Shown here piece after piece: positions 1 to 64,000 of a stretch of DNA of 64,000 nt. Source of the stretch: an uncultured Candidatus Saccharibacteria bacterium (GTDB lineage: Bacteria; Patescibacteriota; Saccharimonadia; Saccharimonadales; CAYLGV01); NCBI GenBank assembly GCA_964394925.1, contig CAYMZG010000001.1:131656-195655 (forward strand), in the 5' to 3' direction. The translations under genes were made by a program, and so were the position numbers. How positions within the stretch are numbered: position 1 is the first letter of the stretch; the number at the start of each line of letters is the position of its first letter. The notes beneath the pieces are model-generated. The model was not told the origin of the DNA. It was given only the letters and a program-made list of their open reading frames with translations, and ran no database searches.

Positions 1-125
1 ACGGGTAGATCCGGGTTGCCCAGCTGCCATTCATTGGCAACCTCGAGGGTGTTGCCGACGGCGAAAACCAGTCCTTCATGACGTAACTCTGAATCAATAT
101 CAAACTCACCAGCTCGTCTACTCAT
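1..125 (-). CDS. hypothetical protein, 5' part only (gene runs off the left edge)
   Basis: ATG at 125..123 opens the frame MSRRAGEFDIDSELRHEGLVFAVGNTLEVANEWQLGNPDLP, which stays open to position 1. No motif recognised. Confidence 0.3.
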   Translation of the reverse strand, partial: MSRRAGEFDIDSELRHEGLVFAVGNTLEVANEWQLGNPDLP

Positions 126-282
126 ATGTGTGAACCCCTCCCCAAAGATTCATCACCCGTCTCTTCATACTCTTTATTTTGTAGAAGAATATGGTTTTAG
201 TGTAATGCTTGATTGGCATTTCGTAAAAGGTAAAAAATGCTACGATTTGCTATCTGTCATGAAGTGAGCTACGCTGGCAGCT

Positions 283-1107
283 GTGAAAACAATTGCTATC
301 CAGGGCCAAGCCGGCTCCTTCCACGACATTGCTGCGCGCCAGTTCTTCGGCGATGACATCAGCATTGTGTCCTGCGAAACCTTCGGTGGAACCTTTGCCG
401 CGTTGAAGCATACCGACCTTGCAGTTGTTGCCATTGAGAACTCGCTTTTTGGCTCGATCAACAAAGTGTACGATCTATTGTTAAAAGAAGATTGCTGGAT
501 AATTGGCGAGGTTTACTTGCGAATTGAGCAATGCCTGATTGGTTGGCCGAGTACCAAATTACCAGAAATTGCCGAAGTCCACTCGCAACTTGAGGCGCTT
601 GCCCAATGCGAAGAGTACCTCGACGGTGTCTTGCCACATGCCAAGCGAATTGAGCGCCATGATACTGCAGCGAGTGTTGCAGATGTTCGGGCATGGAATG
701 ACCCTTCGAAGGTTGCCATCGCTTCTCGAGCCGCAGCCGCATTGCACGGACTCAACATCCTCGCAGCAGAAATCGAAACAAATAAACAAAACTATACTCG
801 CTTTGTTGTACTTCAAAAACAACGCAGCAAGATAGATGATGCTAATAAAACATCTTTGGTACTGCGTACCGACGCCGACACAAAATCAGGCGCCCTTCAC
901 CATGCCCTTGGCGTCTTTGCGAAACGTGGCATAAACATAACCATGCTTCACTCAAGACCAGTTATTGGCAAAGCATGGCACTACATGTTTTACATCGATC
1001 TCGATACCCCATATGACGACAGATTTAAGACAGTTGAACAGGAGCTGCTCAATCAGGGCTGTTCGGTTACTGTCCTCGGCAGCTATATTGCCAACAATCA
1101 ACGCTAG
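283..1107 (+). CDS. pheA: prephenate dehydratase (PDT domain plus C-terminal ACT domain)
   Basis: 274-aa ORF with a GTG start. N-terminus IAIQGQAGSFHDIAA, TRF motif (NYTRFVVL) and an ACT-like tail (GALHHALGVFAKRGINITMLHSRP) are typical of PheA. Confidence 0.85.
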   Translation: MKTIAIQGQAGSFHDIAARQFFGDDISIVSCETFGGTFAALKHTDLAVVAIENSLFGSINKVYDLLLKEDCWIIGEVYLRIEQCLIGWPSTKLPEIAEVHSQLEALAQCEEYLDGVLPHAKRIERHDTAASVADVRAWNDPSKVAIASRAAAALHGLNILAAEIETNKQNYTRFVVLQKQRSKIDDANKTSLVLRTDADTKSGALHHALGVFAKRGINITMLHSRPVIGKAWHYMFYIDLDTPYDDRFKTVEQELLNQGCSVTVLGSYIANNQR

Positions 1108-1808
1108 CCGAGCAGGCTGCTAAAGATACTATGGAAAAAATTCAGGGTTGCGTGTGCCGTAACAAAAACCAGCACCAGACCAACGATACTTAGCACCGAG
1201 CCCACAATAAATATCAGCGCATCATCGAGAATTAAGGCCAAACTAATGGTTACCGCTGCCAGTGAGGGCACGGTATCGAGCCCAGAGAATGGCGGCGCCA
1301 GAGCTGCCGCCAAGGCGAGCAAGAAGAATAATACGCCCGTAAATACATAGGTAACTCGGTGGTTAATAACGCTACCGAAGCGCGGCCGCGAAAACCGCTC
1401 AAACCAGCGAATCTGCTTAATCATGAGCGGTATTGCTTTACCGGTTAAAACGTTGCCTAATGGGCGTCTCAGAATTTTCTTCGGCAACCAAATACTTCGT
1501 CTACCAAAGATCATTTCGAGCGCCAATAGCATCACGATTAGCTCAAAGATATGCGTTATACCTCCTGTTGGAATGGGCAAAGCGGGCACAAACATCAGTA
1601 CCAAAATAACAATGGCAAAACTCTTCTCGCCAAAAGTATCAAGCAGGCTCTTGATAGTCTTTGGCTGTTTATCTTTGAGCCAACGTTCAAGCTGTACGCT
1701 AAATGGTTGTGTCATGCCTTCATAGTACATGAAAAGCCTGTGCCTGGCCTGTACAGGGAGCATCATATACCTGTAAAACCTAAAGCATTTTACAAATCTT
1801 ATTGACAT
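1104..1808 (-). CDS. ExoD-family (exopolysaccharide synthesis) membrane protein
   Basis: Pattern LLDTFGEKSFAIVILVLMFVPALPIPTGG...GRRSIWLPKKILRRPL followed by two more TM segments matches the ExoD family layout. The first 31 codons look non-native, so the true start is more likely the ATG at 1715 (MTQPFSVQLERW). Confidence 0.6.
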   Translation of the reverse strand: MSIRFVKCFRFYRYMMLPVQARHRLFMYYEGMTQPFSVQLERWLKDKQPKTIKSLLDTFGEKSFAIVILVLMFVPALPIPTGGITHIFELIVMLLALEMIFGRRSIWLPKKILRRPLGNVLTGKAIPLMIKQIRWFERFSRPRFGSVINHRVTYVFTGVLFFLLALAAALAPPFSGLDTVPSLAAVTISLALILDDALIFIVGSVLSIVGLVLVFVTAHATLNFFHSIFSSLLG

Positions 1809-1829
1809 TTTGGCAATTAGGTGTATTAT
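1802..1829 (+). promoter_or_regulatory. sigma70-like promoter (TTGACA-16-TATTAT)
   Basis: TTGACA at 1802..1807 and TATTAT at 1824..1829 with a 16-nt spacer, 27 nt upstream of the small ORF at 1856. Confidence 0.4.
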
Positions 1830-1855
1830 GACCTCAGATAAATTGTGGGGCGGCC

Positions 1856-2005
1856 ATGTTAGAGCAACTCATCGTGCTAGGGCAAATTCCTGGCACAACC
1901 ATTCAACTTAATTTTGTACAGGTACTGGCGATGATCTTGTCGGTAGGAGCAGTTTTTTACGCTCAACGAGAACTACGTCGTGCCTACACCAGCAAGCAAC
2001 AGTAA
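1856..2005 (+). CDS. small hypothetical membrane protein (49 aa, below the ORF-track cutoff)
   Basis: ATG at 1856 gives MLEQLIVLGQIPGTTIQLNFVQVLAMILSVGAVFYAQRELRRAYTSKQQ, ending in TAA at 2003..2005. It has one hydrophobic helix and a near-consensus promoter just upstream. No clear SD. Confidence 0.3.
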   Translation: MLEQLIVLGQIPGTTIQLNFVQVLAMILSVGAVFYAQRELRRAYTSKQQ

Positions 2006-2036
2006 CTTTTCTAGCGCTGTGTTACCGTACAGCCAG

Positions 2037-3476
2037 TTATTCGCTAAATGGCAGAATACTTTGTCCGTATAGCTGCAACTCCTCAAGTAAGTAACGTTGC
2101 TGATCACTGAGATCGCTGCGTTCAGCCAGCTGTGCCAGGCGTTCAAAGTATTTGGCAGCCCGGCTGTCGCCTTTGCCATCCATCAAACGACGCTCCTTGA
2201 AACGTTCCCATTCACTGCGTTCTTCGTCACTCAAACTAATCGGGTAGTTGCGCGCTTTATACAGAGGTAGTAATGCCTGCAAGCGCTCATCTTCAAAGGC
2301 GGGCAGTGGTTCTGAGAGCTGTGCAATTGAAGCGGCACGAACCACCCGCATGGCTTGTTTATCTTTAGGGCCAACGAAGTTGTCATAAAGCCGAGCATCA
2401 ACGTCCAGACTATCTTGCATGAGACGCATCTGCTGCTCTTTATCGAGGAGCAACACAGCCTCACGGACGCGTTTGCAGAAATCCGGATTGCCCTGAATAA
2501 TCTGGTGGTGTTTTTGAATCTTCGCCAGGTCTACCTGCAAGCGCTGCCGGTTCTCTTCGTTCAAAACTCCGAGTGGTGCTAAGGCGGGACAGCGATTAAA
2601 TTGCAGGGTTTTTAATGGAATGCGCGGGTGTGGGCATGGGCGCTCTTTACAGAAATGCTTCCAACGCTTGGCGATTTCACCAGGTGCCAGCTCAAGGTAA
2701 TCCGATGGATCGTAGCGCAGGTCAAAGACCACCGAACCCGAGCCATGTTGATCTTCGCAAACCGCTGTTACGACAGTGGTTTTTTCATACTCAGCTGCGT
2801 ACTTGCCACTCGTGTAAACGAACGGCCGCGAGCTACTTACAAATGTTTCGACCGCTTTTTTGCTGCGCATTTTCAGCAAATGTGCGAACAACTTTGGTTG
2901 TTTGTCTTGTATGAGCTTGGCAATGGCAATGGTAGCGTTAACGTCACTCAGCGCATCATGGGCATGGGCATGATCCAATTTATTAACAGAAGTGAGTAAT
3001 TCAAGCCGATTACTTGGCTTGCCACTGCTGTCAAACGGCCATTTAATGCCGTCTGGCCGCAGTGCTCGGGTCATGCGAACCACGTCGAGCATATCCCAGC
3101 GACCACGATTATCGGCCCAGTGCCACTCATAGGCATCATAATAGTTTCGGTAATGCAGGAAGCGCATAAACTCATCGTCGAACCGAATGGTGTTATAACC
3201 AACAAAAATCGTGTCCGGGGTGGCTATTTCTTCGTGAAATAGTTTAAGGAAGGCCGCTTCACTGATGCCCTCGCTCAGCGTCATCTGGGGCGTAATGCCC
3301 GTAAGCAGTACTGCATCTGGATCGGGGAGGATGTCTTCTGTTAGTTTGATCAGTACGTTGTATGGTTCACCAATAGGGTTGAGATACATGTCAGTGCGTT
3401 GTCCAGCAAACTGCATAATGCGCTGTTCGCGAGGACTAAAACCAGATGTTTCTAGATCATAGAAGAAAAATGTCAT
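2037..3476 (-). CDS. sbcB: exodeoxyribonuclease I
   Basis: 479 aa. DEDDh exonuclease motifs: FYDLETSG (Exo I), GYNTIRFDDEF (Exo II) and HDALSDV (Exo III). The long C-terminal SH3-like/helical region is as in E. coli SbcB. Confidence 0.85.
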   Translation of the reverse strand: MTFFFYDLETSGFSPREQRIMQFAGQRTDMYLNPIGEPYNVLIKLTEDILPDPDAVLLTGITPQMTLSEGISEAAFLKLFHEEIATPDTIFVGYNTIRFDDEFMRFLHYRNYYDAYEWHWADNRGRWDMLDVVRMTRALRPDGIKWPFDSSGKPSNRLELLTSVNKLDHAHAHDALSDVNATIAIAKLIQDKQPKLFAHLLKMRSKKAVETFVSSSRPFVYTSGKYAAEYEKTTVVTAVCEDQHGSGSVVFDLRYDPSDYLELAPGEIAKRWKHFCKERPCPHPRIPLKTLQFNRCPALAPLGVLNEENRQRLQVDLAKIQKHHQIIQGNPDFCKRVREAVLLLDKEQQMRLMQDSLDVDARLYDNFVGPKDKQAMRVVRAASIAQLSEPLPAFEDERLQALLPLYKARNYPISLSDEERSEWERFKERRLMDGKGDSRAAKYFERLAQLAERSDLSDQQRYLLEELQLYGQSILPFSE

Positions 3477-3485
3477 GATGGGGCG

Positions 3486-4763
<1,278 letters not shown>

Positions 4764-4770
4764 TTACAGT

Positions 4771-5934
4771 CTAGTAGATGAACTTGTAGTTACCAAATTC
4801 ACTTGCTGGAACATCTCGATAGGTTACATGGCCCCAAATCGGATAATTCATATCTGACACGTGTATTGAACCATCAGCGTTGATACTCTCTACGAAGGCC
4901 ACGTGACCAAGACCACCCATGCGGGCGTGCCATAAAACAGCGCCGGCAGCAGGCGTATCGCCGACAGGCATGCCCATGTTTTTTGCAATGTAATACCAGC
5001 TGATGGCATTGCCAAGATTACTTGGAATTGGACGACCAATTTCGCGACGACGATTAGCTGCATGCCAAGTACACCAGCCATAATCATAACCATTGGCACT
5101 GTAAACAGGTGCACTACCACCCCATGCAAAACCAGCACTGTAGTAGTTGGAGGCCGCCACAGGCGCCGATTGCACCACCCCGCCAGGTATGAGAATTGTA
5201 TCTCCAGGCGTTAAACCACTAATTTCAGCATCGTTAGTGGATACGATTTGGTTCTCATCGGCAGTAAATTTCTGGGCCAACGACTTTGGCGTGTCGCCAC
5301 GAGCTACGGTATACACAACACCATTCACACCAGCTGGTGGCAGTTTTAGTGTTTTGCCTGGCGCAATTGTATTCCCCGTTATGCCATTACTCCATTTAAT
5401 GCTGTCTGATGTCACACCAAACTTTGTAGCGATGCTACTGAGCGTGTCGCCAGGCTGCGTGGTGTAAGTGCGGATGTCCTTTTTGCTCGCCAAAGCAGTT
5501 GAAACGACTTGTGGTTTCGCGATCACACTCGTGTCAGCTGGCGCAACCGCTTCGGTGGCACTCACCGTATCGGCGTGATTCACTACTGAGTTTGACTCAG
5601 GGAGGCCAACTGTGCGAGCGATGTGCACGGCAATATCGGCCGATGACACTTGGTCGAGCGGACCAGCTACGGCAGTTTCAGTATCCGAAGGAGTAACGGT
5701 TGCAGTATTGCGGGCAGCCGATTTACTGGACGCGGGTGCTTTGACCACAAAAAAGGTGACAACTCCGAGCAGCACTACATTCGCAGCAACGACCCCATAG
5801 CGAATAATCTGCTTGCGGTTACGTGCATAGAAGCGGCGTAGATTACGACGTGTTTGCGACTTAGTTTTGCTGGCAGGTAGCCGACGGCTCACTGCTTGCG
5901 TAGAATTACGAATAAAGGTCTCCGGCCCATGCAT
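4771..5934 (-). CDS. secreted or anchored peptidoglycan hydrolase with two LysM domains and a C-terminal CHAP domain
   Basis: N-terminal TM (IIRYGVVAANVVLLGVVTFFVV). LysM repeats YTTQPGDTLSSIATKFGV...KLPP and YTVARGDTPKSLAQKF...ILIPG. CHAP-like Cys/His region (GWCTWHAANRR...GHVAFVESI). Confidence 0.85.
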   Translation of the reverse strand: MHGPETFIRNSTQAVSRRLPASKTKSQTRRNLRRFYARNRKQIIRYGVVAANVVLLGVVTFFVVKAPASSKSAARNTATVTPSDTETAVAGPLDQVSSADIAVHIARTVGLPESNSVVNHADTVSATEAVAPADTSVIAKPQVVSTALASKKDIRTYTTQPGDTLSSIATKFGVTSDSIKWSNGITGNTIAPGKTLKLPPAGVNGVVYTVARGDTPKSLAQKFTADENQIVSTNDAEISGLTPGDTILIPGGVVQSAPVAASNYYSAGFAWGGSAPVYSANGYDYGWCTWHAANRRREIGRPIPSNLGNAISWYYIAKNMGMPVGDTPAAGAVLWHARMGGLGHVAFVESINADGSIHVSDMNYPIWGHVTYRDVPASEFGNYKFIY

Positions 5935-6071
5935 AGATGGGCAGCTCCGTTACTGGTTCTTAGTTGCAATTGTAAGGAGTTCGACCACCTTACTTACGTA
6001 CACACTTGCAATAACAGAGGTAACTCATCATTTTACCCCTGTTACGAGTAAACGTCTGAGTTACAGCTGCC

Positions 6072-6100
6072 AGTATAGCAAAAAAACAACCACCAAACAA
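6072..6100 (-). promoter_or_regulatory. sigma70-like promoter (TTGTTT-17-TATACT) for the LysM-CHAP gene
   Basis: On the minus strand, TTGTTT is at 6100..6095 and TATACT at 6077..6072 with a 17-nt spacer. This implies a leader of about 130 nt to the ATG at 5934. Confidence 0.4.
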
Positions 6101-6145
6101 GTTCTGTACATAGAAGTTACCTCTGTAAAAGCTCACAAAAACGAC

Positions 6146-7201
6146 TTACTGACAGAGTTTTTTGCAGTATTGACGCGTCAGAGCTTCATGCTCATCATTG
6201 GTGTGCGAAAAGTAGGTATTGCCATCGTCACCGGCTACAAAATACAGATAATCTGTGCCTGCAGGGCTCGCTACGGCCTGGAGTGACGCCTGAGACACGT
6301 TACTGATCGGGCCCGGTGGCATACCGGCATGGATTCGCGTATTGTACGGTGAGTCATAGCCAACTGTCGGTGCCTGACCGGCCTTGATCGCTCCATAAAA
6401 CGCCGTTACGTCCGAACCGAGCGGCATGCCTTTCTTTAAGCGCAGTAGGAATACTTGAGCAACGGTTGGCTTATCTGTTTTTTTACTAACCTCTTGCTCA
6501 ACTATCGAGGCCAGAATGACCCCCTCATGTACCGTTAGCCCCTGTTTTGACATCGCTGCTCGTATTTCAGGTGTCAGGTGCTTCTGCATCTCGTCTAAGG
6601 AAGCACGAACAATTGTTTCCGGCTTCGTATCTGCCGTTTTTTCATAGGAATCTGGGTAGAGATAGCCTTCCAGGCTTGCCTTTGTCGGTTTGTCCGCAAG
6701 GGCTGGGTGATCAGCATACTGCGCTGGGTCAAGAGCTTTATCAACCGCCTCAGCTGAATAGCCACCATTGTTAATTAGTGACTCTCGGATCTGGTCAAGG
6801 CGTTGCCCAGGCAAAATAGTAATCAGGTCTGTTTCAACCTTACCGTGTGTCAATGTGGTAATAATCTCGGGGATAGACTGATTCGGTCGCAAAGCGTAGG
6901 TGCCAGCCTGTAACTTATCGCGTAAATTGTGATTACGTACATACCATTCAAAGGCCCAAGACGCTCGGATAAGCCCAGCAGCCTGTAGTTTAGCGGCAAT
7001 CTCCTTCGCAGACGCACCAAGTGGGACGGTCACCGTCACCGCACGCTGCGAGGCACTAACGGGCTTGAGATTGTTGTAGTAGGTTTGTCGGATAACTACC
7101 ACTGAGGCGACTAAGCCAATAATGATAACCACTAAGGCAATCAACCAAACCTTGCGCCAGCGGCTCGTTTTGCTAGAACCTATGGAGTAACCGCTCATCA
7201 T
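6146..7201 (-). CDS. mltG: endolytic murein transglycosylase MltG (YceG-like)
   Basis: 351 aa. N-terminal TM, then a YceG-like domain (FEWYVRN..LQAGTY, LEGYLYPDSY, ILASIVEQE, YNTRIHAGMPPGPISN). Confidence 0.9.
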   Translation of the reverse strand: MMSGYSIGSSKTSRWRKVWLIALVVIIIGLVASVVVIRQTYYNNLKPVSASQRAVTVTVPLGASAKEIAAKLQAAGLIRASWAFEWYVRNHNLRDKLQAGTYALRPNQSIPEIITTLTHGKVETDLITILPGQRLDQIRESLINNGGYSAEAVDKALDPAQYADHPALADKPTKASLEGYLYPDSYEKTADTKPETIVRASLDEMQKHLTPEIRAAMSKQGLTVHEGVILASIVEQEVSKKTDKPTVAQVFLLRLKKGMPLGSDVTAFYGAIKAGQAPTVGYDSPYNTRIHAGMPPGPISNVSQASLQAVASPAGTDYLYFVAGDDGNTYFSHTNDEHEALTRQYCKKLCQ

Positions 7202-7638
7202 GCATCTCCTGCCACGGTAGCTGGATGTGTAGCCAGATAGTCTTCAAGGATCAAACGGGCTGCCTGGGCGTCTATGTCACCTTTGGCGTACGGTTTGCCG
7301 CCCTCTTTGAGAAGCCGCTCAGCCTCGCGTGATGTTAGTGCCTCGTCTTGCCATGCAACTTGAACCGAGAAGCGTTCGGTAAGTTCTTTAGCAAAGGCTT
7401 CGACTGCCGTTGTTTGTTGCGTCGCTTCGCCACTCAGATTGCGTGGTAAACCAACCACCACCGTCGATATTTCATATTCATTCAAAACGGCCTGCAAACG
7501 TTCCCAAAAGTCAGTGGTTGGACGCTCAAGAGTATCTAGTACGGTGGCTATGCGAACCTCAGCTCGTGCCAAAGCCACCCCCACGCGCTGCTCGCCTACG
7601 TCTAGTGCAATCAGATTAGTTCCCATTGGCCTGTTCAA
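7198..7638 (-). CDS. ruvX: Holliday-junction resolvase-like nuclease RuvX/YqgF
   Basis: 146 aa. LIALDVGEQRVGVALA start and VVVGLPRNLSGE motif. Overlaps mltG by 4 nt. Confidence 0.9.
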   Translation of the reverse strand: MNRPMGTNLIALDVGEQRVGVALARAEVRIATVLDTLERPTTDFWERLQAVLNEYEISTVVVGLPRNLSGEATQQTTAVEAFAKELTERFSVQVAWQDEALTSREAERLLKEGGKPYAKGDIDAQAARLILEDYLATHPATVAGDA

Positions 7639-9352
7639 ATACGATCGTTATATGCTTAGTATTCTTCGGTGTCGACACTACCCAAAACGGACTATATGAA
7701 ACATTCACTTCTTTGATACCAGGGCGACTCAAAATAATGCTTTGTGTTTCACCCTTCTTCTTACCTGCAACTTCTTTCTTGATTCCTTCGGCATCGAGCT
7801 GTGGGCCGGCCACCACCAACGTCTGAAGCTGGAAGGTTACACCGCTGGCCGTCTTGTTCTCGGTCGTCCGAATTACAGCTTTGCTCAGACCATTGTCTTG
7901 AATTACTTGCTTGCTGGTATCGATTTGTTTTTTGGCATTAGCCTCAACGATCTGTTTAAGATCATCAGTTTTTACACCAAGCTCACTAAACGTTGTGGCG
8001 ACATTTACTGTGACTTGCTCGGCGGGCTCGCCCACGTTTGGTGAACTTGTAACAGTTGGCTGGCTGGCGCTAAAGGTATCAGTTAACGGAACCATACCAG
8101 CATCGGTAAACTGCTTCTTCAACTCATCTTGTGCAGCCGCGGTACTTCGATCAATGGCTTTTTGCTTGGCGCCATCTACGTCTTGTTGACTCACAACTTT
8201 TGTCATTTTAGTGGTACCACCACTCATGTTTGAGCCATTAGCCAAAACATCTGGGAATGAGCCGGACGTATAGCTACGAGTTGATACATTGTATTGATCG
8301 CCTGGTTGACCAGCGGTTACGCTAACAGTCTTTGATACATCTTTTTTACACACACCACCCCCGGTGAAGTTACTTGCCGGAACATCTACTGCGTCATTCG
8401 TAACGAAGCTCAAACCATTGTTTGAGAAAGCCGTTCCCGCAGGAACACTGACCGAGTCGTTGTTATTATTCGGACAGTAGGTAAGTGTCATGGAGCCTGT
8501 TGCCTTGGTGCCATCATTACGCTGCCCAGTGGCGGGGGCTTTTTCAGTCTCAGTTTTTTTAACCTCTTTGTTGGTGGCTGGCACAATCTTCTTCTCAACG
8601 TCCACTGTTTTGGTATCAGTGCTAGCCGTTAACGTTAGATCGGTATTTACGGTGGTTGTGTCGGTCTTGATGGTAATTTTTGCCTTGGGTAACACGAATA
8701 AAGCGAAGTAGCCACCGACCAACAGCGCTATGACTGCGGCGATGCCCACAAAGAGCATCATGCGAAAGCGATCAAAATTAGGCACTTTTACCTTGTTTTT
8801 CTTGTTTTTCTTACCCTTCTTGTTTTTAACATCCTTGCCACTGGTATTAGTCTCGGTCTTGGCTGCTTTATCGTTATCCAGATCGACCGTATCTTCCGCG
8901 TCTGGTATCTCTTCATCGCTCGAGGCATATGAATTGGCCGTGGACTCGTTACGTTTCCGTGAGGCCCGTGAAGCGGCTGCAGCACCCGCGGCCGCTCCAG
9001 CCACTGCAGCTGCCGAAGAAGCATCTTCTTCGCTGGGCTCAGGTTGCGCTTCAGCAGCTTGCGGAGGCACGGGGATTTCAGGCTTACTTTGTGGGGTTTT
9101 GGCAACGAACATGCCAACTGCCCCAGCTATTGGCAACAGGTTAGGATCAGACGTCACAAGAACAACATTCTTTTTGGCGTCATTGGCTGTTTTTTGTAAC
9201 AATTTCAGGTTAACAACCGACTGCATTGTTGAAGATCGTTTTGGCAATACAAGAGCAACAACCTTGGCGCTCGAATCGCGAACTTTCTCTATAATAGCCG
9301 TGATTTCATCTTCGGCATCAATGTAAATAGTGTCTTTACTCGGCTCGCTCAT
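7616..9352 (-). CDS. hypothetical bitopic membrane protein (small cytoplasmic N-domain, low-complexity linker, TM, large extracytoplasmic Thr/Val-rich domain)
   Basis: 578-aa ORF overlapping the FtsA-like gene by 4 nt and ruvX by 23 nt. TM is MMLFVGIAAVIALLVGGYFALFVL. No family recognised. Confidence 0.6.
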   Translation of the reverse strand: MSEPSKDTIYIDAEDEITAIIEKVRDSSAKVVALVLPKRSSTMQSVVNLKLLQKTANDAKKNVVLVTSDPNLLPIAGAVGMFVAKTPQSKPEIPVPPQAAEAQPEPSEEDASSAAAVAGAAAGAAAASRASRKRNESTANSYASSDEEIPDAEDTVDLDNDKAAKTETNTSGKDVKNKKGKKNKKNKVKVPNFDRFRMMLFVGIAAVIALLVGGYFALFVLPKAKITIKTDTTTVNTDLTLTASTDTKTVDVEKKIVPATNKEVKKTETEKAPATGQRNDGTKATGSMTLTYCPNNNNDSVSVPAGTAFSNNGLSFVTNDAVDVPASNFTGGGVCKKDVSKTVSVTAGQPGDQYNVSTRSYTSGSFPDVLANGSNMSGGTTKMTKVVSQQDVDGAKQKAIDRSTAAAQDELKKQFTDAGMVPLTDTFSASQPTVTSSPNVGEPAEQVTVNVATTFSELGVKTDDLKQIVEANAKKQIDTSKQVIQDNGLSKAVIRTTENKTASGVTFQLQTLVVAGPQLDAEGIKKEVAGKKKGETQSIILSRPGIKEVNVSYSPFWVVSTPKNTKHITIVFEQANGN

Positions 9353-10662
9353 ATCTGCAGCATCCGATCTAGCCGTTGTTTAATGGAACCTGTTTTGTCA
9401 TTGGCCTCAACTTGAATTGTGTCGAGGCCAACCCGCAGCAACCCCATAGCCGTAATATAGGTATGATCGTTTACCATGCCGGTGCGGTCCACGATTCCTA
9501 CTACTTCTTTTGGCTGAATGTGCTTTACCTCCGGGCGTCGTGTGAACGGTAGCTCGCGGTACCACTGACCCTGCTCGAGCTTGTCCATAAGCATATCCAG
9601 CGACGAACCGCCGCCACACAACAGTACTTGGTGAGGCAAATGATCGAGCATGGTGAATTCCCCCAAGGCGAGTTCGATGCCACTCACCCAAACATCGAGT
9701 GTTTTCTCGAGAGCACGACGTACCGACATCGCCTTGTGCGATGGCAGATGGCCACTATTCAGATCAAGCTTCAAGGCTTCGGCCTCTTTAAAGGGTACGC
9801 TCAGTTCACGCTCGACGGCCCTGGTGTAAGCACGACCACCAATGCCAAACATCTTGGTGCCTTGCACACCACCATCATGCAATACCGCGATATCGGTGGT
9901 ACCACCACCGACGTCCATTAAAACGGCGTTCATGCTGGCGTTTGGATCATTGCCAATAACTGACCGTGCTACCGCAAACGGCTCGGCAGCCACAGCTACT
10001 AAGTCGAGGTCAAGCTCTTGGGCTGTTCGTTCAAGCGCCCCAATGTGAATGAGTGGCGCAAAGGCGGTATACAACTGTACTACAACTTCTTTACCCTGAA
10101 AGCCAATCGGGTTTGTTACTGGGTAGCCATCAATATCAATGCGCACCAACGCACTGTTAACAAGGCGAATTTCCACGTCTTTGCCGCCAAGTTCCCAGGC
10201 AAGCTGTTGCTTGGCCTTTGCCTGAGCACGCTCTTGTACGATGCTAATAATCTGCTCGGTTTCTTCCATATCAAGCTGTTTGTTGGGATTCTTTCGCCGC
10301 ACCCGCACGGTGGTGGTAGTGCCCTTCACGAGCTCACCAGCAATACCAATAACCGCCGTACGCACACTCACGCCAGCCTGCTGTTCAGCTTGGTTCAAAG
10401 CAGCATCACAATTACGAACAACACCCGCAATATCGGCAATGGCACCGGCTTGCATGTCGGTTAGGCTTTGTTGCTCACGCCCCATGCCAATAATAACCAA
10501 ACGATCATCGAGAACTTTGGCAATTAAGGCCTTCACAAATTCGGTACCAATATCAAGTGCAACGATGTACTGATGTTCATCGTCAACCTTCTTACCCCTC
10601 GACAAGGCGGCTGTTTTTACCGCTTTCAATTTGTGTAGCATAATCGTCTTAAAGTATATCAC
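9349..10662 (-). CDS. FtsA-like actin-family ATPase
   Basis: Phosphate-1 VALDIGTEFVKA and phosphate-2 LMDVGGGTTDIAV. The size and the inserted domain between them are as in FtsA. No ftsZ is adjacent, so the family call is firmer than the gene name. Confidence 0.7.
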   Translation of the reverse strand: MIYFKTIMLHKLKAVKTAALSRGKKVDDEHQYIVALDIGTEFVKALIAKVLDDRLVIIGMGREQQSLTDMQAGAIADIAGVVRNCDAALNQAEQQAGVSVRTAVIGIAGELVKGTTTTVRVRRKNPNKQLDMEETEQIISIVQERAQAKAKQQLAWELGGKDVEIRLVNSALVRIDIDGYPVTNPIGFQGKEVVVQLYTAFAPLIHIGALERTAQELDLDLVAVAAEPFAVARSVIGNDPNASMNAVLMDVGGGTTDIAVLHDGGVQGTKMFGIGGRAYTRAVERELSVPFKEAEALKLDLNSGHLPSHKAMSVRRALEKTLDVWVSGIELALGEFTMLDHLPHQVLLCGGGSSLDMLMDKLEQGQWYRELPFTRRPEVKHIQPKEVVGIVDRTGMVNDHTYITAMGLLRVGLDTIQVEANDKTGSIKQRLDRMLQI

Positions 10663-10685
10663 AAACAGGGGCAGAATTAGCTGAG

Positions 10686-10958
10686 TTAGAGCAGATCATT
10701 AGGTGGGATATTTACCACGTCAGGCATCGGTTGAGCAACATCGACTATGTTTATGACTGCCAAATTTTTTAGCACATCGAATAGCTCACCCTCTGAGACA
10801 TCTTCAACGCGTAAATTACCACTAACATCTGTGGGCATTACCCAGTAATCAACCTCAAGTGCAGCTTTTAATGCATCAATACAGCTTTCGGGTTCAACTC
10901 TTAGGCTGAAACCATATTTGGCATATTTAATTGCTTCGACTCTTGCTTTTTCTGGCAT
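10686..10958 (-). CDS. hypothetical protein (90 aa, acidic)
   Basis: ORF only; fills the gap between alaS and the ftsA-like gene on the same strand. Confidence 0.45.
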   Translation of the reverse strand: MPEKARVEAIKYAKYGFSLRVEPESCIDALKAALEVDYWVMPTDVSGNLRVEDVSEGELFDVLKNLAVINIVDVAQPMPDVVNIPPNDLL

Positions 10959-10966
10959 ATTTTGTG

Positions 10967-12865
10967 TTACACGAGCACTGCTTTTATACGCCGCACTCCA
11001 GCAGAGCTGGCTTCTTCTTTGAGAATTTTGAACTTCTTGTTGTCTTCGTACAGCTGCAATGTGTGGTCCACATGCGGGCCACCGCAGATCTCGAAACTGA
11101 AGGGTCGTTCTTTTGGATCTGACTTTGGATCTTTCATGCTGTAGACCTTAACCGTATCACCGTAGCGATCACCAAACTGACCAAGAGCGCCAAGTGGCCC
11201 CGTGGCTTCTTTGGTGGGATACTCTGCCCAACTGACCTGCAAATCTTTGCTGATCTGTTCATTAACAATCGCTTCCACTTGCTCGATTTGCTCGGGCGTG
11301 ACCTTTTCTGGGTGAGAAAAGTCAAAACGCAGTCGTTCTTCGGTAATGTTTGATCCCCGTTGAATCACGTGATCACCGAGCACATCACGAAGCGCCTGGT
11401 ACATGAGGTGTGTAGCCGTATGGTATTTTTTGTGAATCAGCTGCTGACCACCAAGACCACCCTTAAATGTACCCTTTGTGGCCGTCTGTGAACGCTGACG
11501 CTGTTCGGCCATCTTGGCGTCGAATTCTTTCTGCCAATTCTTTGATAACGCAAAGTCTTTAATTGCTGCTTCTTCGGTAGAAATCTCAATTGGGAATCCG
11601 TAGGTGTCATACAAGGTAAAGATATGTTCGCCGTTTAATTCTCCAGTACTTGCCATTTTTTCGAGTTCTCGCACGCCCTTGCGGAGTGTCTGGCGAAAGA
11701 CTTTTTCTTCTTTGACAAGTACATCGATCACCTCTGTTTTGTTCTGCTTCACTTCAGGATAGTCGTTCTCGTATAGTTCAGCGATGATTGGCACCACGTC
11801 TTGCAGGAAGTTTTGCTCAATACCAAGCTCAAAGGCGAAGCGAATGGCCCGACGCAGCAAACGGCGCATAACGTACCCCTGCTCTTTGTTGCTTGGTCGC
11901 ACGCCATCAACCGCCAGGAACGTCGCGGCCCGTAAATGGTCAGAAATCACCTGCATGCTTTCGCGGTGCGAATCATAACTCTTGCCACTGAGCTTTTGTA
12001 GTTGTTCAATAATCGGCCATAGAATACTTATACGGAACATGTCAGGAGAATCAATGGCAGCCTGAGCAATGCGCTCGAGCCCACCGCCAAAATCAATATT
12101 CGGTTTTGCGAGCGGCTCAAAACCCTTTTCAGTTCGCTGATATTCCATAAATACTTGGTTGCCAATCTCTACGAAACGACCTGAATCACTTGCGGGATGA
12201 GGTTCACCAAAACCGGGTTTATGGCTGGCGGCGCCGAAGTCATAAAATACTTCACTGTCCGGGCCGCACGGATCGCCAACGGGTGTTTTACTAATGCCAC
12301 CGCCGCGACTCCACCAGTTCTCGCCGTCGTCATAAAAGAAGATGCGCTCGCCAGGTTTAATACCTCGCTTGTCGCCATCAGCTTGTGAGCCAATCTCGGC
12401 AATCTTAGCTTCAATACCCTTGCTTTCAAAAAGCTTTTGCCAGATCTTAGCAGCCTTATCATCGCGTGGTACACCAGCTGATTCATCGCCAATAAAACAG
12501 GTAACATAAAGGTTCTCTGGATTAAGCCCAACAACATCTACGAGGAACTCGAAGAACCACGGGATTTGCTCTTCTTTGGTATAGTCGCCGAGCGACCAGT
12601 TGCCGAGCATCTCGAAAAAAGTTGTATGACGATCATCGCCAATGTCTTCGATATCCATGGCGCGCAAACACGTTTGGCTATCTGCTAGCCGTGTTCCATC
12701 TTGGTGCGGTTCGCCAAGCAAATACGGCACCAACGGCTGCATGCCTGAACCCGTAAACAAGGTCGTTGGATCATTGTACGGCACCAGCAGCGCCCGCGGG
12801 ATTATCTTGTGCCCGCGTTTTTCAAAGAATTCTAAATACGCCTTCCGAATTTCCTGTGCATTCAT
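10967..12865 (-). CDS. alaS: alanine--tRNA ligase, short form (catalytic, tRNA-recognition and editing domains; no C-Ala domain)
   Basis: MNAQEIRKAYLEFFEKRGH...FTGSGMQP. Editing-domain metal motifs HTATHLM and CGGPHV. The protein ends right after GVRRIKAV. Confidence 0.9.
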   Translation of the reverse strand: MNAQEIRKAYLEFFEKRGHKIIPRALLVPYNDPTTLFTGSGMQPLVPYLLGEPHQDGTRLADSQTCLRAMDIEDIGDDRHTTFFEMLGNWSLGDYTKEEQIPWFFEFLVDVVGLNPENLYVTCFIGDESAGVPRDDKAAKIWQKLFESKGIEAKIAEIGSQADGDKRGIKPGERIFFYDDGENWWSRGGGISKTPVGDPCGPDSEVFYDFGAASHKPGFGEPHPASDSGRFVEIGNQVFMEYQRTEKGFEPLAKPNIDFGGGLERIAQAAIDSPDMFRISILWPIIEQLQKLSGKSYDSHRESMQVISDHLRAATFLAVDGVRPSNKEQGYVMRRLLRRAIRFAFELGIEQNFLQDVVPIIAELYENDYPEVKQNKTEVIDVLVKEEKVFRQTLRKGVRELEKMASTGELNGEHIFTLYDTYGFPIEISTEEAAIKDFALSKNWQKEFDAKMAEQRQRSQTATKGTFKGGLGGQQLIHKKYHTATHLMYQALRDVLGDHVIQRGSNITEERLRFDFSHPEKVTPEQIEQVEAIVNEQISKDLQVSWAEYPTKEATGPLGALGQFGDRYGDTVKVYSMKDPKSDPKERPFSFEICGGPHVDHTLQLYEDNKKFKILKEEASSAGVRRIKAVLV

Positions 12866-12921
12866 ATCTGTAAAATTATAGCATTACTCCCAGTAAAATT
12901 GGTACCGGAATACACGCGGAG

Positions 12922-14916
12922 TTAGTACAGTTTTGTGTGGGACAAGCCGCCCCACTCAACAACAGTGAAGCCATCACGCCTATCAAGCTTCTGGAGCTTT
13001 TGGGCTGGTAGTGATATTAGCTGGTCGAAGCCATCCATGTCGAGGAAAACTCGGAAAACAGTCGTTGGCTTTGGTTTCACAGAGAGTGGCGCCAAACGAT
13101 TGATTTCATTAGTACTAAACCACGTCAGTCGCACATATGGCTTGTTGGGGATTCGGCTAGCCCAGTAATCCATAAAGTCTTGGGTTTCTTGGGTATTCAG
13201 GCCCTGGGCCAACAACTGGCTGCGCATAGTCGCTTCTGCTTGTGATCGAGGCACGACTGTTCCGCTCGCAATACCGGGATACGTTCCCCAGCCTGGGCCC
13301 TCCCAGAACAGTGAACCGTATGTCTTGCCACCCATTGTTAGTTGGCCATTTGGATTTGCCAGAACAGTCCAACCCTTCTTGGCATCGTACAACGGATCTG
13401 ACACCTTCACATCCGCCCCTACACGAACCGTAACATTGGTTGGCACTGTTGGATAGAGGTATACGACGGGCTTGGCGCAGCCACCTGCGGGAGCATATTT
13501 ATCTGAAGAGAGGATAAACCACTCACCATTTTTAGATTTTGCAGCAAAAACAGCATGATCCCGCATAAATTCATCAATTGTGACATTTTTGTATGGGAAA
13601 GTGGTGTCGTCTTTGTAGAATTCTTTGGTCTCATTGTAGGCTTTTTGCACAAGAGTATTGTTCTTGTCCTTAAAGTCATACAACGTTATGCCGTCAGTGG
13701 TTTTGCCAGCAGCAACAAGGTCAGATTCAGTTACCGCGTTTCCAATGCTAATACTGTTGGACGTAGATCCACAACCACGTACGATTCCTAAATATTTCTC
13801 ATCACTTTTATATCCATTGTTCCATATCGTTTCTTTGTAACTTGATCCTACTGGACGATACATCAACGAAACTCGTGTTTTGATGGGAAGTACTACGTTG
13901 TATGAAAGTGCCGTTAACTTCGTGTCGTTGTATGCTATTCGCTTTTCGAATAGCTCGCTGCCGCCAAGTTTTTTAACACTTTTTTCAGTGTTTTTGCTGT
14001 TATTATCCGTATTGGTCGGTTTCTGATAATCTGGATTTCCGTCAGACGGTTCGCCCAAATATGCAATATCGTAAGTGAGCACCTCGCCATTATCGAGTGT
14101 TAATTTTTGAGGCACACTTAGTGAGTCGTAGTGTGTGTTTTGGTCAATCTTAATTGTCGATTTTATGTCTGCGGAATCTTTGTTGAAGGTTGTTTTTACA
14201 TTTGCATTAGGTTGCACAATATAGCTAATGGTGCCGTCGGGAGCCTTCTCAAATAGGTCCGTCTCTGTAATCACCTCGTGTTTTTGCCTTGCAATAATGA
14301 CATTACTGCCACGCTTACCTATTTCGAAATATTTGATGTTAAAGTCTGCTTCGTTCCCTGTTGTCGTTGAAAAGCCTTGTGAGGGTAACGTCTTGTATGC
14401 GGCATACCATGTCTCACCTGTCGTTGGTTGCATGAATCGTTGAAGTTGTGGGTCTGTTGCGGCAGTTTTTTGTTCTTCTTTAGATTTGGCGGTTGTTTGA
14501 GCCTTGCCTGACTCGCCAGATGGATTTGGGGTTGTTTTCTTAGACTTATAGTAGGCATAAGCACCACCGGCAGCCGCTAATAGTAATAAAACAACGAGAG
14601 CAATAAACAACTTTTTTTGAGACTTCTTTCCAGTCACGGAGCCATTGGGCTGAGCTGGGGCAGCCTGGGCAGATACCGGAGCAACGGAATCTGTTGGCAC
14701 ATCACTAGTTGGTTCACTTTCGGCCGTAGTAACCTCAGTCGTTGCCGCAGAATCAGCATTTGGTTCAAAAACCTGCTCAGGTGCGGGTGGTGCAGGCACG
14801 TCGATGTTGGTATCTCCAGCTTGTTCGTCCGCAGCTGAGTCTGGAGCCCGGCCTGACACTTGATCGGTTGATTCGGGTGTTGTTGCAGCCGGCTCTTTGG
14901 TTGGTTCAGTGTCCAT
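12922..14916 (-). CDS. hypothetical membrane-anchored extracytoplasmic protein
   Basis: 664 aa. Disordered Pro/Ala/Thr/Glu-rich N-terminus, one TM (LFIALVVLLLLAAAGGAYAYY), then a large folded-looking C-terminal region. No family recognised. Confidence 0.65.
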   Translation of the reverse strand: MDTEPTKEPAATTPESTDQVSGRAPDSAADEQAGDTNIDVPAPPAPEQVFEPNADSAATTEVTTAESEPTSDVPTDSVAPVSAQAAPAQPNGSVTGKKSQKKLFIALVVLLLLAAAGGAYAYYKSKKTTPNPSGESGKAQTTAKSKEEQKTAATDPQLQRFMQPTTGETWYAAYKTLPSQGFSTTTGNEADFNIKYFEIGKRGSNVIIARQKHEVITETDLFEKAPDGTISYIVQPNANVKTTFNKDSADIKSTIKIDQNTHYDSLSVPQKLTLDNGEVLTYDIAYLGEPSDGNPDYQKPTNTDNNSKNTEKSVKKLGGSELFEKRIAYNDTKLTALSYNVVLPIKTRVSLMYRPVGSSYKETIWNNGYKSDEKYLGIVRGCGSTSNSISIGNAVTESDLVAAGKTTDGITLYDFKDKNNTLVQKAYNETKEFYKDDTTFPYKNVTIDEFMRDHAVFAAKSKNGEWFILSSDKYAPAGGCAKPVVYLYPTVPTNVTVRVGADVKVSDPLYDAKKGWTVLANPNGQLTMGGKTYGSLFWEGPGWGTYPGIASGTVVPRSQAEATMRSQLLAQGLNTQETQDFMDYWASRIPNKPYVRLTWFSTNEINRLAPLSVKPKPTTVFRVFLDMDGFDQLISLPAQKLQKLDRRDGFTVVEWGGLSHTKLY

Positions 14917-15001
14917 TGTATCCTCTGTGCTTGCACTTATGTTCTAGACAAAGTGTACTATGCAAACATAAGCAATACAACGCGCGGTTTGAAAGCTTTC
15001 G

Positions 15002-16030
15002 TTAAACAACTATGCCGCCGCCAAGCACACGGTCGGCATCATACAAAACAGCCGACTGACCAGGCGTAACAGCACGCACCGCATCATTAAGGGCTAGCTG
15101 GTGACCGTCAACAGTGCAATCCACTAACGGTGCCCTATACCGCGTGCGTACTTGGTACGTTCTGCCTGGCTCTGGCGACTCACCAATCCAGTGCAAATCG
15201 GTAAGCGTAATCTGGTCACGCCACAAGCGATCATCTTGCAGATCGGTCGTAACATACACCTCATTCTTGTTCATATCCTTACCAACCACGTAATACGGCA
15301 AGCCACCACCAACGTCCAGCCCATGACGTTGGCCTATGGTATAAAAGATCGCGCCGTCGTGCTTTCCAATCACTTCACCATTACTCGCCACGATATCGCC
15401 CGGTTTGGTCGTAACATACTGCTCAAGAAACTCCCGAATACCAACCTTGCCAACAAAACAGATACCCTGGCTATCCTTCTTCTCGGCCGTTGCCAGGCCA
15501 AGCTTTTTGGCCATGTCCCGCACGTCTTGCTTTGTTTTAAAATCACCGATTGGCATTAGACTTTTTGATAGCGCCTCTGAAGTAACACGATATAAAAAGT
15601 AGGTTTGATCCTTTTCAAGATTGGCAGCGGTATATAATTGGCCATTGTTAACGCGGGCGTAATGGCCAGTAGCAATCAGATCGGCGCCATCTTCGAGCGC
15701 CGTTTCGAGGAAGAGTTTAAACTTCACCTCCTGATTGCACATGATGTCGGGGTTTGGGGTGCGTCCAGCCTTATATTCATCAATCATGTAGTCAACAACT
15801 TTTTGTCGATACTCCGTCTCAAAGTCATACATTTTAAAATCAATACCGAGTTGTACTGTTACGCGCTTGGCGTCCTGGAAATCCTCTTTCCATGGGCACG
15901 GGAACCCAGGTAGGTCCTGGCTCCAATTTTTCATGTACACGCCAACCACATTATAGCCTTGCTCCTTTAGCAAAGCTGCCGTAACCGATGAGTCAACGCC
16001 ACCGCTCAAACCAACATACACTGTCTGCAT
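15002..16030 (-). CDS. mnmA: tRNA-specific 2-thiouridylase MnmA
   Basis: PP-loop VGLSGGVDSSV, catalytic Cys regions (NPDIMCN, SQGICFVG), 342 aa. Confidence 0.95.
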   Translation of the reverse strand: MQTVYVGLSGGVDSSVTAALLKEQGYNVVGVYMKNWSQDLPGFPCPWKEDFQDAKRVTVQLGIDFKMYDFETEYRQKVVDYMIDEYKAGRTPNPDIMCNQEVKFKLFLETALEDGADLIATGHYARVNNGQLYTAANLEKDQTYFLYRVTSEALSKSLMPIGDFKTKQDVRDMAKKLGLATAEKKDSQGICFVGKVGIREFLEQYVTTKPGDIVASNGEVIGKHDGAIFYTIGQRHGLDVGGGLPYYVVGKDMNKNEVYVTTDLQDDRLWRDQITLTDLHWIGESPEPGRTYQVRTRYRAPLVDCTVDGHQLALNDAVRAVTPGQSAVLYDADRVLGGGIVV

Positions 16031-16040
16031 AACTCATCTA

Positions 16041-16166
16041 TTCTAACAGATAGCACTCACTACTACTCCGGAGTACGGAAAGCCGCCAAAAGAACAATTG
16101 TTCTTGGCTTTCCTCCGGCAATATAAGCAGAGCCCCCGTCATAGTAGTGAGTGCTATCTGTTAGAA
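16041..16166. repeat. 126-nt nested inverted repeat (25-bp perfect outer arms enclosing the 61-nt hairpin element)
   Basis: 16041..16065 (TTCTAACAGATAGCACTCACTACTA) is the exact reverse complement of 16142..16166. The right arm overlaps the TAA of the PKD gene. The left arm ends 10 nt before the mnmA ATG. Confidence 0.85.
16076..16136 (-). repeat. 61-nt hairpin element, copy A (palindromic core AAGAACAATTGTTCTT)
   Basis: The reverse complement of 16076..16136 matches 24041..24100 with 2 substitutions and 1 indel, including 46 of 47 identical over the first 47 nt. Confidence 0.85.
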
Positions 16167-17063
16167 CGGTCGATCGCCGCGTTCGATCTTCTTTTTGAGC
16201 ACTCGTAGTTCGTGACGCTTACCAAGCCAGAAAGTAGAGATGACAAATGGAATGCTGATTGCCGCTGGCTGCCAGATGATCTTTGATTTAACTTGTGTTG
16301 TTCCAGTGCCGCCCCCATTCTTATTCTGAGCATTACCGGCATCCTGGCTGAGGGCACCGTTGGCGATACCTACCAACTGCAAGAACGCACTCACCCCGTT
16401 TTTATCCGTGGCTTTTACCACAATGTTATATATACCGGGGTTATCGTATTTGTGCTCAATGCTAAAAGTGCCTGGGAACTGCTGGCTTTTAAGGTCGGGT
16501 GATTTACCGTCGCCCCAGTCAACACTAATGGCATACGGTCCTTCGCCACCAGCCAGAACGATTGGCCACGTCAATGTATCGCCAGGGTTAACACCACGCT
16601 TAGCATACGTACTTGTTAGGGTTGGGCGTGATGCAGCCCCGGGCCTAGCATCGTTGAACGTGACATTTACCTTGTTTGAATCCGGCCCATTTTGATCGAG
16701 TGAATCGTAGACACGAGCAACCAACTCATTCGCTCCAGTAAAGAGGTCGATTTTGATGGAGAAACTGCCGTTCTCGCACTGTTGCGACCCGGCGAACACA
16801 TTATTTTTAAACAATTTAACCAAGAGACCCTTTGGGCATATACCACTGACATCGATTGGTATTGCGCCGAAGGCTTGGCCATCACGAGGCAGGCTTATGG
16901 TAGCCCCTTGCGTTGGCGGTGGAGAGGAGATAGTTCCTTGTAGCCCAACTGAGCCATTCTGGGGGTTTGTCACAGCGAGTACCGGACGATATACCGAAAG
17001 CAGCGCAACCAATACTGCACTGAAGCCAAGCCCACACTTTAACCAGATCGTTCGCGTTTTCAT
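16161..17063 (-). CDS. signal-peptide, PKD-domain protein with a C-terminal TM anchor
   Basis: N-terminal signal/TM. PKD-like segment YAISVDWGDGKSP...FSIEHKYDNPGIYNIVVKATDKNG. C-terminal TM (AAISIPFVISTFWLG) plus a basic tail. Confidence 0.7.
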   Translation of the reverse strand: MKTRTIWLKCGLGFSAVLVALLSVYRPVLAVTNPQNGSVGLQGTISSPPPTQGATISLPRDGQAFGAIPIDVSGICPKGLLVKLFKNNVFAGSQQCENGSFSIKIDLFTGANELVARVYDSLDQNGPDSNKVNVTFNDARPGAASRPTLTSTYAKRGVNPGDTLTWPIVLAGGEGPYAISVDWGDGKSPDLKSQQFPGTFSIEHKYDNPGIYNIVVKATDKNGVSAFLQLVGIANGALSQDAGNAQNKNGGGTGTTQVKSKIIWQPAAISIPFVISTFWLGKRHELRVLKKKIERGDRPF

Positions 17064-17093
17064 GTTACTTGGTTACATCATAGCGTAAGCAGT

Positions 17094-17125
17094 AAGAAAA
17101 GGCCACCTCCGCTTTGGAGGTGGCC
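17094..17125 (-). terminator. rho-independent terminator after the DUF916-like gene
   Basis: GGCCACCTCC-5 nt-GGAGGTGGCC (17101..17125), followed on the minus strand by TTTTCTT (17100..17094). Confidence 0.75.
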
Positions 17126-17153
17126 AATTTCTGACAGATTTACTAACGCTTAC

Positions 17154-18161
17154 TTAGTCGTTTTGATTTTTCTTGTTCACCTCATGCTTGTGCTGGCGCT
17201 TGGCACGCGTCTTGCGGACGATCCAGAAGATAGCGGCCACAATCAGTACTAGTACTGCAATCAAGCCGATCAGGACGGGGATTGGAATGTACCAGAAGCT
17301 TGTCTTGGCCGTGATGAGCTGACCACCACCCGAGCTATAACCAATATTAGCTTCGATGGTATAGCGACCGAGCCATGATTTGTGTGATAGTTCATTTACA
17401 AACTTACGAGTACTATCGGGGAGAATGTTCGCACGCGGTTCAGTATTATTAAACTCGTACTGTGTAACAATCTTGCCGAACATATCCTTCACAAGCACGG
17501 TGCCATAAGGCTTTACGTGAATGTCGCCGCTGTTCTTTAGGCGGATAAGCGATGATACATTGCCCTTCGTGAAGAAGCTCTTTGCACTACTACCATCAGC
17601 TGCCGAGAACTGAACAAGGTCAAGTTGTTCCGTCAAGTTGCCAGGAACGCGTACCAGCACAATAGTGCCAACACTAGCTGTCAGGCCAATGTTACCGGCC
17701 GTACCAGTTGTAGGAACGAAGCGAATGGCACCGTAGTAACCACCTGAATTAGCGTCTTTGGGTACGCTAATGGTAACTTGGATGTCCTTCTTTTCCTTTG
17801 CAGACAATGGCACATCAGGAATTGGCTGTACCAGCTTCTTAAAGTCATTCTTTGGTGTTGGAGCTTTCTCGTCAAGGATCAAACGAGCTTCACCGTCTTC
17901 GTTGTCACTGGCGATAAAGTTGTTAATTATCGCTTTTGCCGTTGTTGATTCAGCTGTTGGATTCTCAACAGTCACGGTAAGTTGCTGACTCTGCCCCTTC
18001 TCTACAGTTAGCTCGCTTCTAACTGGTGAGATCCTGAAACCATTACCGCTACCACTCTTATTGCCACTAGATTGAGCCAAAGCCGCTTGCATTGGCAGCA
18101 TAGCTACTAACAGCAACAAACCAGATGCAATAGCACTGCTAAGTTTATAAAATCTTCGCAT
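17154..18161 (-). CDS. DUF916/DUF3324-like cell-surface protein (signal peptide, two beta-sandwich-like halves, C-terminal TM and KR tail)
   Basis: GFRISPVRSELTVEKGQSQQLTVTVENPT...GGYYGAIRF in the N-half. LKNSGDIHVKPYGTVLVKD...GRYTIEANI in the C-half. Then IPIPVLIGLIAVLVLIVAAIFWIV-RKTRAKRQHK. This is the architecture of CscA/Duf proteins of Firmicutes WxL clusters. Recognised from memory, no search run. Confidence 0.6.
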   Translation of the reverse strand: MRRFYKLSSAIASGLLLLVAMLPMQAALAQSSGNKSGSGNGFRISPVRSELTVEKGQSQQLTVTVENPTAESTTAKAIINNFIASDNEDGEARLILDEKAPTPKNDFKKLVQPIPDVPLSAKEKKDIQVTISVPKDANSGGYYGAIRFVPTTGTAGNIGLTASVGTIVLVRVPGNLTEQLDLVQFSAADGSSAKSFFTKGNVSSLIRLKNSGDIHVKPYGTVLVKDMFGKIVTQYEFNNTEPRANILPDSTRKFVNELSHKSWLGRYTIEANIGYSSGGGQLITAKTSFWYIPIPVLIGLIAVLVLIVAAIFWIVRKTRAKRQHKHEVNKKNQND

Positions 18162-18216
18162 TATGTTCCCTCATACCCTCTTAGTATTAACGTATGGCTC
18201 CATACTACCATTATGC

Positions 18217-19281
18217 TTAGAAATTTGCCAAGCAAATATAGGTTATGGTTGTAGCATATACACCAGGTGACTGGGCTTTACTGATATTAGCAACGTAGCT
18301 TACTGTAAATTTACGGTAATCGCTTGAGTGTCCGATGCTCACAATTGGGTCGCCAGGATTGAATCGATATAAATTAGGCGTGCCATATGCCGCTGTTGGC
18401 TGAGCCGCTCCAGGGCCCGCAGGCTCGTCACCAATGGCCGGATTGCTGTTACTACGTAAGTTTAGCCCGAATTGGCTTGTGCCCGGGATTACGCCTGCCT
18501 GCGTGACAAGGCCAGGGATAACGTTGTTGCCAGAAGTTAATGAGGTCCCGCTAAGGGTGACTGTGTAACCCGACGCCGCATTAGTAGCACTCACAAACTG
18601 CGAAGAGGCTTTATTAACCTTTGTATCACTGAGCTCACCAAAATCAATTAGATAACTATTAGCTGAGCTACAGTCTAGGTTAACAATGGTTATGCCTACA
18701 CAAAAAGTAAGGTACGGTGGCACCTCGCTCGACAGTGTCAGGCCTGGTTCTATAGAGAGTGCAATACCACCCTCCTGAATAGCACTCCCAGTCGCATCAG
18801 TTGACGAAAAGGTTCTCAGACGCACAAAGAACGTGCCCGCTACTGTCGGGTTGGTTACATTACTGAGCTCATACACCGAGTCCGTTACAGCACTTGGCAG
18901 TACGGGAGGACGCGACAGAACAAGGCGGTTATTCGTCGTGGAGTACTTAATAAACCCAGACTCACCCGTCTGGTTGCTTAATATAACAGCATTAATGTCA
19001 AAGCCAGTCGGCGCGGTGCAAACATTACCGGGTATTGGGTCATTGGAACAAAACTGCATCTCAATTGATCCAACCGGTGTGCTGAAATCGGTGATGCGAA
19101 AGCTAACCGTGTGCGTCGTGACGGCACCAGCAGTTGAACTAGCCATTTTGTCTTGTCGATTCTGTAATGATGTTACAGCAAAAACAGGCGGCACACTCAT
19201 TATTATGTGTGCCGCCAATACCAGGCTAATTGCCAGAATGTTAGTGCTAGAAACTAGTGACCATAAGCGTCGGCGATGCAT
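18217..19281 (-). CDS. secreted Thr/Ser/Gly-rich surface subunit, paralog 3 (354 aa)
   Basis: Has a signal peptide. Shares FCSNDPIPGNVCTAPTGF, SQFGLNL and the C-terminal strand GVYATTITYICLANF-COOH with the neighbouring paralogs. Confidence 0.7.
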   Translation of the reverse strand: MHRRRLWSLVSSTNILAISLVLAAHIIMSVPPVFAVTSLQNRQDKMASSTAGAVTTHTVSFRITDFSTPVGSIEMQFCSNDPIPGNVCTAPTGFDINAVILSNQTGESGFIKYSTTNNRLVLSRPPVLPSAVTDSVYELSNVTNPTVAGTFFVRLRTFSSTDATGSAIQEGGIALSIEPGLTLSSEVPPYLTFCVGITIVNLDCSSANSYLIDFGELSDTKVNKASSQFVSATNAASGYTVTLSGTSLTSGNNVIPGLVTQAGVIPGTSQFGLNLRSNSNPAIGDEPAGPGAAQPTAAYGTPNLYRFNPGDPIVSIGHSSDYRKFTVSYVANISKAQSPGVYATTITYICLANF

Positions 19282-19298
19282 AGCCTCTCATTATAGGT

Positions 19299-20516
19299 CT
19301 AATAGTTACCTGTCGCAATAAACGTTAGCGTTGAGGTGTAGATACCTGGTTCAGTAGCGTTGCTGATGTTACCAAGGAACACCAGGATGCCGGTCGAGAA
19401 GTCACCTGCTGTCTTGGTTGCGATAGTGTCGCCGTAAGTGCTCGTAACGTTGTCGTTTGACGTAGTCGTGTCGTAGCCGAAGGTAGCGCTGTTATCGTTA
19501 CCTGCGCCTTGTCCAGCGGTGGTGCCAGAACAGCTTGCGCTGTTGTATGGTGCGGAAGCCGTGAGACCAGTAGTACCACCACCAGTGTCACGATAAGTAC
19601 AAAGACCGAACTGTTCACTTCCCGTGGTGCTGGTAGTACCAGAGGAGTTACCAGCAGCTATAGCATCAATTGTGTTCGAGCCAGAAGTTGGTACGGCACC
19701 TTTGGCACGAATTGTTACACCATTTGATGCATTAGTTGTGACATTATACTTGGCTGATTTATTGATTGATGGCAACGTTGGGCTTAGCACACCGTTAGCG
19801 TCACCCAAAACAACGGGGTTTGTGGTGCTTACTGAGCCACAGCTCGTATAGGCTGCTGCTGAGGTATATACACAAAATGTTAGGCGTTCCTGGACCTTGG
19901 CCTGGATCGTAATCTGGTCGGCCGTACTAAGTGCGCTACCACCAGCATCTGCATACGCCCCTGGCGTGCCAGAAGTATAGGCCTGTGCCGTTGCGGTTAC
20001 TGCATAGGTAAGAATACGAGCATAGAATGAAGTGTTGCTTGCAGTTGGGTTTTCGACACCAACAACAGTGATGTTAACGGTCTGGCCGCTACTCACACTT
20101 GCAGCGGTGCGTGTAAGGACCAGTTTGTTATCGGTTGTGTTTGTGGTGTCTTTTGAAAAGTCCGTGATTGCACTACTCCCACCATCACCAGGCTGAGTAA
20201 GGGTTGCTGTGTTGTCGCCGGACTTGGCGTGCCACTTGAAACCCGAAGGCGCAGTACATGTATCACCGATAATTGGCGTTGTACTACAAATATCAACCAC
20301 CAAACCACCAATGTTACCGGTAGTAGCAGTTACGAAGGAAATGTCGTAGCTTACGCCCGTGTCTCCGCCCTTTGAGCTACTAAGCTTAATGGTTCTTGAT
20401 GTTAGAAGGCCGGCGTACGCGGTGGATCTCATTGCCAGCGGCAGCACAAGCGAAAACAGCAACACCGCTGTAATCAACAAGGCCGATGGCCTACGTAGTG
20501 TCTCTCGGGTAAACAT
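19299..20516 (-). CDS. secreted Thr/Ser/Gly-rich surface subunit, paralog 2 (405 aa)
   Basis: Signal peptide (..STAYA|G). ICSTTPIIGDTCTAPSGF, EQFGLCTYRD, C-terminus GIYTSTLTFIATGNY-COOH. Strong SD (AAGGAGAAAAA) and its own promoter. Confidence 0.75.
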   Translation of the reverse strand: MFTRETLRRPSALLITAVLLFSLVLPLAMRSTAYAGLLTSRTIKLSSSKGGDTGVSYDISFVTATTGNIGGLVVDICSTTPIIGDTCTAPSGFKWHAKSGDNTATLTQPGDGGSSAITDFSKDTTNTTDNKLVLTRTAASVSSGQTVNITVVGVENPTASNTSFYARILTYAVTATAQAYTSGTPGAYADAGGSALSTADQITIQAKVQERLTFCVYTSAAAYTSCGSVSTTNPVVLGDANGVLSPTLPSINKSAKYNVTTNASNGVTIRAKGAVPTSGSNTIDAIAAGNSSGTTSTTGSEQFGLCTYRDTGGGTTGLTASAPYNSASCSGTTAGQGAGNDNSATFGYDTTTSNDNVTSTYGDTIATKTAGDFSTGILVFLGNISNATEPGIYTSTLTFIATGNY

Positions 20517-20582
20517 GTTTTTTCTCCTTATTTGATTTGTGTTTACTTATCGATTTGAATTGAATCATTTCAATTTAATGTA

Positions 20583-20611
20583 AATTTAACACGCTTGTGC
20601 ATAGCAGGCAA
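20583..20611 (-). promoter_or_regulatory. promoter of paralog 2 (TTGCCT-17-TGtTAAATT, extended -10)
   Basis: On the minus strand, TTGCCT is at 20611..20606 and TAAATT at 20588..20583, preceded by TGT. The block AAGCGTGnTA is shared with the promoter at 22114..22143. Confidence 0.45.
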
Positions 20612-20764
20612 GCGTAATTGTTATGGTTTTTTCCACAGTTTGTATCTGAAGCCGAGAGAACACTAGTCATATCTTGCACTGATCTTGCTGCTCTTCTTGG
20701 TTTTATTCGGTGCAGATTCGTAGCTTTTTACGCAACAGTATGCATAGTGCGTTGGGGGATATAC

Positions 20765-20792
20765 AAAAAACACCCCTCACAGTTGAGGGGTG
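20765..20792 (-). terminator. rho-independent terminator after paralog 1
   Basis: CACCCCTCA-CAGT-TGAGGGGTG (20771..20792), followed on the minus strand by TTTTTT (20770..20765). Confidence 0.8.
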
Positions 20793-20843
20793 TTTAATCC
20801 GTTTAAACTAAACTATGTAGTCCGTGTTGTTTCGTCGTATATC

Positions 20844-22064
20844 TTAATAGTTACCCGTTGCAATGAATGTCAACGTACTGGTGTAAATACCTGGCTCAGT
20901 CGTGTTACTGATGTTACCAAGGAAAGCGAGGACACCCGTTGAGAAGTCACCTGCTGTCTTGTTAGCAATCGTAGCACCGTATGTGCTCAGGAAGTTATTG
21001 TTAGACGTTGTTACATCGTAAGCAAACGTGGCTGATCCAGCTGCGTCCATACCAGTTGTAACCGAACTGCAGTTACCGCTGTTGTAGGGAGATGCTGGTG
21101 TCAAAGTTGTTGAGGCACCTGCACCACCACCGCTGGCACGGTAGGTACAAAGACCGAACTGTTCACCACCAACAGAACTGGCTGCTGCTGTTGCTCCAAC
21201 TGCGTCGATCGTAAAGCTACCCGATGTAAGGGTTGTGCCTTTTGCGCGAATAGTAACACCATTCGATGCGTTCGTCGCGACATCGTACTTCGCATCGGTA
21301 TTGGTGTAACTGTGGCCTGGATCAAGCACACCTGTAGTGGCATCACCGAGCACAACCGGGTTAGTTGTTGATGTACCAGTACAGTTTGCCTGAATAGCTG
21401 AAGTGTACACACAGAATGTCAAGCGCTCTTGAACCTTCGACTGAACAGTAATTTGATCAGCGGTGCTGAGAGCAATACCACCAGCTTCCGTTGGGGTACC
21501 GATTGCACTTGGTGTGTAGTTCGTTGCGTCAGTTGTTGTTGAATAGGCGTAGATACGCGCATAGTACGTGTGGTTGCTGGTTGATGGGTTGGTCACGTTG
21601 TTAATTGTAAAGTTAACTTGTGTACCACCACCGCCTTGACCACCACTGGTCAGTGAGTTACCGCTTGAGTCGGTCAAGATGAGTGTTCGGTTGCTGTTTG
21701 CTACCGTAGCACCACTTGTCCAAGTACCGCCAGAAATACCACTAACTGTACTTACAGAGTTCGAAGCAATACTGAAGCCGGTTGGCTTTGTACAGGTCGT
21801 ATCGCCGATGATTGGCGTCTCTTCACAGAAATCCACTACAATACCCTTTATGGTATAGGTGGATCCTGAGTTCGAGTACCAAGACACGTTATACGTCGTA
21901 CCCGTATTGCTGGCCTTCGAACTGTCCATCTTAATTTCGCGGTGATCTGGCAAGGTGTACGCCGATGCCATATTCCGCACTAAGACCGGTACGATGCTGG
22001 CAAGCAGTAAAACTGCAGCCAAGGCAAAGAACATAGGCCTCTTTAATATAGAGTTTCTTGTCAT
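20844..22064 (-). CDS. secreted Thr/Ser/Gly-rich surface subunit, paralog 1 (406 aa)
   Basis: Signal peptide (..MASA|Y). FCEETPIIGDTTCTKPTGF, EQFGLCTYRA and a C-terminus identical to paralog 2 (EPGIYTSTLTFIATGNY-COOH). Confidence 0.75.
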   Translation of the reverse strand: MTRNSILKRPMFFALAAVLLLASIVPVLVRNMASAYTLPDHREIKMDSSKASNTGTTYNVSWYSNSGSTYTIKGIVVDFCEETPIIGDTTCTKPTGFSIASNSVSTVSGISGGTWTSGATVANSNRTLILTDSSGNSLTSGGQGGGGTQVNFTINNVTNPSTSNHTYYARIYAYSTTTDATNYTPSAIGTPTEAGGIALSTADQITVQSKVQERLTFCVYTSAIQANCTGTSTTNPVVLGDATTGVLDPGHSYTNTDAKYDVATNASNGVTIRAKGTTLTSGSFTIDAVGATAAASSVGGEQFGLCTYRASGGGAGASTTLTPASPYNSGNCSSVTTGMDAAGSATFAYDVTTSNNNFLSTYGATIANKTAGDFSTGVLAFLGNISNTTEPGIYTSTLTFIATGNY

Positions 22065-22113
22065 GGATTTCTCCTTAATATCAGCTGATTTTTATTTTTG
22101 TAATTACGGTCTG

Positions 22114-22143
22114 ACTGTATCACGCTTATGTATTAGGGGTCAA
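22114..22143 (-). promoter_or_regulatory. promoter of paralog 1 (TTGACC-18-TGaTACAGT, extended -10)
   Basis: On the minus strand, TTGACC is at 22143..22138 and TACAGT at 22119..22114, preceded by TGA. Confidence 0.4.
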
Positions 22144-22199
22144 GTAACATTTTCTAGGGTTATCCACAGGAAGCTACGCAATGTCATAGATGAGATGAA

Positions 22200-22949
22200 T
22201 TAGTAGGTTGCAGTGGCTACAAGATTGTGGACAAATGTATACTGCCCTGACTTGGTGACATTATTGATATTAAAGATATAGGAAATCGTGTAGGCAGTGA
22301 TGCTGGTACTCTTAGTAGAGAGCGCAATGGTGTCATTCTTGGCATATTTAAATTGATTTGCCGTATTGTAGCCGGTGGCGGCCTGTCCAAATGAGAAGGT
22401 ACTGTCTGGCACTTGTGATGGGTCTGCCCCCAAGTCGCAGCTAACACCACAGAAATTGGTGTTCTTGACGACATTAATACCAAACTGTTCTGTGCCTGGT
22501 GACGAAGCGGTCGGTGAAGCCAGTGGCGTAAGTTGCGCACCGCCAGATGTGTTAGTGGGCGGATCAGATACGGTGCGGACCACATACCCCCCGCTGTTCC
22601 AGGCACGAACGTTAAAAGTACCTGTAGCGGTCTTGACGGTTGATGTATCGAGATAACCCAGATCAATGTTATTCCCCGTTACCACGAACTCAATAAAGGG
22701 ATCGTCGTTTGTATTAAAGCCCGCCTGGGCACAATACGATGTGCTACAAATATTACCGACGCCTAGCTCACCTGCTGATTGCTTTGAACAATACGAACTG
22801 GAGCAGGAATTTAATTCACCGCCGCTTCCGAAGAAGGTTTGATCAACTTTATAGTTTGTAGACGATGAAGACTGCGCAAACACCGGCGCAGGCACAAACA
22901 GCAGCGAGATAGCTGCTACAAGAAACCGCCACTTTTTGTTTCCACTCAT
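22200..22949 (-). CDS. secreted small surface subunit (249 aa), distant relative of paralogs 1-3
   Basis: Signal peptide (..PVFA|Q), Cys-rich N-part (CSSSYCSKQ..CSTSYCAQ), EQFGINVV, C-terminal strand GQYTFVHNLVATATY-COOH. Confidence 0.65.
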   Translation of the reverse strand: MSGNKKWRFLVAAISLLFVPAPVFAQSSSSTNYKVDQTFFGSGGELNSCSSSYCSKQSAGELGVGNICSTSYCAQAGFNTNDDPFIEFVVTGNNIDLGYLDTSTVKTATGTFNVRAWNSGGYVVRTVSDPPTNTSGGAQLTPLASPTASSPGTEQFGINVVKNTNFCGVSCDLGADPSQVPDSTFSFGQAATGYNTANQFKYAKNDTIALSTKSTSITAYTISYIFNINNVTKSGQYTFVHNLVATATY

Positions 22950-23054
22950 AGCTAGCTATATTTTGCCCCAAAAACGACTTTCATGCAATCTGTTTATGTT
23001 TTCACACTATCCGTAGTATCATACATAGGAGTATAGACATAAGCAGTATATTGA

Positions 23055-24008
23055 ATGGAAAATCAGTCTCAAAACGAAGACGAGCTGAACTCTTTGGAGG
23101 CACCAGACACGGTAGCTACCGAGACGAAGGTCGACCAACCCGGAGATAAAAAGCCAAAGAAAAAGGGTGGCGGTATTAAGGGTCTCATTAGTCACCTTAA
23201 TATATACCTACTCTTGTTTATTTTAATTGTGGTTATTGTGGCTGGTTTTACGCTAATTAGTATTCAGAAGAATAAAAAAGAGTCTGCCACGCCAAGCGTG
23301 CAAACACAACAACTCACTGCAGATGATATTAAGAAGTTGGGCGGCAATGATGCGGCTGTAGGTGATGCCAAACAAACCCTTACGGTTGCTTCGAATGCCA
23401 TATTCAATGGCAAAGTATTAATTCGTGACAGTCTCGACATTGCAGGGGGTATAAAAGTTGGTGGCTCACTGAACCTGCCTGGCATTACTGTTGCTGGCAC
23501 GAGTAGCTTCGATCAGATTCAAGGTAATAAATTGTCGATTGCCGGTGACGCCAGTGTTCAGGGCCAATTAACCATACAGAAAGGCATTACGGTAACTGGC
23601 GGCGCTAGTTTTGGAGCACCAATCACAGCACCCCAAATATCTGTCCAGAACTTCCAGTTAACAGGCGATATCCAACTTCAGCGCCACATTGACGCCGGAG
23701 GAGCCACGCCAGGACAATCAGCTGGCTCAGCGCTCGGGTCTGGCGGTACGGTCAGTGTAAGCGGCACCGATACGGCAGGCACTGTTACTGTCAACACGGG
23801 CGGCAGCCCGGGTGTCGGTTGTTTTGCAACCATTACTTTCAGTCAAAAGTTCAACTCCACGGCGCACGTTGTGGTTACACCAGTTGGCTCGGCAGCCGGT
23901 GGCTTAAACTTCTACGTTAATCGTACAAACAGCAACTTCCAGATCTGCACCACCAACCCTGCTCCTGGTGGCAGCAGTTTTAGCTTCGACTACATCGCCA
24001 TCGACTAG
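23055..24008 (+). CDS. N-in membrane-anchored protein with a repetitive beta-helix-like ectodomain
   Basis: 317 aa. TM is LNIYLLLFILIVVIVAGFTLISI. It is followed by degenerate G/V/T-rich repeats of about 20 aa (IAGGIKVGGSLNLPGITVAGTSSF..LSIAGDASVQGQLTIQKGITVTGGASF). Divergent from the 249-aa gene. Confidence 0.65.
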   Translation: MENQSQNEDELNSLEAPDTVATETKVDQPGDKKPKKKGGGIKGLISHLNIYLLLFILIVVIVAGFTLISIQKNKKESATPSVQTQQLTADDIKKLGGNDAAVGDAKQTLTVASNAIFNGKVLIRDSLDIAGGIKVGGSLNLPGITVAGTSSFDQIQGNKLSIAGDASVQGQLTIQKGITVTGGASFGAPITAPQISVQNFQLTGDIQLQRHIDAGGATPGQSAGSALGSGGTVSVSGTDTAGTVTVNTGGSPGVGCFATITFSQKFNSTAHVVVTPVGSAAGGLNFYVNRTNSNFQICTTNPAPGGSSFSFDYIAID

Positions 24009-24040
24009 CTGAACCCTCGATTCATTACATATATCTTGAA

Positions 24041-24100
24041 GGGGCTCGGCTTATATTGCCGGAGGAAAGCCAAGAACAATTGTTCTTCTGCGGCTTTCCG
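24041..24100 (+). repeat. 61-nt hairpin element, copy B
   Basis: GGGGCTCGGCTTATATTGCCGGAGGAAAGCCAAGAACAATTGTTCTTCTGCGGCTTTCCG. It folds as CCGG-AAAGCC-AAGAACAA/TTGTTCTT-GGCTTT-CCGG (24059..24101). It sits between the convergent 317-aa gene and atpC. Confidence 0.85.
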
Positions 24101-24123
24101 GACCCTGAAAGGTATATGTGTTC

Positions 24124-24447
24124 TTAGACGTCGAGGAAAACGATAACTTCGTCGGCTTTGACGTGCATGATGCCACGAGTAATAGTCACCCGCTCTTCTT
24201 GGTCATTATTGCGGACTACAATATCGCAAGCGCTCAATAATGTCATAAAGTTGTGGTGTTTTGGGAGGATATCAAATGGCCCCGTAGCATTCTCGGCCGA
24301 GATGCTTTCCGCTAAGCCATCAAAGTACGTCTTGAAGGGAGCATACACCTTAACATGCATGTGTTTACCATCAAGTTTTGGCTTAGTGGCAGCATTATCT
24401 TCAATAACAGCATCTATTGTAGCTGCTTCCGGCTCAGCATCTGCCAT
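24124..24447 (-). CDS. atpC: F1 ATP synthase epsilon subunit (beta-sandwich only, no C-terminal helices)
   Basis: 107 aa immediately downstream of atpD. Motif ISAENATGPFDILPKHHNFMTLL is typical of epsilon. Confidence 0.75.
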   Translation of the reverse strand: MADAEPEAATIDAVIEDNAATKPKLDGKHMHVKVYAPFKTYFDGLAESISAENATGPFDILPKHHNFMTLLSACDIVVRNNDQEERVTITRGIMHVKADEVIVFLDV

Positions 24448-24449
24448 GG

Positions 24450-26613
<2,164 letters not shown>

Positions 26614-26617
<4 letters not shown>

Positions 26618-28209
26618 GCTTTGGCCTCCGCAGGCTGTTTCTCTTCGGCCTTAGGTGCTTCGGGCTTTTCTTCCTTGCCAGCCTTGTCGTCTTTGCCATC
26701 CTTCTTATCGTCGGACTTATGATCAGTCTTTTCATCGGGCTTGGCAGTGTCACCTTCGGGCTTCTTCTCGGGTTCTGGGGCACCCTTAAGTGCCACTACC
26801 GCCTTAGCTTTCAGTTCGTCTCGCACCTGTTCAAACAACTCGTCGGCGGTAATCTTGGGTGCGTAATCGAGTACGTTTAACTTGAGGGCAGAAATGTCTA
26901 AGGTCTCACCTTCCTGCAAGTTTAGAATGATATCCAGCATGAGCTCTTGGGCGATAAACGAATAGGTGTCGGAAGGACTTTGTGTAATTGCCTCGAAGAT
27001 ATACTTACCGGTCTGCAGAGCTCGTTTGGCTTCGAGAGCAAGTTCAGAACCAAAGTGTGAAAACTCTTCAGCTTGACGGTAATCTGCCAATAATTTGAGC
27101 GTTTGTGCGGCCAGAGCTTTTTGCCGTTTGTTGTGGCCCACACCGCCAACACGGGTAACCGATAGACCGATGTTAATAGCCGGGCGGACACCATTACGGA
27201 AAATATCCATGTCGAGGATCCACTGACCATCGGTAATCGACATAATGTTGGTCGGCAAATACGCCGTTACGTCACCGCCGGCAGCGTGCACCAGCGGAAT
27301 ACTGGTCAGATGGGCGCTATTACTATCCAGACGCCCAGCACGCTCCAGTAGGCTTGAGTGAGCGTAGAACATATCACCAGGATAGGAGTCGCGACCCGGA
27401 CTCACACCACTCATCAAAGCCACTTCACGGTAAGCATGGGCATGAGCGGTAAGGTCGTCGTAAATAATAATCGTGTCTTGGGCTTTTTGCTGCCAGAGGT
27501 ATTCAGCCATAGCCACCCCAACATAAGGGGCAAGATAGCTCATAATGAGCGACTCGAACATGGTTGCTACAATCACCACAGCCTTCTTAAGGCCATCGTT
27601 TTCTTGCAGACGCGTGAGCAGTGTATCAACGTCGTCGCGCCGCTTGGCAATAAGCACGTACACCACCAGCTGGTCGGTATTCTTTTGGTTAATTGTGAGC
27701 TGGGTTACCAGAGTACTTTTGCCAGACTTAGCGTCACCAAGCAGCGCCATACGCTGACCACGCAACACAGGGAAGAATGAATCAATCGTCGTTACGCCGC
27801 TCTCGAGCTGCGTATCAAGTAACTTGCGGGTGTACAGGGGCGGTGCGGTGTTGAACACAGGCCACACGCCTTCGGCAGCAATTGGGCCTTTACCATCAAG
27901 TGGCTCACCCATCACACTCACTACTCGACCAATGAACTCCAGACCAACTTTACAGACGAGTTCTTGGTGTTGTACTACGGCTACCATACCAGTCCGAAGC
28001 GTTGTGCTACCAAGGTGCAGTACAATGACATGGTCTTCATTAACCTGATGCACAAAGCCCTTGCTGCCATCTTCAAACATTACAAGGGCATGGATGTTGC
28101 AAGGTTGTAAGCCGTGTACTTTGAGCAGAAAGCGGTCGACTGCAATAACTTCGCCGACCGGATTACCGGCAGCGACCAGTTTATCAAAATGTTGGTTGCC
28201 CGAGTTCAC
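26614..28209 (-). CDS. atpA: F1 ATP synthase alpha subunit with a C-terminal Lys/Glu/Pro-rich tail of about 54 aa
   Basis: Variant P-loop GDAKSGKST, plus [18 protein letters not shown] and [15 protein letters not shown]. The tail [17 protein letters not shown]...AEAKA has no counterpart in canonical alpha. Confidence 0.9.
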
Positions 28210-28766
28210 GCCTGAACCTCCGTGGCATCAGCAGCCGCAACTGCTTCGGGCACCGCATCACCTTCAGACTCAGCCTCTGGAATGCCACGCAGTTTATACA
28301 TAAGCAACCCGCGTTGCTCGGTAAACTGATGGCGCAGACTAAAATCAAAGAATCGGTTGGTGGTGCGCAGTACACAGCCTGCCCCAATACTGGGGTTCAA
28401 GCCAATTTGCAGAAGCACGAACGGATGTAATTGCTGCCTCATCCAGGTAATGAGGCGCTCCAAAAAAATCGGTGATGGATCATTATTGAAGCTAATGTGA
28501 ATGACTGGTGCCTTAGCACGGACAGCCTTGAGGAGATTTAGTAGCATGTCGCGATCATGCTCCTCAAGTAAGTTGAGTTTATTGGCATCAACCAGCTCCT
28601 CAAGCAGCTTGCTGGTCTTAGGTAGCTGCATGGGGGTACCCGTTTCTCGAATTGCCGCCTGGCGCAAAAAGTTATCGACTTGTTCTGTCTCAGTCAACAA
28701 ATGGCCTACATCGCTGTAGCCCACTATACTCATTGGCAACTGCAACTGAGAGCTATCAACTGCCAT
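28206..28766 (-). CDS. atpH: ATP synthase delta (OSCP)-like subunit
   Basis: Position between b and alpha. C-terminal pattern [26 protein letters not shown] resembles the delta signature (vdp.liGG..v..g....D.S.r..l). The N-terminal half is divergent. Confidence 0.6.
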
Positions 28767-29382
28767 TGGCTATATCCTCGAGAATGTCTTTTTTGTTTTC
28801 ATTTAACTCATTCAGCACATATTCAAGCTGGTCGTTCAGATCGATCTGGTTGCCAATCGCCGCCAACACATAGTGGTTAACAATGTCGGCCATGTTCTCC
28901 TCGAAGTGTTTCATCATGCGAGCCTTCTCGTTAGCCACCTCTTGCGCTAGTTGTTGGCCCATCAGCTTACGCTGCTCTTCGATTGTCTCCTGAGTCTTGC
29001 TGATCGACTCAATAGCCATTTGCTTGGCGTCGGTAATTGATTCCTCGTACTTGGCGAATTCTTCTTGCAACTTCTGGGTGATCTCATTCTTCATGTACTC
29101 GTTCAGCTGGCTGGTCGTTAAACGCAAGTCCTGCTGCAAGAACATGGCATTTTCACCGATAATTTTCTCGAAGTGCAACCGGCCGCGGTTTTTTAGTTCT
29201 TCGCGGAATTCATTGTTGAAGATGTGCTCAACGTCCTGTTCGGCCTGCGCCGTGAGCGGGTCACCATTAGCACCATGGCTCTTACCACCCCCGTTATTTT
29301 TCAGCTGAATGGCAACATAAATGAAGGCCAACGTGGTAGCGAACAAACTCGCCAGTATCGCTATTACCCCCCAAAGTTCCAT
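28756..29382 (-). CDS. atpF: ATP synthase b-like subunit (one N-terminal TM plus a long coiled coil)
   Basis: 208 aa. TM is WGVIAILASLFATTLAFIYVAI, followed by about 150 aa rich in E/K/Q heptad-like sequence. Overlaps atpH by 11 nt. Confidence 0.6.
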   Translation of the reverse strand: MELWGVIAILASLFATTLAFIYVAIQLKNNGGGKSHGANGDPLTAQAEQDVEHIFNNEFREELKNRGRLHFEKIIGENAMFLQQDLRLTTSQLNEYMKNEITQKLQEEFAKYEESITDAKQMAIESISKTQETIEEQRKLMGQQLAQEVANEKARMMKHFEENMADIVNHYVLAAIGNQIDLNDQLEYVLNELNENKKDILEDIANGS

Positions 29383-29398
29383 GTATACGTTCCCACCT

Positions 29399-30280
29399 TT
29401 ATACTCTTAGTATCAAATATACCCCAAAAACTCCCGTAACGAAAACGATTAATCCAGTTATGATTACCTGGAACATGCTACGAATGATCGATTTTTTACT
29501 GAGCGGGTTGCGACCGATCGAAATAATACCGCTGCGCACACCGCCGTACATGAGCGTGCCAGCCACGACCGTACAGATGCCAAATACCAAAACGCCCATG
29601 TAAACGCGGAATGGATTAACAGGCCGGCCAGCGATTGCGGTGGCAGCTTTCATGAGAAATTGTGGCACATTAGGCTCAGTTGCCTTGAGTAGTGGATTTT
29701 TAGCCACCCCAACATCCATTTGGACACGACCAATACTGACGCTGATCTTGTTGCCAGTACTGTCTTTGATGTCATTAGTACCAATAACGTCTTTCTTGCC
29801 ATCAAAATCAGTTATGGCTCGACCAATAATGTAGGCTTCTTTGTCACTAGCCTTCATGCCAATGCCCGATAATGCCGACGCGGTAATGTAGTCACCAGAT
29901 TTTATCGGACCGTTTTGTGTGCTGACCATTACATCGTAGCGGCCATTGGTAGCCACGAAGACCCGCTGCCCTGCGTTAGCAAGTGTTAACGGGGCATCAT
30001 TGGCAGCAACCACAACACCACGCATTCGCTCACCACTCTCTGTTGTTACAAGTTCAACCTTGGTTGGATCGTCTTTTTTTAGCATCACAATCATGCCACG
30101 CTGCAAACTAAGATCGGCGTTATAACCTTCGGTAACAGCCTGAGCACTTAAGGGGTGTTGCGTACTCACGACCACCAGAAAAACCAAGCCCAAGAAGGCT
30201 ACTATGCGCTGCCAGGATATATATTGTTTAATTTTTGTCTTGAACATGGTAATGGTTACATCTAGTAACCAGTATACCAA
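29399..30280 (-). CDS. hypothetical membrane protein (signal/TM, ectodomain of about 190 aa, C-terminal two-helix hairpin)
   Basis: 293-aa ORF 16 nt upstream of atpF, where the SD is AAGGTGG. The likely start is the internal ATG at 30247 (MFKTKIKQY). The C-terminal hairpin is ...VVAGTLMYGGVRSGIISIGRNPLSKKSIIRSMFQVIITGLIVFVTGVFGVYLILRV. Confidence 0.6.
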   Translation of the reverse strand: MVYWLLDVTITMFKTKIKQYISWQRIVAFLGLVFLVVVSTQHPLSAQAVTEGYNADLSLQRGMIVMLKKDDPTKVELVTTESGERMRGVVVAANDAPLTLANAGQRVFVATNGRYDVMVSTQNGPIKSGDYITASALSGIGMKASDKEAYIIGRAITDFDGKKDVIGTNDIKDSTGNKISVSIGRVQMDVGVAKNPLLKATEPNVPQFLMKAATAIAGRPVNPFRVYMGVLVFGICTVVAGTLMYGGVRSGIISIGRNPLSKKSIIRSMFQVIITGLIVFVTGVFGVYLILRV

Positions 30281-30281
30281 G

Positions 30282-31436
30282 TTACGTCAGTTTGGCTAGT
30301 GTTTTGACGGTGTCGTGGATCGCCTGTTCGGTTGTCTGCCGGCCCATTGTAAAACGCAGTGAGGCACGTGCTTCATCATCAGATAATCCAATGGCACGAA
30401 GAACATGCGAGGACTCCTCCTTGCTGGCGCTGCAAGCTGACCCGCTGGCCGCCTGAATACCTTCCTCGTCAAGGCCATACAGCAAACGCTCATTATCGGC
30501 TCCCGGGAGGGTAATGTGCACGTTATTTGGCAAACGATAGGCAAGCGAGCCATTCACTCGAACATTTGGCAGCTTTACTTCCAATTCATGCAGGAGCAGT
30601 TTTTGCAGCCCCTGCAACCGCTGCGCCTCCTGCTTACGAAGCTTATTGGCTTGCATCAAGGCCGCCGCAAAGCCGACAATACCTGCGACATTTTCGGTAC
30701 CACTACGACGATTAAGCTCCTGGCCACCGCCATATATTAGTGGTTCTAGGATTGTCCCCGTGGTAGCAATCAGTACCCCGCTCTGTTTCGGCCCGTATAT
30801 CTTACCGCCGTTAAGTGTCATGAAGTCGACACCCAAACGATGAACGTGCAAGTCTAAGTAGTTGGCCGCCTGGCAGGCGTCAGTGTGCAGATAGAGTGGT
30901 CGTTTGTTGCCGGCCGCCAATCGAGCCGCTCGAAGCTGTCGTATGCCAGCAGCTATCTCTTTGAGCGGCTGAATTGTGCCAATTTCGTTATTAGCATACA
31001 TAACGCTAACCAGAATGGTTTCATCATTGATAGCCGCCAGTATAGAGGCTGGCTCAACAATACCGCTTGGCTTCGGTGCCACTTCACTCACGCGCCAACC
31101 ATGTTCAGTAAGGGCCTGCATGGGTGCCAATATCGAATCATGCTCCAATGACGTAGTCACCAAATGGGTGCCTGGAAAACGACGTGCCACACCTTGCACA
31201 ACAAGGTTATTGGCCTCCGTACCACCTGCCGTAAAGATGACTTCGCTCGGCCGCACGCCCACTACCTGAGCAACCTGCGAGCGTGCTGCCTCGACGGCCT
31301 GATGCACTTTTTTGGCAGCCAGGTACTGCGCTGATGGATTATAAAACAGCTCTGTGAGAAACGGTTGCATAGCCGTCAGCACATCGGAATCGAGCGGGGT
31401 CGCCGCAGCGTAGTCAAAATAATGCGTTTTTACCAT
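30282..31436 (-). CDS. cysteine desulfurase (class V aminotransferase, IscS/NifS-like)
   Basis: PLP-lysine context TLNGGKIYGPKQSG and active-site Cys loop ASGSACSA, 384 aa. Confidence 0.85.
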   Translation of the reverse strand: MVKTHYFDYAAATPLDSDVLTAMQPFLTELFYNPSAQYLAAKKVHQAVEAARSQVAQVVGVRPSEVIFTAGGTEANNLVVQGVARRFPGTHLVTTSLEHDSILAPMQALTEHGWRVSEVAPKPSGIVEPASILAAINDETILVSVMYANNEIGTIQPLKEIAAGIRQLRAARLAAGNKRPLYLHTDACQAANYLDLHVHRLGVDFMTLNGGKIYGPKQSGVLIATTGTILEPLIYGGGQELNRRSGTENVAGIVGFAAALMQANKLRKQEAQRLQGLQKLLLHELEVKLPNVRVNGSLAYRLPNNVHITLPGADNERLLYGLDEEGIQAASGSACSASKEESSHVLRAIGLSDDEARASLRFTMGRQTTEQAIHDTVKTLAKLT

Positions 31437-31465
31437 GGCTACCCCTAGTATACTGGCCGTTTCGT

Positions 31466-31840
31466 TTACGCTGCAATGGCGTTGTTATACATCTCGCGGT
31501 TCAAGCGATCCGCGTAGATTCGGGCGGCTTTTTTGAAACGAAGTGTTTCCTCATTGCCGACCTTCTGGTAGGTGCCATTTTGAGACTTCAAAAGGCCGTC
31601 TGGGCGAACTTCATAACGCGTCGTGCGAATCTGTTGCTGGCCAGCTTGGTCAACCCATTCCTCGTGCCAAATCCAGGTGTGTCGATCTAAGCAAAAGAAT
31701 TCGCGGCGATGGCCGGCAGGAACTGCACCAAACACGGTACCGCCAAGCTTGGCCTCATGTCGAATCAGATCTTGGTATAACTGAGCATCGCGGTTCTGTG
31801 AACGCTGGCCAATAAATCCTCGGAGTAGTTTTTGAATCAT
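31466..31840 (-). CDS. hypothetical protein (124 aa)
   Basis: ORF only. Abuts the upstream ORF (31840 is shared). Confidence 0.5.
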   Translation of the reverse strand: MIQKLLRGFIGQRSQNRDAQLYQDLIRHEAKLGGTVFGAVPAGHRREFFCLDRHTWIWHEEWVDQAGQQQIRTTRYEVRPDGLLKSQNGTYQKVGNEETLRFKKAARIYADRLNREMYNNAIAA

Positions 31841-32235
31841 TAGCTGTTACTCCCCTCTAGTTCACGATCTTGGGGCACAGCATGCACGCTATCAACAATG
31901 GAACGGATCTGTGCTAGATCCAGATCATTTTGGGCAGGGCTATCCATGATGGGGGCTGTTTGCAGTGGTGTACTCACAACAAATTCAGGAGCATTGGCAA
32001 GGTCTACATGCGTGGCTGGAGTCTCGGGTGTTTCAGGGGTGGGAACAAAGTCGAACAGTCTGGGCGCTGGTGCGGGCTCAAGCTCGGGTGAGCGTCGAGT
32101 AGTAGGCGGAACCTCTGGTTCAATAACGGGGATTCGGTCTATGTCAAATAATGATGCGCTAATTACTCCTACACGCTGATCGACGATTTCGGCGACAGCT
32201 TCAAAACCATGAGTGAAGCCTTCAAATAGTGACAT
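31840..32235 (-). CDS. hypothetical Pro/Glu-rich protein (131 aa)
   Basis: ORF only, with SD-like AAGGAAACA upstream. Low complexity. Confidence 0.45.
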   Translation of the reverse strand: MSLFEGFTHGFEAVAEIVDQRVGVISASLFDIDRIPVIEPEVPPTTRRSPELEPAPAPRLFDFVPTPETPETPATHVDLANAPEFVVSTPLQTAPIMDSPAQNDLDLAQIRSIVDSVHAVPQDRELEGSNS

Positions 32236-32267
32236 TGTTTCCTTCTTTTACCTCTGTTATTAGTGAC

Positions 32268-33098
32268 CTATTCCAGGCCAAATAAATTGCAGGCGTTTTG
32301 GGTTGTCGTTTTGGCGATTTGCTCAAGTGATTCATCCCTAAGGCCTGCTAAAAACTCCGCCGTCAGCACAACATGCTTAGGCTTGCAGATTGTACCACGC
32401 TCAGGGGCTGGTGTCAAGAAGGGAGCATCGGTTTCGAGCAGCATTGACCCCAAGGGAATAGCCCGTGCCGCCGCCAACTGTGACTCGTCTTTGGTGAAGG
32501 TCATAATACCGTTCAGGCCCACATACAGGCCCCGAGACAAGATTTGATCCAAAGTGGCAACACCCGCACTAAAACTATGTATAACCCCTCTCAGACCACT
32601 AAAATTGTCTAGAATAGGCCAAAAATCATCAAAAGCGTCTCGCACATGGAAAATAACGGGCAGTTTATGGTCTTGAGCTAGTTGCAACTGAAACTCCAAA
32701 ATTGCCACCTGATCTGTTTTTGGGGAATGATTATAGAAATAGTCGAGACCACATTCACCAACCGCCTTGACGGCTGAGCTATGGGCAAGTTCAGCAAACG
32801 CAGTCTGTACACTGGCGGTCAAATGGCTCTTTGCCTCATGTGGATGAATGCCAATACTGGCCCAAGCCCGTGGCTGAGCTTCTGCTAATTCGACCGCCAA
32901 CCGACTGTCTCTGAGTGAGCATCCGACCAACATGAGCCATGTCACACCGGCCGCGGTGGCTTCGTCAATCAGTGGCTGAGGTGCTGCAATGCCGGCTGCG
33001 GCCCACTTATTCTGGACCAGGCCCTCTTCGCGTGGCGTGTTGGCGCCTGCCTCGCCGATGGCCTCGTGAATATGACAATGTGTATCAAAAAACTCCAT
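32268..33098 (-). CDS. TatD-family metal-dependent hydrolase/DNase
   Basis: FDTHCHIHE start, later GIHPHEA, GECGLDY, FHVRDA and HSFSAG motifs, 276 aa. Confidence 0.85.
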   Translation of the reverse strand: MEFFDTHCHIHEAIGEAGANTPREEGLVQNKWAAAGIAAPQPLIDEATAAGVTWLMLVGCSLRDSRLAVELAEAQPRAWASIGIHPHEAKSHLTASVQTAFAELAHSSAVKAVGECGLDYFYNHSPKTDQVAILEFQLQLAQDHKLPVIFHVRDAFDDFWPILDNFSGLRGVIHSFSAGVATLDQILSRGLYVGLNGIMTFTKDESQLAAARAIPLGSMLLETDAPFLTPAPERGTICKPKHVVLTAEFLAGLRDESLEQIAKTTTQNACNLFGLE

Positions 33099-33692
33099 TT
33101 ACCTCATTGTAGCGCATCGATACAGACCTGTGGTGGCAATATAGTCGGCAACTGCCTCGCTCACCATAGTGTCTATAGCACGTGTTTCGGCAACAGCCGT
33201 GCGTACTCCAGTTGAAGAAACAGGCACCTCGGGCAGCTCAGCATAAAGATGACGCAACCGCGCGTCTTCGGCGGGCATGTCATAGCCAACACGGGGGATC
33301 ACGAGTTGCCGAGCAACTTGCTGCAACCATGAACCACCTCGCCAATTTGGCATGTCGGCATAGCTGTCTGCCCCAAACACCAGCCAGAAATTCTCTTCCG
33401 GAAAAGCTGCCTCGAGGGCACGAGTCGTTCGCCAGGTTTCGGTCGGCGGCCCTTGTTCAAGCTCAAAATCACTAATTCGCAGTCGACCATCGCCGTTAAA
33501 TCGAGTCTGTTTTATAAGCCCAAGCATAGCCAAACGATCTTCATCACTTGTCTCCCATTGCTTGTCTGCCCGTTCGCCACTGGGCATCACCCAAAGCTCA
33601 TCGATACCCGGAACGTCCAGGCAGGCAGCAAAGATTGCTTCATGAGCGAGTGTCGGAGGATTAAAGGTTCCCCCGTAGACGGCAATTTCCAT
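33099..33692 (-). CDS. nadD: nicotinate-nucleotide adenylyltransferase
   Basis: GGTFNPPTLAHEAI nucleotidyltransferase motif and a C-terminal SSTGVR (ISST-like) motif, 197 aa. Confidence 0.85.
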   Translation of the reverse strand: MEIAVYGGTFNPPTLAHEAIFAACLDVPGIDELWVMPSGERADKQWETSDEDRLAMLGLIKQTRFNGDGRLRISDFELEQGPPTETWRTTRALEAAFPEENFWLVFGADSYADMPNWRGGSWLQQVARQLVIPRVGYDMPAEDARLRHLYAELPEVPVSSTGVRTAVAETRAIDTMVSEAVADYIATTGLYRCATMR

Positions 33693-33714
33693 GGCATTCC
33701 CCTTTCTGTATTAA

Positions 33715-33735
33715 TTAGTGTGCTATTGACACTTA
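33715..33735. promoter_or_regulatory. predicted NrtR operator 1 (TTAGTGT-N7-ACACTTA)
   Basis: 21-bp palindrome in the nadD/nadE divergent region, overlapping a TTGACA hexamer (33726..33731). Confidence 0.55.
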
Positions 33736-33764
33736 CTGACAAACAATATAGTCTACTAATGTAC

Positions 33765-33785
33765 TTATTGTCAAGTAAACACTAA
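33765..33785. promoter_or_regulatory. predicted NrtR operator 2 (TTATTGT-N7-ACACTAA)
   Basis: Second 21-bp palindrome. Its centre is 50 bp from operator 1 and it ends 14 nt upstream of the nadE ATG. Confidence 0.5.
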
Positions 33786-33799
33786 GAAAGCAGGGAATC

Positions 33800-35710
33800 A
33801 TGGAAACGTTTAACCCCACCGAAAGTTATCTCCGCTTGGCTACTGCCTGCCCCGAGGTATATCTGGCTGATGTAGAAGCTAATGTCGAAGCTATAACGGG
33901 TCTATATAGCCTGGCTGTTCAAGAAGGTGTGGCATTAGTCACCTTCCCTGAGTTATCTATCACAGGCTATACATTAGGGGATCTCGTGCAGCAAACTGCC
34001 CTGCTCCGTCAGGCGGAACAAGGGTTATTTGCGCTTGCAGAACAAACCGCTGGCCAAAAGACCGCCATGGTTGTTGGCCTTCCGCTGCGCGTCGGCAATG
34101 CCCTTTATAACTGCGCCGCGGTACTTAGTGAGGGTGAGGTCAAAGGCATTGTACCCAAGCAAAACTTGCCCACGTATGGTGAGTTTTACGAGAAGCGTTG
34201 GTTTCAAGCCTGGGATCAGCCAACCACAACCGTAGGTGGCCCAAACGGCGATATCCCCGTAGGAACCGATTTACTGTTTGACCTAGCTGGCACCAAAGCA
34301 GGGGTAGAGATCTGCGAAGATTTATGGATTCTCAATTCACCACACATTGAGCTCACTAACCAAGGGGCTCAGGTTACGGTCAACCCGTCGGCCTCTCCCG
34401 AGCGCGTAAACAGACCTGCTAAGCGCCGAAGCTTGGTAGAAATGGCCTCCGAACGAACCATGGGCGCCTACGTGTATGCGGGTTGTGACTGGACTGAGTC
34501 AACTATGGATGTTGTGATGAGCGGGCACCAAATGATCGTCGAGGACGGTAGCGTCGTAGCCGAACGAGCCCCCTTTGCTACCGATACCCGCCTGCTCACG
34601 GCAGATATCGATCTTGAGCACATCAATCATGATCGTTTGCGAGACACTAACTTCGTTAACGTACTCGGTGGAACGGTCATAAAAACATTGGTGGAGAGAG
34701 CCTATTTTGAGCCTGAGCCACGCACTAATCCGCATCCGTTCTTGCCTGCCGGTGAAACGGCCGAACAACGCGATGAGCGCTTGCAGTCTATCATCGACAT
34801 TCAGGCCCATGGATTAGCACGCCGCCTGATGGCCGTTGGCCATCCAAAACTCCACCTTGGCTTGTCGGGCGGGCTCGATTCGACGCTGGCGTTTTTGGTG
34901 GGTATTCGGGCGGCTGAGATCCTTGGCAAGGCGCCGCGTGAAGTTTTACACACCTATACCATGCCAGGTGAGGCCAGCTCAGAGCGCACGCAGTCAAATG
35001 CAGTAAAACTTGCCGGCTTGTATGGCATCACAAATGAGGTGCTGCCTATCGACAAGCTCACGGCTGGCATGCTTGAAACCATTGGCCACAATGGTGAAGA
35101 GCAGGACGTCACCTACGAAAACGCCCAGGCCCGTTTGCGCACCAGCATTCTTTTGAACAAAGCCAACCAGCAGGGCGGCATCGTGCTCGGCACGGGCGAC
35201 CTCAGCGAAATTGCGCTTGGGTGGTGCACGTTTAACGGCGATCACATCAGCCAATACCATGTAAACGCGGGTGTGCCCAAAACTCTTGTGCAACACCTTG
35301 TCAGGCACATTGCTAATCATCATGCCGCAGATGGAGCAAAGGAAGTCCTGCTCGATATTCTTGATACGCCTATTTCACCCGAGCTCGTTAAGGCCGAGGA
35401 AGGTGAAATAAGCCAGAAGACCGAAGATATCATTGGCCCATATGAGCTTCATGACTACTTTTTGTACCAGCTTATTCGTTGGGGTGACCCGAAGGCCAAG
35501 ATTGCCTATGTGGCCAAGCAGGCATTTGCCGTCACCTACACTCCCGAAGAGATCGACAAATGGCTCGATGTGTTCATCACCCGTTTCACGCGCAGCCAGT
35601 TTAAGCGCTCAGTGATGCCAGATGGGCCAAAAGTTGGTAGCATTGCCCTCAGCCCACGTGGTGACTGGCGTATGCCGTCTGACCTCATGAATGAAGCGGT
35701 GTGGGGCTAA
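33800..35710 (+). CDS. nadE: glutamine-dependent NAD+ synthetase (CN-hydrolase plus NAD synthetase domains)
   Basis: 636 aa. The N-terminal nitrilase-like domain has FPELSITGY and CEDLW. The C-terminal part has the PP-loop LGLSGGLDST. Confidence 0.9.
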   Translation: METFNPTESYLRLATACPEVYLADVEANVEAITGLYSLAVQEGVALVTFPELSITGYTLGDLVQQTALLRQAEQGLFALAEQTAGQKTAMVVGLPLRVGNALYNCAAVLSEGEVKGIVPKQNLPTYGEFYEKRWFQAWDQPTTTVGGPNGDIPVGTDLLFDLAGTKAGVEICEDLWILNSPHIELTNQGAQVTVNPSASPERVNRPAKRRSLVEMASERTMGAYVYAGCDWTESTMDVVMSGHQMIVEDGSVVAERAPFATDTRLLTADIDLEHINHDRLRDTNFVNVLGGTVIKTLVERAYFEPEPRTNPHPFLPAGETAEQRDERLQSIIDIQAHGLARRLMAVGHPKLHLGLSGGLDSTLAFLVGIRAAEILGKAPREVLHTYTMPGEASSERTQSNAVKLAGLYGITNEVLPIDKLTAGMLETIGHNGEEQDVTYENAQARLRTSILLNKANQQGGIVLGTGDLSEIALGWCTFNGDHISQYHVNAGVPKTLVQHLVRHIANHHAADGAKEVLLDILDTPISPELVKAEEGEISQKTEDIIGPYELHDYFLYQLIRWGDPKAKIAYVAKQAFAVTYTPEEIDKWLDVFITRFTRSQFKRSVMPDGPKVGSIALSPRGDWRMPSDLMNEAVWG

Positions 35711-35737
35711 AACGAAGGTTCGTGTAGAATAGATGAT

Positions 35738-36406
35738 ATGTCTTATCAACCACCAATTTTGACCGTTGACAGTGTTATCTTTCAGCTAATCGATAACGAG
35801 CTGTTTGTACTGCTCATTGAGCGACAAAAAGACCCGTTTAAGGGGGCCTGGGCACTACCCGGTGGCTATAACCCAGTTGGCGAAACCACGCATGACGCAC
35901 AAGAACGTATTCTACTTGCCAAAGCTGGACTCGCCGTTAAGAAACTCAAGCTGATTGAGCAGCTCTACACCTTTGACACGGTTGCCCGTGATCCACGGGG
36001 GCACGCCGTATCGGTAACGTACATGGGGCTCGGCAAAGACTTGGTACCAGAAGGTAGTAGCACCACTGAAAATCCGCAGTTCTTCCCTGTCAATAATCTG
36101 CCGAAACTGGCGTATGATCATGAGAAGATCATTCACTATGGCCATGAGCGTTTGCAGTCAAAAGTCACCTACACCAACGCGGTGTATGCCCTGCTTGATC
36201 CTGTCTTTACCCTCTCCGAGCTCCAAACAGCGTATGAGGCAATCTTGGGCCGCCCGCTCGATAAGCGAAACTTCCGTAAAAAGTTCTTGGGCCTTGACCT
36301 GATCCACGAAACCAGCGAAATGCGCCGCGACGGCGCCCACCGCCCCGCCCGGTTGTACGCGTTTAACAAGACGACGCTTGAAGCGCTATCGCGCAGTTTT
36401 GACTAG
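35738..36406 (+). CDS. nrtR: Nudix-related transcriptional regulator NrtR (degenerate Nudix domain plus C-terminal winged helix)
   Basis: The Nudix box reads GGYNPVGETTHDAQERILLAKAGL, so REUXEE has become RILLAK. The C-terminal segment FTLSELQTAYEAILGRPLDKRNFRKKF is characteristic of the NrtR wHTH domain. Confidence 0.75.
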   Translation: MSYQPPILTVDSVIFQLIDNELFVLLIERQKDPFKGAWALPGGYNPVGETTHDAQERILLAKAGLAVKKLKLIEQLYTFDTVARDPRGHAVSVTYMGLGKDLVPEGSSTTENPQFFPVNNLPKLAYDHEKIIHYGHERLQSKVTYTNAVYALLDPVFTLSELQTAYEAILGRPLDKRNFRKKFLGLDLIHETSEMRRDGAHRPARLYAFNKTTLEALSRSFD

Positions 36407-37992
36407 CGCGAGGTAGTTGCTGCGATCTTCGACCACTGGCGGTATGCAGGTCCGTTTGAATCTTCGTTCCCACCGGCCATCTCGGCAGGCGTAAAACGTA
36501 CATCTCGGGCCCGCTTCACCGCTTCGGCAATAGTGACTGCAGTAATTTCGCCACCACCAAAGGCCGAAATGCTATCACTCGCTCCAATGAATGTTTCTGT
36601 GGTGGGCGTCAGTGTTGTGGTCCCAGGTATATAACCACCCCATTCAAGGTCACGAACCACAAAAATGTCGTCTACTGCCGGGGAGTAATTACCGCCGTTG
36701 GCAAGTGACTTGCTCGAAACAATACCAATCGTCTGAAAGCCCTTTTGTTTGGCAAGTTCATAGGCCTTACCGATACCACCTGGCGTGGCGCCAATAGCTA
36801 CGGCAACGGTATTTGGATCTTTTGTATCAAGATCTGCCGATACAGCTTGTAACATAGCAGCTTCATCTTTGTAGCCCAAATCAGAGTACCCAAAGAGGCT
36901 ATGGACCTGCTTGCCGATGCCACGAATGCGCGCAATCGCCGCCTGGGCCGTTTCGGGCTTAGATACTATAAAGCTAAAATCGCGCGTTGTATCAGCACGA
37001 GCATCGATATCGTTTAAGACCTCATGGAAGAAAGCCTCAGGGAAACCCTCGTCGGTTGCGACTAATTGCTCGAGCATCTTTACGAGATTCTCTTCACTCA
37101 TTTCATCACCTGCAACCACTTTGAACAAATCAGTTGCTGCGCGAACGACCGCTAATCGCGAACGCGCTGCATCGTCGCCCAGTCCTTCGCTTCGTTTGTC
37201 TGGTGTATCGTAAAAAGTGTGTGACAACTTACGAAAAACATAGGCGAGCGTGGTCGCTCCTGGTTCCATAAAATACACCACTTTGTCACCCTCAATGCGC
37301 TCAAAGGGTGTACGGTGCAGTTCTGGGCGCAAAATAGCGTCGTGAATCACCTGTGGATCAGCAGCGAGCGCATCTTCATGCAAAATCTCGAAGAGTGTCA
37401 TCTTTATGCCTGTTTTGCGCTCAATAACTTCGGCAGTATCTCCAGTGTTTGTTTCGATTACCGGCAGTAACGTATTCGATACAAAGGCGTCGGAGTTGGT
37501 AATAAACTCACCGAGCGGTTGCCCTTTTTGGGCCGCCGTTTCACGCAAGAATTGGTACATGCGCCTTGAGTGGTTGATGTCATGATGAAAGAATTCGTAC
37601 GATGTCTGAACAAAACCATCAACGCGCGCAAGTGCGGTTTCGATACCTACAAATCCAATCGGGACACCACGTGTAGCAATCAGGTCCTTCGCACCAAACT
37701 GGCTAATAGTTGGAAACGTAATATGATCAGGGTCAGCGAGGAGGCTATGAAAGTAATATTCGTAGCGATCACTGTGATAAAGCTCGGGGGTTTCTGAGTC
37801 AAGACCACGCTGCACAATATCGAAAAACTCAACCGCGCGTTCAATAGCAAGAATGGTTGAAGTGTATGGATAGCGCGCAGTTTCACGCAGCCCCGCCAAT
37901 TGGTCAAGCACAATTTCACGGAACTGCTGCATGGGCAGATTATCTTTACAGATAGAACGAACATCATCACCACCAATAAGCCGCAGCCACAA
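36403..37992 (-). CDS. large hypothetical protein with a C-terminal LOG/SLOG-like Rossmann domain
   Basis: The C-terminus has IGATPGGIGKAYELAKQKGFQTIGIVSS and ISAFGGGEITAVTIAEAV, spaced as in LOG/TIGR00725-type proteins. The frame stays open for 70 more codons upstream (to 38202) with no ATG, GTG or TTG, and then meets an in-frame TAA. Confidence 0.7.
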   Translation of the reverse strand: MWLRLIGGDDVRSICKDNLPMQQFREIVLDQLAGLRETARYPYTSTILAIERAVEFFDIVQRGLDSETPELYHSDRYEYYFHSLLADPDHITFPTISQFGAKDLIATRGVPIGFVGIETALARVDGFVQTSYEFFHHDINHSRRMYQFLRETAAQKGQPLGEFITNSDAFVSNTLLPVIETNTGDTAEVIERKTGIKMTLFEILHEDALAADPQVIHDAILRPELHRTPFERIEGDKVVYFMEPGATTLAYVFRKLSHTFYDTPDKRSEGLGDDAARSRLAVVRAATDLFKVVAGDEMSEENLVKMLEQLVATDEGFPEAFFHEVLNDIDARADTTRDFSFIVSKPETAQAAIARIRGIGKQVHSLFGYSDLGYKDEAAMLQAVSADLDTKDPNTVAVAIGATPGGIGKAYELAKQKGFQTIGIVSSKSLANGGNYSPAVDDIFVVRDLEWGGYIPGTTTLTPTTETFIGASDSISAFGGGEITAVTIAEAVKRARDVRFTPAEMAGGNEDSNGPAYRQWSKIAATTSR

Positions 37993-38202
37993 ATGTTCAA
38001 CACTAGAAGCAAACTCAGGAAACGGTGCTTCTTGCCCCTCGACCCCAAGACGGCCATGATAGCGCTGGTAGGCCTCTAGAGGGTTGTCAACAATGTAGCG
38101 GGTAATTTCATCTTGCTCATGCTGAACACTAGTCAGTTCCTCGCCCGTAACCTCTCTAAACGGCGTTGTAGCAACGCGCTCGGCGCTTACAATCTGTGCA
38201 AA

Positions 38203-38511
38203 TTATTGGCTCTTTTCGAGCGCCAGCGCCACAGGTCGAGCCGGGTAACGGCCTGGATATACGAAGTTATGCGGATAATCTTCACTTCCCGGTTCAACCT
38301 CATATGCAAAGTTAGCGTGCCGCAGGTGGTTGAGTGTCTGGGTATGGAGTGCTTTTAGGCCAGGATAGTGTAAAACAGTCGCCTCATGAGAAGCGTCCAA
38401 CAAAGCGTCTATATGCTGCTGTAGTTCAGCTGCATATTCGGGCATTGGCATGTTGGGATTCGCTACGGCGCTCCCCTGTTCGATGGCTAGCTCTTTCATA
38501 AACGGTCTCAA
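38203..38511 (-). CDS. hypothetical protein, in frame with the downstream LOG-like ORF (possible N-terminal fragment)
   Basis: The likely start is the ATG at 38499 (MKELAIEQG). The stop TAA at 38205..38203 is in the same frame as 36403..38202. Confidence 0.5.
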   Translation of the reverse strand: MRPFMKELAIEQGSAVANPNMPMPEYAAELQQHIDALLDASHEATVLHYPGLKALHTQTLNHLRHANFAYEVEPGSEDYPHNFVYPGRYPARPVALALEKSQ

Positions 38512-38520
38512 TTTACGTAT

Positions 38521-38549
38521 ATTATACTACATTTTTATTTATTTTTCAA
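38521..38549 (-). promoter_or_regulatory. near-consensus promoter (TTGAAA-17-TATAAT)
   Basis: On the minus strand, TTGAAA is at 38549..38544 and TATAAT at 38526..38521. The predicted TSS is about 15 nt upstream of the ATG at 38499. Confidence 0.6.
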
Positions 38550-38586
38550 TGTTTTTGTTTGTGTCTTAGTTGATATACCCGGCGTA

Positions 38587-39624
38587 TCAGGCAGGATTGG
38601 CAGCCGCCGCAAGTCGCTGTGATGCGTCCTGCAATCGAGGGAAATCAAAGAGTTGGTCAATATCATGTGGCTTTTCGATCGCACCGTAAGCACAAACTGA
38701 CATCGCACCCACAACTGACGCGACACTATCGCTGTCGCCACCGAGTTCAACGGCGCGATAAACACTGTACGGAAAAACACGCTCACGCAAGAAACTGCCG
38801 TATGCCATCACCAGGGTTTCGGGCGCGTAAAAACCACCGTTGGGAGCAAGCTCGCCGATCGTCTCGGCGGTAAGCTCGTCGGCTTTTACAACCTCAACCA
38901 GCTCATGCAGTAACGTACTAGTGATTGCCTCGGCATTCATGAGACGCTCGTACTTCTTTGCATGGCTAGCCGATTGCAAAATAATGTGGGGGATATCTTC
39001 CCTCTGATCTTCGCCTAATTGCATGAGTCCCTTAAGAACATCCGCATGAACAACGCTCGAAACGGTAGCTTCTGGTGCCAAGTGCGTCATGCGTGTTAAT
39101 TGCACTAGCTCGGCAGATGACTGTTCAGGATCCACCCCCTTGAGATGCTGCCAGTAAGCCAAGGGTGCCATCTTCATAAGCACCCCATTGCCTGCCCCTC
39201 CCAACTCACCAGACTCGGTCGGTTCAATGCCGTTCATTAATCGCCGCATACTCCTCACCGTGCTACCACCCCAGCCTGGAGCGCGGTCATCTGCAACCAT
39301 GGCTGGTATCCAATCTGCCATAGCCACTTCGCCCAAACTATGTCGCATTGCCAAAACATGCATATCGGCTTGGTCGTCAAGATCAAATCTCTCACAAGCT
39401 AGCAATGACTCAATTACCGCTAGGCTCAGTTGCGTATCATCACTCCACGTGCCTGCTGGATACTCACCAAGAAATTTGTTTTCCCTAATGGGCACCAGGC
39501 CTGTAACCGAACCTTGCGGCCGGGGCGGCCCCGTCTCGTACGGCAAACCCGTCGCGTCACCGTAAGCAATGGCGGGAATGAGATTGCAGCCAATTTCATG
39601 AAATTTGTCAGTTAACTGGTTCAT
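38587..39624 (-). CDS. ADP-ribosylglycohydrolase family protein
   Basis: AYGDATGLPYE near the N-terminus and GGDSDSVASVVGA near the C-terminus (the two metal-binding motifs of the ARH/DraG family), 345 aa. Confidence 0.8.
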   Translation of the reverse strand: MNQLTDKFHEIGCNLIPAIAYGDATGLPYETGPPRPQGSVTGLVPIRENKFLGEYPAGTWSDDTQLSLAVIESLLACERFDLDDQADMHVLAMRHSLGEVAMADWIPAMVADDRAPGWGGSTVRSMRRLMNGIEPTESGELGGAGNGVLMKMAPLAYWQHLKGVDPEQSSAELVQLTRMTHLAPEATVSSVVHADVLKGLMQLGEDQREDIPHIILQSASHAKKYERLMNAEAITSTLLHELVEVVKADELTAETIGELAPNGGFYAPETLVMAYGSFLRERVFPYSVYRAVELGGDSDSVASVVGAMSVCAYGAIEKPHDIDQLFDFPRLQDASQRLAAAANPA

Positions 39625-40454
39625 TTCTCACCCCCAGGTAGTGCGCCTTGGTGGTCGCGCAGTAATGGTGGGAATTGCGCCACTAAGGCAGCTAAATCGC
39701 CATCACTGTATTTCTTGTGTTGAATCTCAACCCAATCACCGTTATTCCAGCTGTAGTCGGGGGTAAAGACATTCACGCTTCGTCGCCATAACACGTCATG
39801 CACCTTTTTTCCCGTCTCGGGATCGCGTGGACTATAGTGTACAGCCTGGCAATTCCCAATCTTATAGGCGTCATCTCGGTCGCGCTCGAGCCACTCAATC
39901 GGTGTCAGGCGTTCGAGTACAAAACCCGCAACATCAATAAGCTCACCGTGCGTTACGGCAATGACCGTTTTGTCTTCCATGCCTTCAAGCGTTTTCATGG
40001 CACGTTCAAAACGGAGTCGCACACCCGTAGCCATTGACTCGCCTCCCGGTGGACACCAATACCACTTATTCTGATCTTTGAGGCGCTTTGACAGCGCAAA
40101 CATCTCTTCACGTTCTTCGTCATTCAGAATGCCATATTCACCCCAGTCACGTTCACGCCATAAATCACTTACCTTCCACTTGCCGCCAAGACCTAGTCCT
40201 TCAGCCGTTTCCATAGTGCGAACTAAAGGAGACGTAAAGTAATGATCAAAGCCGCCAGGAAATTGTTCAAGGAGCCAGGCGCCGGTTTTTTGGGCTTGCA
40301 AAATACCCTTCTCAGATAAGCGCATCTCGCTGTCGTGACGATCAAAAAAGCCTTCAGGTGCTTTTGCTCCAGGATTAGCTTTGATCATGCTCTGTATAAC
40401 ATTCGCTTCACTCTGGCCATGCCTAACGAGTATCAAGTCTGATGTTAGTTCCAT
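39621..40454 (-). CDS. histidine phosphatase superfamily (phosphoglycerate-mutase-like) protein
   Basis: LILVRHGQSEAN catalytic motif and a downstream VTHGELI. Overlaps the ARH gene by 4 nt. Confidence 0.8.
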   Translation of the reverse strand: MELTSDLILVRHGQSEANVIQSMIKANPGAKAPEGFFDRHDSEMRLSEKGILQAQKTGAWLLEQFPGGFDHYFTSPLVRTMETAEGLGLGGKWKVSDLWRERDWGEYGILNDEEREEMFALSKRLKDQNKWYWCPPGGESMATGVRLRFERAMKTLEGMEDKTVIAVTHGELIDVAGFVLERLTPIEWLERDRDDAYKIGNCQAVHYSPRDPETGKKVHDVLWRRSVNVFTPDYSWNNGDWVEIQHKKYSDGDLAALVAQFPPLLRDHQGALPGGEK

Positions 40455-40496
40455 TGCGATCTCCTTGCTTATCTGTTTTCACTATAACAAATAAAT

Positions 40497-40517
40497 TTAG
40501 TGTTGACAATACACTAA
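40497..40517. promoter_or_regulatory. predicted NrtR operator 3 (perfect TTAGTGT-N7-ACACTAA)
   Basis: Perfect 7-N7-7 palindrome overlapping the -35 TTGACA (40503..40508) of the pncA promoter. Confidence 0.6.
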
Positions 40518-40531
40518 GTAAGGAATACTAT
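40503..40531 (+). promoter_or_regulatory. pncA operon promoter (TTGACA-17-TACTAT)
   Basis: Hexamers at 40503..40508 and 40526..40531 with a 17-nt spacer. SD AAAGGAGAG is at 40572..40580 and the ATG at 40586. Confidence 0.6.
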
Positions 40532-40544
40532 GGGGGCAAGTTAC

Positions 40545-40565
40545 TTAGTGTAGCTTATACAATAA
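40545..40565. promoter_or_regulatory. predicted NrtR operator 4 (TTAGTGT-N7-ACAATAA)
   Basis: One mismatch to the palindrome. Its centre is 48 bp from operator 3, the same spacing as the nadE pair. Confidence 0.5.
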
Positions 40566-40585
40566 CTAGCAAAAGGAGAGACATC

Positions 40586-41251
40586 ATGAACAACAAAGAG
40601 TATGCATTTGGATTAATCGACGCACAACGTGGCTTTATGCCGGCAGATGAGGGTGAGCGATTACAAGTAGAGGGCTTTGGTCAATTGCCCGTTCCACAGG
40701 GCGAGCGCATTGTGGCCAATGTTAATCGTCTGCTCGGCGCTTTTGCTATGCATGACCTACCGACTTTCACTACGCAAGATTGGCACCCTTATGAAACTGG
40801 TCACTTTGCCGATGAGCCAGATTACGTAAACACCTGGCCTCGCCACTGCGTTGCCGGTACACCAGGCGCCGAACTACACCCCGGCATTGCCGTACCCGAC
40901 ACTACCGAGCGCTTCTATAAGGGCTTCGTGCCTTTGGACGAAGGTGATCAAGACAACAGTTACACCGGCTTCTTGGGCTTCAACAAGCGTTTTGAGCGCC
41001 TACCTGAATGGCTCGAAAAGCAAGGTGTTCGCCACGTAGTACTTGGTGGCCTAGCGCTTGACTATTGCCTGAAGGCAACTGCCCTTGACCTACGACAGCA
41101 ACTTGGCCTAAACGTTGTGGTTGCCGTTGACACTACTCACCCAGTTACCCAAGACACTGGCATCCTGGCCATCCGCGAAATGGAGCGGGCTGGTATTCAG
41201 TTTGCGGCTACCGACGAAATCGTTCGCCACTTAGAGAAAGCAATGGCATAA
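40586..41251 (+). CDS. pncA: nicotinamidase (isochorismatase family)
   Basis: LIDAQRGFMP, TWPRHCVAGTPGAE and GLALDYCLKATALD motifs. The start was chosen at the ATG with a good SD. The ORF-track start at 40442 would run through the promoter and operators. Confidence 0.85.
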   Translation: MNNKEYAFGLIDAQRGFMPADEGERLQVEGFGQLPVPQGERIVANVNRLLGAFAMHDLPTFTTQDWHPYETGHFADEPDYVNTWPRHCVAGTPGAELHPGIAVPDTTERFYKGFVPLDEGDQDNSYTGFLGFNKRFERLPEWLEKQGVRHVVLGGLALDYCLKATALDLRQQLGLNVVVAVDTTHPVTQDTGILAIREMERAGIQFAATDEIVRHLEKAMA

Positions 41252-41274
41252 GCGGAGGAATGAAGGAGAACGTT

Positions 41275-42564
41275 ATGAGAACTTTTGAGCAAACCCCACA
41301 AGTTGAATACGGACCACTGCAGGAAGCTATCGGCTTATCTGGTGGCCTAGACCAATACAAGTTAACAATGAGCCAGTTCCAGTACGAGAATGAGCCGGAT
41401 GCAGATGTCACCTTTACATTTAAGAATCGAGGCGAGCAGCGGCTGGCCGACTATATAGATCCCACGTCACTCCAAGAACGATTTGATGTCATGCGTATGG
41501 TCGGCTGGAGCGAGCAAGAGTTGGCCTATTTCCGAAGTATCAAGACGCCAAGTGGCGAACCACTCTTAACAGATGAATACGTTGATTACCTGCAAAACAA
41601 CGAGTTACCAGAAATAGCGGTAACGGTTGATCCAGAAACACAAGATATCGCCATAGAAACAACCGGCCAGTGGCCCATGGTGACTTTCTGGGAAACCATC
41701 GTGATGAGTGAAGTTAACGAAGCCTACTTTGAAGGCTTTGTACGTGCACATGATCTCGATATATTTGACCTTTACGATGAGGGCGCCAGACGTCTTGATG
41801 AGAAAATAGCTATACTGCAAGAAAATCCAGACATCAAGTTTGTAAACTTTGGGACACGACGACACTTTTCCCTGCGCTGGCACCGTTATGTCGACGAGCA
41901 ATTAAGAAATCGATGTCCCGAAAATCTATTGGGTACAAGCAATTTGGCAACCGCTAGAGAGTTAGGACTAACCCCATCGGGAACATTTGCTCACGAAATG
42001 CCCATGGTCTACTGTGGCCTAGCCGACGCTCGAGATGAAGACATTAGGGCTGCGCACGGCACCTTCCTAACCCAGTGGGTAGAACGTTACCCAGATTACG
42101 ACGTAGCTTTGACCGACACCTTCACCACAGATTTCTTCTTTGACGACTTTACGGCTGAACAAGCACAGGCATACCGTAAGTTACGCCAAGACTCTGGTGA
42201 CCCTTACGAGTTTGGCAAAAAAGCAATCGAATTCTATGAAACTCAGGGCATAGACCCTCATGAAAAAACAATCGTGTTTAGCGATGGCCTGGATATCGAA
42301 CAAATTCTTGATTTACACGAATACTTCAAAGGCCAAATTAACGTGGTGTTTGGTTGGGGCACGACCCTAACCAATGACCTAGGCGTTAAGCCACTAAACA
42401 TTGTGATGAAAGCCACCGAAGTAAACGGCGTAAAGACAGTCAAACTGAGCGACGATGACGGTAAGCACACTGGTCCAGAAGATAGCGTCAACCGCTACGA
42501 AGTAACGTTTAAACCACGAAAGGAGCAGCGCCATGAACGAGCTCTTGCGTCTACTCAGTGTTAA
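41275..42564 (+). CDS. pncB: nicotinate phosphoribosyltransferase
   Basis: YKLTM near the N-terminus, FGTRRH, TFAHEM and FGWGT motifs. Start chosen at the ATG 6 nt after SD AAGGAG; the track start is 41260. Confidence 0.85.
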   Translation: MRTFEQTPQVEYGPLQEAIGLSGGLDQYKLTMSQFQYENEPDADVTFTFKNRGEQRLADYIDPTSLQERFDVMRMVGWSEQELAYFRSIKTPSGEPLLTDEYVDYLQNNELPEIAVTVDPETQDIAIETTGQWPMVTFWETIVMSEVNEAYFEGFVRAHDLDIFDLYDEGARRLDEKIAILQENPDIKFVNFGTRRHFSLRWHRYVDEQLRNRCPENLLGTSNLATARELGLTPSGTFAHEMPMVYCGLADARDEDIRAAHGTFLTQWVERYPDYDVALTDTFTTDFFFDDFTAEQAQAYRKLRQDSGDPYEFGKKAIEFYETQGIDPHEKTIVFSDGLDIEQILDLHEYFKGQINVVFGWGTTLTNDLGVKPLNIVMKATEVNGVKTVKLSDDDGKHTGPEDSVNRYEVTFKPRKEQRHERALASTQC

Positions 42565-43246
42565 CACCACCTTCTTTACGATTCTGGGTTATCAGATGAG
42601 TTACATCGAATTCTTTGGAACAATTTTCAACCTCGCCTGTGTCTATCTGCTGGTTCGTAAGAACATTTGGAACTGGCCCATCGGCATCATCGGCGTCGTG
42701 TTGTTTGCCGTTCTGTTCTACCAACTACACCTGTACGCCGACCTATTTGAACAGGGCTACTACTTTGTAACCGGCTTCATTGGCTGGTACGCCTGGGCGA
42801 AAACGCGCAAACCACGCCAAGCTGATGAAGAAATTATTGTTAAACTCAATAACCTCAGAACCAACTTACTTTGGTTGGCCATCATTGCAGTCTTTACAGC
42901 AATCTTCACCTGGGTCATGAGCAATGTCAACATTTGGCTCCCGAGCCTCTTCCCCGAGCCCGCTGCCCTGCCATTCCTCGATGTCTTAACAACCGTCATG
43001 AGCTTGGTGGCACAGGTTCTCATGATCCAAAAACGCCTCGAAAACTGGGTGCTCTGGATCATTGTTGATGTCATTGCCATCGGCCTGTACTGGTACAAAG
43101 GCATACCATTTGTTGCCATGCTCTACGTTGTCTTCTTGGTACTGGCCTGCATGGGACTGCGTACCTGGTTCTTAACCTATAGAAAGGATCGTCATGAAAA
43201 CGATGAAGAAGGGACTAGTGATCGGGAAGTTTTGGCCACCACATAA
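42533..43246 (+). CDS. pnuC: nicotinamide riboside transporter PnuC
   Basis: 237 aa and about 7 TM. Conserved Trp-rich PnuC pattern (NIWNWPIGI, GFIGWYAW, NWVLWIIVD). SD AAGGAG 7 nt upstream. Confidence 0.8.
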   Translation: MNELLRLLSVNTTFFTILGYQMSYIEFFGTIFNLACVYLLVRKNIWNWPIGIIGVVLFAVLFYQLHLYADLFEQGYYFVTGFIGWYAWAKTRKPRQADEEIIVKLNNLRTNLLWLAIIAVFTAIFTWVMSNVNIWLPSLFPEPAALPFLDVLTTVMSLVAQVLMIQKRLENWVLWIIVDVIAIGLYWYKGIPFVAMLYVVFLVLACMGLRTWFLTYRKDRHENDEEGTSDREVLATT

Positions 43247-44168
43247 AGGCCACAGCTATTTGATTGACTTTGCGAACGAACACGTCGAGGAGCTGGATGT
43301 GCTTGTTTGCGACAATCCCACCTACACTATTCCGGCAGCTCAACGAGTCGCCTGGCTACAAGCTCTGCACCCCACCGCAAATGTCCGAATAATCCCCGAC
43401 CTCGATAACGATGATGATTCTGAGCTGTGGGCCGCCTACACAACCGCATATTTAGGGTACACACCTGATGTCGTCTTTAGCTCAGAAGCGTACGGTCCGG
43501 TCTATGCCGATTGCATGGGTGCCGACCATGTGATGGTCGACCAGCCTCGGGAACGATTTCCTATCTCAGCCCGATACATCCGCCGTGACCGACTCACCAA
43601 CCTGAACTTTTTGGATGATACCGTTAAGCAAGCCTTGTGTTACAGGATATGCGTACTGGGAGCTGAATCGACGGGCACTACTACGTTGTCGATGGCCCTC
43701 GCCAAACACTACAAAGCAGCGTGGGTACCCGAGTTCGGGCGTACTTACACCGAAGCCCTGCAGTTTCAAAAGACAGATTGGGGTCACGAGGAATTCTTGC
43801 ACATTGCTCGTGAGCAACAACGCATGGAAGATGATTTGGCAAGGCGATCCGACGGCTTGCTCATCTGTGACACCAATGCCTTTGCCACACAGCTTTGGGA
43901 AGAACGCTATACTGGCTCAATCTCGGAAGAGCTACTCGACTTTGGCTGTAGGCCACCAGATTTGTACATATTAACCGACGTAAATATACCGTTCGAGCAA
44001 GATGGCATACGCGACGGCGAACACATCCGCCATGCCATGCACCAACGCTTTGTTGAAGCTCTCGAAGCACAGGACATACCCTATGTTATTGTTACTGGGA
44101 CACGAAAACAACGTCTCATCAAAGCCACCACCAAAATTGATGAACTCCTGAAAGGAAAACAGTTATGA
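43194..44168 (+). CDS. nadR: NadR-like bifunctional NMN adenylyltransferase / ribosylnicotinamide kinase (no HTH domain)
   Basis: [14 protein letters not shown] (NMNAT motif) and the P-loop [12 protein letters not shown] of the kinase domain. Ends in TGA. Confidence 0.8.
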
Positions 44169-44947
44169 CTGAATCATTAAGTAGTAATGAAATTATGGAC
44201 GAACAGTGGTTTCGGGAAGGCAGTCTCGCGCTACTTCGAGAGCAACTGGCTCGTCAAAGTTACCCAGGCTACCCTTCTCAAAACGAACGCCTATGTGCTA
44301 TGGATGGCGGTTGGCACGATCTATTACCGCTACCGCCCGGTCCGTGGGAGACCTCAGCGGGCTCCGTACCAAACGCCCACGAGCGTGATAGCCTGGCTGC
44401 TCGCGGGCTACAACTTGATACGTCTGGACGACCACTCCACCCCTGGCTGTATGACATGCTTAGCGATCCTACTATAGGAGTTGTGACAGGTAAGGGCTTC
44501 TACTGGAAATGGGGGCCGAACTACACAGCCGACCCGATTGTGGTACGCCGTGACCTTGGCGAGCCACACGTGCTGCTCATTGAGCGGTCCGATAAAACTG
44601 GCTGGGCCTTGCCTGGCGGCTTTGTTGATGGCGACGAAACCGGCATACAAGCCGCCGTGCGAGAAGCCAAAGAAGAGACCGGTCTTGAACTAGCTGAGCT
44701 GAGCCCTTTGGTAACAGTCACCTACACCGGCCCATTAGCCGACCTGCGAGTAACCGCCAATGCCTGGCCAGAGACCACTGCCGTGCGTTTCGATATCCCT
44801 GACGCCGAAGCAGACAGACTGCCGAATGGCACCTGGCAAGGCTCCGATGACGCACTTACAGCCGGCTGGTTTCCGATCACCGAACTCGACACGAAACTAT
44901 TTGGTTCACACGCCCTATTGATCAAGCAAGCGCTTGGTCAAGCTTAG
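44165..44947 (+). CDS. NUDT9-like ADP-ribose pyrophosphatase (Nudix)
   Basis: Canonical Nudix box [24 protein letters not shown], preceded by the NUDT9-type segment [19 protein letters not shown]. Confidence 0.75.
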
Positions 44948-44953
44948 TAGCCG

Positions 44954-45709
44954 TTACGAGATTGCACTCATCAGCGCATCAAAATTTTTGGCGTGAGCCA
45001 CGAGGAAGTTCTTGTCGTCAAAATCATAATCGTCTTTGCCGAGATTGGCCATTTTGGCTCCCGTCTCGGTAAAGAGTAAGTAGCGAGGCCAATAGTCCCA
45101 CGGCCCGCCACCAGCACGAAGGTTTATCATGCCGTCTACTCGGCCAGCGGCGATTGCATCCACTCCAACTCGTATCGAAAAACCGTTAATCTGTTTGCGC
45201 AAAGCACGCACTTTTTCTACATGTTCTTGGTCAAATAAATCTACTGACATTTCGAGCCAACAGCGGTCAAGTGGACGCCAACGCATCTCAACCTGATCGC
45301 CATTCAGCGTGGCACCTTTGGCAGCACGTGCCAGCCATAGATCATCTTTAGCGAAAAAGTAGGTGAGGCCCCAGACGGGCTTGCCCTTGTCCATCAAGCA
45401 AACCAGGTTCTTGCAGCCAGGCAAACCGCGAATGAAGTGCTCCGTACCATCAATGGGATCAAGCAACCAGTAGGTGTCCTTGTTGCCTGCCTGGCCATGC
45501 TCTTCGCCAAGTAGCCCCACGCCTGCGTCAAATTTCGTCAAAGCGTCGCGAAGTTCCAGTTCGAGGCTTTTATCGAGTGATGTTACTACCGTATCATCAG
45601 CCTTGGTTACATAGTCAATGGTGCCATATGCCTGCATCAGTTCAGGTCGAGCACCCTTAAGAACGCCCATAATAACTGCTTCCGCTTGCTTGAAATACAT
45701 ATCATCCAT
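44954..45709 (-). CDS. inositol monophosphatase family phosphatase
   Basis: WLLDPIDGTEHF metal-binding motif and a distal WDY motif, 251 aa. Confidence 0.75.
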   Translation of the reverse strand: MDDMYFKQAEAVIMGVLKGARPELMQAYGTIDYVTKADDTVVTSLDKSLELELRDALTKFDAGVGLLGEEHGQAGNKDTYWLLDPIDGTEHFIRGLPGCKNLVCLMDKGKPVWGLTYFFAKDDLWLARAAKGATLNGDQVEMRWRPLDRCWLEMSVDLFDQEHVEKVRALRKQINGFSIRVGVDAIAAGRVDGMINLRAGGGPWDYWPRYLLFTETGAKMANLGKDDYDFDDKNFLVAHAKNFDALMSAIS

Positions 45710-45712
45710 GGC

Positions 45713-47164
45713 TTATGCCGCCTGCGCCCGTGGGTTTTCTTTTCGAGGGAACAGTGTACCTTCAAGTGGTCGTACCACACCCTCTTCAAAAACATGTCGG
45801 ATCTTTACCGAGGTTTCGGGCATAAACGGCGCCAGCATCTCGGCGATTTCTAGCAAGCAGCTCACCTGGTAGGCGAGCACTTCGCGGAGGTGGTCTTTGT
45901 CTTCGCTCTTAGCGATCTCCCACGGCTTGGCCTCATCGATATATTGGTTAAGTCCACGCACCTGCTCCCAAACTTCGTCTAGGGCGCGGTCAAATCGACA
46001 GTCTTCCAGTGCCTTAATGTAACCAGCTTGGTCATGTTCCGACGGTGGTGTGTGACCAATAATGCCGTTTTCGTACTGCTTGATCATGGCAGCGGTTCGT
46101 TGCACAGCGTTACCCAGTTCGTTGGCCAATTCACCATTGTAGGCCTTGAACAAGCGGTCCCAGCTAAAATCACCATCTTCGTAACTGGGCATGTGGCGTA
46201 AGAAATAATAGCGAAACACATCAGCGCTGTACTCGTTAACTACGTCCATAGGATCCACAACGTTACCGAGTGACTTGCTCATCTTTTTACCTTCGCTGGT
46301 AATAAAACCGTGGACGTACAGCGTTTTGGCCATCGGCAGGCCAAGGCCCAGCAACATGCCCGGCCAGATAGCCGCATGGAAGCGTAAAATATCTTTACCA
46401 ATAACCTGCACATTGGCGGGCCAGAACTTCTTAAAGTCTTCGTGCTCAGGGTAACCAAGCACTGTTATATAGTTCATGAGCGCCTCGAACCATACATACA
46501 TCACCTGTGTGTCATCGCCCGGCACTGGAATACCCCATGAGATCTTATCGGCTGGCCGCGAAATACTAATATCTTCCAGGCCATCTTTAAAAACCTGCAG
46601 AATTTCATGCTTGCGTGTTGCGGGCACGATGCGGAAGGAGCCGTCTTCAATGGCTTTCTGAATCTTGGGAGCATAGGCGCTCAACTTGAAGAAATAGTTC
46701 TCTTCTTCAATCTTTTCGTAAGCTCGGTTGTGGTTAGGACAAATGCCGTTGTTTTCTTTTACGACTGCTTCGGTAAAGAAGGCTTCGTCACCCGTACAAT
46801 ACCACCCCGTGTAACTGCCTTTGTAAATGTCTTTTTTAAGGTTCTCCCAAATGATCTGAGCCCGTTGTTCGTGACCTTCATCGGTGGTACGAATAAAGCG
46901 ATCATTGCTAATATTCAGGGCTTTGGCTAGATCACGAAATTGCTGGCTTATACCGTCAGCGTAGGCTTTGGGCGTAATACCCTGTTCTTCGGCTTTCTCG
47001 GCAATCTTGCCACCATGCTCATCGGTACCGGTACTAAAAATGACCGGCTTGCCTTGCTGGCGAGCAGCTCGTGCCAGTGCATCTGCCATCACAAATTCAA
47101 GGGCATGGCCAATATGTGGCGGCCCATTTACATACGGAATCGAGGTTGTCACATAGTAATTCAC
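45713..47164 (-). CDS. metG: methionine--tRNA ligase (short form)
   Basis: HIGH motif PHIGHALE and KMSKS motif KKMSKSLGN, 483 aa. Confidence 0.95.
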   Translation of the reverse strand: MNYYVTTSIPYVNGPPHIGHALEFVMADALARAARQQGKPVIFSTGTDEHGGKIAEKAEEQGITPKAYADGISQQFRDLAKALNISNDRFIRTTDEGHEQRAQIIWENLKKDIYKGSYTGWYCTGDEAFFTEAVVKENNGICPNHNRAYEKIEEENYFFKLSAYAPKIQKAIEDGSFRIVPATRKHEILQVFKDGLEDISISRPADKISWGIPVPGDDTQVMYVWFEALMNYITVLGYPEHEDFKKFWPANVQVIGKDILRFHAAIWPGMLLGLGLPMAKTLYVHGFITSEGKKMSKSLGNVVDPMDVVNEYSADVFRYYFLRHMPSYEDGDFSWDRLFKAYNGELANELGNAVQRTAAMIKQYENGIIGHTPPSEHDQAGYIKALEDCRFDRALDEVWEQVRGLNQYIDEAKPWEIAKSEDKDHLREVLAYQVSCLLEIAEMLAPFMPETSVKIRHVFEEGVVRPLEGTLFPRKENPRAQAA

Positions 47165-47220
47165 CGTGTCAGTATAACAGATTGAGGAGCAGCGTGCTGA
47201 GTCAGAACCGAAATGGGCAC

Positions 47221-47904
47221 CTAGCGTGATGCTGAATTATATGATGCGATATACTCATATGTCCACTCGGCTTGTTCGGGTCGAATTGACGACCCATGAG
47301 CTTGCAGGATCTCAGTAGCTAGACGCATGCCAAATACTTTCGTCAAACTATAGCCCGCTGCCGCAAGGGCAGCCTCTCCACCCTCTTCACGATCTATAAG
47401 CACCGCGAATTCAGGGACTGCCAAGCCCGCTGCCTCAATCAGGCCAGCAGATTCGTATTTAGTGTCACCGTTGCCGATTACATTATCCATGCCAATAACC
47501 GCATCACCCTTTGTGAACACACCTTCGATAGGTGAGTGCTTACCATAACCGTTTTTAGCTTCGGGTGTTCGTTGGTACAGGAGTGAGCGTCCACTGACTA
47601 GAGCAACCGCACCAATAATGGGATTGATGGCCTGTGGGAGATTAAGTATGTGATCATGATCGTACCTCGCATGATCAAGCGCAAATGCGTAGCCCTCAAC
47701 TGTAAGCCGAGCAAGTCGTCGTTGCTTTGCAAGCGGCATTTCAAGGCTTGGCGAGAACGACATGATCCCCCTGCCATTAAAAAAGTAGGGCGACATTCTG
47801 CCCGACCTGAGACGCGTAAACTCATCGGGTGAATTGGCATACACAAGCTCTCCTCGTTCATATAGCCCAACAATTAGCTCCTCAACATGCCTAAATTCAG
47901 CCAC
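47221..47904 (-). CDS. type I phosphoribosyltransferase, orotate PRTase-like
   Basis: LRSGRMSPYFFNGR resembles the PyrE PRPP-loop region. The PRPP-binding motif is divergent (VIGMDNVIGNGDT), so substrate is uncertain. Confidence 0.55.
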   Translation of the reverse strand: MAEFRHVEELIVGLYERGELVYANSPDEFTRLRSGRMSPYFFNGRGIMSFSPSLEMPLAKQRRLARLTVEGYAFALDHARYDHDHILNLPQAINPIIGAVALVSGRSLLYQRTPEAKNGYGKHSPIEGVFTKGDAVIGMDNVIGNGDTKYESAGLIEAAGLAVPEFAVLIDREEGGEAALAAAGYSLTKVFGMRLATEILQAHGSSIRPEQAEWTYEYIASYNSASR

Positions 47905-48005
47905 TGTAACGCCTCCCTATTCTCCACCCGCTTTGGTTTCTACTATTGTAAAGCCAAGTTGCTAAAAACAAATGCCTTGTGGTGCTTTATTACAACGAAT
48001 TAGTC

Positions 48006-48182
48006 CTAGGGCTGCTTAGTAGCCAGATGCCACATATGACAATGACGACATTTATATGCTATTAAGCCCAAACCGCGCTGCCATTCCACAGCGGCCGCCG
48101 CACCGGTTGCGGCATCTTTGCTTTCATAGGTAATCTTATCGGCACACGGTAGCTTATCTTCGTAGTTGAGTTCGTCGGTCAT
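48006..48182 (-). CDS. small Cys/His-containing hypothetical protein (58 aa, below the ORF-track cutoff)
   Basis: MTDELNYEDKLPCADKITYESKDAATGAAAAVEWQRGLGLIAYKCRHCHMWHLATKQP. ATG at 48182, TAG at 48008..48006. Lies 15 nt downstream of the trehalase stop. Confidence 0.35.
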   Translation of the reverse strand: MTDELNYEDKLPCADKITYESKDAATGAAAAVEWQRGLGLIAYKCRHCHMWHLATKQP

Positions 48183-48197
48183 GATTGCCTTGTTAAT

Positions 48198-49460
48198 TCA
48201 ACTACGCTTATCAATAAATTCATGGCAAAAGTATTCAAAGACTGCATTTGTCCAGCCAAAGCCAGTTTGCGAAGGATACACGCCACGAGCGGGTGGCTTG
48301 TCGGGCATAACCACGTTGTACTTTTCGAGGAAAACACCATGCTGGTTGAACCAGCCAAGATTGGTCTTTAGCCATTTCATGGCAATGCGTTTGGCGTCCT
48401 CACGATAGCCGTACGCTAGGAGGCCCTTCACAATCAAAAAATGGAGTGGCGCCCAGCCGTTTGGGTAGGCCCATTGTGTTGGCATCGACCCTGGTACATA
48501 CTGGCTAAGCTGCTGTACGTCGGTGGTCGCCAAGCCACCACGATTCTCGAAACGTTTTAAAGCTTTAACCATCTGTTTAGCTTGGTCAGGTGTCACCATG
48601 CCAGCCCACAGCGGGTAAAAGCCCGCTAGTGAGCTCACGGTACCACGCTTCTCTTTCACATAGTTGTAGTCGTAGTAGAAGCCGCGCAGATTGCTCCACA
48701 TGAGTTCATTCATGGTTTCTTTACGGTGTTCCGCGGCCACTTCCCATTTGGCTGCGCCGCGCACATCACCAATGTGTCGGTAATAACGCGCCAAATCCAT
48801 CTCATATTTGTACAACAGAGCGTTCAGATCAACGGGAGTGTAATTAAGTGCCTTGCGGCCAAAACGAGGGGTCATGTCCCAGCCACTTTCGGCTTCGGCA
48901 AGGTCATGCAATACATTAATGTCGTAATACCGAGATAGACCACGGTACACCTGCCGAGCATTGGGCTTTTTAGTACCCATCCACACTGTTTCGTATTCAG
49001 CTTCGGCAACAGCCATATTTTCTTTGAGCCATTTGTCGCTCAGCTTGTAATGAGTAAATAGATCCCAAATAAAGCTCGTCAAAAATGGTGGTTGGCTACG
49101 TCCCGTAAGATAGGTTCTTGAAGCGTTGGGAATGGAGCCTAGTCGTTTATAAAGTGTCGTCAAGTTTTCTAAGACGCCAAGGTTCAGTTCCTTATGCTCA
49201 TGATCGAGTAGACCCTGCAACATAAAATAACTGTCCCAGTAATACAGTTCATTGAAGTCAAAATCATGTCCCTCTTCAAACGCCGGCACCAGGTATGGTT
49301 TTGGTAGCCCCAGTAGGCTTTCGTCGTCTTTGGGGTGAAAACGCTCGAGGCGATGCCAATAACTGCGGATGTAGTCACGGGCCGTGGCGACGTCGTGGAC
49401 AGATAAGTCTTGGTGGCCTGGCCACAGTTTTTTGACAGCACTTTTGGGTTTATCGAGCAT
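48198..49460 (-). CDS. trehalase (GH37-like)
   Basis: YYWDSYF and QWAYPNGWAPLH motifs are characteristic of alpha,alpha-trehalases. At 420 aa it is shorter than typical enzymes. Confidence 0.8.
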   Translation of the reverse strand: MLDKPKSAVKKLWPGHQDLSVHDVATARDYIRSYWHRLERFHPKDDESLLGLPKPYLVPAFEEGHDFDFNELYYWDSYFMLQGLLDHEHKELNLGVLENLTTLYKRLGSIPNASRTYLTGRSQPPFLTSFIWDLFTHYKLSDKWLKENMAVAEAEYETVWMGTKKPNARQVYRGLSRYYDINVLHDLAEAESGWDMTPRFGRKALNYTPVDLNALLYKYEMDLARYYRHIGDVRGAAKWEVAAEHRKETMNELMWSNLRGFYYDYNYVKEKRGTVSSLAGFYPLWAGMVTPDQAKQMVKALKRFENRGGLATTDVQQLSQYVPGSMPTQWAYPNGWAPLHFLIVKGLLAYGYREDAKRIAMKWLKTNLGWFNQHGVFLEKYNVVMPDKPPARGVYPSQTGFGWTNAVFEYFCHEFIDKRS

Positions 49461-49512
49461 ACTTACCAGCCTATACGTTGGCAGGCAAGGGCGTCAAGCA
49501 TGAAGCCAGTGG

Positions 49513-50253
49513 TTATTGCACACCAACGAGTTGCACTTCAAAGATAAGCACTGCATTGGGCGGAATTGGACCCTGTCCTTGGGCGCCGTAACCGACTGCA
49601 GGTGGGACAATAACCAAGCGCCTACCGCCTACCTTCATGCCAAGAACTGTCTGCTCCCAACCTGGAATAACCTGATGTGCTCCTTCAGTGAAAACAAATG
49701 GTTGTTTTTGCCCTTTGCTATCTGTTTTGGTCTGATCGAATAACGTACCATCCGTTAACCAACCGCGGTAATATACTGCTGCTTTCATGTTGTTGCCAAG
49801 CTCTGCGCCGTTACCCTTCTCGACATCAGCAAAGAGAGCATCCTTGTTGTCTTTGTATTTATCGTACTGCTTGAAGGTTGTGGGATCAAAAGCGGATGCC
49901 GCATTATTGGAGTTCGAGCTGCTGCCACTGCCTGACTGGCTATTGCTGTTGCTTCCACTAGAACTAGAATTACCTAAATTACTGGGCGTTAGTTGTCCAA
50001 GGTTATAGGCCGAGCCCGTTCCACCACTGACACTAAGACCATTGCTGCTAGAACCACTGCCCTGCCCACTGTTGAGTGACACACTATCCGATCCAGTTGA
50101 TGCGCCCAGTGTTTCACTATCCTGGTTGGCTTGGGCGAGCCTGGCCTTTTCTTGGGCATCTTTACGAAGCACCCAGAATGTTGAACCACCAATGATACCG
50201 CCGACCAGCAGCACCATCACCACCACAAACACAATTATTTTGCTTTTTGACAT
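49513..50253 (-). CDS. membrane-anchored FKBP-type peptidyl-prolyl isomerase
   Basis: N-terminal TM, Ser/Gly/Asn-rich linker, and a C-terminal FKBP domain (VYYRGWLTDGTLFD...VIPGWEQTVLGMKVGGRR...YGAQG..IPPNAVLIFEVQL). Confidence 0.85.
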   Translation of the reverse strand: MSKSKIIVFVVVMVLLVGGIIGGSTFWVLRKDAQEKARLAQANQDSETLGASTGSDSVSLNSGQGSGSSSNGLSVSGGTGSAYNLGQLTPSNLGNSSSSGSNSNSQSGSGSSSNSNNAASAFDPTTFKQYDKYKDNKDALFADVEKGNGAELGNNMKAAVYYRGWLTDGTLFDQTKTDSKGQKQPFVFTEGAHQVIPGWEQTVLGMKVGGRRLVIVPPAVGYGAQGQGPIPPNAVLIFEVQLVGVQ

Positions 50254-50374
50254 GCTTGTTTCATTGTAGGTGATTATGCTTTGTATGACAAATTGACCTT
50301 TACAGACAGTTATTAAGCTGTTTGGATCTATCAGTAAGTTTAAACAACGGTCTTTAGAGGAGTTTCATGATTCA

Positions 50375-50818
50375 TTGGCGCATGAGATAATGTCGCGAAT
50401 GGAGACCTACCAATCTAAAGCCAGTACCCTTCCCGGAACATCTTATGATGAAACCTTGCGCCTGGTCCGTCATGAGCAAAAAAAGATTGAGAACCTCACA
50501 AAGAGACAACCCTATGTGCGGTCCACATACTTTAGTAACGATAAGGTATTTATTGCTTGCTTTATGAACCACGCAATGCAAAAGTCCCGCAAAGAACGTA
50601 CTGAACGATTTAAGCTTTACAATGCTGCAATCGATCTTTTGCGCAATACAAGACATGAACCAGAGACTATTCTTAAGAAGGATCTGCCGGGTGTGGTTTT
50701 GTTTCGCTTCTACGGTGTTACAAAAGATGGTCAGAAATTTTGCGTTCAAGTAAAACAGGAGAACCGGACAGGACGTAAAGATTTCATGTCAGCATTCTTA
50801 AAGAAAAACATCCCTTAA
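50375..50818 (+). CDS. hypothetical basic protein (147 aa) in an AT-rich segment
   Basis: ORF only. Preferred over the antisense 125-aa ORF because its composition is charged and protein-like. The start is uncertain (TTG at 50375 or the ATG at 50390). Confidence 0.4.
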   Translation: MAHEIMSRMETYQSKASTLPGTSYDETLRLVRHEQKKIENLTKRQPYVRSTYFSNDKVFIACFMNHAMQKSRKERTERFKLYNAAIDLLRNTRHEPETILKKDLPGVVLFRFYGVTKDGQKFCVQVKQENRTGRKDFMSAFLKKNIP

Positions 50819-51167
50819 TACAAAAAACCCCCCGCTGTGTAGTTCGGAGACTACGGCCGAGAGCTTAATGCAGGAACAACACAGACATGTTGTTACATGA
50901 ATAATATCACAGCATTATGCTTATGTCAACATGTTTTTAAAGTATAGTCAAATATTAAGAAGTTCTGATTTGGGGATAATTTGAAAAAAACCCTTGACGA
51001 AGCATAAGCGCAATGGGTATTGAACATATATTTTCTAACGACAAAATTTACATAGATGACACTGCAAAAGTTCGCCCCTCATCTTCGAAGAAATAGCTAG
51101 ACGGCGGGTTCTACTCCGGGAAGATTATGTGAAGTACTAGGAGGAGTTATTGGGAAGGGTTGAGGTT

Positions 51168-51482
51168 TTACCCCTCATAAATGCGACGACCCCAGCGGTC
51201 ACGGCGTAGGTAACGTCGAGGTGGCCCCAGAGGCTGGCCATAGAAGAAAACAGGCGTGACTGTCACATTGTCATGTTCGTCTTCTGTGTTGGTCGGTTCT
51301 TGATTAGTAGTAACTTCTCGGGCTGAGACACCCTCAAGAGCTGTGTCGCCTGCAAAGATTGGTAACTCTACACCACGTTCAGTTAAGACATCATGTATCT
51401 GAGTCACGGCTTCAACTAGGTGGTCAGTGGCCTGTTCACCGGCCACAAAGGGAATGATTTTGTCTTTTGCATCAAATTCCAT
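51168..51482 (-). CDS. hypothetical acidic protein (104 aa)
   Basis: ORF only. Lies between the AT-rich segment and ssrA. Confidence 0.4.
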   Translation of the reverse strand: MEFDAKDKIIPFVAGEQATDHLVEAVTQIHDVLTERGVELPIFAGDTALEGVSAREVTTNQEPTNTEDEHDNVTVTPVFFYGQPLGPPRRYLRRDRWGRRIYEG

Positions 51483-51626
51483 GAGCTCAATAACCTCTCA
51501 CAAATCTTAATTAATGGTTATACTACTATTTTTTAAGGTATTTGTCAAAAAGGCGGAAATTGCTTAGGTAATGCTGTAAAAGTTCACACCCCAAATTTGA
51601 GTACAATTTACAGATTGGGAACAAAT

Positions 51627-51647
51627 AAAAAAGACCTCGATGAGGTC
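51627..51647 (-). terminator. rho-independent terminator of ssrA
   Basis: GACCTC-GAT-GAGGTC (51633..51647), followed on the minus strand by TTTTTT (51632..51627). It starts 14 nt after the tmRNA CCA end. Confidence 0.7.
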
Positions 51648-51660
51648 AATTTTAGCAATA

Positions 51661-52043
51661 TGGTGGAGCTGCCGGAGTTCTGCCCTCCGGGTCCGCCAGT
51701 CTTTTGGCTAGTCTATCCTACAGGTTTAGGTTATTTGAATACCGGTCTACCATTGAAACAACCAAAAAGGCAGACTGGGTTGATCCGTTAGGCTTAACCT
51801 GACTACGGATCAGTTGTCAGGCGCATCCAGAAAATATAATGCGGAATTAACTATCTGGCGTCGTTAGAACCGCAGCTACTTAATAATTAAGCAGCGAATG
51901 CGAACTCTTGAGGAGCTAGGCTCTTAGCAAGAGATGCAATCAAGTTTTTGCGTGTTGCAATTACTTATAGTTTGCCTATAACGCTGACAAGCGACCTGCT
52001 GATCTAACCGAAAAAGTACCAACGTCGAGCTTAAGTCAGCCCC
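51661..52043 (-). ncRNA. ssrA: transfer-messenger RNA (tmRNA)
   Basis: The minus strand starts GGGGCTGACTTAAGCTCGACG and ends GGACCCGGAGGGCAGAACTCCGGCAGCTCCACCA, giving an acceptor stem with a G3:U pair and a CCA end. An internal frame GCA ACA CGC ... GAG TTC GCA TTC GCT GCT TAA (51958..51887) ends in the typical ..FAFAA tag terminus. Confidence 0.9.
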
Positions 52044-52110
52044 ATATCGTTCAGCCACCCCTTATAGTGACCAATACATTATACCACCAATGTCAATATT
52101 TCGCTAGTGG

Positions 52111-53814
52111 TTACACGGTCTTTTTAGCAGCAGGTTTTTCTTGGGCTTTTTCAAGATCTTTAACGTTTGGCAGAAAGACCGACAATCCTGCCCCGATCGC
52201 AATAAAGAAACCGGTATACAAAATGGCGGTACTGCTCGCTTCGGCTGAGGCTGTATGCACAATCGAGGTAAGCTCATTCTCTATCTGAGGCGGAAGTACA
52301 TCGGCGGGGCTATTAGCAAGGCCACCCAGTTCAATCGACGAGGCCTGACCCGAGAAGGTTTGAGAAAACTTCGACTTGTACAGCGGTGGAATGGCTGTGC
52401 TGTTTTGAATGCCTTTTGAGAGTGATGTGGCCAGAGTCGTTAGCAAGACTGCGCCGATCAGGGCTGAGCCGAAGGTTGAGCCAACCTGACGCAAGGTATT
52501 GTTAACACCGGAGGCCTCACCCGCCTGCTCAACCGAAACGGCCGAAAGCGTTAAGTTACTTACCTGTGCCATAACCAACCCCATGCCAATACCGAACAAG
52601 ATCATGCCTGGCATAAAGTTGATTGGCCCAGCGGTTGGGGTAATGCTAAAGTGCAGAACAATACTCGCCAGTACAGCAATTACGAGACCCGCTTGAATCA
52701 AACGCTTCGGTGTAATGTGCTTGCTCATAAAAGCTGAACCGGGTGCAACAATCAGCATCGTAAGAGAAAGTGGCAATAAGGCCAATCCAGTGTGGAAGGC
52801 GTCGAGGTTACGCACCGATTGCAGAAAGACTGGAATAGCAAAAATGAGGCCGGTCATACCAAGCGACATCATGCTCATAACTGATACACCAGAGCTAAAT
52901 TGACGATTCTTAAATAGTCGGAGCGAAACAAGCGGTGTGCGACCACGTTGCTCGATGCGGCTCTGCCACCAACCAAAGACCAATAGCAACAGTACGCCAA
53001 GCAAAATGGCAATCGGCGTCGGCGAAAGGCCACCTGGTAATGACTGATTAAAGAATTGGTACGTCCCTGTTGCCTTGAACCAGCCGTATGTAGATGATTC
53101 AATCACACCATACACAACTGCCAACAGACCAGTAGCCGATAGGATTACGCCGAGAAAATCCAGCTCACGCTTCTCTGTGCGATCACGTGATTCCGAAATA
53201 AGCAAAGATCCCAGAATCAGGATGGCAGCAACAAACACGTTAATTCGAAAGGCCCAACGCCAGCTATACGTAGACGTTAGAAAACCACCAACAATCGGGC
53301 CAATGGCCGATGATGCCGCCGCAATGCCACCCCATATACCAAAAGCAATGGCGCGGTCACGACCACGGTAATTTGCCACCAGCAGCGATGCCGTAGCCGG
53401 CATCATCAATGCGGCTCCGATACCTTCAATGACTGATTCACCACTAATCATCATGCCTACGCTATGACTAAACGAGGTAATGGTGGAACCGATGGCAAAA
53501 ATAATTGCCCCGAGTACGAACATGCGCTTTCGGCCGAAGAGATCGCCCAAACGACCACCCGTAATAGTAAAGGCGGCAAGTGTTAGGGCGTAGGCTGTAA
53601 TGACCCACTGCAAACCCTGCAAGTTGGTGCTCAGATCACGGGCAATCACTTTTAATGAAACGTTCAGAACAGTGGTGTCGATGATAATAATCATCAGCGC
53701 CAAGCTCAAAACTACCATGGGCATCCACTTACGCAAGCCCGACTTAAATTCGGCAGCGTTGTCGGGTAGCGCCGCACCCCCGCTCGCAACGCCTGTTTTA
53801 GATGTTTTAGCCAT
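52111..53814 (-). CDS. MFS transporter, DHA2/EmrB-like (14 TM)
   Basis: 567 aa. MFS motif A-like GRLGDLFGRKRM and about 14 hydrophobic segments. Confidence 0.8.
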   Translation of the reverse strand: MAKTSKTGVASGGAALPDNAAEFKSGLRKWMPMVVLSLALMIIIIDTTVLNVSLKVIARDLSTNLQGLQWVITAYALTLAAFTITGGRLGDLFGRKRMFVLGAIIFAIGSTITSFSHSVGMMISGESVIEGIGAALMMPATASLLVANYRGRDRAIAFGIWGGIAAASSAIGPIVGGFLTSTYSWRWAFRINVFVAAILILGSLLISESRDRTEKRELDFLGVILSATGLLAVVYGVIESSTYGWFKATGTYQFFNQSLPGGLSPTPIAILLGVLLLLVFGWWQSRIEQRGRTPLVSLRLFKNRQFSSGVSVMSMMSLGMTGLIFAIPVFLQSVRNLDAFHTGLALLPLSLTMLIVAPGSAFMSKHITPKRLIQAGLVIAVLASIVLHFSITPTAGPINFMPGMILFGIGMGLVMAQVSNLTLSAVSVEQAGEASGVNNTLRQVGSTFGSALIGAVLLTTLATSLSKGIQNSTAIPPLYKSKFSQTFSGQASSIELGGLANSPADVLPPQIENELTSIVHTASAEASSTAILYTGFFIAIGAGLSVFLPNVKDLEKAQEKPAAKKTV

Positions 53815-55178
53815 TAATGCGCTATGCCCGCTTCGGCTTGGATATCTTGGTGTAGTACACGGTTATTTGGCCGATAGATAGCCACGAAGAGCACCCCAGC
53901 TGCGATCACTGCTAAGCCGCCCACCACGACAGGCGTGCTGATACTGATGGCCGCCAAGTAACCACTTAATGCGGCGGGGATGGCCTGGGCCAATGACTGA
54001 ACAGATGCATTAATACCAAGTACTTCGCCCTGAATCTCGGGCCCTACTGAAGTGCTAATCAGCGATAGACTGTTAGCGATTGTTTCACCAAGGAAGATTG
54101 CAAAGATTGGCGTCACAATCAGCAGCTGTGCGGTGTTGTGAGCCCAGAGATTAGCGAATAGGCCAGCGCCAGCAAGAATAAAACTAAAACGGAGAACCTG
54201 CCAAGGCTTGACCCACTTCGAAACCAACGGCGTAATTATTGCTTGAGTAAGGGCGATCCACAGACCAACCCAGGCGAAATAGTCGCCAATGTTGCTGGCC
54301 GAAAAACCAAGCTTATTAATAAGCAGCACCTGGAAGAACGTTTGGAAGAATGCAAAACCACCCCAGAACAAGAAGATCGATGGGAAAATAGTACGTAGGC
54401 CCGGGTAACTTGCAGCTTTAGCAATGTTTGCAAGCGACTGCGTAACCTTTATTTTCACACGTTTCATATGCTTGTGTGTCTCGGGCAGCAGCATAATGAT
54501 CAGCACCAAGTTAATAAGACTCAGGGCGGCGGTAAACCAAAACGGTGTCGCTGGATTAAACCAGTGCGGCGTATGGAATAGCCCGAAAAAGCTAACATTC
54601 GGAGACGCCAACTTGGCTCCAAAATATGGGCCGAGGACCAAGCCAAGACCAAAGGCGGCACCAATTAACGCAAAGCGCTTCGTGCGGTCTTTGGGGGGAG
54701 TCACATCGGCGATTACCGCTTGAGCAACACTCAGGTTACCGCCCGTTATACCATCAAGTGCCCGTCCAAAGAACAAGAGCGGAATATTGTGCGTAATAAT
54801 ACCAACCGCGAACAAAATGTAGCCAATTGCCGTGCCAAAAATACTAAAGCCCAGTACTGGCTTACGGCCAAAACGATCAGATAGCTGACCAAGAATAGGT
54901 GTTGCAAGAAATTGCATAAATGGATAGATGGCCAGGAGCCATCCAAGCAGGATTAGGCCGCCCTTAAATGTCCAGCCTGCAGGTAACAGATAGTAGGCCG
55001 ACATAGGGTTTGCAAGAAGCTGTGGAATTACAGGTAACAGGATTCCAACCCCAAGCACATCCAGAAAGATCGTTAACAAAACAACGGGTAGTGCCCGTCG
55101 GCTGGCTTTGGCAGCCTCTGGTGCAATTGATTCATCGGGCTGCTGTTTAGACGCGGTTGTGGTTTTCTTATTCGCCAT
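53814..55178 (-). CDS. MFS transporter, DHA1-like (12 TM)
   Basis: 454 aa. Motif GQLSDRFGRKPV and about 12 TM. Its stop overlaps the start of the downstream MFS gene. Confidence 0.8.
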   Translation of the reverse strand: MANKKTTTASKQQPDESIAPEAAKASRRALPVVLLTIFLDVLGVGILLPVIPQLLANPMSAYYLLPAGWTFKGGLILLGWLLAIYPFMQFLATPILGQLSDRFGRKPVLGFSIFGTAIGYILFAVGIITHNIPLLFFGRALDGITGGNLSVAQAVIADVTPPKDRTKRFALIGAAFGLGLVLGPYFGAKLASPNVSFFGLFHTPHWFNPATPFWFTAALSLINLVLIIMLLPETHKHMKRVKIKVTQSLANIAKAASYPGLRTIFPSIFLFWGGFAFFQTFFQVLLINKLGFSASNIGDYFAWVGLWIALTQAIITPLVSKWVKPWQVLRFSFILAGAGLFANLWAHNTAQLLIVTPIFAIFLGETIANSLSLISTSVGPEIQGEVLGINASVQSLAQAIPAALSGYLAAISISTPVVVGGLAVIAAGVLFVAIYRPNNRVLHQDIQAEAGIAH

Positions 55179-55190
55179 CAGTTCTCCTTG

Positions 55191-55658
55191 TTATTCATTT
55201 ACATGATGCTGACACGCACCTGTTTTGCCATTCTGGCAAGCGTAACGGTGCATGGTGCTTAATGTACTAAGCAATTCTTCACGTTGTCGCTCGCTCAGCG
55301 CCGCGAACATCTCGGCATGTGTGTCGTTGAGTATGCCAAGCGCTTGCTCAACCACTCGCTCACCCTTGACAGTAAGTGAGGTGAGGTGCTCACGTCGATT
55401 GCTTGGACTTACTTGGGACTTCAGCAGATCATCGTCTACCAGACCTTTGATCTGGCGACTAATACTTGCCTCGGTCTGCCCTAGCAACTCAGCGATTTGT
55501 CGCTGTTGCATCATGGGGCTGTGTTGCAGCATCATCAGAATCTTGAACGATGAAAAACCAATGCCTAAGCGCTCTTGCAAGGCCTGGTCATTTTGCTTCG
55601 CGAAGACTTTCGCGAGGTGCATCATCAAGTAGCCGATGTTGTTGGTGGGTCCCATCAT
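55191..55658 (-). CDS. MarR-family transcriptional regulator
   Basis: 155 aa with a winged-helix core (FKILMMLQHSPMMQQRQIAELLGQTEASISRQIKGLVDDDLLK). First gene of the MarR-MFS-MFS operon. Confidence 0.8.
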   Translation of the reverse strand: MMGPTNNIGYLMMHLAKVFAKQNDQALQERLGIGFSSFKILMMLQHSPMMQQRQIAELLGQTEASISRQIKGLVDDDLLKSQVSPSNRREHLTSLTVKGERVVEQALGILNDTHAEMFAALSERQREELLSTLSTMHRYACQNGKTGACQHHVNE

Positions 55659-55672
55659 ATACCTCTTATAAC

Positions 55673-55701
55673 ACTATATTGTCTAACACTTAACTAGTCA
55701 A
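55673..55701 (-). promoter_or_regulatory. promoter of the marR-MFS operon (TTGACT-17-TATAGT)
   Basis: On the minus strand, TTGACT is at 55701..55696 and TATAGT at 55678..55673. The -35 lies inside a 16-bp near-palindrome at 55688..55703. Confidence 0.5.
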
Positions 55702-55719
55702 GTATTAATGCGTTAAGTA

Positions 55720-56520
55720 TTACAGAAGGCCTTGGGAACGACAAGCTAGATAGAGCATGTGCCACTGCTCGAGTGATAGTGCCTGGGCGCGCGTTGTGGG
55801 TGCGACGTATGCCTCATCGAGCACCTGTTCCACCACTGTCTTATCGGCACGCAAGCCTCCACTCAAACTGTTAAGTAACGTTTTACGGCGAGCCGCATAA
55901 CCCGAACGCACCAGTCGAAAGAATAATGCCTCATCAACTCCCGGGAACAATGGCTGCACCCGTCTTTGCAAGACGAGCACCTGGGAATCAACCTTTGGCG
56001 GAGGCGTAAAGGCGCGTGCCGACACTTCGATACCTAAACTTACCTCCCAGTAGAACTGGGCACTGACCGACAACAGTGACATATCACCTGGCTTAGCGGC
56101 AACGCGTTCGGCCACCTCTTTTTGAATCAAAATCACGACCCGGCTAGCATGATTCGGGGTTTCAGACAGCACACGGAGAAGATTACTCGTAAGATAATAT
56201 GGTATATTGGCGATCACTTTGTAGCCGACAGGTACGGCACTAAAATCGAAACATAGAATATCCTTCTCAACAACCTCAAGGTTCGCCGCTGGTACACGAC
56301 CCGGCAGCTCAGCCGCTAGCGTGGTATCGAACTCAACAGCTATTACCTGCTTGGCGCGCTCAACTAAAAGTTCGGTGAGGGTACCGGTGCCCGGACCGAT
56401 CTCAAGCACCGTATCCTCGGGTCCAATCTCGCCCGCGTCACATATAGCTTCAAGAACCACAAAATCAGTTAACCAATGTTGTCCGAGGCTTTTTTTGGCG
56501 TGAGGTAGATTGTGTGACAT
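55720..56520 (-). CDS. rsmA: 16S rRNA (adenine1518/1519-N6)-dimethyltransferase
   Basis: KSLGQHWL N-terminal motif, SAM-binding LEIGPGTGTLT and the NIPYY motif, 266 aa. Confidence 0.9.
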   Translation of the reverse strand: MSHNLPHAKKSLGQHWLTDFVVLEAICDAGEIGPEDTVLEIGPGTGTLTELLVERAKQVIAVEFDTTLAAELPGRVPAANLEVVEKDILCFDFSAVPVGYKVIANIPYYLTSNLLRVLSETPNHASRVVILIQKEVAERVAAKPGDMSLLSVSAQFYWEVSLGIEVSARAFTPPPKVDSQVLVLQRRVQPLFPGVDEALFFRLVRSGYAARRKTLLNSLSGGLRADKTVVEQVLDEAYVAPTTRAQALSLEQWHMLYLACRSQGLL

Positions 56521-56529
56521 GACTACAGT

Positions 56530-57786
56530 TTACCAGTTATGGCTGCTAAGCCAGTGTTCGTAGGAACCCTGCCAGCCGCCGTAACGCGATGAATAGCCAC
56601 TACACCAACGCAACTGCGTGATTGGGTTACTTTGCCAGTCACCGCCTGCCGAAGCCATTTTTGAACCTGGCGTTGACTGACAGAGACCGTACCCCAAACC
56701 TGCCGGAATAGAACTCGGCGCAAAGCCTGGGCATGCCCCTGGATGTCCTTGCAACTTAGTGGGGCACCAGCCAGATTCACGACTGACAATATAGTTAACA
56801 TACGGGTAATCTGAGGGGCTAATGCCTGCGGCGGCCATCCAAGCACTCTTATCTTCGGGAATCGAAATAGCCTTGCCTCGGGCGGTTATTTCAGTTACTG
56901 GCTCTTGTGTACGTACCTCTTGGATTTTTTGTCGCCCGACCTCTTTGCCATTCTTAAGATCTAGCTGATACGTTACCAATTTTTTGCCAGGAGTACCCTT
57001 TTGTCGAACCGCCACACTACCGAAACTGAGATTAGGATCTTCCACCGTTTGCTTTTCCATAGCAATCGGCTCTTCAACGGTAACGATTTGTGTGCCGGAG
57101 CGCGTTACAAATACCTGACTATTCGGCGTTAACGGCGTATTAGCACTTGGTTGCACCGTATCACCGCTGGCGAGCGTAACCTGCTTTTCTTTCAGAAGGT
57201 CGCCTACCGTCTTGGCATGTGTGCGCACCACCACCTGGGTACCATACAGATTGAGGTTGGTCGGCGTAGCGCGGTTAATCACAATTTTGTCACCAATGAC
57301 TTGGTCTTTGAGCATGTTGTCTGGCAGGGACTGCGTAAGGTTATCTTCGGGGTACACCGCTACACCGGCTTGGGCCGCCACACTGCGTGGCGTGGTAGCG
57401 GCGCTGAGTGCCTGAATACGCTTGTCACCATCGAAGATAGTTACTGGCTTAGCGCGGTACACATTAATCCGGAAGTTATCTTCATCGATCGGGGTGTCTT
57501 GGGCAGGCTCTACTACGTCGCCCTCATGCAGTGTCACCTTAGCCCGATGCAGGAAATCACCGACTGTCGCGGCGCGAGTAGGCAACACTTGCTTATTGTC
57601 CTCAAGCGACAGCTGCACAATATGCGTATCGTCTGCCCCCACCGTGCGACCACCGAGAGCAACAGAGGCAATCATGGTGCCAAAGCTCAACACGAGAATA
57701 ACCACAATTGGCACAATAAACGGATGCTTGTGAAAATCACGAGCTTGGCGTTTGATTCGTTTAATATGGCGCTTGGCTTTTTGCAT
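56530..57786 (-). CDS. DUF348-repeat / G5-domain cell-wall protein with a C-terminal lysozyme-like (transglycosylase-like) domain
   Basis: N-terminal TM, three DUF348-like repeats (..TVGDFL/TVGDLL..L..GD.V.P), a G5-like segment (GTPGKKLVTYQLDLKNGKEV) and a Cys/Trp-rich C-terminal domain (YIVSRESGWCP...GLCQSTPGSKMA...YGGWQGSYEHW). The architecture is as in RpfB/YabE-type proteins. Confidence 0.75.
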   Translation of the reverse strand: MQKAKRHIKRIKRQARDFHKHPFIVPIVVILVLSFGTMIASVALGGRTVGADDTHIVQLSLEDNKQVLPTRAATVGDFLHRAKVTLHEGDVVEPAQDTPIDEDNFRINVYRAKPVTIFDGDKRIQALSAATTPRSVAAQAGVAVYPEDNLTQSLPDNMLKDQVIGDKIVINRATPTNLNLYGTQVVVRTHAKTVGDLLKEKQVTLASGDTVQPSANTPLTPNSQVFVTRSGTQIVTVEEPIAMEKQTVEDPNLSFGSVAVRQKGTPGKKLVTYQLDLKNGKEVGRQKIQEVRTQEPVTEITARGKAISIPEDKSAWMAAAGISPSDYPYVNYIVSRESGWCPTKLQGHPGACPGFAPSSIPAGLGYGLCQSTPGSKMASAGGDWQSNPITQLRWCSGYSSRYGGWQGSYEHWLSSHNW

Positions 57787-57862
57787 AATTACATGTGGCC
57801 GAGCAGTGAGCGAGATAGGTTAAAAAACTGCACCGAACCACTATATATGGTACCACGAAAGG

Positions 57863-60800
57863 CTATAACTTCTCGATGGGTGCGAAGGCAATATTGAGTT
57901 TTTTCGTGCCCTTACCCTTGAAGTAGATCGTGGCGTTATCGCCATCCATTTCAACAATCGTGCCCACGCCAAACAGTTGATGTCGCACGCCATCGCCTTC
58001 GTTCAGTTCCGGTACATAACGCGGTTCATCATTTTTAACAAGATTGTTAGGGCTTGGGGGTCGTGCTGGCCCACTGGTATCTGGCTTGCCGAACATACTC
58101 CCTTGGCGCGCGCCACCAGAAAAGTTATCACGTGGCATATAATCGCGCGCAAAGTTATCGTCGAAGCCAGATGCCATATGCACATCACCATCAATTTCAC
58201 TTAAGAAGCGCGACGGTGGGTTGTGTTGCACACCACCGTACAACATACGGCTCGAGGCATGTAACAAATACAATTCCTCCTTAGCGCGTGTCATTCCCAC
58301 ATAGCACAGTCGTCGCTCTTCCTCCATCTCCGCTTGGTCATACAATGCCCGAGAATGGGGGAAAATAGTCTCTTCCATGCCAATCATAAATACCACAGGG
58401 AACTCGAGCCCCTTAGCAGCATGAAGCGTCATAAGGGTGACGGCATTGCCGTCAAAATCTGCCCCATCCAAATCACTCACCAGAGAGACTTCTTCCAAAA
58501 AGCCAGACAGGCCAAATTCTTGATAGCTCTGCGCCACGCTTAATAATTCCTTGACGTTTTCTTGGCGGGCTTCACCCTGAGGTGTTTTATCGTCGAGGAA
58601 CTGCATGTAATTAAGGCGACGAATCAGGCTATCCAATAGCACGGGCAGGGCTACGCTGTCCATTTGGGCTCGGAACGTTCGAAGTAATTCACCGAGTTCG
58701 AAGAGCCCTTGCTTGGCTTTATTTTGGAGATTCGAGTGGTCTTTAACGCTCTCCAGGGCTGTTTGTAGGCTCATGTCGTTAGCTTGCTGCCAAATCGCAA
58801 AGTTCTCGAGCGACTTGGCACCGATACCACGCGTCGGCACATTCACGATGCGGTCAAAGCTCACCGTATCTCCGGGCTGATAAATCAAGCGCAGGTACGC
58901 CATGATGTCTTTGATTTCTTTGCGGTCATAGAAACGCTGGCCGCCAACAATACGGTACGGCACACCGTAACGAATAAAAGCTTCTTCAATGGCTCGACTT
59001 TGGGCATTGGTTCGATACAGCACGGCAAAGTCTTTATAACTACGGGCATTTAGGTCGGCTGCTGTCTTAACGCGCCGAATGATCGCCTCACCCTCGGCTC
59101 GCTCATTACCAACTTGCATGAGCTGGATTGGCTTGCCATTGTCGGCGTCGGTCCAGAGCTTTTTGTCGGACCGCTGACTGTTTTTGGTAATCACCGCGTG
59201 AGCAGCATCAAGGATAGCCTTGGTGCTGCGATAGTTCTGTTCAAGCTTAATAATGGTTGCTTTTGGATAATCTCGTTCAAAGTTGAGAATGTTGCGAAAA
59301 TCTGCACCTCTCCAGGAATAGATTGAGTTGTGGACCAGAACGCCATTTGCCGTGTAATTGTGAACATGTGTGATATCTAAATCGTACACCGCTCCTTTGT
59401 AATCAAGTTTATCAACACTGGTAACTTTTTCTTCAGAGATTCGATCTTTTTCACTAACGGGAACAATCATGCCGGGCAATACATGACCAGCAGGTGTGAA
59501 GGCAAATTTCTTATCTGAAATAAAGGCATGTTTAACCACAGCAATATCGGTTTTAGTGCCATTTAATGCGTCTTCCAGGAGTGCTTCTAGCTCAGCATAG
59601 TTTTGTCTAGCAACTTCTACCCTGAATGTATCGGCACGTCCTGCTCGAATACTGATACCTTTGTCTGCAAAGACTGCCAGGTCTTCTTTGTCGCTCGTAT
59701 TTATTGATAGCCTGCTCATTGCCCAGCTACCACTTGCTTGTGCTATGCGACGATCACTAAAAAAAGTAAGGTTTGCATGGACCCGCTTGATGCCATTACG
59801 CGTAGTGGCCTGTGGGCGAAAATGAGGAAATTCAACGTTTAGCCCTTGATCTGCCATTAACTCTTCTGCACGACTTACTGTATCAATGTTATCGAAGAGT
59901 GCATCGATGTATGCCTGACTCAAGCTCATCGCACGATTCTTGAATGCATGGAAGACCATCATTGGTATGCCGTACTTATATGCGAGTAGCGCCTCTTGGT
60001 AGACAGCCTCTTCACGATCTTTGCAAAGTTTTAGAACCCACATTTTCTCTGCCCGCTCTTGATTACCACGCACCCGTAGCCCAATATCATCTTTCTTGCC
60101 ATCGAATCGTGTACCTTTAGCGATCCCGATGCGATATCCTTTAGCTTTGGCATACATCAGATACACAAAATAACCTTCGGTCTTACCCCACCTAGTGAAA
60201 AGCATATGATTAGGAGTAACTGTAAGCTCCTTTCCAGATTCTGTGCGTATCTTTATGACCTCACCGTTATAATCGAAGCTTCTTGTTTTTTCGACACTAA
60301 AGCTATCTTGCTTACCAAAACCAATGGCCGATGTAACCATTTCGCCTGTTTTAATAGATTCAATTGACTTCGGCCCGCTTGCTGTCCGAACCTGACTGCC
60401 AGGTAGTAGACATTGCCAGTCGTCGCCCACAACCGCAATATTTTGCTGATCATTAGTCAGCAACTTAACCAACTTGTACTGTGCAGCGTTTGTGTCCTGA
60501 TACTCATCAATCATGATATAGCTGAACTGCTTGCGCCACTTGTTGCGGATTTCTTGGTTAGTTTGCAGGAGCTGTGCCACACGAGCAATCAAATCATCAA
60601 AGTCCAGTGCACCATTGTCTTTAAGGATTTTTTGGTACAACGGATACACCTGTGCTGCTGCTTTGTGTGTTGGGCTTGTACTTAAACCACTATACTCGGC
60701 TGGTGAGATTAATTCGTTTTTAGCGCTACTAATAAGCCCCGAAATGGTGCGTGGTGGAAAAGCCTTCTCATCGAGCATGACCTGTTTAGAGGCCTGCTTA

Positions 60801-61174
60801 ACAGCACTTAACCGATCGGCTTCATCGAAGATAACAAAGTTAGAGGGAACATGCACATGTTCACCATCCTGCCGCAAGATACGTACACAAATACTGTGAA
60901 ACGTGCCCATGAACGGCATAAAGCTGCGGTTGTCGGGGTTTTCACCAAGTAATGTCGCCACCCGTTCGCGCATCTCACGGGCCGCTTTGTTGGTAAAAGT
61001 AACGGCCAATATGTTGTACGGTGTCGCTTTGTGACTGGCAATAAGGTGGGCAATGCGGTGTGTTAACGTCTTGGTTTTGCCAGAGCCGGCGCCAGCCAAA
61101 ATAAGCAACGGTCCTTCGGTAGTTTCTACCGCACGACGCTGCTCATCGTTAAGACCCTCAAGGAGATGTTGCAT
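57863..61174 (-). CDS. pcrA: ATP-dependent DNA helicase PcrA/UvrD, interrupted by an intein (1103 aa precursor, 741 aa after splicing)
   Basis: Walker A AGAGSGKT and motif II DEYQDT. Motif III is split as VGDDWQ | intein | SIYSWRGA. The later motifs (TLHAAKGLEF, YVGMTRAK) and the C-terminal Tudor-like tail are intact. Confidence 0.9.
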   Translation of the reverse strand: MQHLLEGLNDEQRRAVETTEGPLLILAGAGSGKTKTLTHRIAHLIASHKATPYNILAVTFTNKAAREMRERVATLLGENPDNRSFMPFMGTFHSICVRILRQDGEHVHVPSNFVIFDEADRLSAVKQASKQVMLDEKAFPPRTISGLISSAKNELISPAEYSGLSTSPTHKAAAQVYPLYQKILKDNGALDFDDLIARVAQLLQTNQEIRNKWRKQFSYIMIDEYQDTNAAQYKLVKLLTNDQQNIAVVGDDWQCLLPGSQVRTASGPKSIESIKTGEMVTSAIGFGKQDSFSVEKTRSFDYNGEVIKIRTESGKELTVTPNHMLFTRWGKTEGYFVYLMYAKAKGYRIGIAKGTRFDGKKDDIGLRVRGNQERAEKMWVLKLCKDREEAVYQEALLAYKYGIPMMVFHAFKNRAMSLSQAYIDALFDNIDTVSRAEELMADQGLNVEFPHFRPQATTRNGIKRVHANLTFFSDRRIAQASGSWAMSRLSINTSDKEDLAVFADKGISIRAGRADTFRVEVARQNYAELEALLEDALNGTKTDIAVVKHAFISDKKFAFTPAGHVLPGMIVPVSEKDRISEEKVTSVDKLDYKGAVYDLDITHVHNYTANGVLVHNSIYSWRGADFRNILNFERDYPKATIIKLEQNYRSTKAILDAAHAVITKNSQRSDKKLWTDADNGKPIQLMQVGNERAEGEAIIRRVKTAADLNARSYKDFAVLYRTNAQSRAIEEAFIRYGVPYRIVGGQRFYDRKEIKDIMAYLRLIYQPGDTVSFDRIVNVPTRGIGAKSLENFAIWQQANDMSLQTALESVKDHSNLQNKAKQGLFELGELLRTFRAQMDSVALPVLLDSLIRRLNYMQFLDDKTPQGEARQENVKELLSVAQSYQEFGLSGFLEEVSLVSDLDGADFDGNAVTLMTLHAAKGLEFPVVFMIGMEETIFPHSRALYDQAEMEEERRLCYVGMTRAKEELYLLHASSRMLYGGVQHNPPSRFLSEIDGDVHMASGFDDNFARDYMPRDNFSGGARQGSMFGKPDTSGPARPPSPNNLVKNDEPRYVPELNEGDGVRHQLFGVGTIVEMDGDNATIYFKGKGTKKLNIAFAPIEKL
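59327..60412 (-). mobile_element. intein (362 aa, residues 255-616 of the helicase precursor)
   Basis: The first residue is Cys (TGT at 60412..60410; CLLPGSQV is block A). Block B is TVTPNHMLF. The C-terminal blocks are AVYDLDITHVHNYTANGVLVHN, followed by +1 Ser (AAC at 59329..59327, TCA at 59326..59324). Removing it restores the canonical motif III VGDDWQSIYSWRGA. Confidence 0.9.
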
Positions 61175-61218
61175 CCCTATAGTGTACCAAAAATACTACT
61201 CGAACTATTGATGTAAAA

Positions 61219-61986
61219 TTAGTTTTTGATCAGCTGGAACGGTACGTCGAATCCAACCTTAAGTATTTTGGCATCGATCGCTATATACAGCCCGATCAGC
61301 ACGATCAGTAATACCAGTGACACAAGTGCTATACGGTTATTGCGACGACGGGCTACTTGTCCCGTTTTTACAAAATATTTCTTCTCATCGATCAATTTTT
61401 GATAGTGTTCACGTTTGGCGGTTTCTTGTTCGGCATCTTCTTCATTCTTTTTCTTTGCCGAAGGCGCTTGATTAATGACCGCGTCCATCTCAGCAACGTC
61501 TGATGTGGCGTCTGTTTTCTTTTTGTCATTTTTTGCAGCTTTATCATCATTTTCTGCATTTGCTATAGTCTTAGACGATTCAGCTGATACTTTGGTGTCT
61601 GCAGATTTCTTGGTTTCTTCAGAGTTCGTTGATGCTTCATCAGAGGTGGTCGAGGGGTCCTTTTCAACTACTAACGGCTTATCTTGTCCCTTGTCGTTAG
61701 CTGAGTCTGCTTCGCTGGTGGTTTTCTTATTCTCGGAAACGCTATTTTCCGGGCTATCTTTCAAGGGCTTAACAACCTTTTCGCCCGATGTTGGTGCGCT
61801 TTTTGGCTCATTGCCAGTTTTAGTGGTGGTTTCAAACTCAGAGATTTCTTCCGGTTTGACCATTGGGTCTTGAATCATTGGACGATGTGACACAATAACA
61901 GGCCGAGCTGATGCATCTGCCGCCACTTTACCGGGCTTAGATACATCCATAGCCTTCTGGTCATCTTTTGAAACATCATTTGCCAT
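61219..61986 (-). CDS. hypothetical Lys/Asp/Ser-rich protein with a C-terminal TM anchor
   Basis: 255 aa. Low-complexity N-terminal 210 aa, then NRIALVSLVLLIVLIGLYIAI. Overlaps tpiA by 11 nt. Confidence 0.55.
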   Translation of the reverse strand: MANDVSKDDQKAMDVSKPGKVAADASARPVIVSHRPMIQDPMVKPEEISEFETTTKTGNEPKSAPTSGEKVVKPLKDSPENSVSENKKTTSEADSANDKGQDKPLVVEKDPSTTSDEASTNSEETKKSADTKVSAESSKTIANAENDDKAAKNDKKKTDATSDVAEMDAVINQAPSAKKKNEEDAEQETAKREHYQKLIDEKKYFVKTGQVARRRNNRIALVSLVLLIVLIGLYIAIDAKILKVGFDVPFQLIKN

Positions 61987-62776
61987 CGTTTACTCCGTGT
62001 AACTGGCGGTAAGCCGCCTCTGTTATGCCAGTAAATTCTTCATAGTTGAGGCTCGCACCGCCAACAAGTAAGCCATTTATACCTGGTGTGCTAAGCAAGC
62101 CACCTGCGGTGGCTGCACTTGAACTACCACCATAGAGCACACGCACGCGTTCAGCTGTGGCTTTGCCATGCAAATGACGAATATTGCTCCTGATTGCAGC
62201 AGCAGCCTTGCCAATAAGTTCGGGAGTGGGTATTTCATGATGAGCATAGTCTTTACCATTGCTCAGAGCCCAGACTGGTTCGTACGCAATCACTACGCCC
62301 TCTACTTCTTCAGTTGTTAAATTGCTGAGCGCAGTTGTAACTTGGTCATGTAAGACCTGTGTGGCTTCTCCATCGAGCCGCTCTTGTTTGGTTTCACCCA
62401 CGCATAGTATTGGCGTAATCTCATTGCGAACTGCTGCGGCCACTTTGTCGCGTATAAGTTCGAGACCCTCGCCAAACTTGTGCCGTCGGTCACTATGACC
62501 GAGTATGACGTAATCCACAAGACCCCGTAGCATTGTGAGGCTCACTTCACCAGTATACGGTCCCTCATCAAGTGCATAGCCGTTCTGGGCACCGATTCTA
62601 AATTTGCGATGATCAATCTCTAGACTGAGTGGCTGTAAGCTAACAAAACTTGGGCACACCACGACTTCAATATCGCGATGCACACGCACACGTTTGTCAA
62701 GTCGATGCATCAACAAACTTCCCTCATGAACGGTGAGGTGCATTTTCCAGTTACCGACGATAAGTGTTTTGGTCAT
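61976..62776 (-). CDS. tpiA: triosephosphate isomerase
   Basis: VGNWKMH, GHSDRR, YEPVWA and YGGS motifs, 266 aa. Confidence 0.9.
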   Translation of the reverse strand: MTKTLIVGNWKMHLTVHEGSLLMHRLDKRVRVHRDIEVVVCPSFVSLQPLSLEIDHRKFRIGAQNGYALDEGPYTGEVSLTMLRGLVDYVILGHSDRRHKFGEGLELIRDKVAAAVRNEITPILCVGETKQERLDGEATQVLHDQVTTALSNLTTEEVEGVVIAYEPVWALSNGKDYAHHEIPTPELIGKAAAAIRSNIRHLHGKATAERVRVLYGGSSSAATAGGLLSTPGINGLLVGGASLNYEEFTGITEAAYRQLHGVNDGK

Positions 62777-62811
62777 AACAAATTGCTTATGGTTATTGTA
62801 GCACCTTTACG

Positions 62812-64000
62812 TTATTTCTTCTTGAGCGCCTCTACACCTGGCAACGTTTTACCACTCATGAGTTCCATACTGGCACCGCCACCTGTTGACACATGATTGA
62901 AGCAATCTACCAAGTTTCGATCTTCGATGTAGCCGACGGTGTCACCACCACCAAGCACCGTAAATGGTTTATGGCCATATTCCCCAAGCATTGCGTCTAC
63001 AATAATTTCAGTGCCATGGGCAAACGGCCCAATTGCCCCCTGTAAGCCATGTGTCTCGGTAACTCCCATCGCGCCATTCCAAATAACCGTCTTGGCAAGT
63101 TGAATACCACCGGCGATAAAGGCACCAGAGAAGGGTCCAATGTCCAGAATCATTTCGGTACTGAGTACTTTCTCGGTACTGCGGGGTGGCCGTTTTGGAT
63201 AGTCTTGGATAGCAGCAATCACGTGAGCGTCCCAGTCGACAATACGCGTAAAACGAGGGTTCTTTAGATCAGTCGCTACCACGCCATCTTGCGGCAAGTA
63301 AAAAGCAAATTGCCCCTTCGCAGCCTTGGCGCGAGCATGCTCAATAATCTCTTTCGCAAGTGGTACTTCATCCGGTTCTACCACGCTCTTTCCGACCTTG
63401 ATTCCTTCGGCAAGCAGGAACGTGTTTGCCATAGCTCCACCGACAACCACGAAGTCAGCAATGTCAATAAAACGCTTAAGTATCGTGATCTTATCGGAAA
63501 TCTTGACGCCGCCAATAATCGCTAACAGTGGACGTTCGGGTTTTTCCATAACGCTCGTAATGGTATCCACTTCTTTTTCGAGGAGTAAACCTGCAACGCT
63601 GGGCACGTGGCGGGTGATCGCCTCGGTGCTGGCGTGCGCACGATGAACAACCCCAAAACCATCTTGCACAAAGATATCGGCTAGCCGGGCTAGCTGTTTA
63701 GCAAAATCATCACTGTTCTTTTCTTCCTCAGGGTGAAATCGCAGGTTTTCAAGGAGTAATACTTCTCCGTCTTTAAGAGCTGCGACTTTTTGCTCCGCCT
63801 CTTCACCAATACAATTAGGTGCAAATGCCACGCCTTTCTTAAGCAGCGTTGCTAAGCGTACAGCACATGGCTCAAGACTAAAGTCATTATGTACCCGCCC
63901 CTCAGGGCGACCCAAATGTGAGCACAGGATTACTTTGGCGCCATGCTCAATGAGATACTCGATGGTAGGTAACGATTTCTTAATACGATAATCATCAGTA
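62812..64000 (-). CDS. pgk: phosphoglycerate kinase (5' end beyond the right edge)
   Basis: The frame stays open upstream of the track start: ..IKKSLPTIEYLIEHGAKVILCSHLGRPEG, containing the PGK N-domain motif. The C-terminal motif is STGGGASMEL. Confidence 0.9.
   Translation of the reverse strand, partial: TDDYRIKKSLPTIEYLIEHGAKVILCSHLGRPEGRVHNDFSLEPCAVRLATLLKKGVAFAPNCIGEEAEQKVAALKDGEVLLLENLRFHPEEEKNSDDFAKQLARLADIFVQDGFGVVHRAHASTEAITRHVPSVAGLLLEKEVDTITSVMEKPERPLLAIIGGVKISDKITILKRFIDIADFVVVGGAMANTFLLAEGIKVGKSVVEPDEVPLAKEIIEHARAKAAKGQFAFYLPQDGVVATDLKNPRFTRIVDWDAHVIAAIQDYPKRPPRSTEKVLSTEMILDIGPFSGAFIAGGIQLAKTVIWNGAMGVTETHGLQGAIGPFAHGTEIIVDAMLGEYGHKPFTVLGGGDTVGYIEDRNLVDCFNHVSTGGGASMELMSGKTLPGVEALKKK

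Follow-up and report, generated by a model that had tools for sequence, protein, structure and literature searches.

A class 1 intein in helicase motif III of a Saccharibacteria pcrA gene carries a candidate homing nuclease domain

The window analyzed here, a 64,000-nt stretch of contig CAYMZG010000001.1 from an uncultured Candidatus Saccharibacteria bacterium, contains a pcrA/uvrD reading frame whose product is interrupted by a 362-residue insertion (Table 1). The precursor matches the Pfam families UvrD-helicase (E 1.1e-86), UvrD_C (E 5.9e-73), and PcrA_UvrD_tudor. The pcrA model TIGR01073 aligns with it at 851.6 bits as two segments separated precisely at 255/616, whereas the protein spliced in silico aligns in a single stretch (residues 4-739 to model positions 1-725 of 725). 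TIGR01073 is also the best model for the spliced protein (876.4 bits, just below the cut-off of 911.2), with uvrD and rep scoring lower. On these profile matches, the host protein is a PcrA-like SF1A helicase. Helicases of the PcrA/UvrD type have roles in replication restart and DNA repair.

Table 1. Features of the interrupted pcrA gene, in order along the protein (positions in the window).
Feature	Positions	Strand	Description
pcrA/uvrD precursor ORF	57863..61174	(-)	1103 aa including intein; stop codon 57863-57865
N-extein, residues 1-254	60413..61174	(-)	Motifs Q, I, Ia, II and first half of motif III; ends ...VVGDDWQ
Intein, 362 aa, precursor residues 255-616	59327..60412	(-)	Class 1: Cys1 ... 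His-Asn362, then Ser+1
N-terminal splicing (Hint) lobe, intein aa 1-77	60182..60412	(-)	Block A (C1), block B (T66-P-N-H69)
Nested-domain core, intein aa 78-199	59816..60181	(-)	Predicted beta-beta-alpha-beta-alpha; candidate divergent GIY-YIG/T5orf172-like nuclease core
Nested-domain C-terminal alpha/beta lobe, intein aa 200-294	59531..59815	(-)	AF2 secondary structure; candidate DNA-binding lobe
C-terminal splicing lobe, intein aa 295-362	59327..59530	(-)	Blocks F and G (VYDLDITHVHNYTANGVLVHN)
C-extein, precursor residues 617-1103	57863..59326	(-)	SIYSWRGADF (second half of motif III) to C-terminal tudor domain

The intein interrupts SF1 helicase motif III (GDxxQ/SIYxWRGA, the slash marking the junction) between Gln254 and Ser255, so that the spliced protein reads ...NIAVVGDDWQ/SIYSWRGADF.... 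Cys1 of the intein is precursor residue 255 (codon 60410-60412), and its terminal Asn is residue 616 (codon 59327-59329). A preliminary description of this DNA had proposed a full-length intein within this catalytic motif, and that reading is borne out to the base, with a nested domain of ~220 aa between blocks B and F. Removal of residues 255-616 restores VGDDWQ/SIYSWRGA together with one end-to-end PcrA match, the sizes given for the products (741 aa spliced, 362 aa intein) agree with the translation, and every splicing hallmark it had listed (Cys1, TPNH, His-Asn, and Ser+1) is present there.

In a family alignment (A2), T66 and H69 are invariant and C1 is nearly so. The C-terminal end reads ...VLVH361-N362/S+1, and HN/[SC] occurs in most representative homologs with a readable C-terminal junction. 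Three profiles detect the splicing domain above their cut-offs: Pfam Intein_splicing PF14890 (E 7.7e-17, 62 bits versus 35.8), TIGR01445 intein_Nterm (35.9 versus 24.5, residues 1-73), and TIGR01443 intein_Cterm (20.3 versus 15.6). A phmmer search matched the Pho RadA intein and the Spl DnaX mini-intein over residues 295-362. An AlphaFold model of the intein (pLDDT 88.7), in which the N-terminal Hint lobe contains beta strands, matched 31 solved Hint or intein structures in the PDB at E<=1e-3, with TM scores of 0.80 to 0.83 for the Mtu RecA (0.83) and Npu DnaB mini-inteins and a hedgehog Hint domain. The Hint fold and blocks A, B, F, and G are common to this intein and to PI-SceI, PI-PfuI, PI-TkoII, Mtu RecA, and Npu DnaB. 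As judged from its sequence and modeled structure, the 362-residue insertion is confirmed as a class 1 intein with a Hint fold. The window holds no second intein copy, and, going by the list of open reading frames, no endonuclease ORF of 80 aa or more runs antisense or out of frame inside the intein.

Splicing is predicted to follow the standard class 1 pathway, beginning after translation with an N-S acyl shift at Cys1. Ser+1 would attack the resulting thioester, and Asn362 would cyclize with the help of His361 and the block B Thr and His. An O-N shift would then ligate the exteins, yielding a 741-aa helicase whose VGDDWQSIYSWRGA motif is intact, and leave a free 362-aa intein. Given the known role of motif III, helicase function would be expected to require this reaction. 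Since the interrupted precursor is the sole copy of a PcrA/UvrD-type helicase in the window, that activity would depend on protein splicing. In automated annotation, such a precursor may end up mislabeled or truncated.

A survey of the insertion in related genomes, which the preliminary description had suggested, found it missing from 80 of the 80 nearest orthologous loci, in a scan with six peptide patterns that is biased towards intein-less alleles because one pattern, DWQSIYSW, crosses the junction. At these syntenic loci from public genomes (gene order PGK-TPI-hyp-PcrA-G5 protein), the exteins are contiguous and tblastn yields no intein match. The N-extein is 73 to 78% identical to the 80 intein-less orthologs, with the tblastn alignment stopping exactly at the junction, and the spliced sequence is collinear with them across it. 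In an N-extein identity matrix, the nearest neighbor of every intein-bearing Saccharibacteria allele is intein-less (up to 87% identity), and intein-containing and intein-less alleles are interleaved. The GC3 of the intein is 0.378, versus 0.508 and 0.533 for the exteins, and its GC content falls at the 2.9th percentile among windows of the same size. Given its absence from all 80 of the nearest orthologs and a base composition unlike that of the host gene, the intein is, on this reading of the sequences, a mobile element and not ancestral to pcrA.

Inteins of this kind, and the motif III site, are already known from phages, and the present intein is a further case. Comparison with known alleles, also advised in the preliminary description, turned up same-site inteins annotated in GenBank and mentioned in PMC3868849: the UvrD-like helicases of the Bacillus phages SPO1 (gp34.33) and CampHawk and of the Escherichia phages phi92 (gp198) and PaulScherrer (bas60_0082) share the motif III insertion point and the class 1 residues. 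Their junctions follow the pattern GDxxQ/C ... HN/[SC][IM]YxFRG, and they have in common the core motif VYLM...RVG...R...W[IV]L...E...YGI. The SPO1, phi92, and PaulScherrer inteins belong to the same nested-domain family as the pcrA intein (tblastn E values of 1e-11 with the E. coli phages and 8e-4 with SPO1), although their nested domains are just 26 to 30% identical to that of the pcrA intein, and the SPO1 intein is a short form without the C-terminal alpha/beta lobe. Furthermore, they reside in phage helicases rather than a chromosomal PcrA, and several have Cys+1 instead of Ser+1. Helicase motif III inteins of this lineage, to which the pcrA intein belongs, are widespread. Novikova et al. 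2016 (PMC4760082) also catalogued UvrD inteins (COG0210) that lie in the P-loop ATPase domain; their survey has 16 cases from Acidobacteria, Actinobacteria, Deinococcus-Thermus, Firmicutes, and Proteobacteria, and no entry for Saccharibacteria/CPR. Those inteins resemble the present case in their COG0210 UvrD host and P-loop ATPase domain and differ in host phylum.

The nested domain occupies the same place in the Hint fold as the endonuclease of canonical LAGLIDADG inteins. An exhaustive HMM search found 1815 cluster representatives of its family at E<=1e-3, of which 1307 reach E<=1e-10 (~1,800 clusters at 50% identity), a family that a word-indexed protein search had badly under-reported (11 and 4 matches). 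Its members are mostly unnamed metagenomic proteins by cluster look-up, and the sites they occupy include SF1 helicase motifs II, III, and V, ThyX, and phage DNA methyltransferases. Core residues Y84, M86, R94, G96, R115, W125, E140, and P196 are invariant family-wide, and Y84, R94, G96, R115, W125, and E140 are invariant in a set of 46 diverse members. The C-terminal alpha/beta lobe is limited to the long form of the family, short-form inteins lacking it. In Foldseek, this lobe weakly matches the T4 MotA C-terminal DNA-binding domain (prob 0.93-0.95) and the eIF1/SUI1 fold.

No Pfam, NCBIfam, PHROGs, or PDB model matched the 220-aa nested domain, a PHROGs scan of the 46 members returned nothing interpretable, and when PDB sequences were queried with the intein, profiles A1 and A3, or the most GIY-YIG-like member, all that came up were splicing blocks or chance matches. 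Against PDB structures, Foldseek placed a mixture of LAGLIDADG, MotA, and eIF1 folds on top, all with E > 0.06. Established nuclease families were considered in turn. A LAGLIDADG identity was rejected: sets of 10 and 46 members had no LAGLIDADG or Hom_end Pfam match at E<=10, the domain opens in the AF2 model with a beta hairpin and not a LAGLIDADG helix, and Foldseek matches to this fold had E >= 0.07. The pcrA intein thus differs from canonical LAGLIDADG inteins in lacking their motifs and Pfam matches and in the order of its secondary structure. HNH was likewise set aside, with no HNH Pfam match among the 46 members and no invariant His or Asn in the core. Conserved E, D, E, and K residues had raised a PD-(D/E)XK or Vsr-like identity, which was ruled out by reasoning on the AF2 model, since the candidate residues lie in helices and not in strands beta2 and beta3.

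GIY-YIG (PF01541) is the only recurring Pfam family among the 46 members, matching three of them, the best with E 5.5e-4 and 20.6 bits (below the gathering cut-off of 22.6). One further member matches T5orf172 (E 0.063), which we take to belong to the same Pfam clan as GIY-YIG and presumably to carry a K-I-G motif at the YIG position. The four matches are collinear, starting at profile position 1 or 2 and ending between 68 and 73; the nested domain of the pcrA intein itself has no Pfam match. In hhalign comparisons with E. coli GIY-YIG domains, UvrC scored P = 0.049, YhbQ 0.059, and Cho 0.093, and only the UvrC alignment brings the motifs into register (VY84 with VY19, R94-I-G with Y29-V-G, and E140 with the helix-2 Glu). 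An alignment of nine I-TevI-like sequences from phage records gave P = 0.32, with E140 placed on the I-TevI Glu, and I-TevI alone gave no signal. Among Foldseek matches in BFVD, GIY-YIG homing endonucleases are enriched behind three true homologs (15 of 47, E 0.008-0.3), and GIY-YIG structures are absent from the top 50 matches in the PDB.

The AF2 order of strands and helices, beta-beta-alpha-beta-alpha, fits the GIY-YIG core. V-Y84-L-M and [YFW]-R94-[IV]-G96 are spaced 10 residues apart, Arg replacing the Tyr of the second motif, and the invariant R115 and E140 lie in helices 111-119 and 133-147, respectively. No counterpart of the conserved GIY-YIG Asn was found in the family. The domain therefore compares with GIY-YIG homing endonucleases in predicted core order, in Tyr, Arg, and Glu at motif-compatible positions, and in a collinear, sub-threshold similarity; it differs in the invariant Arg in place of the "YIG" Tyr, in a beta hairpin inserted before helix 1, and in the lack of NUMOD, zinc-finger, or helix-turn-helix modules. 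A bipartite build with a small N-terminal nuclease core and a DNA-binding part, as predicted here, is also that of I-TevI, Seg proteins, and T5orf172-type phage homing nucleases (PMC10448857).

We infer nuclease activity and GIY-YIG ancestry from these similarities. Lying at the usual endonuclease position, the nested domain is most likely a homing nuclease, and we lean towards a divergent GIY-YIG/T5orf172-like core joined to an alpha/beta lobe that is probably DNA-binding. The core would be a very divergent member of the superfamily, with V-Y84-L-M as the "GIY" strand, R94-I-G96 as the "YIG" strand, R115 as the Arg of helix 1, and E140 as the Glu of helix 2, while the alpha/beta lobe would bind target DNA. 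Cleavage of intein-less pcrA alleles by this nuclease would fall near GTGGGCGACGACTGGCAA/TCAATCTATTCCTGGAGA, with the intein then copied in during repair; the putative intein-less target is GCGGTTGTGGGCGACGACTGGCAA/TCAATCTATTCCTGGAGAGGTGCA plus wider flanks. Taken as a whole, a mobile, cis-splicing class 1 intein whose nested domain is most likely a homing nuclease is a likely account of the locus. More tentatively, the domain may represent a family, not described in the literature searched, of intein-borne homing endonucleases of GIY-YIG/T5orf172 ancestry, encoded in frame within the intein.

The foremost alternative keeps the homing function and derives the domain from elsewhere, as a nuclease or DNA-binding module with a fold absent from Pfam and the PDB. 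The lack of a significant model or structure match, the hhalign result for the I-TevI family (P = 0.32), and the mixed folds at the top of the PDB search would all suit such an origin. Against it, all recurring weak signals indicate the GIY-YIG clan, the alignments to Pfam and to UvrC follow the order of the motif positions, and the invariant Tyr, Arg, and Glu and the beta-beta-alpha-beta-alpha order suit a GIY-YIG fold. We regard a non-GIY-YIG descent as unlikely, if worth keeping in view.

It is less probable still that the intein now serves its host as a domesticated, conditional switch, in which stress-responsive splicing controls PcrA and the nested domain is regulatory and not a homing nuclease. 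Regulatory roles have been proposed for inteins clustered in replication and repair ATPase motifs (PMC4760082), and very distant hosts share this one occupied site. However, patchy presence in close relatives and a deviating GC3 are the signature of a selfish mobile element, and no sensor-type sequence feature, such as a redox Cys pair, was found. Such a switch would be compatible with homing.

Intein identity among homologs roughly follows extein identity, as would be expected if the element were immobile and inherited only vertically, its nested domain a decayed remnant such as a degenerate LAGLIDADG; Foldseek also returned repeated, very weak matches to LAGLIDADG meganucleases (E 0.07-0.5, prob < 0.5). 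Yet LAGLIDADG and HNH Pfam matches are nil at E <= 10 in the 46 members, the domain starts with a beta hairpin, and the intein is missing from the 80 nearest orthologs and interleaved with empty alleles. Moreover, polar residues are strictly conserved over more than 1,300 clusters, which points to purifying selection for a function. Decay is thus very improbable. An assembly or chimera artefact, for which nothing specific speaks beyond the truncation of several metagenomic homologs inside the intein, can be dismissed, since the insertion is perfectly in frame with canonical splice residues at both ends, its removal restores a universally conserved motif to the residue, and homologous inteins recur at this position across numerous independent assemblies as well as finished genomes of cultured phages.

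Endonucleases recorded inside inteins comprise LAGLIDADG and HNH enzymes and rare Vsr-like and endonuclease VII-like cases. Should the nested domain prove to be a GIY-YIG-type homing nuclease, this list would gain another class. The GIY-YIG family has been stated to be absent from an in-frame intein context (PMC1564403, PMC2677866). A related arrangement is that of "fractured genes," in which a separate endonuclease gene of the GIY-YIG or Vsr-like type lies between split inteins (Dassa et al. 2009, PMC2677866), and which was proposed as a route by which inteins gain new endonuclease domains (PMC2677866). Fractured genes and the pcrA intein both pair splicing parts with a nuclease, here a candidate, that is neither LAGLIDADG nor HNH; unlike them, the pcrA intein is contiguous, with the candidate nuclease in frame on one polypeptide. 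A GIY-YIG ancestry, if true, would support repeated capture of free-standing nucleases by inteins and provide a new scaffold of sequence-specific nucleases open to study in cultured E. coli and B. subtilis phages, SPO1 and phi92 carrying tractable members of the family.

The patchy distribution of the intein makes the locus usable as a strain-level marker. Several metagenomic homologs end inside the intein, a truncation that suggests that assemblers struggle at this locus, which is a likely source of contig breaks in Saccharibacteria metagenome assemblies.

Translation of the helicase ORF, on the minus strand, located a 362-aa insert at exactly the residues (255–616) and positions (59327–60412) assigned to an intein in the preliminary description, and all the splicing residues that it named (C1, T66-P-N-H69, H361-N362, and S+1) were found. 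When ten homologous inteins are aligned, T66 and H69 prove invariant and C1 almost invariant. Deletion of the insert leaves 741 aa reading ...NIAVVGDDWQ/SIYSWRGADF... (slashes mark splice junctions); within motif III, the insertion comes between Gln254 and the S-I-Y-S-W-R segment. The flanks match the Pfam families UvrD-helicase (1.1e-86) and UvrD_C (5.9e-73) and the PcrA/UvrD tudor domain. The NCBIfam PcrA equivalog TIGR01073 covers the precursor as two separate segments, with the break at 255/616 (851.6 bits), and the in silico spliced protein as a single one (4–739 to 1–725 of 725, 876.4 bits), bearing out the claim that deletion recreates a continuous motif III. As this score is slightly below the cut-off of 911.2, we refer to the host as a PcrA-like SF1A helicase. 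The insert itself exceeds the cut-offs for Intein_splicing in Pfam (62 bits versus 35.8) and for intein_Nterm (35.9 versus 24.5) and intein_Cterm (20.3 versus 15.6) in NCBIfam. The full intein, modeled with AlphaFold2 (mean pLDDT 88.7, pTM 0.85), has 31 Foldseek matches in the PDB at E≤1e-3, every one an intein or Hint domain, among them the Mtu RecA mini-intein (TM 0.83, rmsd 4.2), Npu DnaB (TM 0.80), and the hedgehog Hint domain (TM 0.80). The resemblance is far beyond chance, and the identification as an intein stands. Because these alignments cover approximately 370 columns, the model places an extra domain at the canonical endonuclease insertion point; we refer to this part, between splicing blocks B and F, as the nested domain.

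Features of the window and phage records that carry the nested domain
Feature	Position	Strand	Basis or description
PcrA-like helicase precursor ORF	57863–61174	-	translation, 1103 aa
Intein Cys1	precursor residue 255, codon 60410–60412	-	translation and indexing
Intein last Asn	precursor residue 616, codon 59327–59329	-	translation and indexing
Gene between TPI and pcrA	61219–61986	-	255 aa, Lys/Glu/Ser-rich, low-complexity, single C-terminal hydrophobic helix
ORF listed with low-GC stretches	50375–50818	+	GC scan
Escherichia phages, phi92/Justusliebigvirus group			nested domain in helicase intein, tblastn
Bacillus phages SPO1 (gp34.33, annotated intein), CampHawk, Goe2			nested domain, tblastn
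Campylobacter phages			nested domain, tblastn
Streptococcus suis prophage adenine methyltransferases			nested domain, tblastn

By the standard pathway, class 1 splicing would start with an N–S acyl shift at Cys1, and transesterification would move the N-extein to Ser+1. Cyclization of Asn362, helped by His361, the block B Thr and His, and block F residues, would follow, and the peptide bond would then be made by an O–N shift. PcrA mutagenesis by Dillingham et al. in 1999 reportedly showed that the hydrolysis of ATP is coupled through motif III to translocation along DNA. Since the insert splits this motif, the precursor is expected to lack helicase activity.

To survey the site in related genomes, as the preliminary description had proposed, 185,579 species-representative genomes were scanned with the spliced extein, and the best 80 loci were examined. 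These are mainly Saccharibacteria or Patescibacteria metagenome-assembled genomes with 50 to 71% identity, and since the PGK-TPI-hypothetical-PcrA-G5 protein neighborhood is kept across them, they are true orthologs. The hypothetical protein encoded between TPI and pcrA is itself weakly conserved, with a short N-terminal match in 23 of the 80. One of the six scan peptide patterns (DWQSIYSW) crosses the junction, so that the scan favors intein-less alleles; with this bias, the intein has no tblastn match in any of the 80 loci, and motif III is continuous in 79 (e.g., VGDDWQSIYSWRGADF), the motif pattern not being found in the one other locus, L051. The N-extein and C-extein tblastn matches abut to the base in all 80, as at 3762/3763 in locus L009. 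The insertion is present in other Saccharibacteria, including the homologs P0001, P0002, P0004, P0007, and P0012. In an N-extein identity matrix, the nearest neighbor of every intein-containing allele is an intein-less one (P0001/L052, 87%; P0012/L011, 87%; P0007/L024, 85%), and the window N-extein is nearest to the intein-less loci L012, L081, and L018 (78%). The inteins nearest to that of the window share 57 to 62% identity with it, and the corresponding exteins 68 to 77%. The intein is compositionally foreign, with a GC content of 0.439, which falls at the 2.9th percentile among segments of 1086 bp (window mean 0.49), and a GC3 of 0.378 versus 0.508 and 0.533 for the exteins. Together, the intein-less orthologs, the intein-less nearest neighbors, and the deviating composition indicate that the intein is an acquired, patchily distributed mobile element that has been gained and lost repeatedly, and not an ancient fixed feature.

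One intein-less ortholog, L053, has Gly in place of Ser or Cys at the would-be +1 position (VGDDSQGIYSWRGA), and its site therefore could not support splicing if invaded. Of the ten metagenomic UvrD homologs from the first protein search (P0001–P0010), nine are truncated inside the intein or within 11 residues of it, and the genes for P0002, P0006, and P0007 lie at the ends of 8 to 10 kb contigs. Assemblies seem to break at the intein, which could reflect coexisting intein-containing and intein-less alleles or several related inteins per sample.

Sixteen UvrD inteins across five bacterial phyla were described by Novikova et al. (PMC4760082). A tblastn search of 50,697 phage records found the nested domain in 64. 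In phage PaulScherrer, bas60_0082 is annotated as an "intein-containing UvrD / Rep family helicase precursor" in which a mat_peptide marks the intein, and the CampHawk intein has been reported (PMC3868849). By translation, the inteins of phi92 (VVGDEFQ/CVSEN...ILSHN/CIYQFRGS) and SPO1 (LVGDDDQ/CQPAG...LVTHN/SMYSFRGA) occupy the same motif III site as that of the window, which therefore belongs to a known family of motif III helicase inteins. The intein type is already known, that of the window being a new, divergent, chromosomal member, and the large family to which it belongs shares one helicase site across hosts that range from CPR bacteria to phages in culture. Four Campylobacter phage records (A150, A145, C3, and A110a; MG065639.1 and related) are UNVERIFIED, unannotated, and classified as Justusliebigvirus. 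In the stretch examined, their helicase-intein protein sequence is almost identical to that of the E. coli phage phi92, so their host label looks doubtful.

The nested domain (intein residues ~78–294) has no match in Pfam, NCBIfam, PHROGs, or PDB sequences, whether the window copy or family profiles are used. It bears no signature of a LAGLIDADG or HNH endonuclease, and within the intein no ORF of 80 aa or longer lies antisense or out of frame. A word-indexed protein search returned 11 relatives only; when 1.84 billion cluster representatives were searched exhaustively with a 10-sequence profile HMM of the domain, there were 1815 matches at E≤1e-3, of which 1307 reached E≤1e-10 and 188 reached E≤1e-30. 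The majority of the best 150 of the 1815 are ~1000 to 1100 aa long, with the domain at ~330–540 and a C-terminal junction HN/[SC]IYxWRGA, and are therefore UvrD/PcrA proteins with this intein. The giant SF1 helicases P0027, P0056, P0063, and P0066 carry two or three copies of the domain. These four, along with P0133 and P0151, are 1800 to 2500 aa long, come from metagenomic contigs as long as 188 kb, and have two or three inteins of the same nested-domain family, read at motif II (DE[AC]QDLNK/C), motif III (GDxxQ/C...HN/SIY), and motif V (GTCH/CSPPDEPV...VVHN/STKG). P0063 and P0066 have an additional, different P-loop intein (GSGK/C) without this domain. A short form, the core without the C-terminal lobe, is present in inteins at other sites; examples are a ThyX thymidylate synthase (P0011) and Streptococcus suis prophage adenine DNA methyltransferases (L091). 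The module thus travels among unrelated host genes.

Among 46 family members with mutual identity below 45%, Y84, M86, R94, G96, R115, W125, E140, and P196 (intein numbering) are invariant, and L85, E119, A136, G148, P150, and F154 nearly so. The motif shared by the family reads Y-x-V-Y-L-M-x7-[YFW]-R-[IV]-G-x-T ... R-x3-E-x-A-D-x2-W-[IV]-L ... A-x3-E-x6-Y-G-[IL]-P-x3-F ... P-H. AlphaFold predicts a core of β 81–88, β 92–99, a small hairpin, α 111–119, β 123–130, α 133–147, and two further helices, followed by a second α/β lobe (205–296).

Our leading hypothesis is that the domain comprises a very divergent GIY-YIG/T5orf172-type nuclease core and then a DNA-binding lobe. Such a fold is compatible with the Y84–R94 spacing of 10, the invariant helix-1 Arg and helix-2 Glu, and the β-β-α-β-α order. 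GIY-YIG (PF01541) is the sole Pfam family to match more than one of the 46 members at E≤10; it matches three (best E 5.5e-4, 20.6 bits, below the cut-off of 22.6), and T5orf172, which we take to belong to the same clan, matches one further member. Each of these four matches is collinear and spans almost the full length (protein 2–72 on profile 1–73); the domain of the window has no Pfam match of its own. A Foldseek search of BFVD with the domain model ranked three true homologs first (phage helicase and methyltransferase inteins), and homing endonucleases of the GIY-YIG, Seg, or NUMOD type account for 15 of the 47 remaining entries (E 0.008–0.3). In the PDB, no GIY-YIG structure was among the top 50; there were instead weak matches to LAGLIDADG, the MotA C-terminal domain, and eIF1. 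Aligned by hhalign to the E. coli GIY-YIG domains (NC_000913.3), a 172-sequence core profile gave P values of 0.049 (UvrC), 0.059 (YhbQ), and 0.093 (Cho). The motifs are in register with UvrC only (VY84/VY19, R94-I-G96/Y29-V-G, and E140/helix-2 Glu); with Cho there is a long gap, and with YhbQ E140 stays unaligned. Against a 9-sequence I-TevI-like alignment, whose I-TevI query was validated by 100% identity to T4-like phages, P was 0.32. All these lines of evidence lie below conventional thresholds, and the GIY-YIG affinity of this uncharacterized family is suggestive but unproven; we lean slightly toward GIY-YIG ancestry. According to Dunin-Horkawicz et al. (2006; PMC1564403), GIY-YIG members had been found as free-standing genes and within group I introns but "not ... 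in inteins". We found no account of a GIY-YIG or T5orf172 domain within an intein in the open-access literature, an absence that is no proof.

Whatever its fold, the nested domain is probably the functional homing module, judging from how conserved it is and how patchily the element is distributed. The free intein would recognize and cut the intein-less allele around the GTGGGCGACGACTGGCAA/TCAATCTATTCCTGGAGA junction, and recombinational repair would copy the intein into the cut allele.

Among 1-kb windows, those around 13400–14600 and 50050–51600 have the lowest GC content in the region (0.41–0.42). One of these stretches is within a Ser/Asn/Thr-rich 664-aa secreted-type protein; the other covers a basic ORF of 147 aa, which an antisense ORF overlaps, together with the N-terminal, low-complexity portion of an FKBP-like protein.
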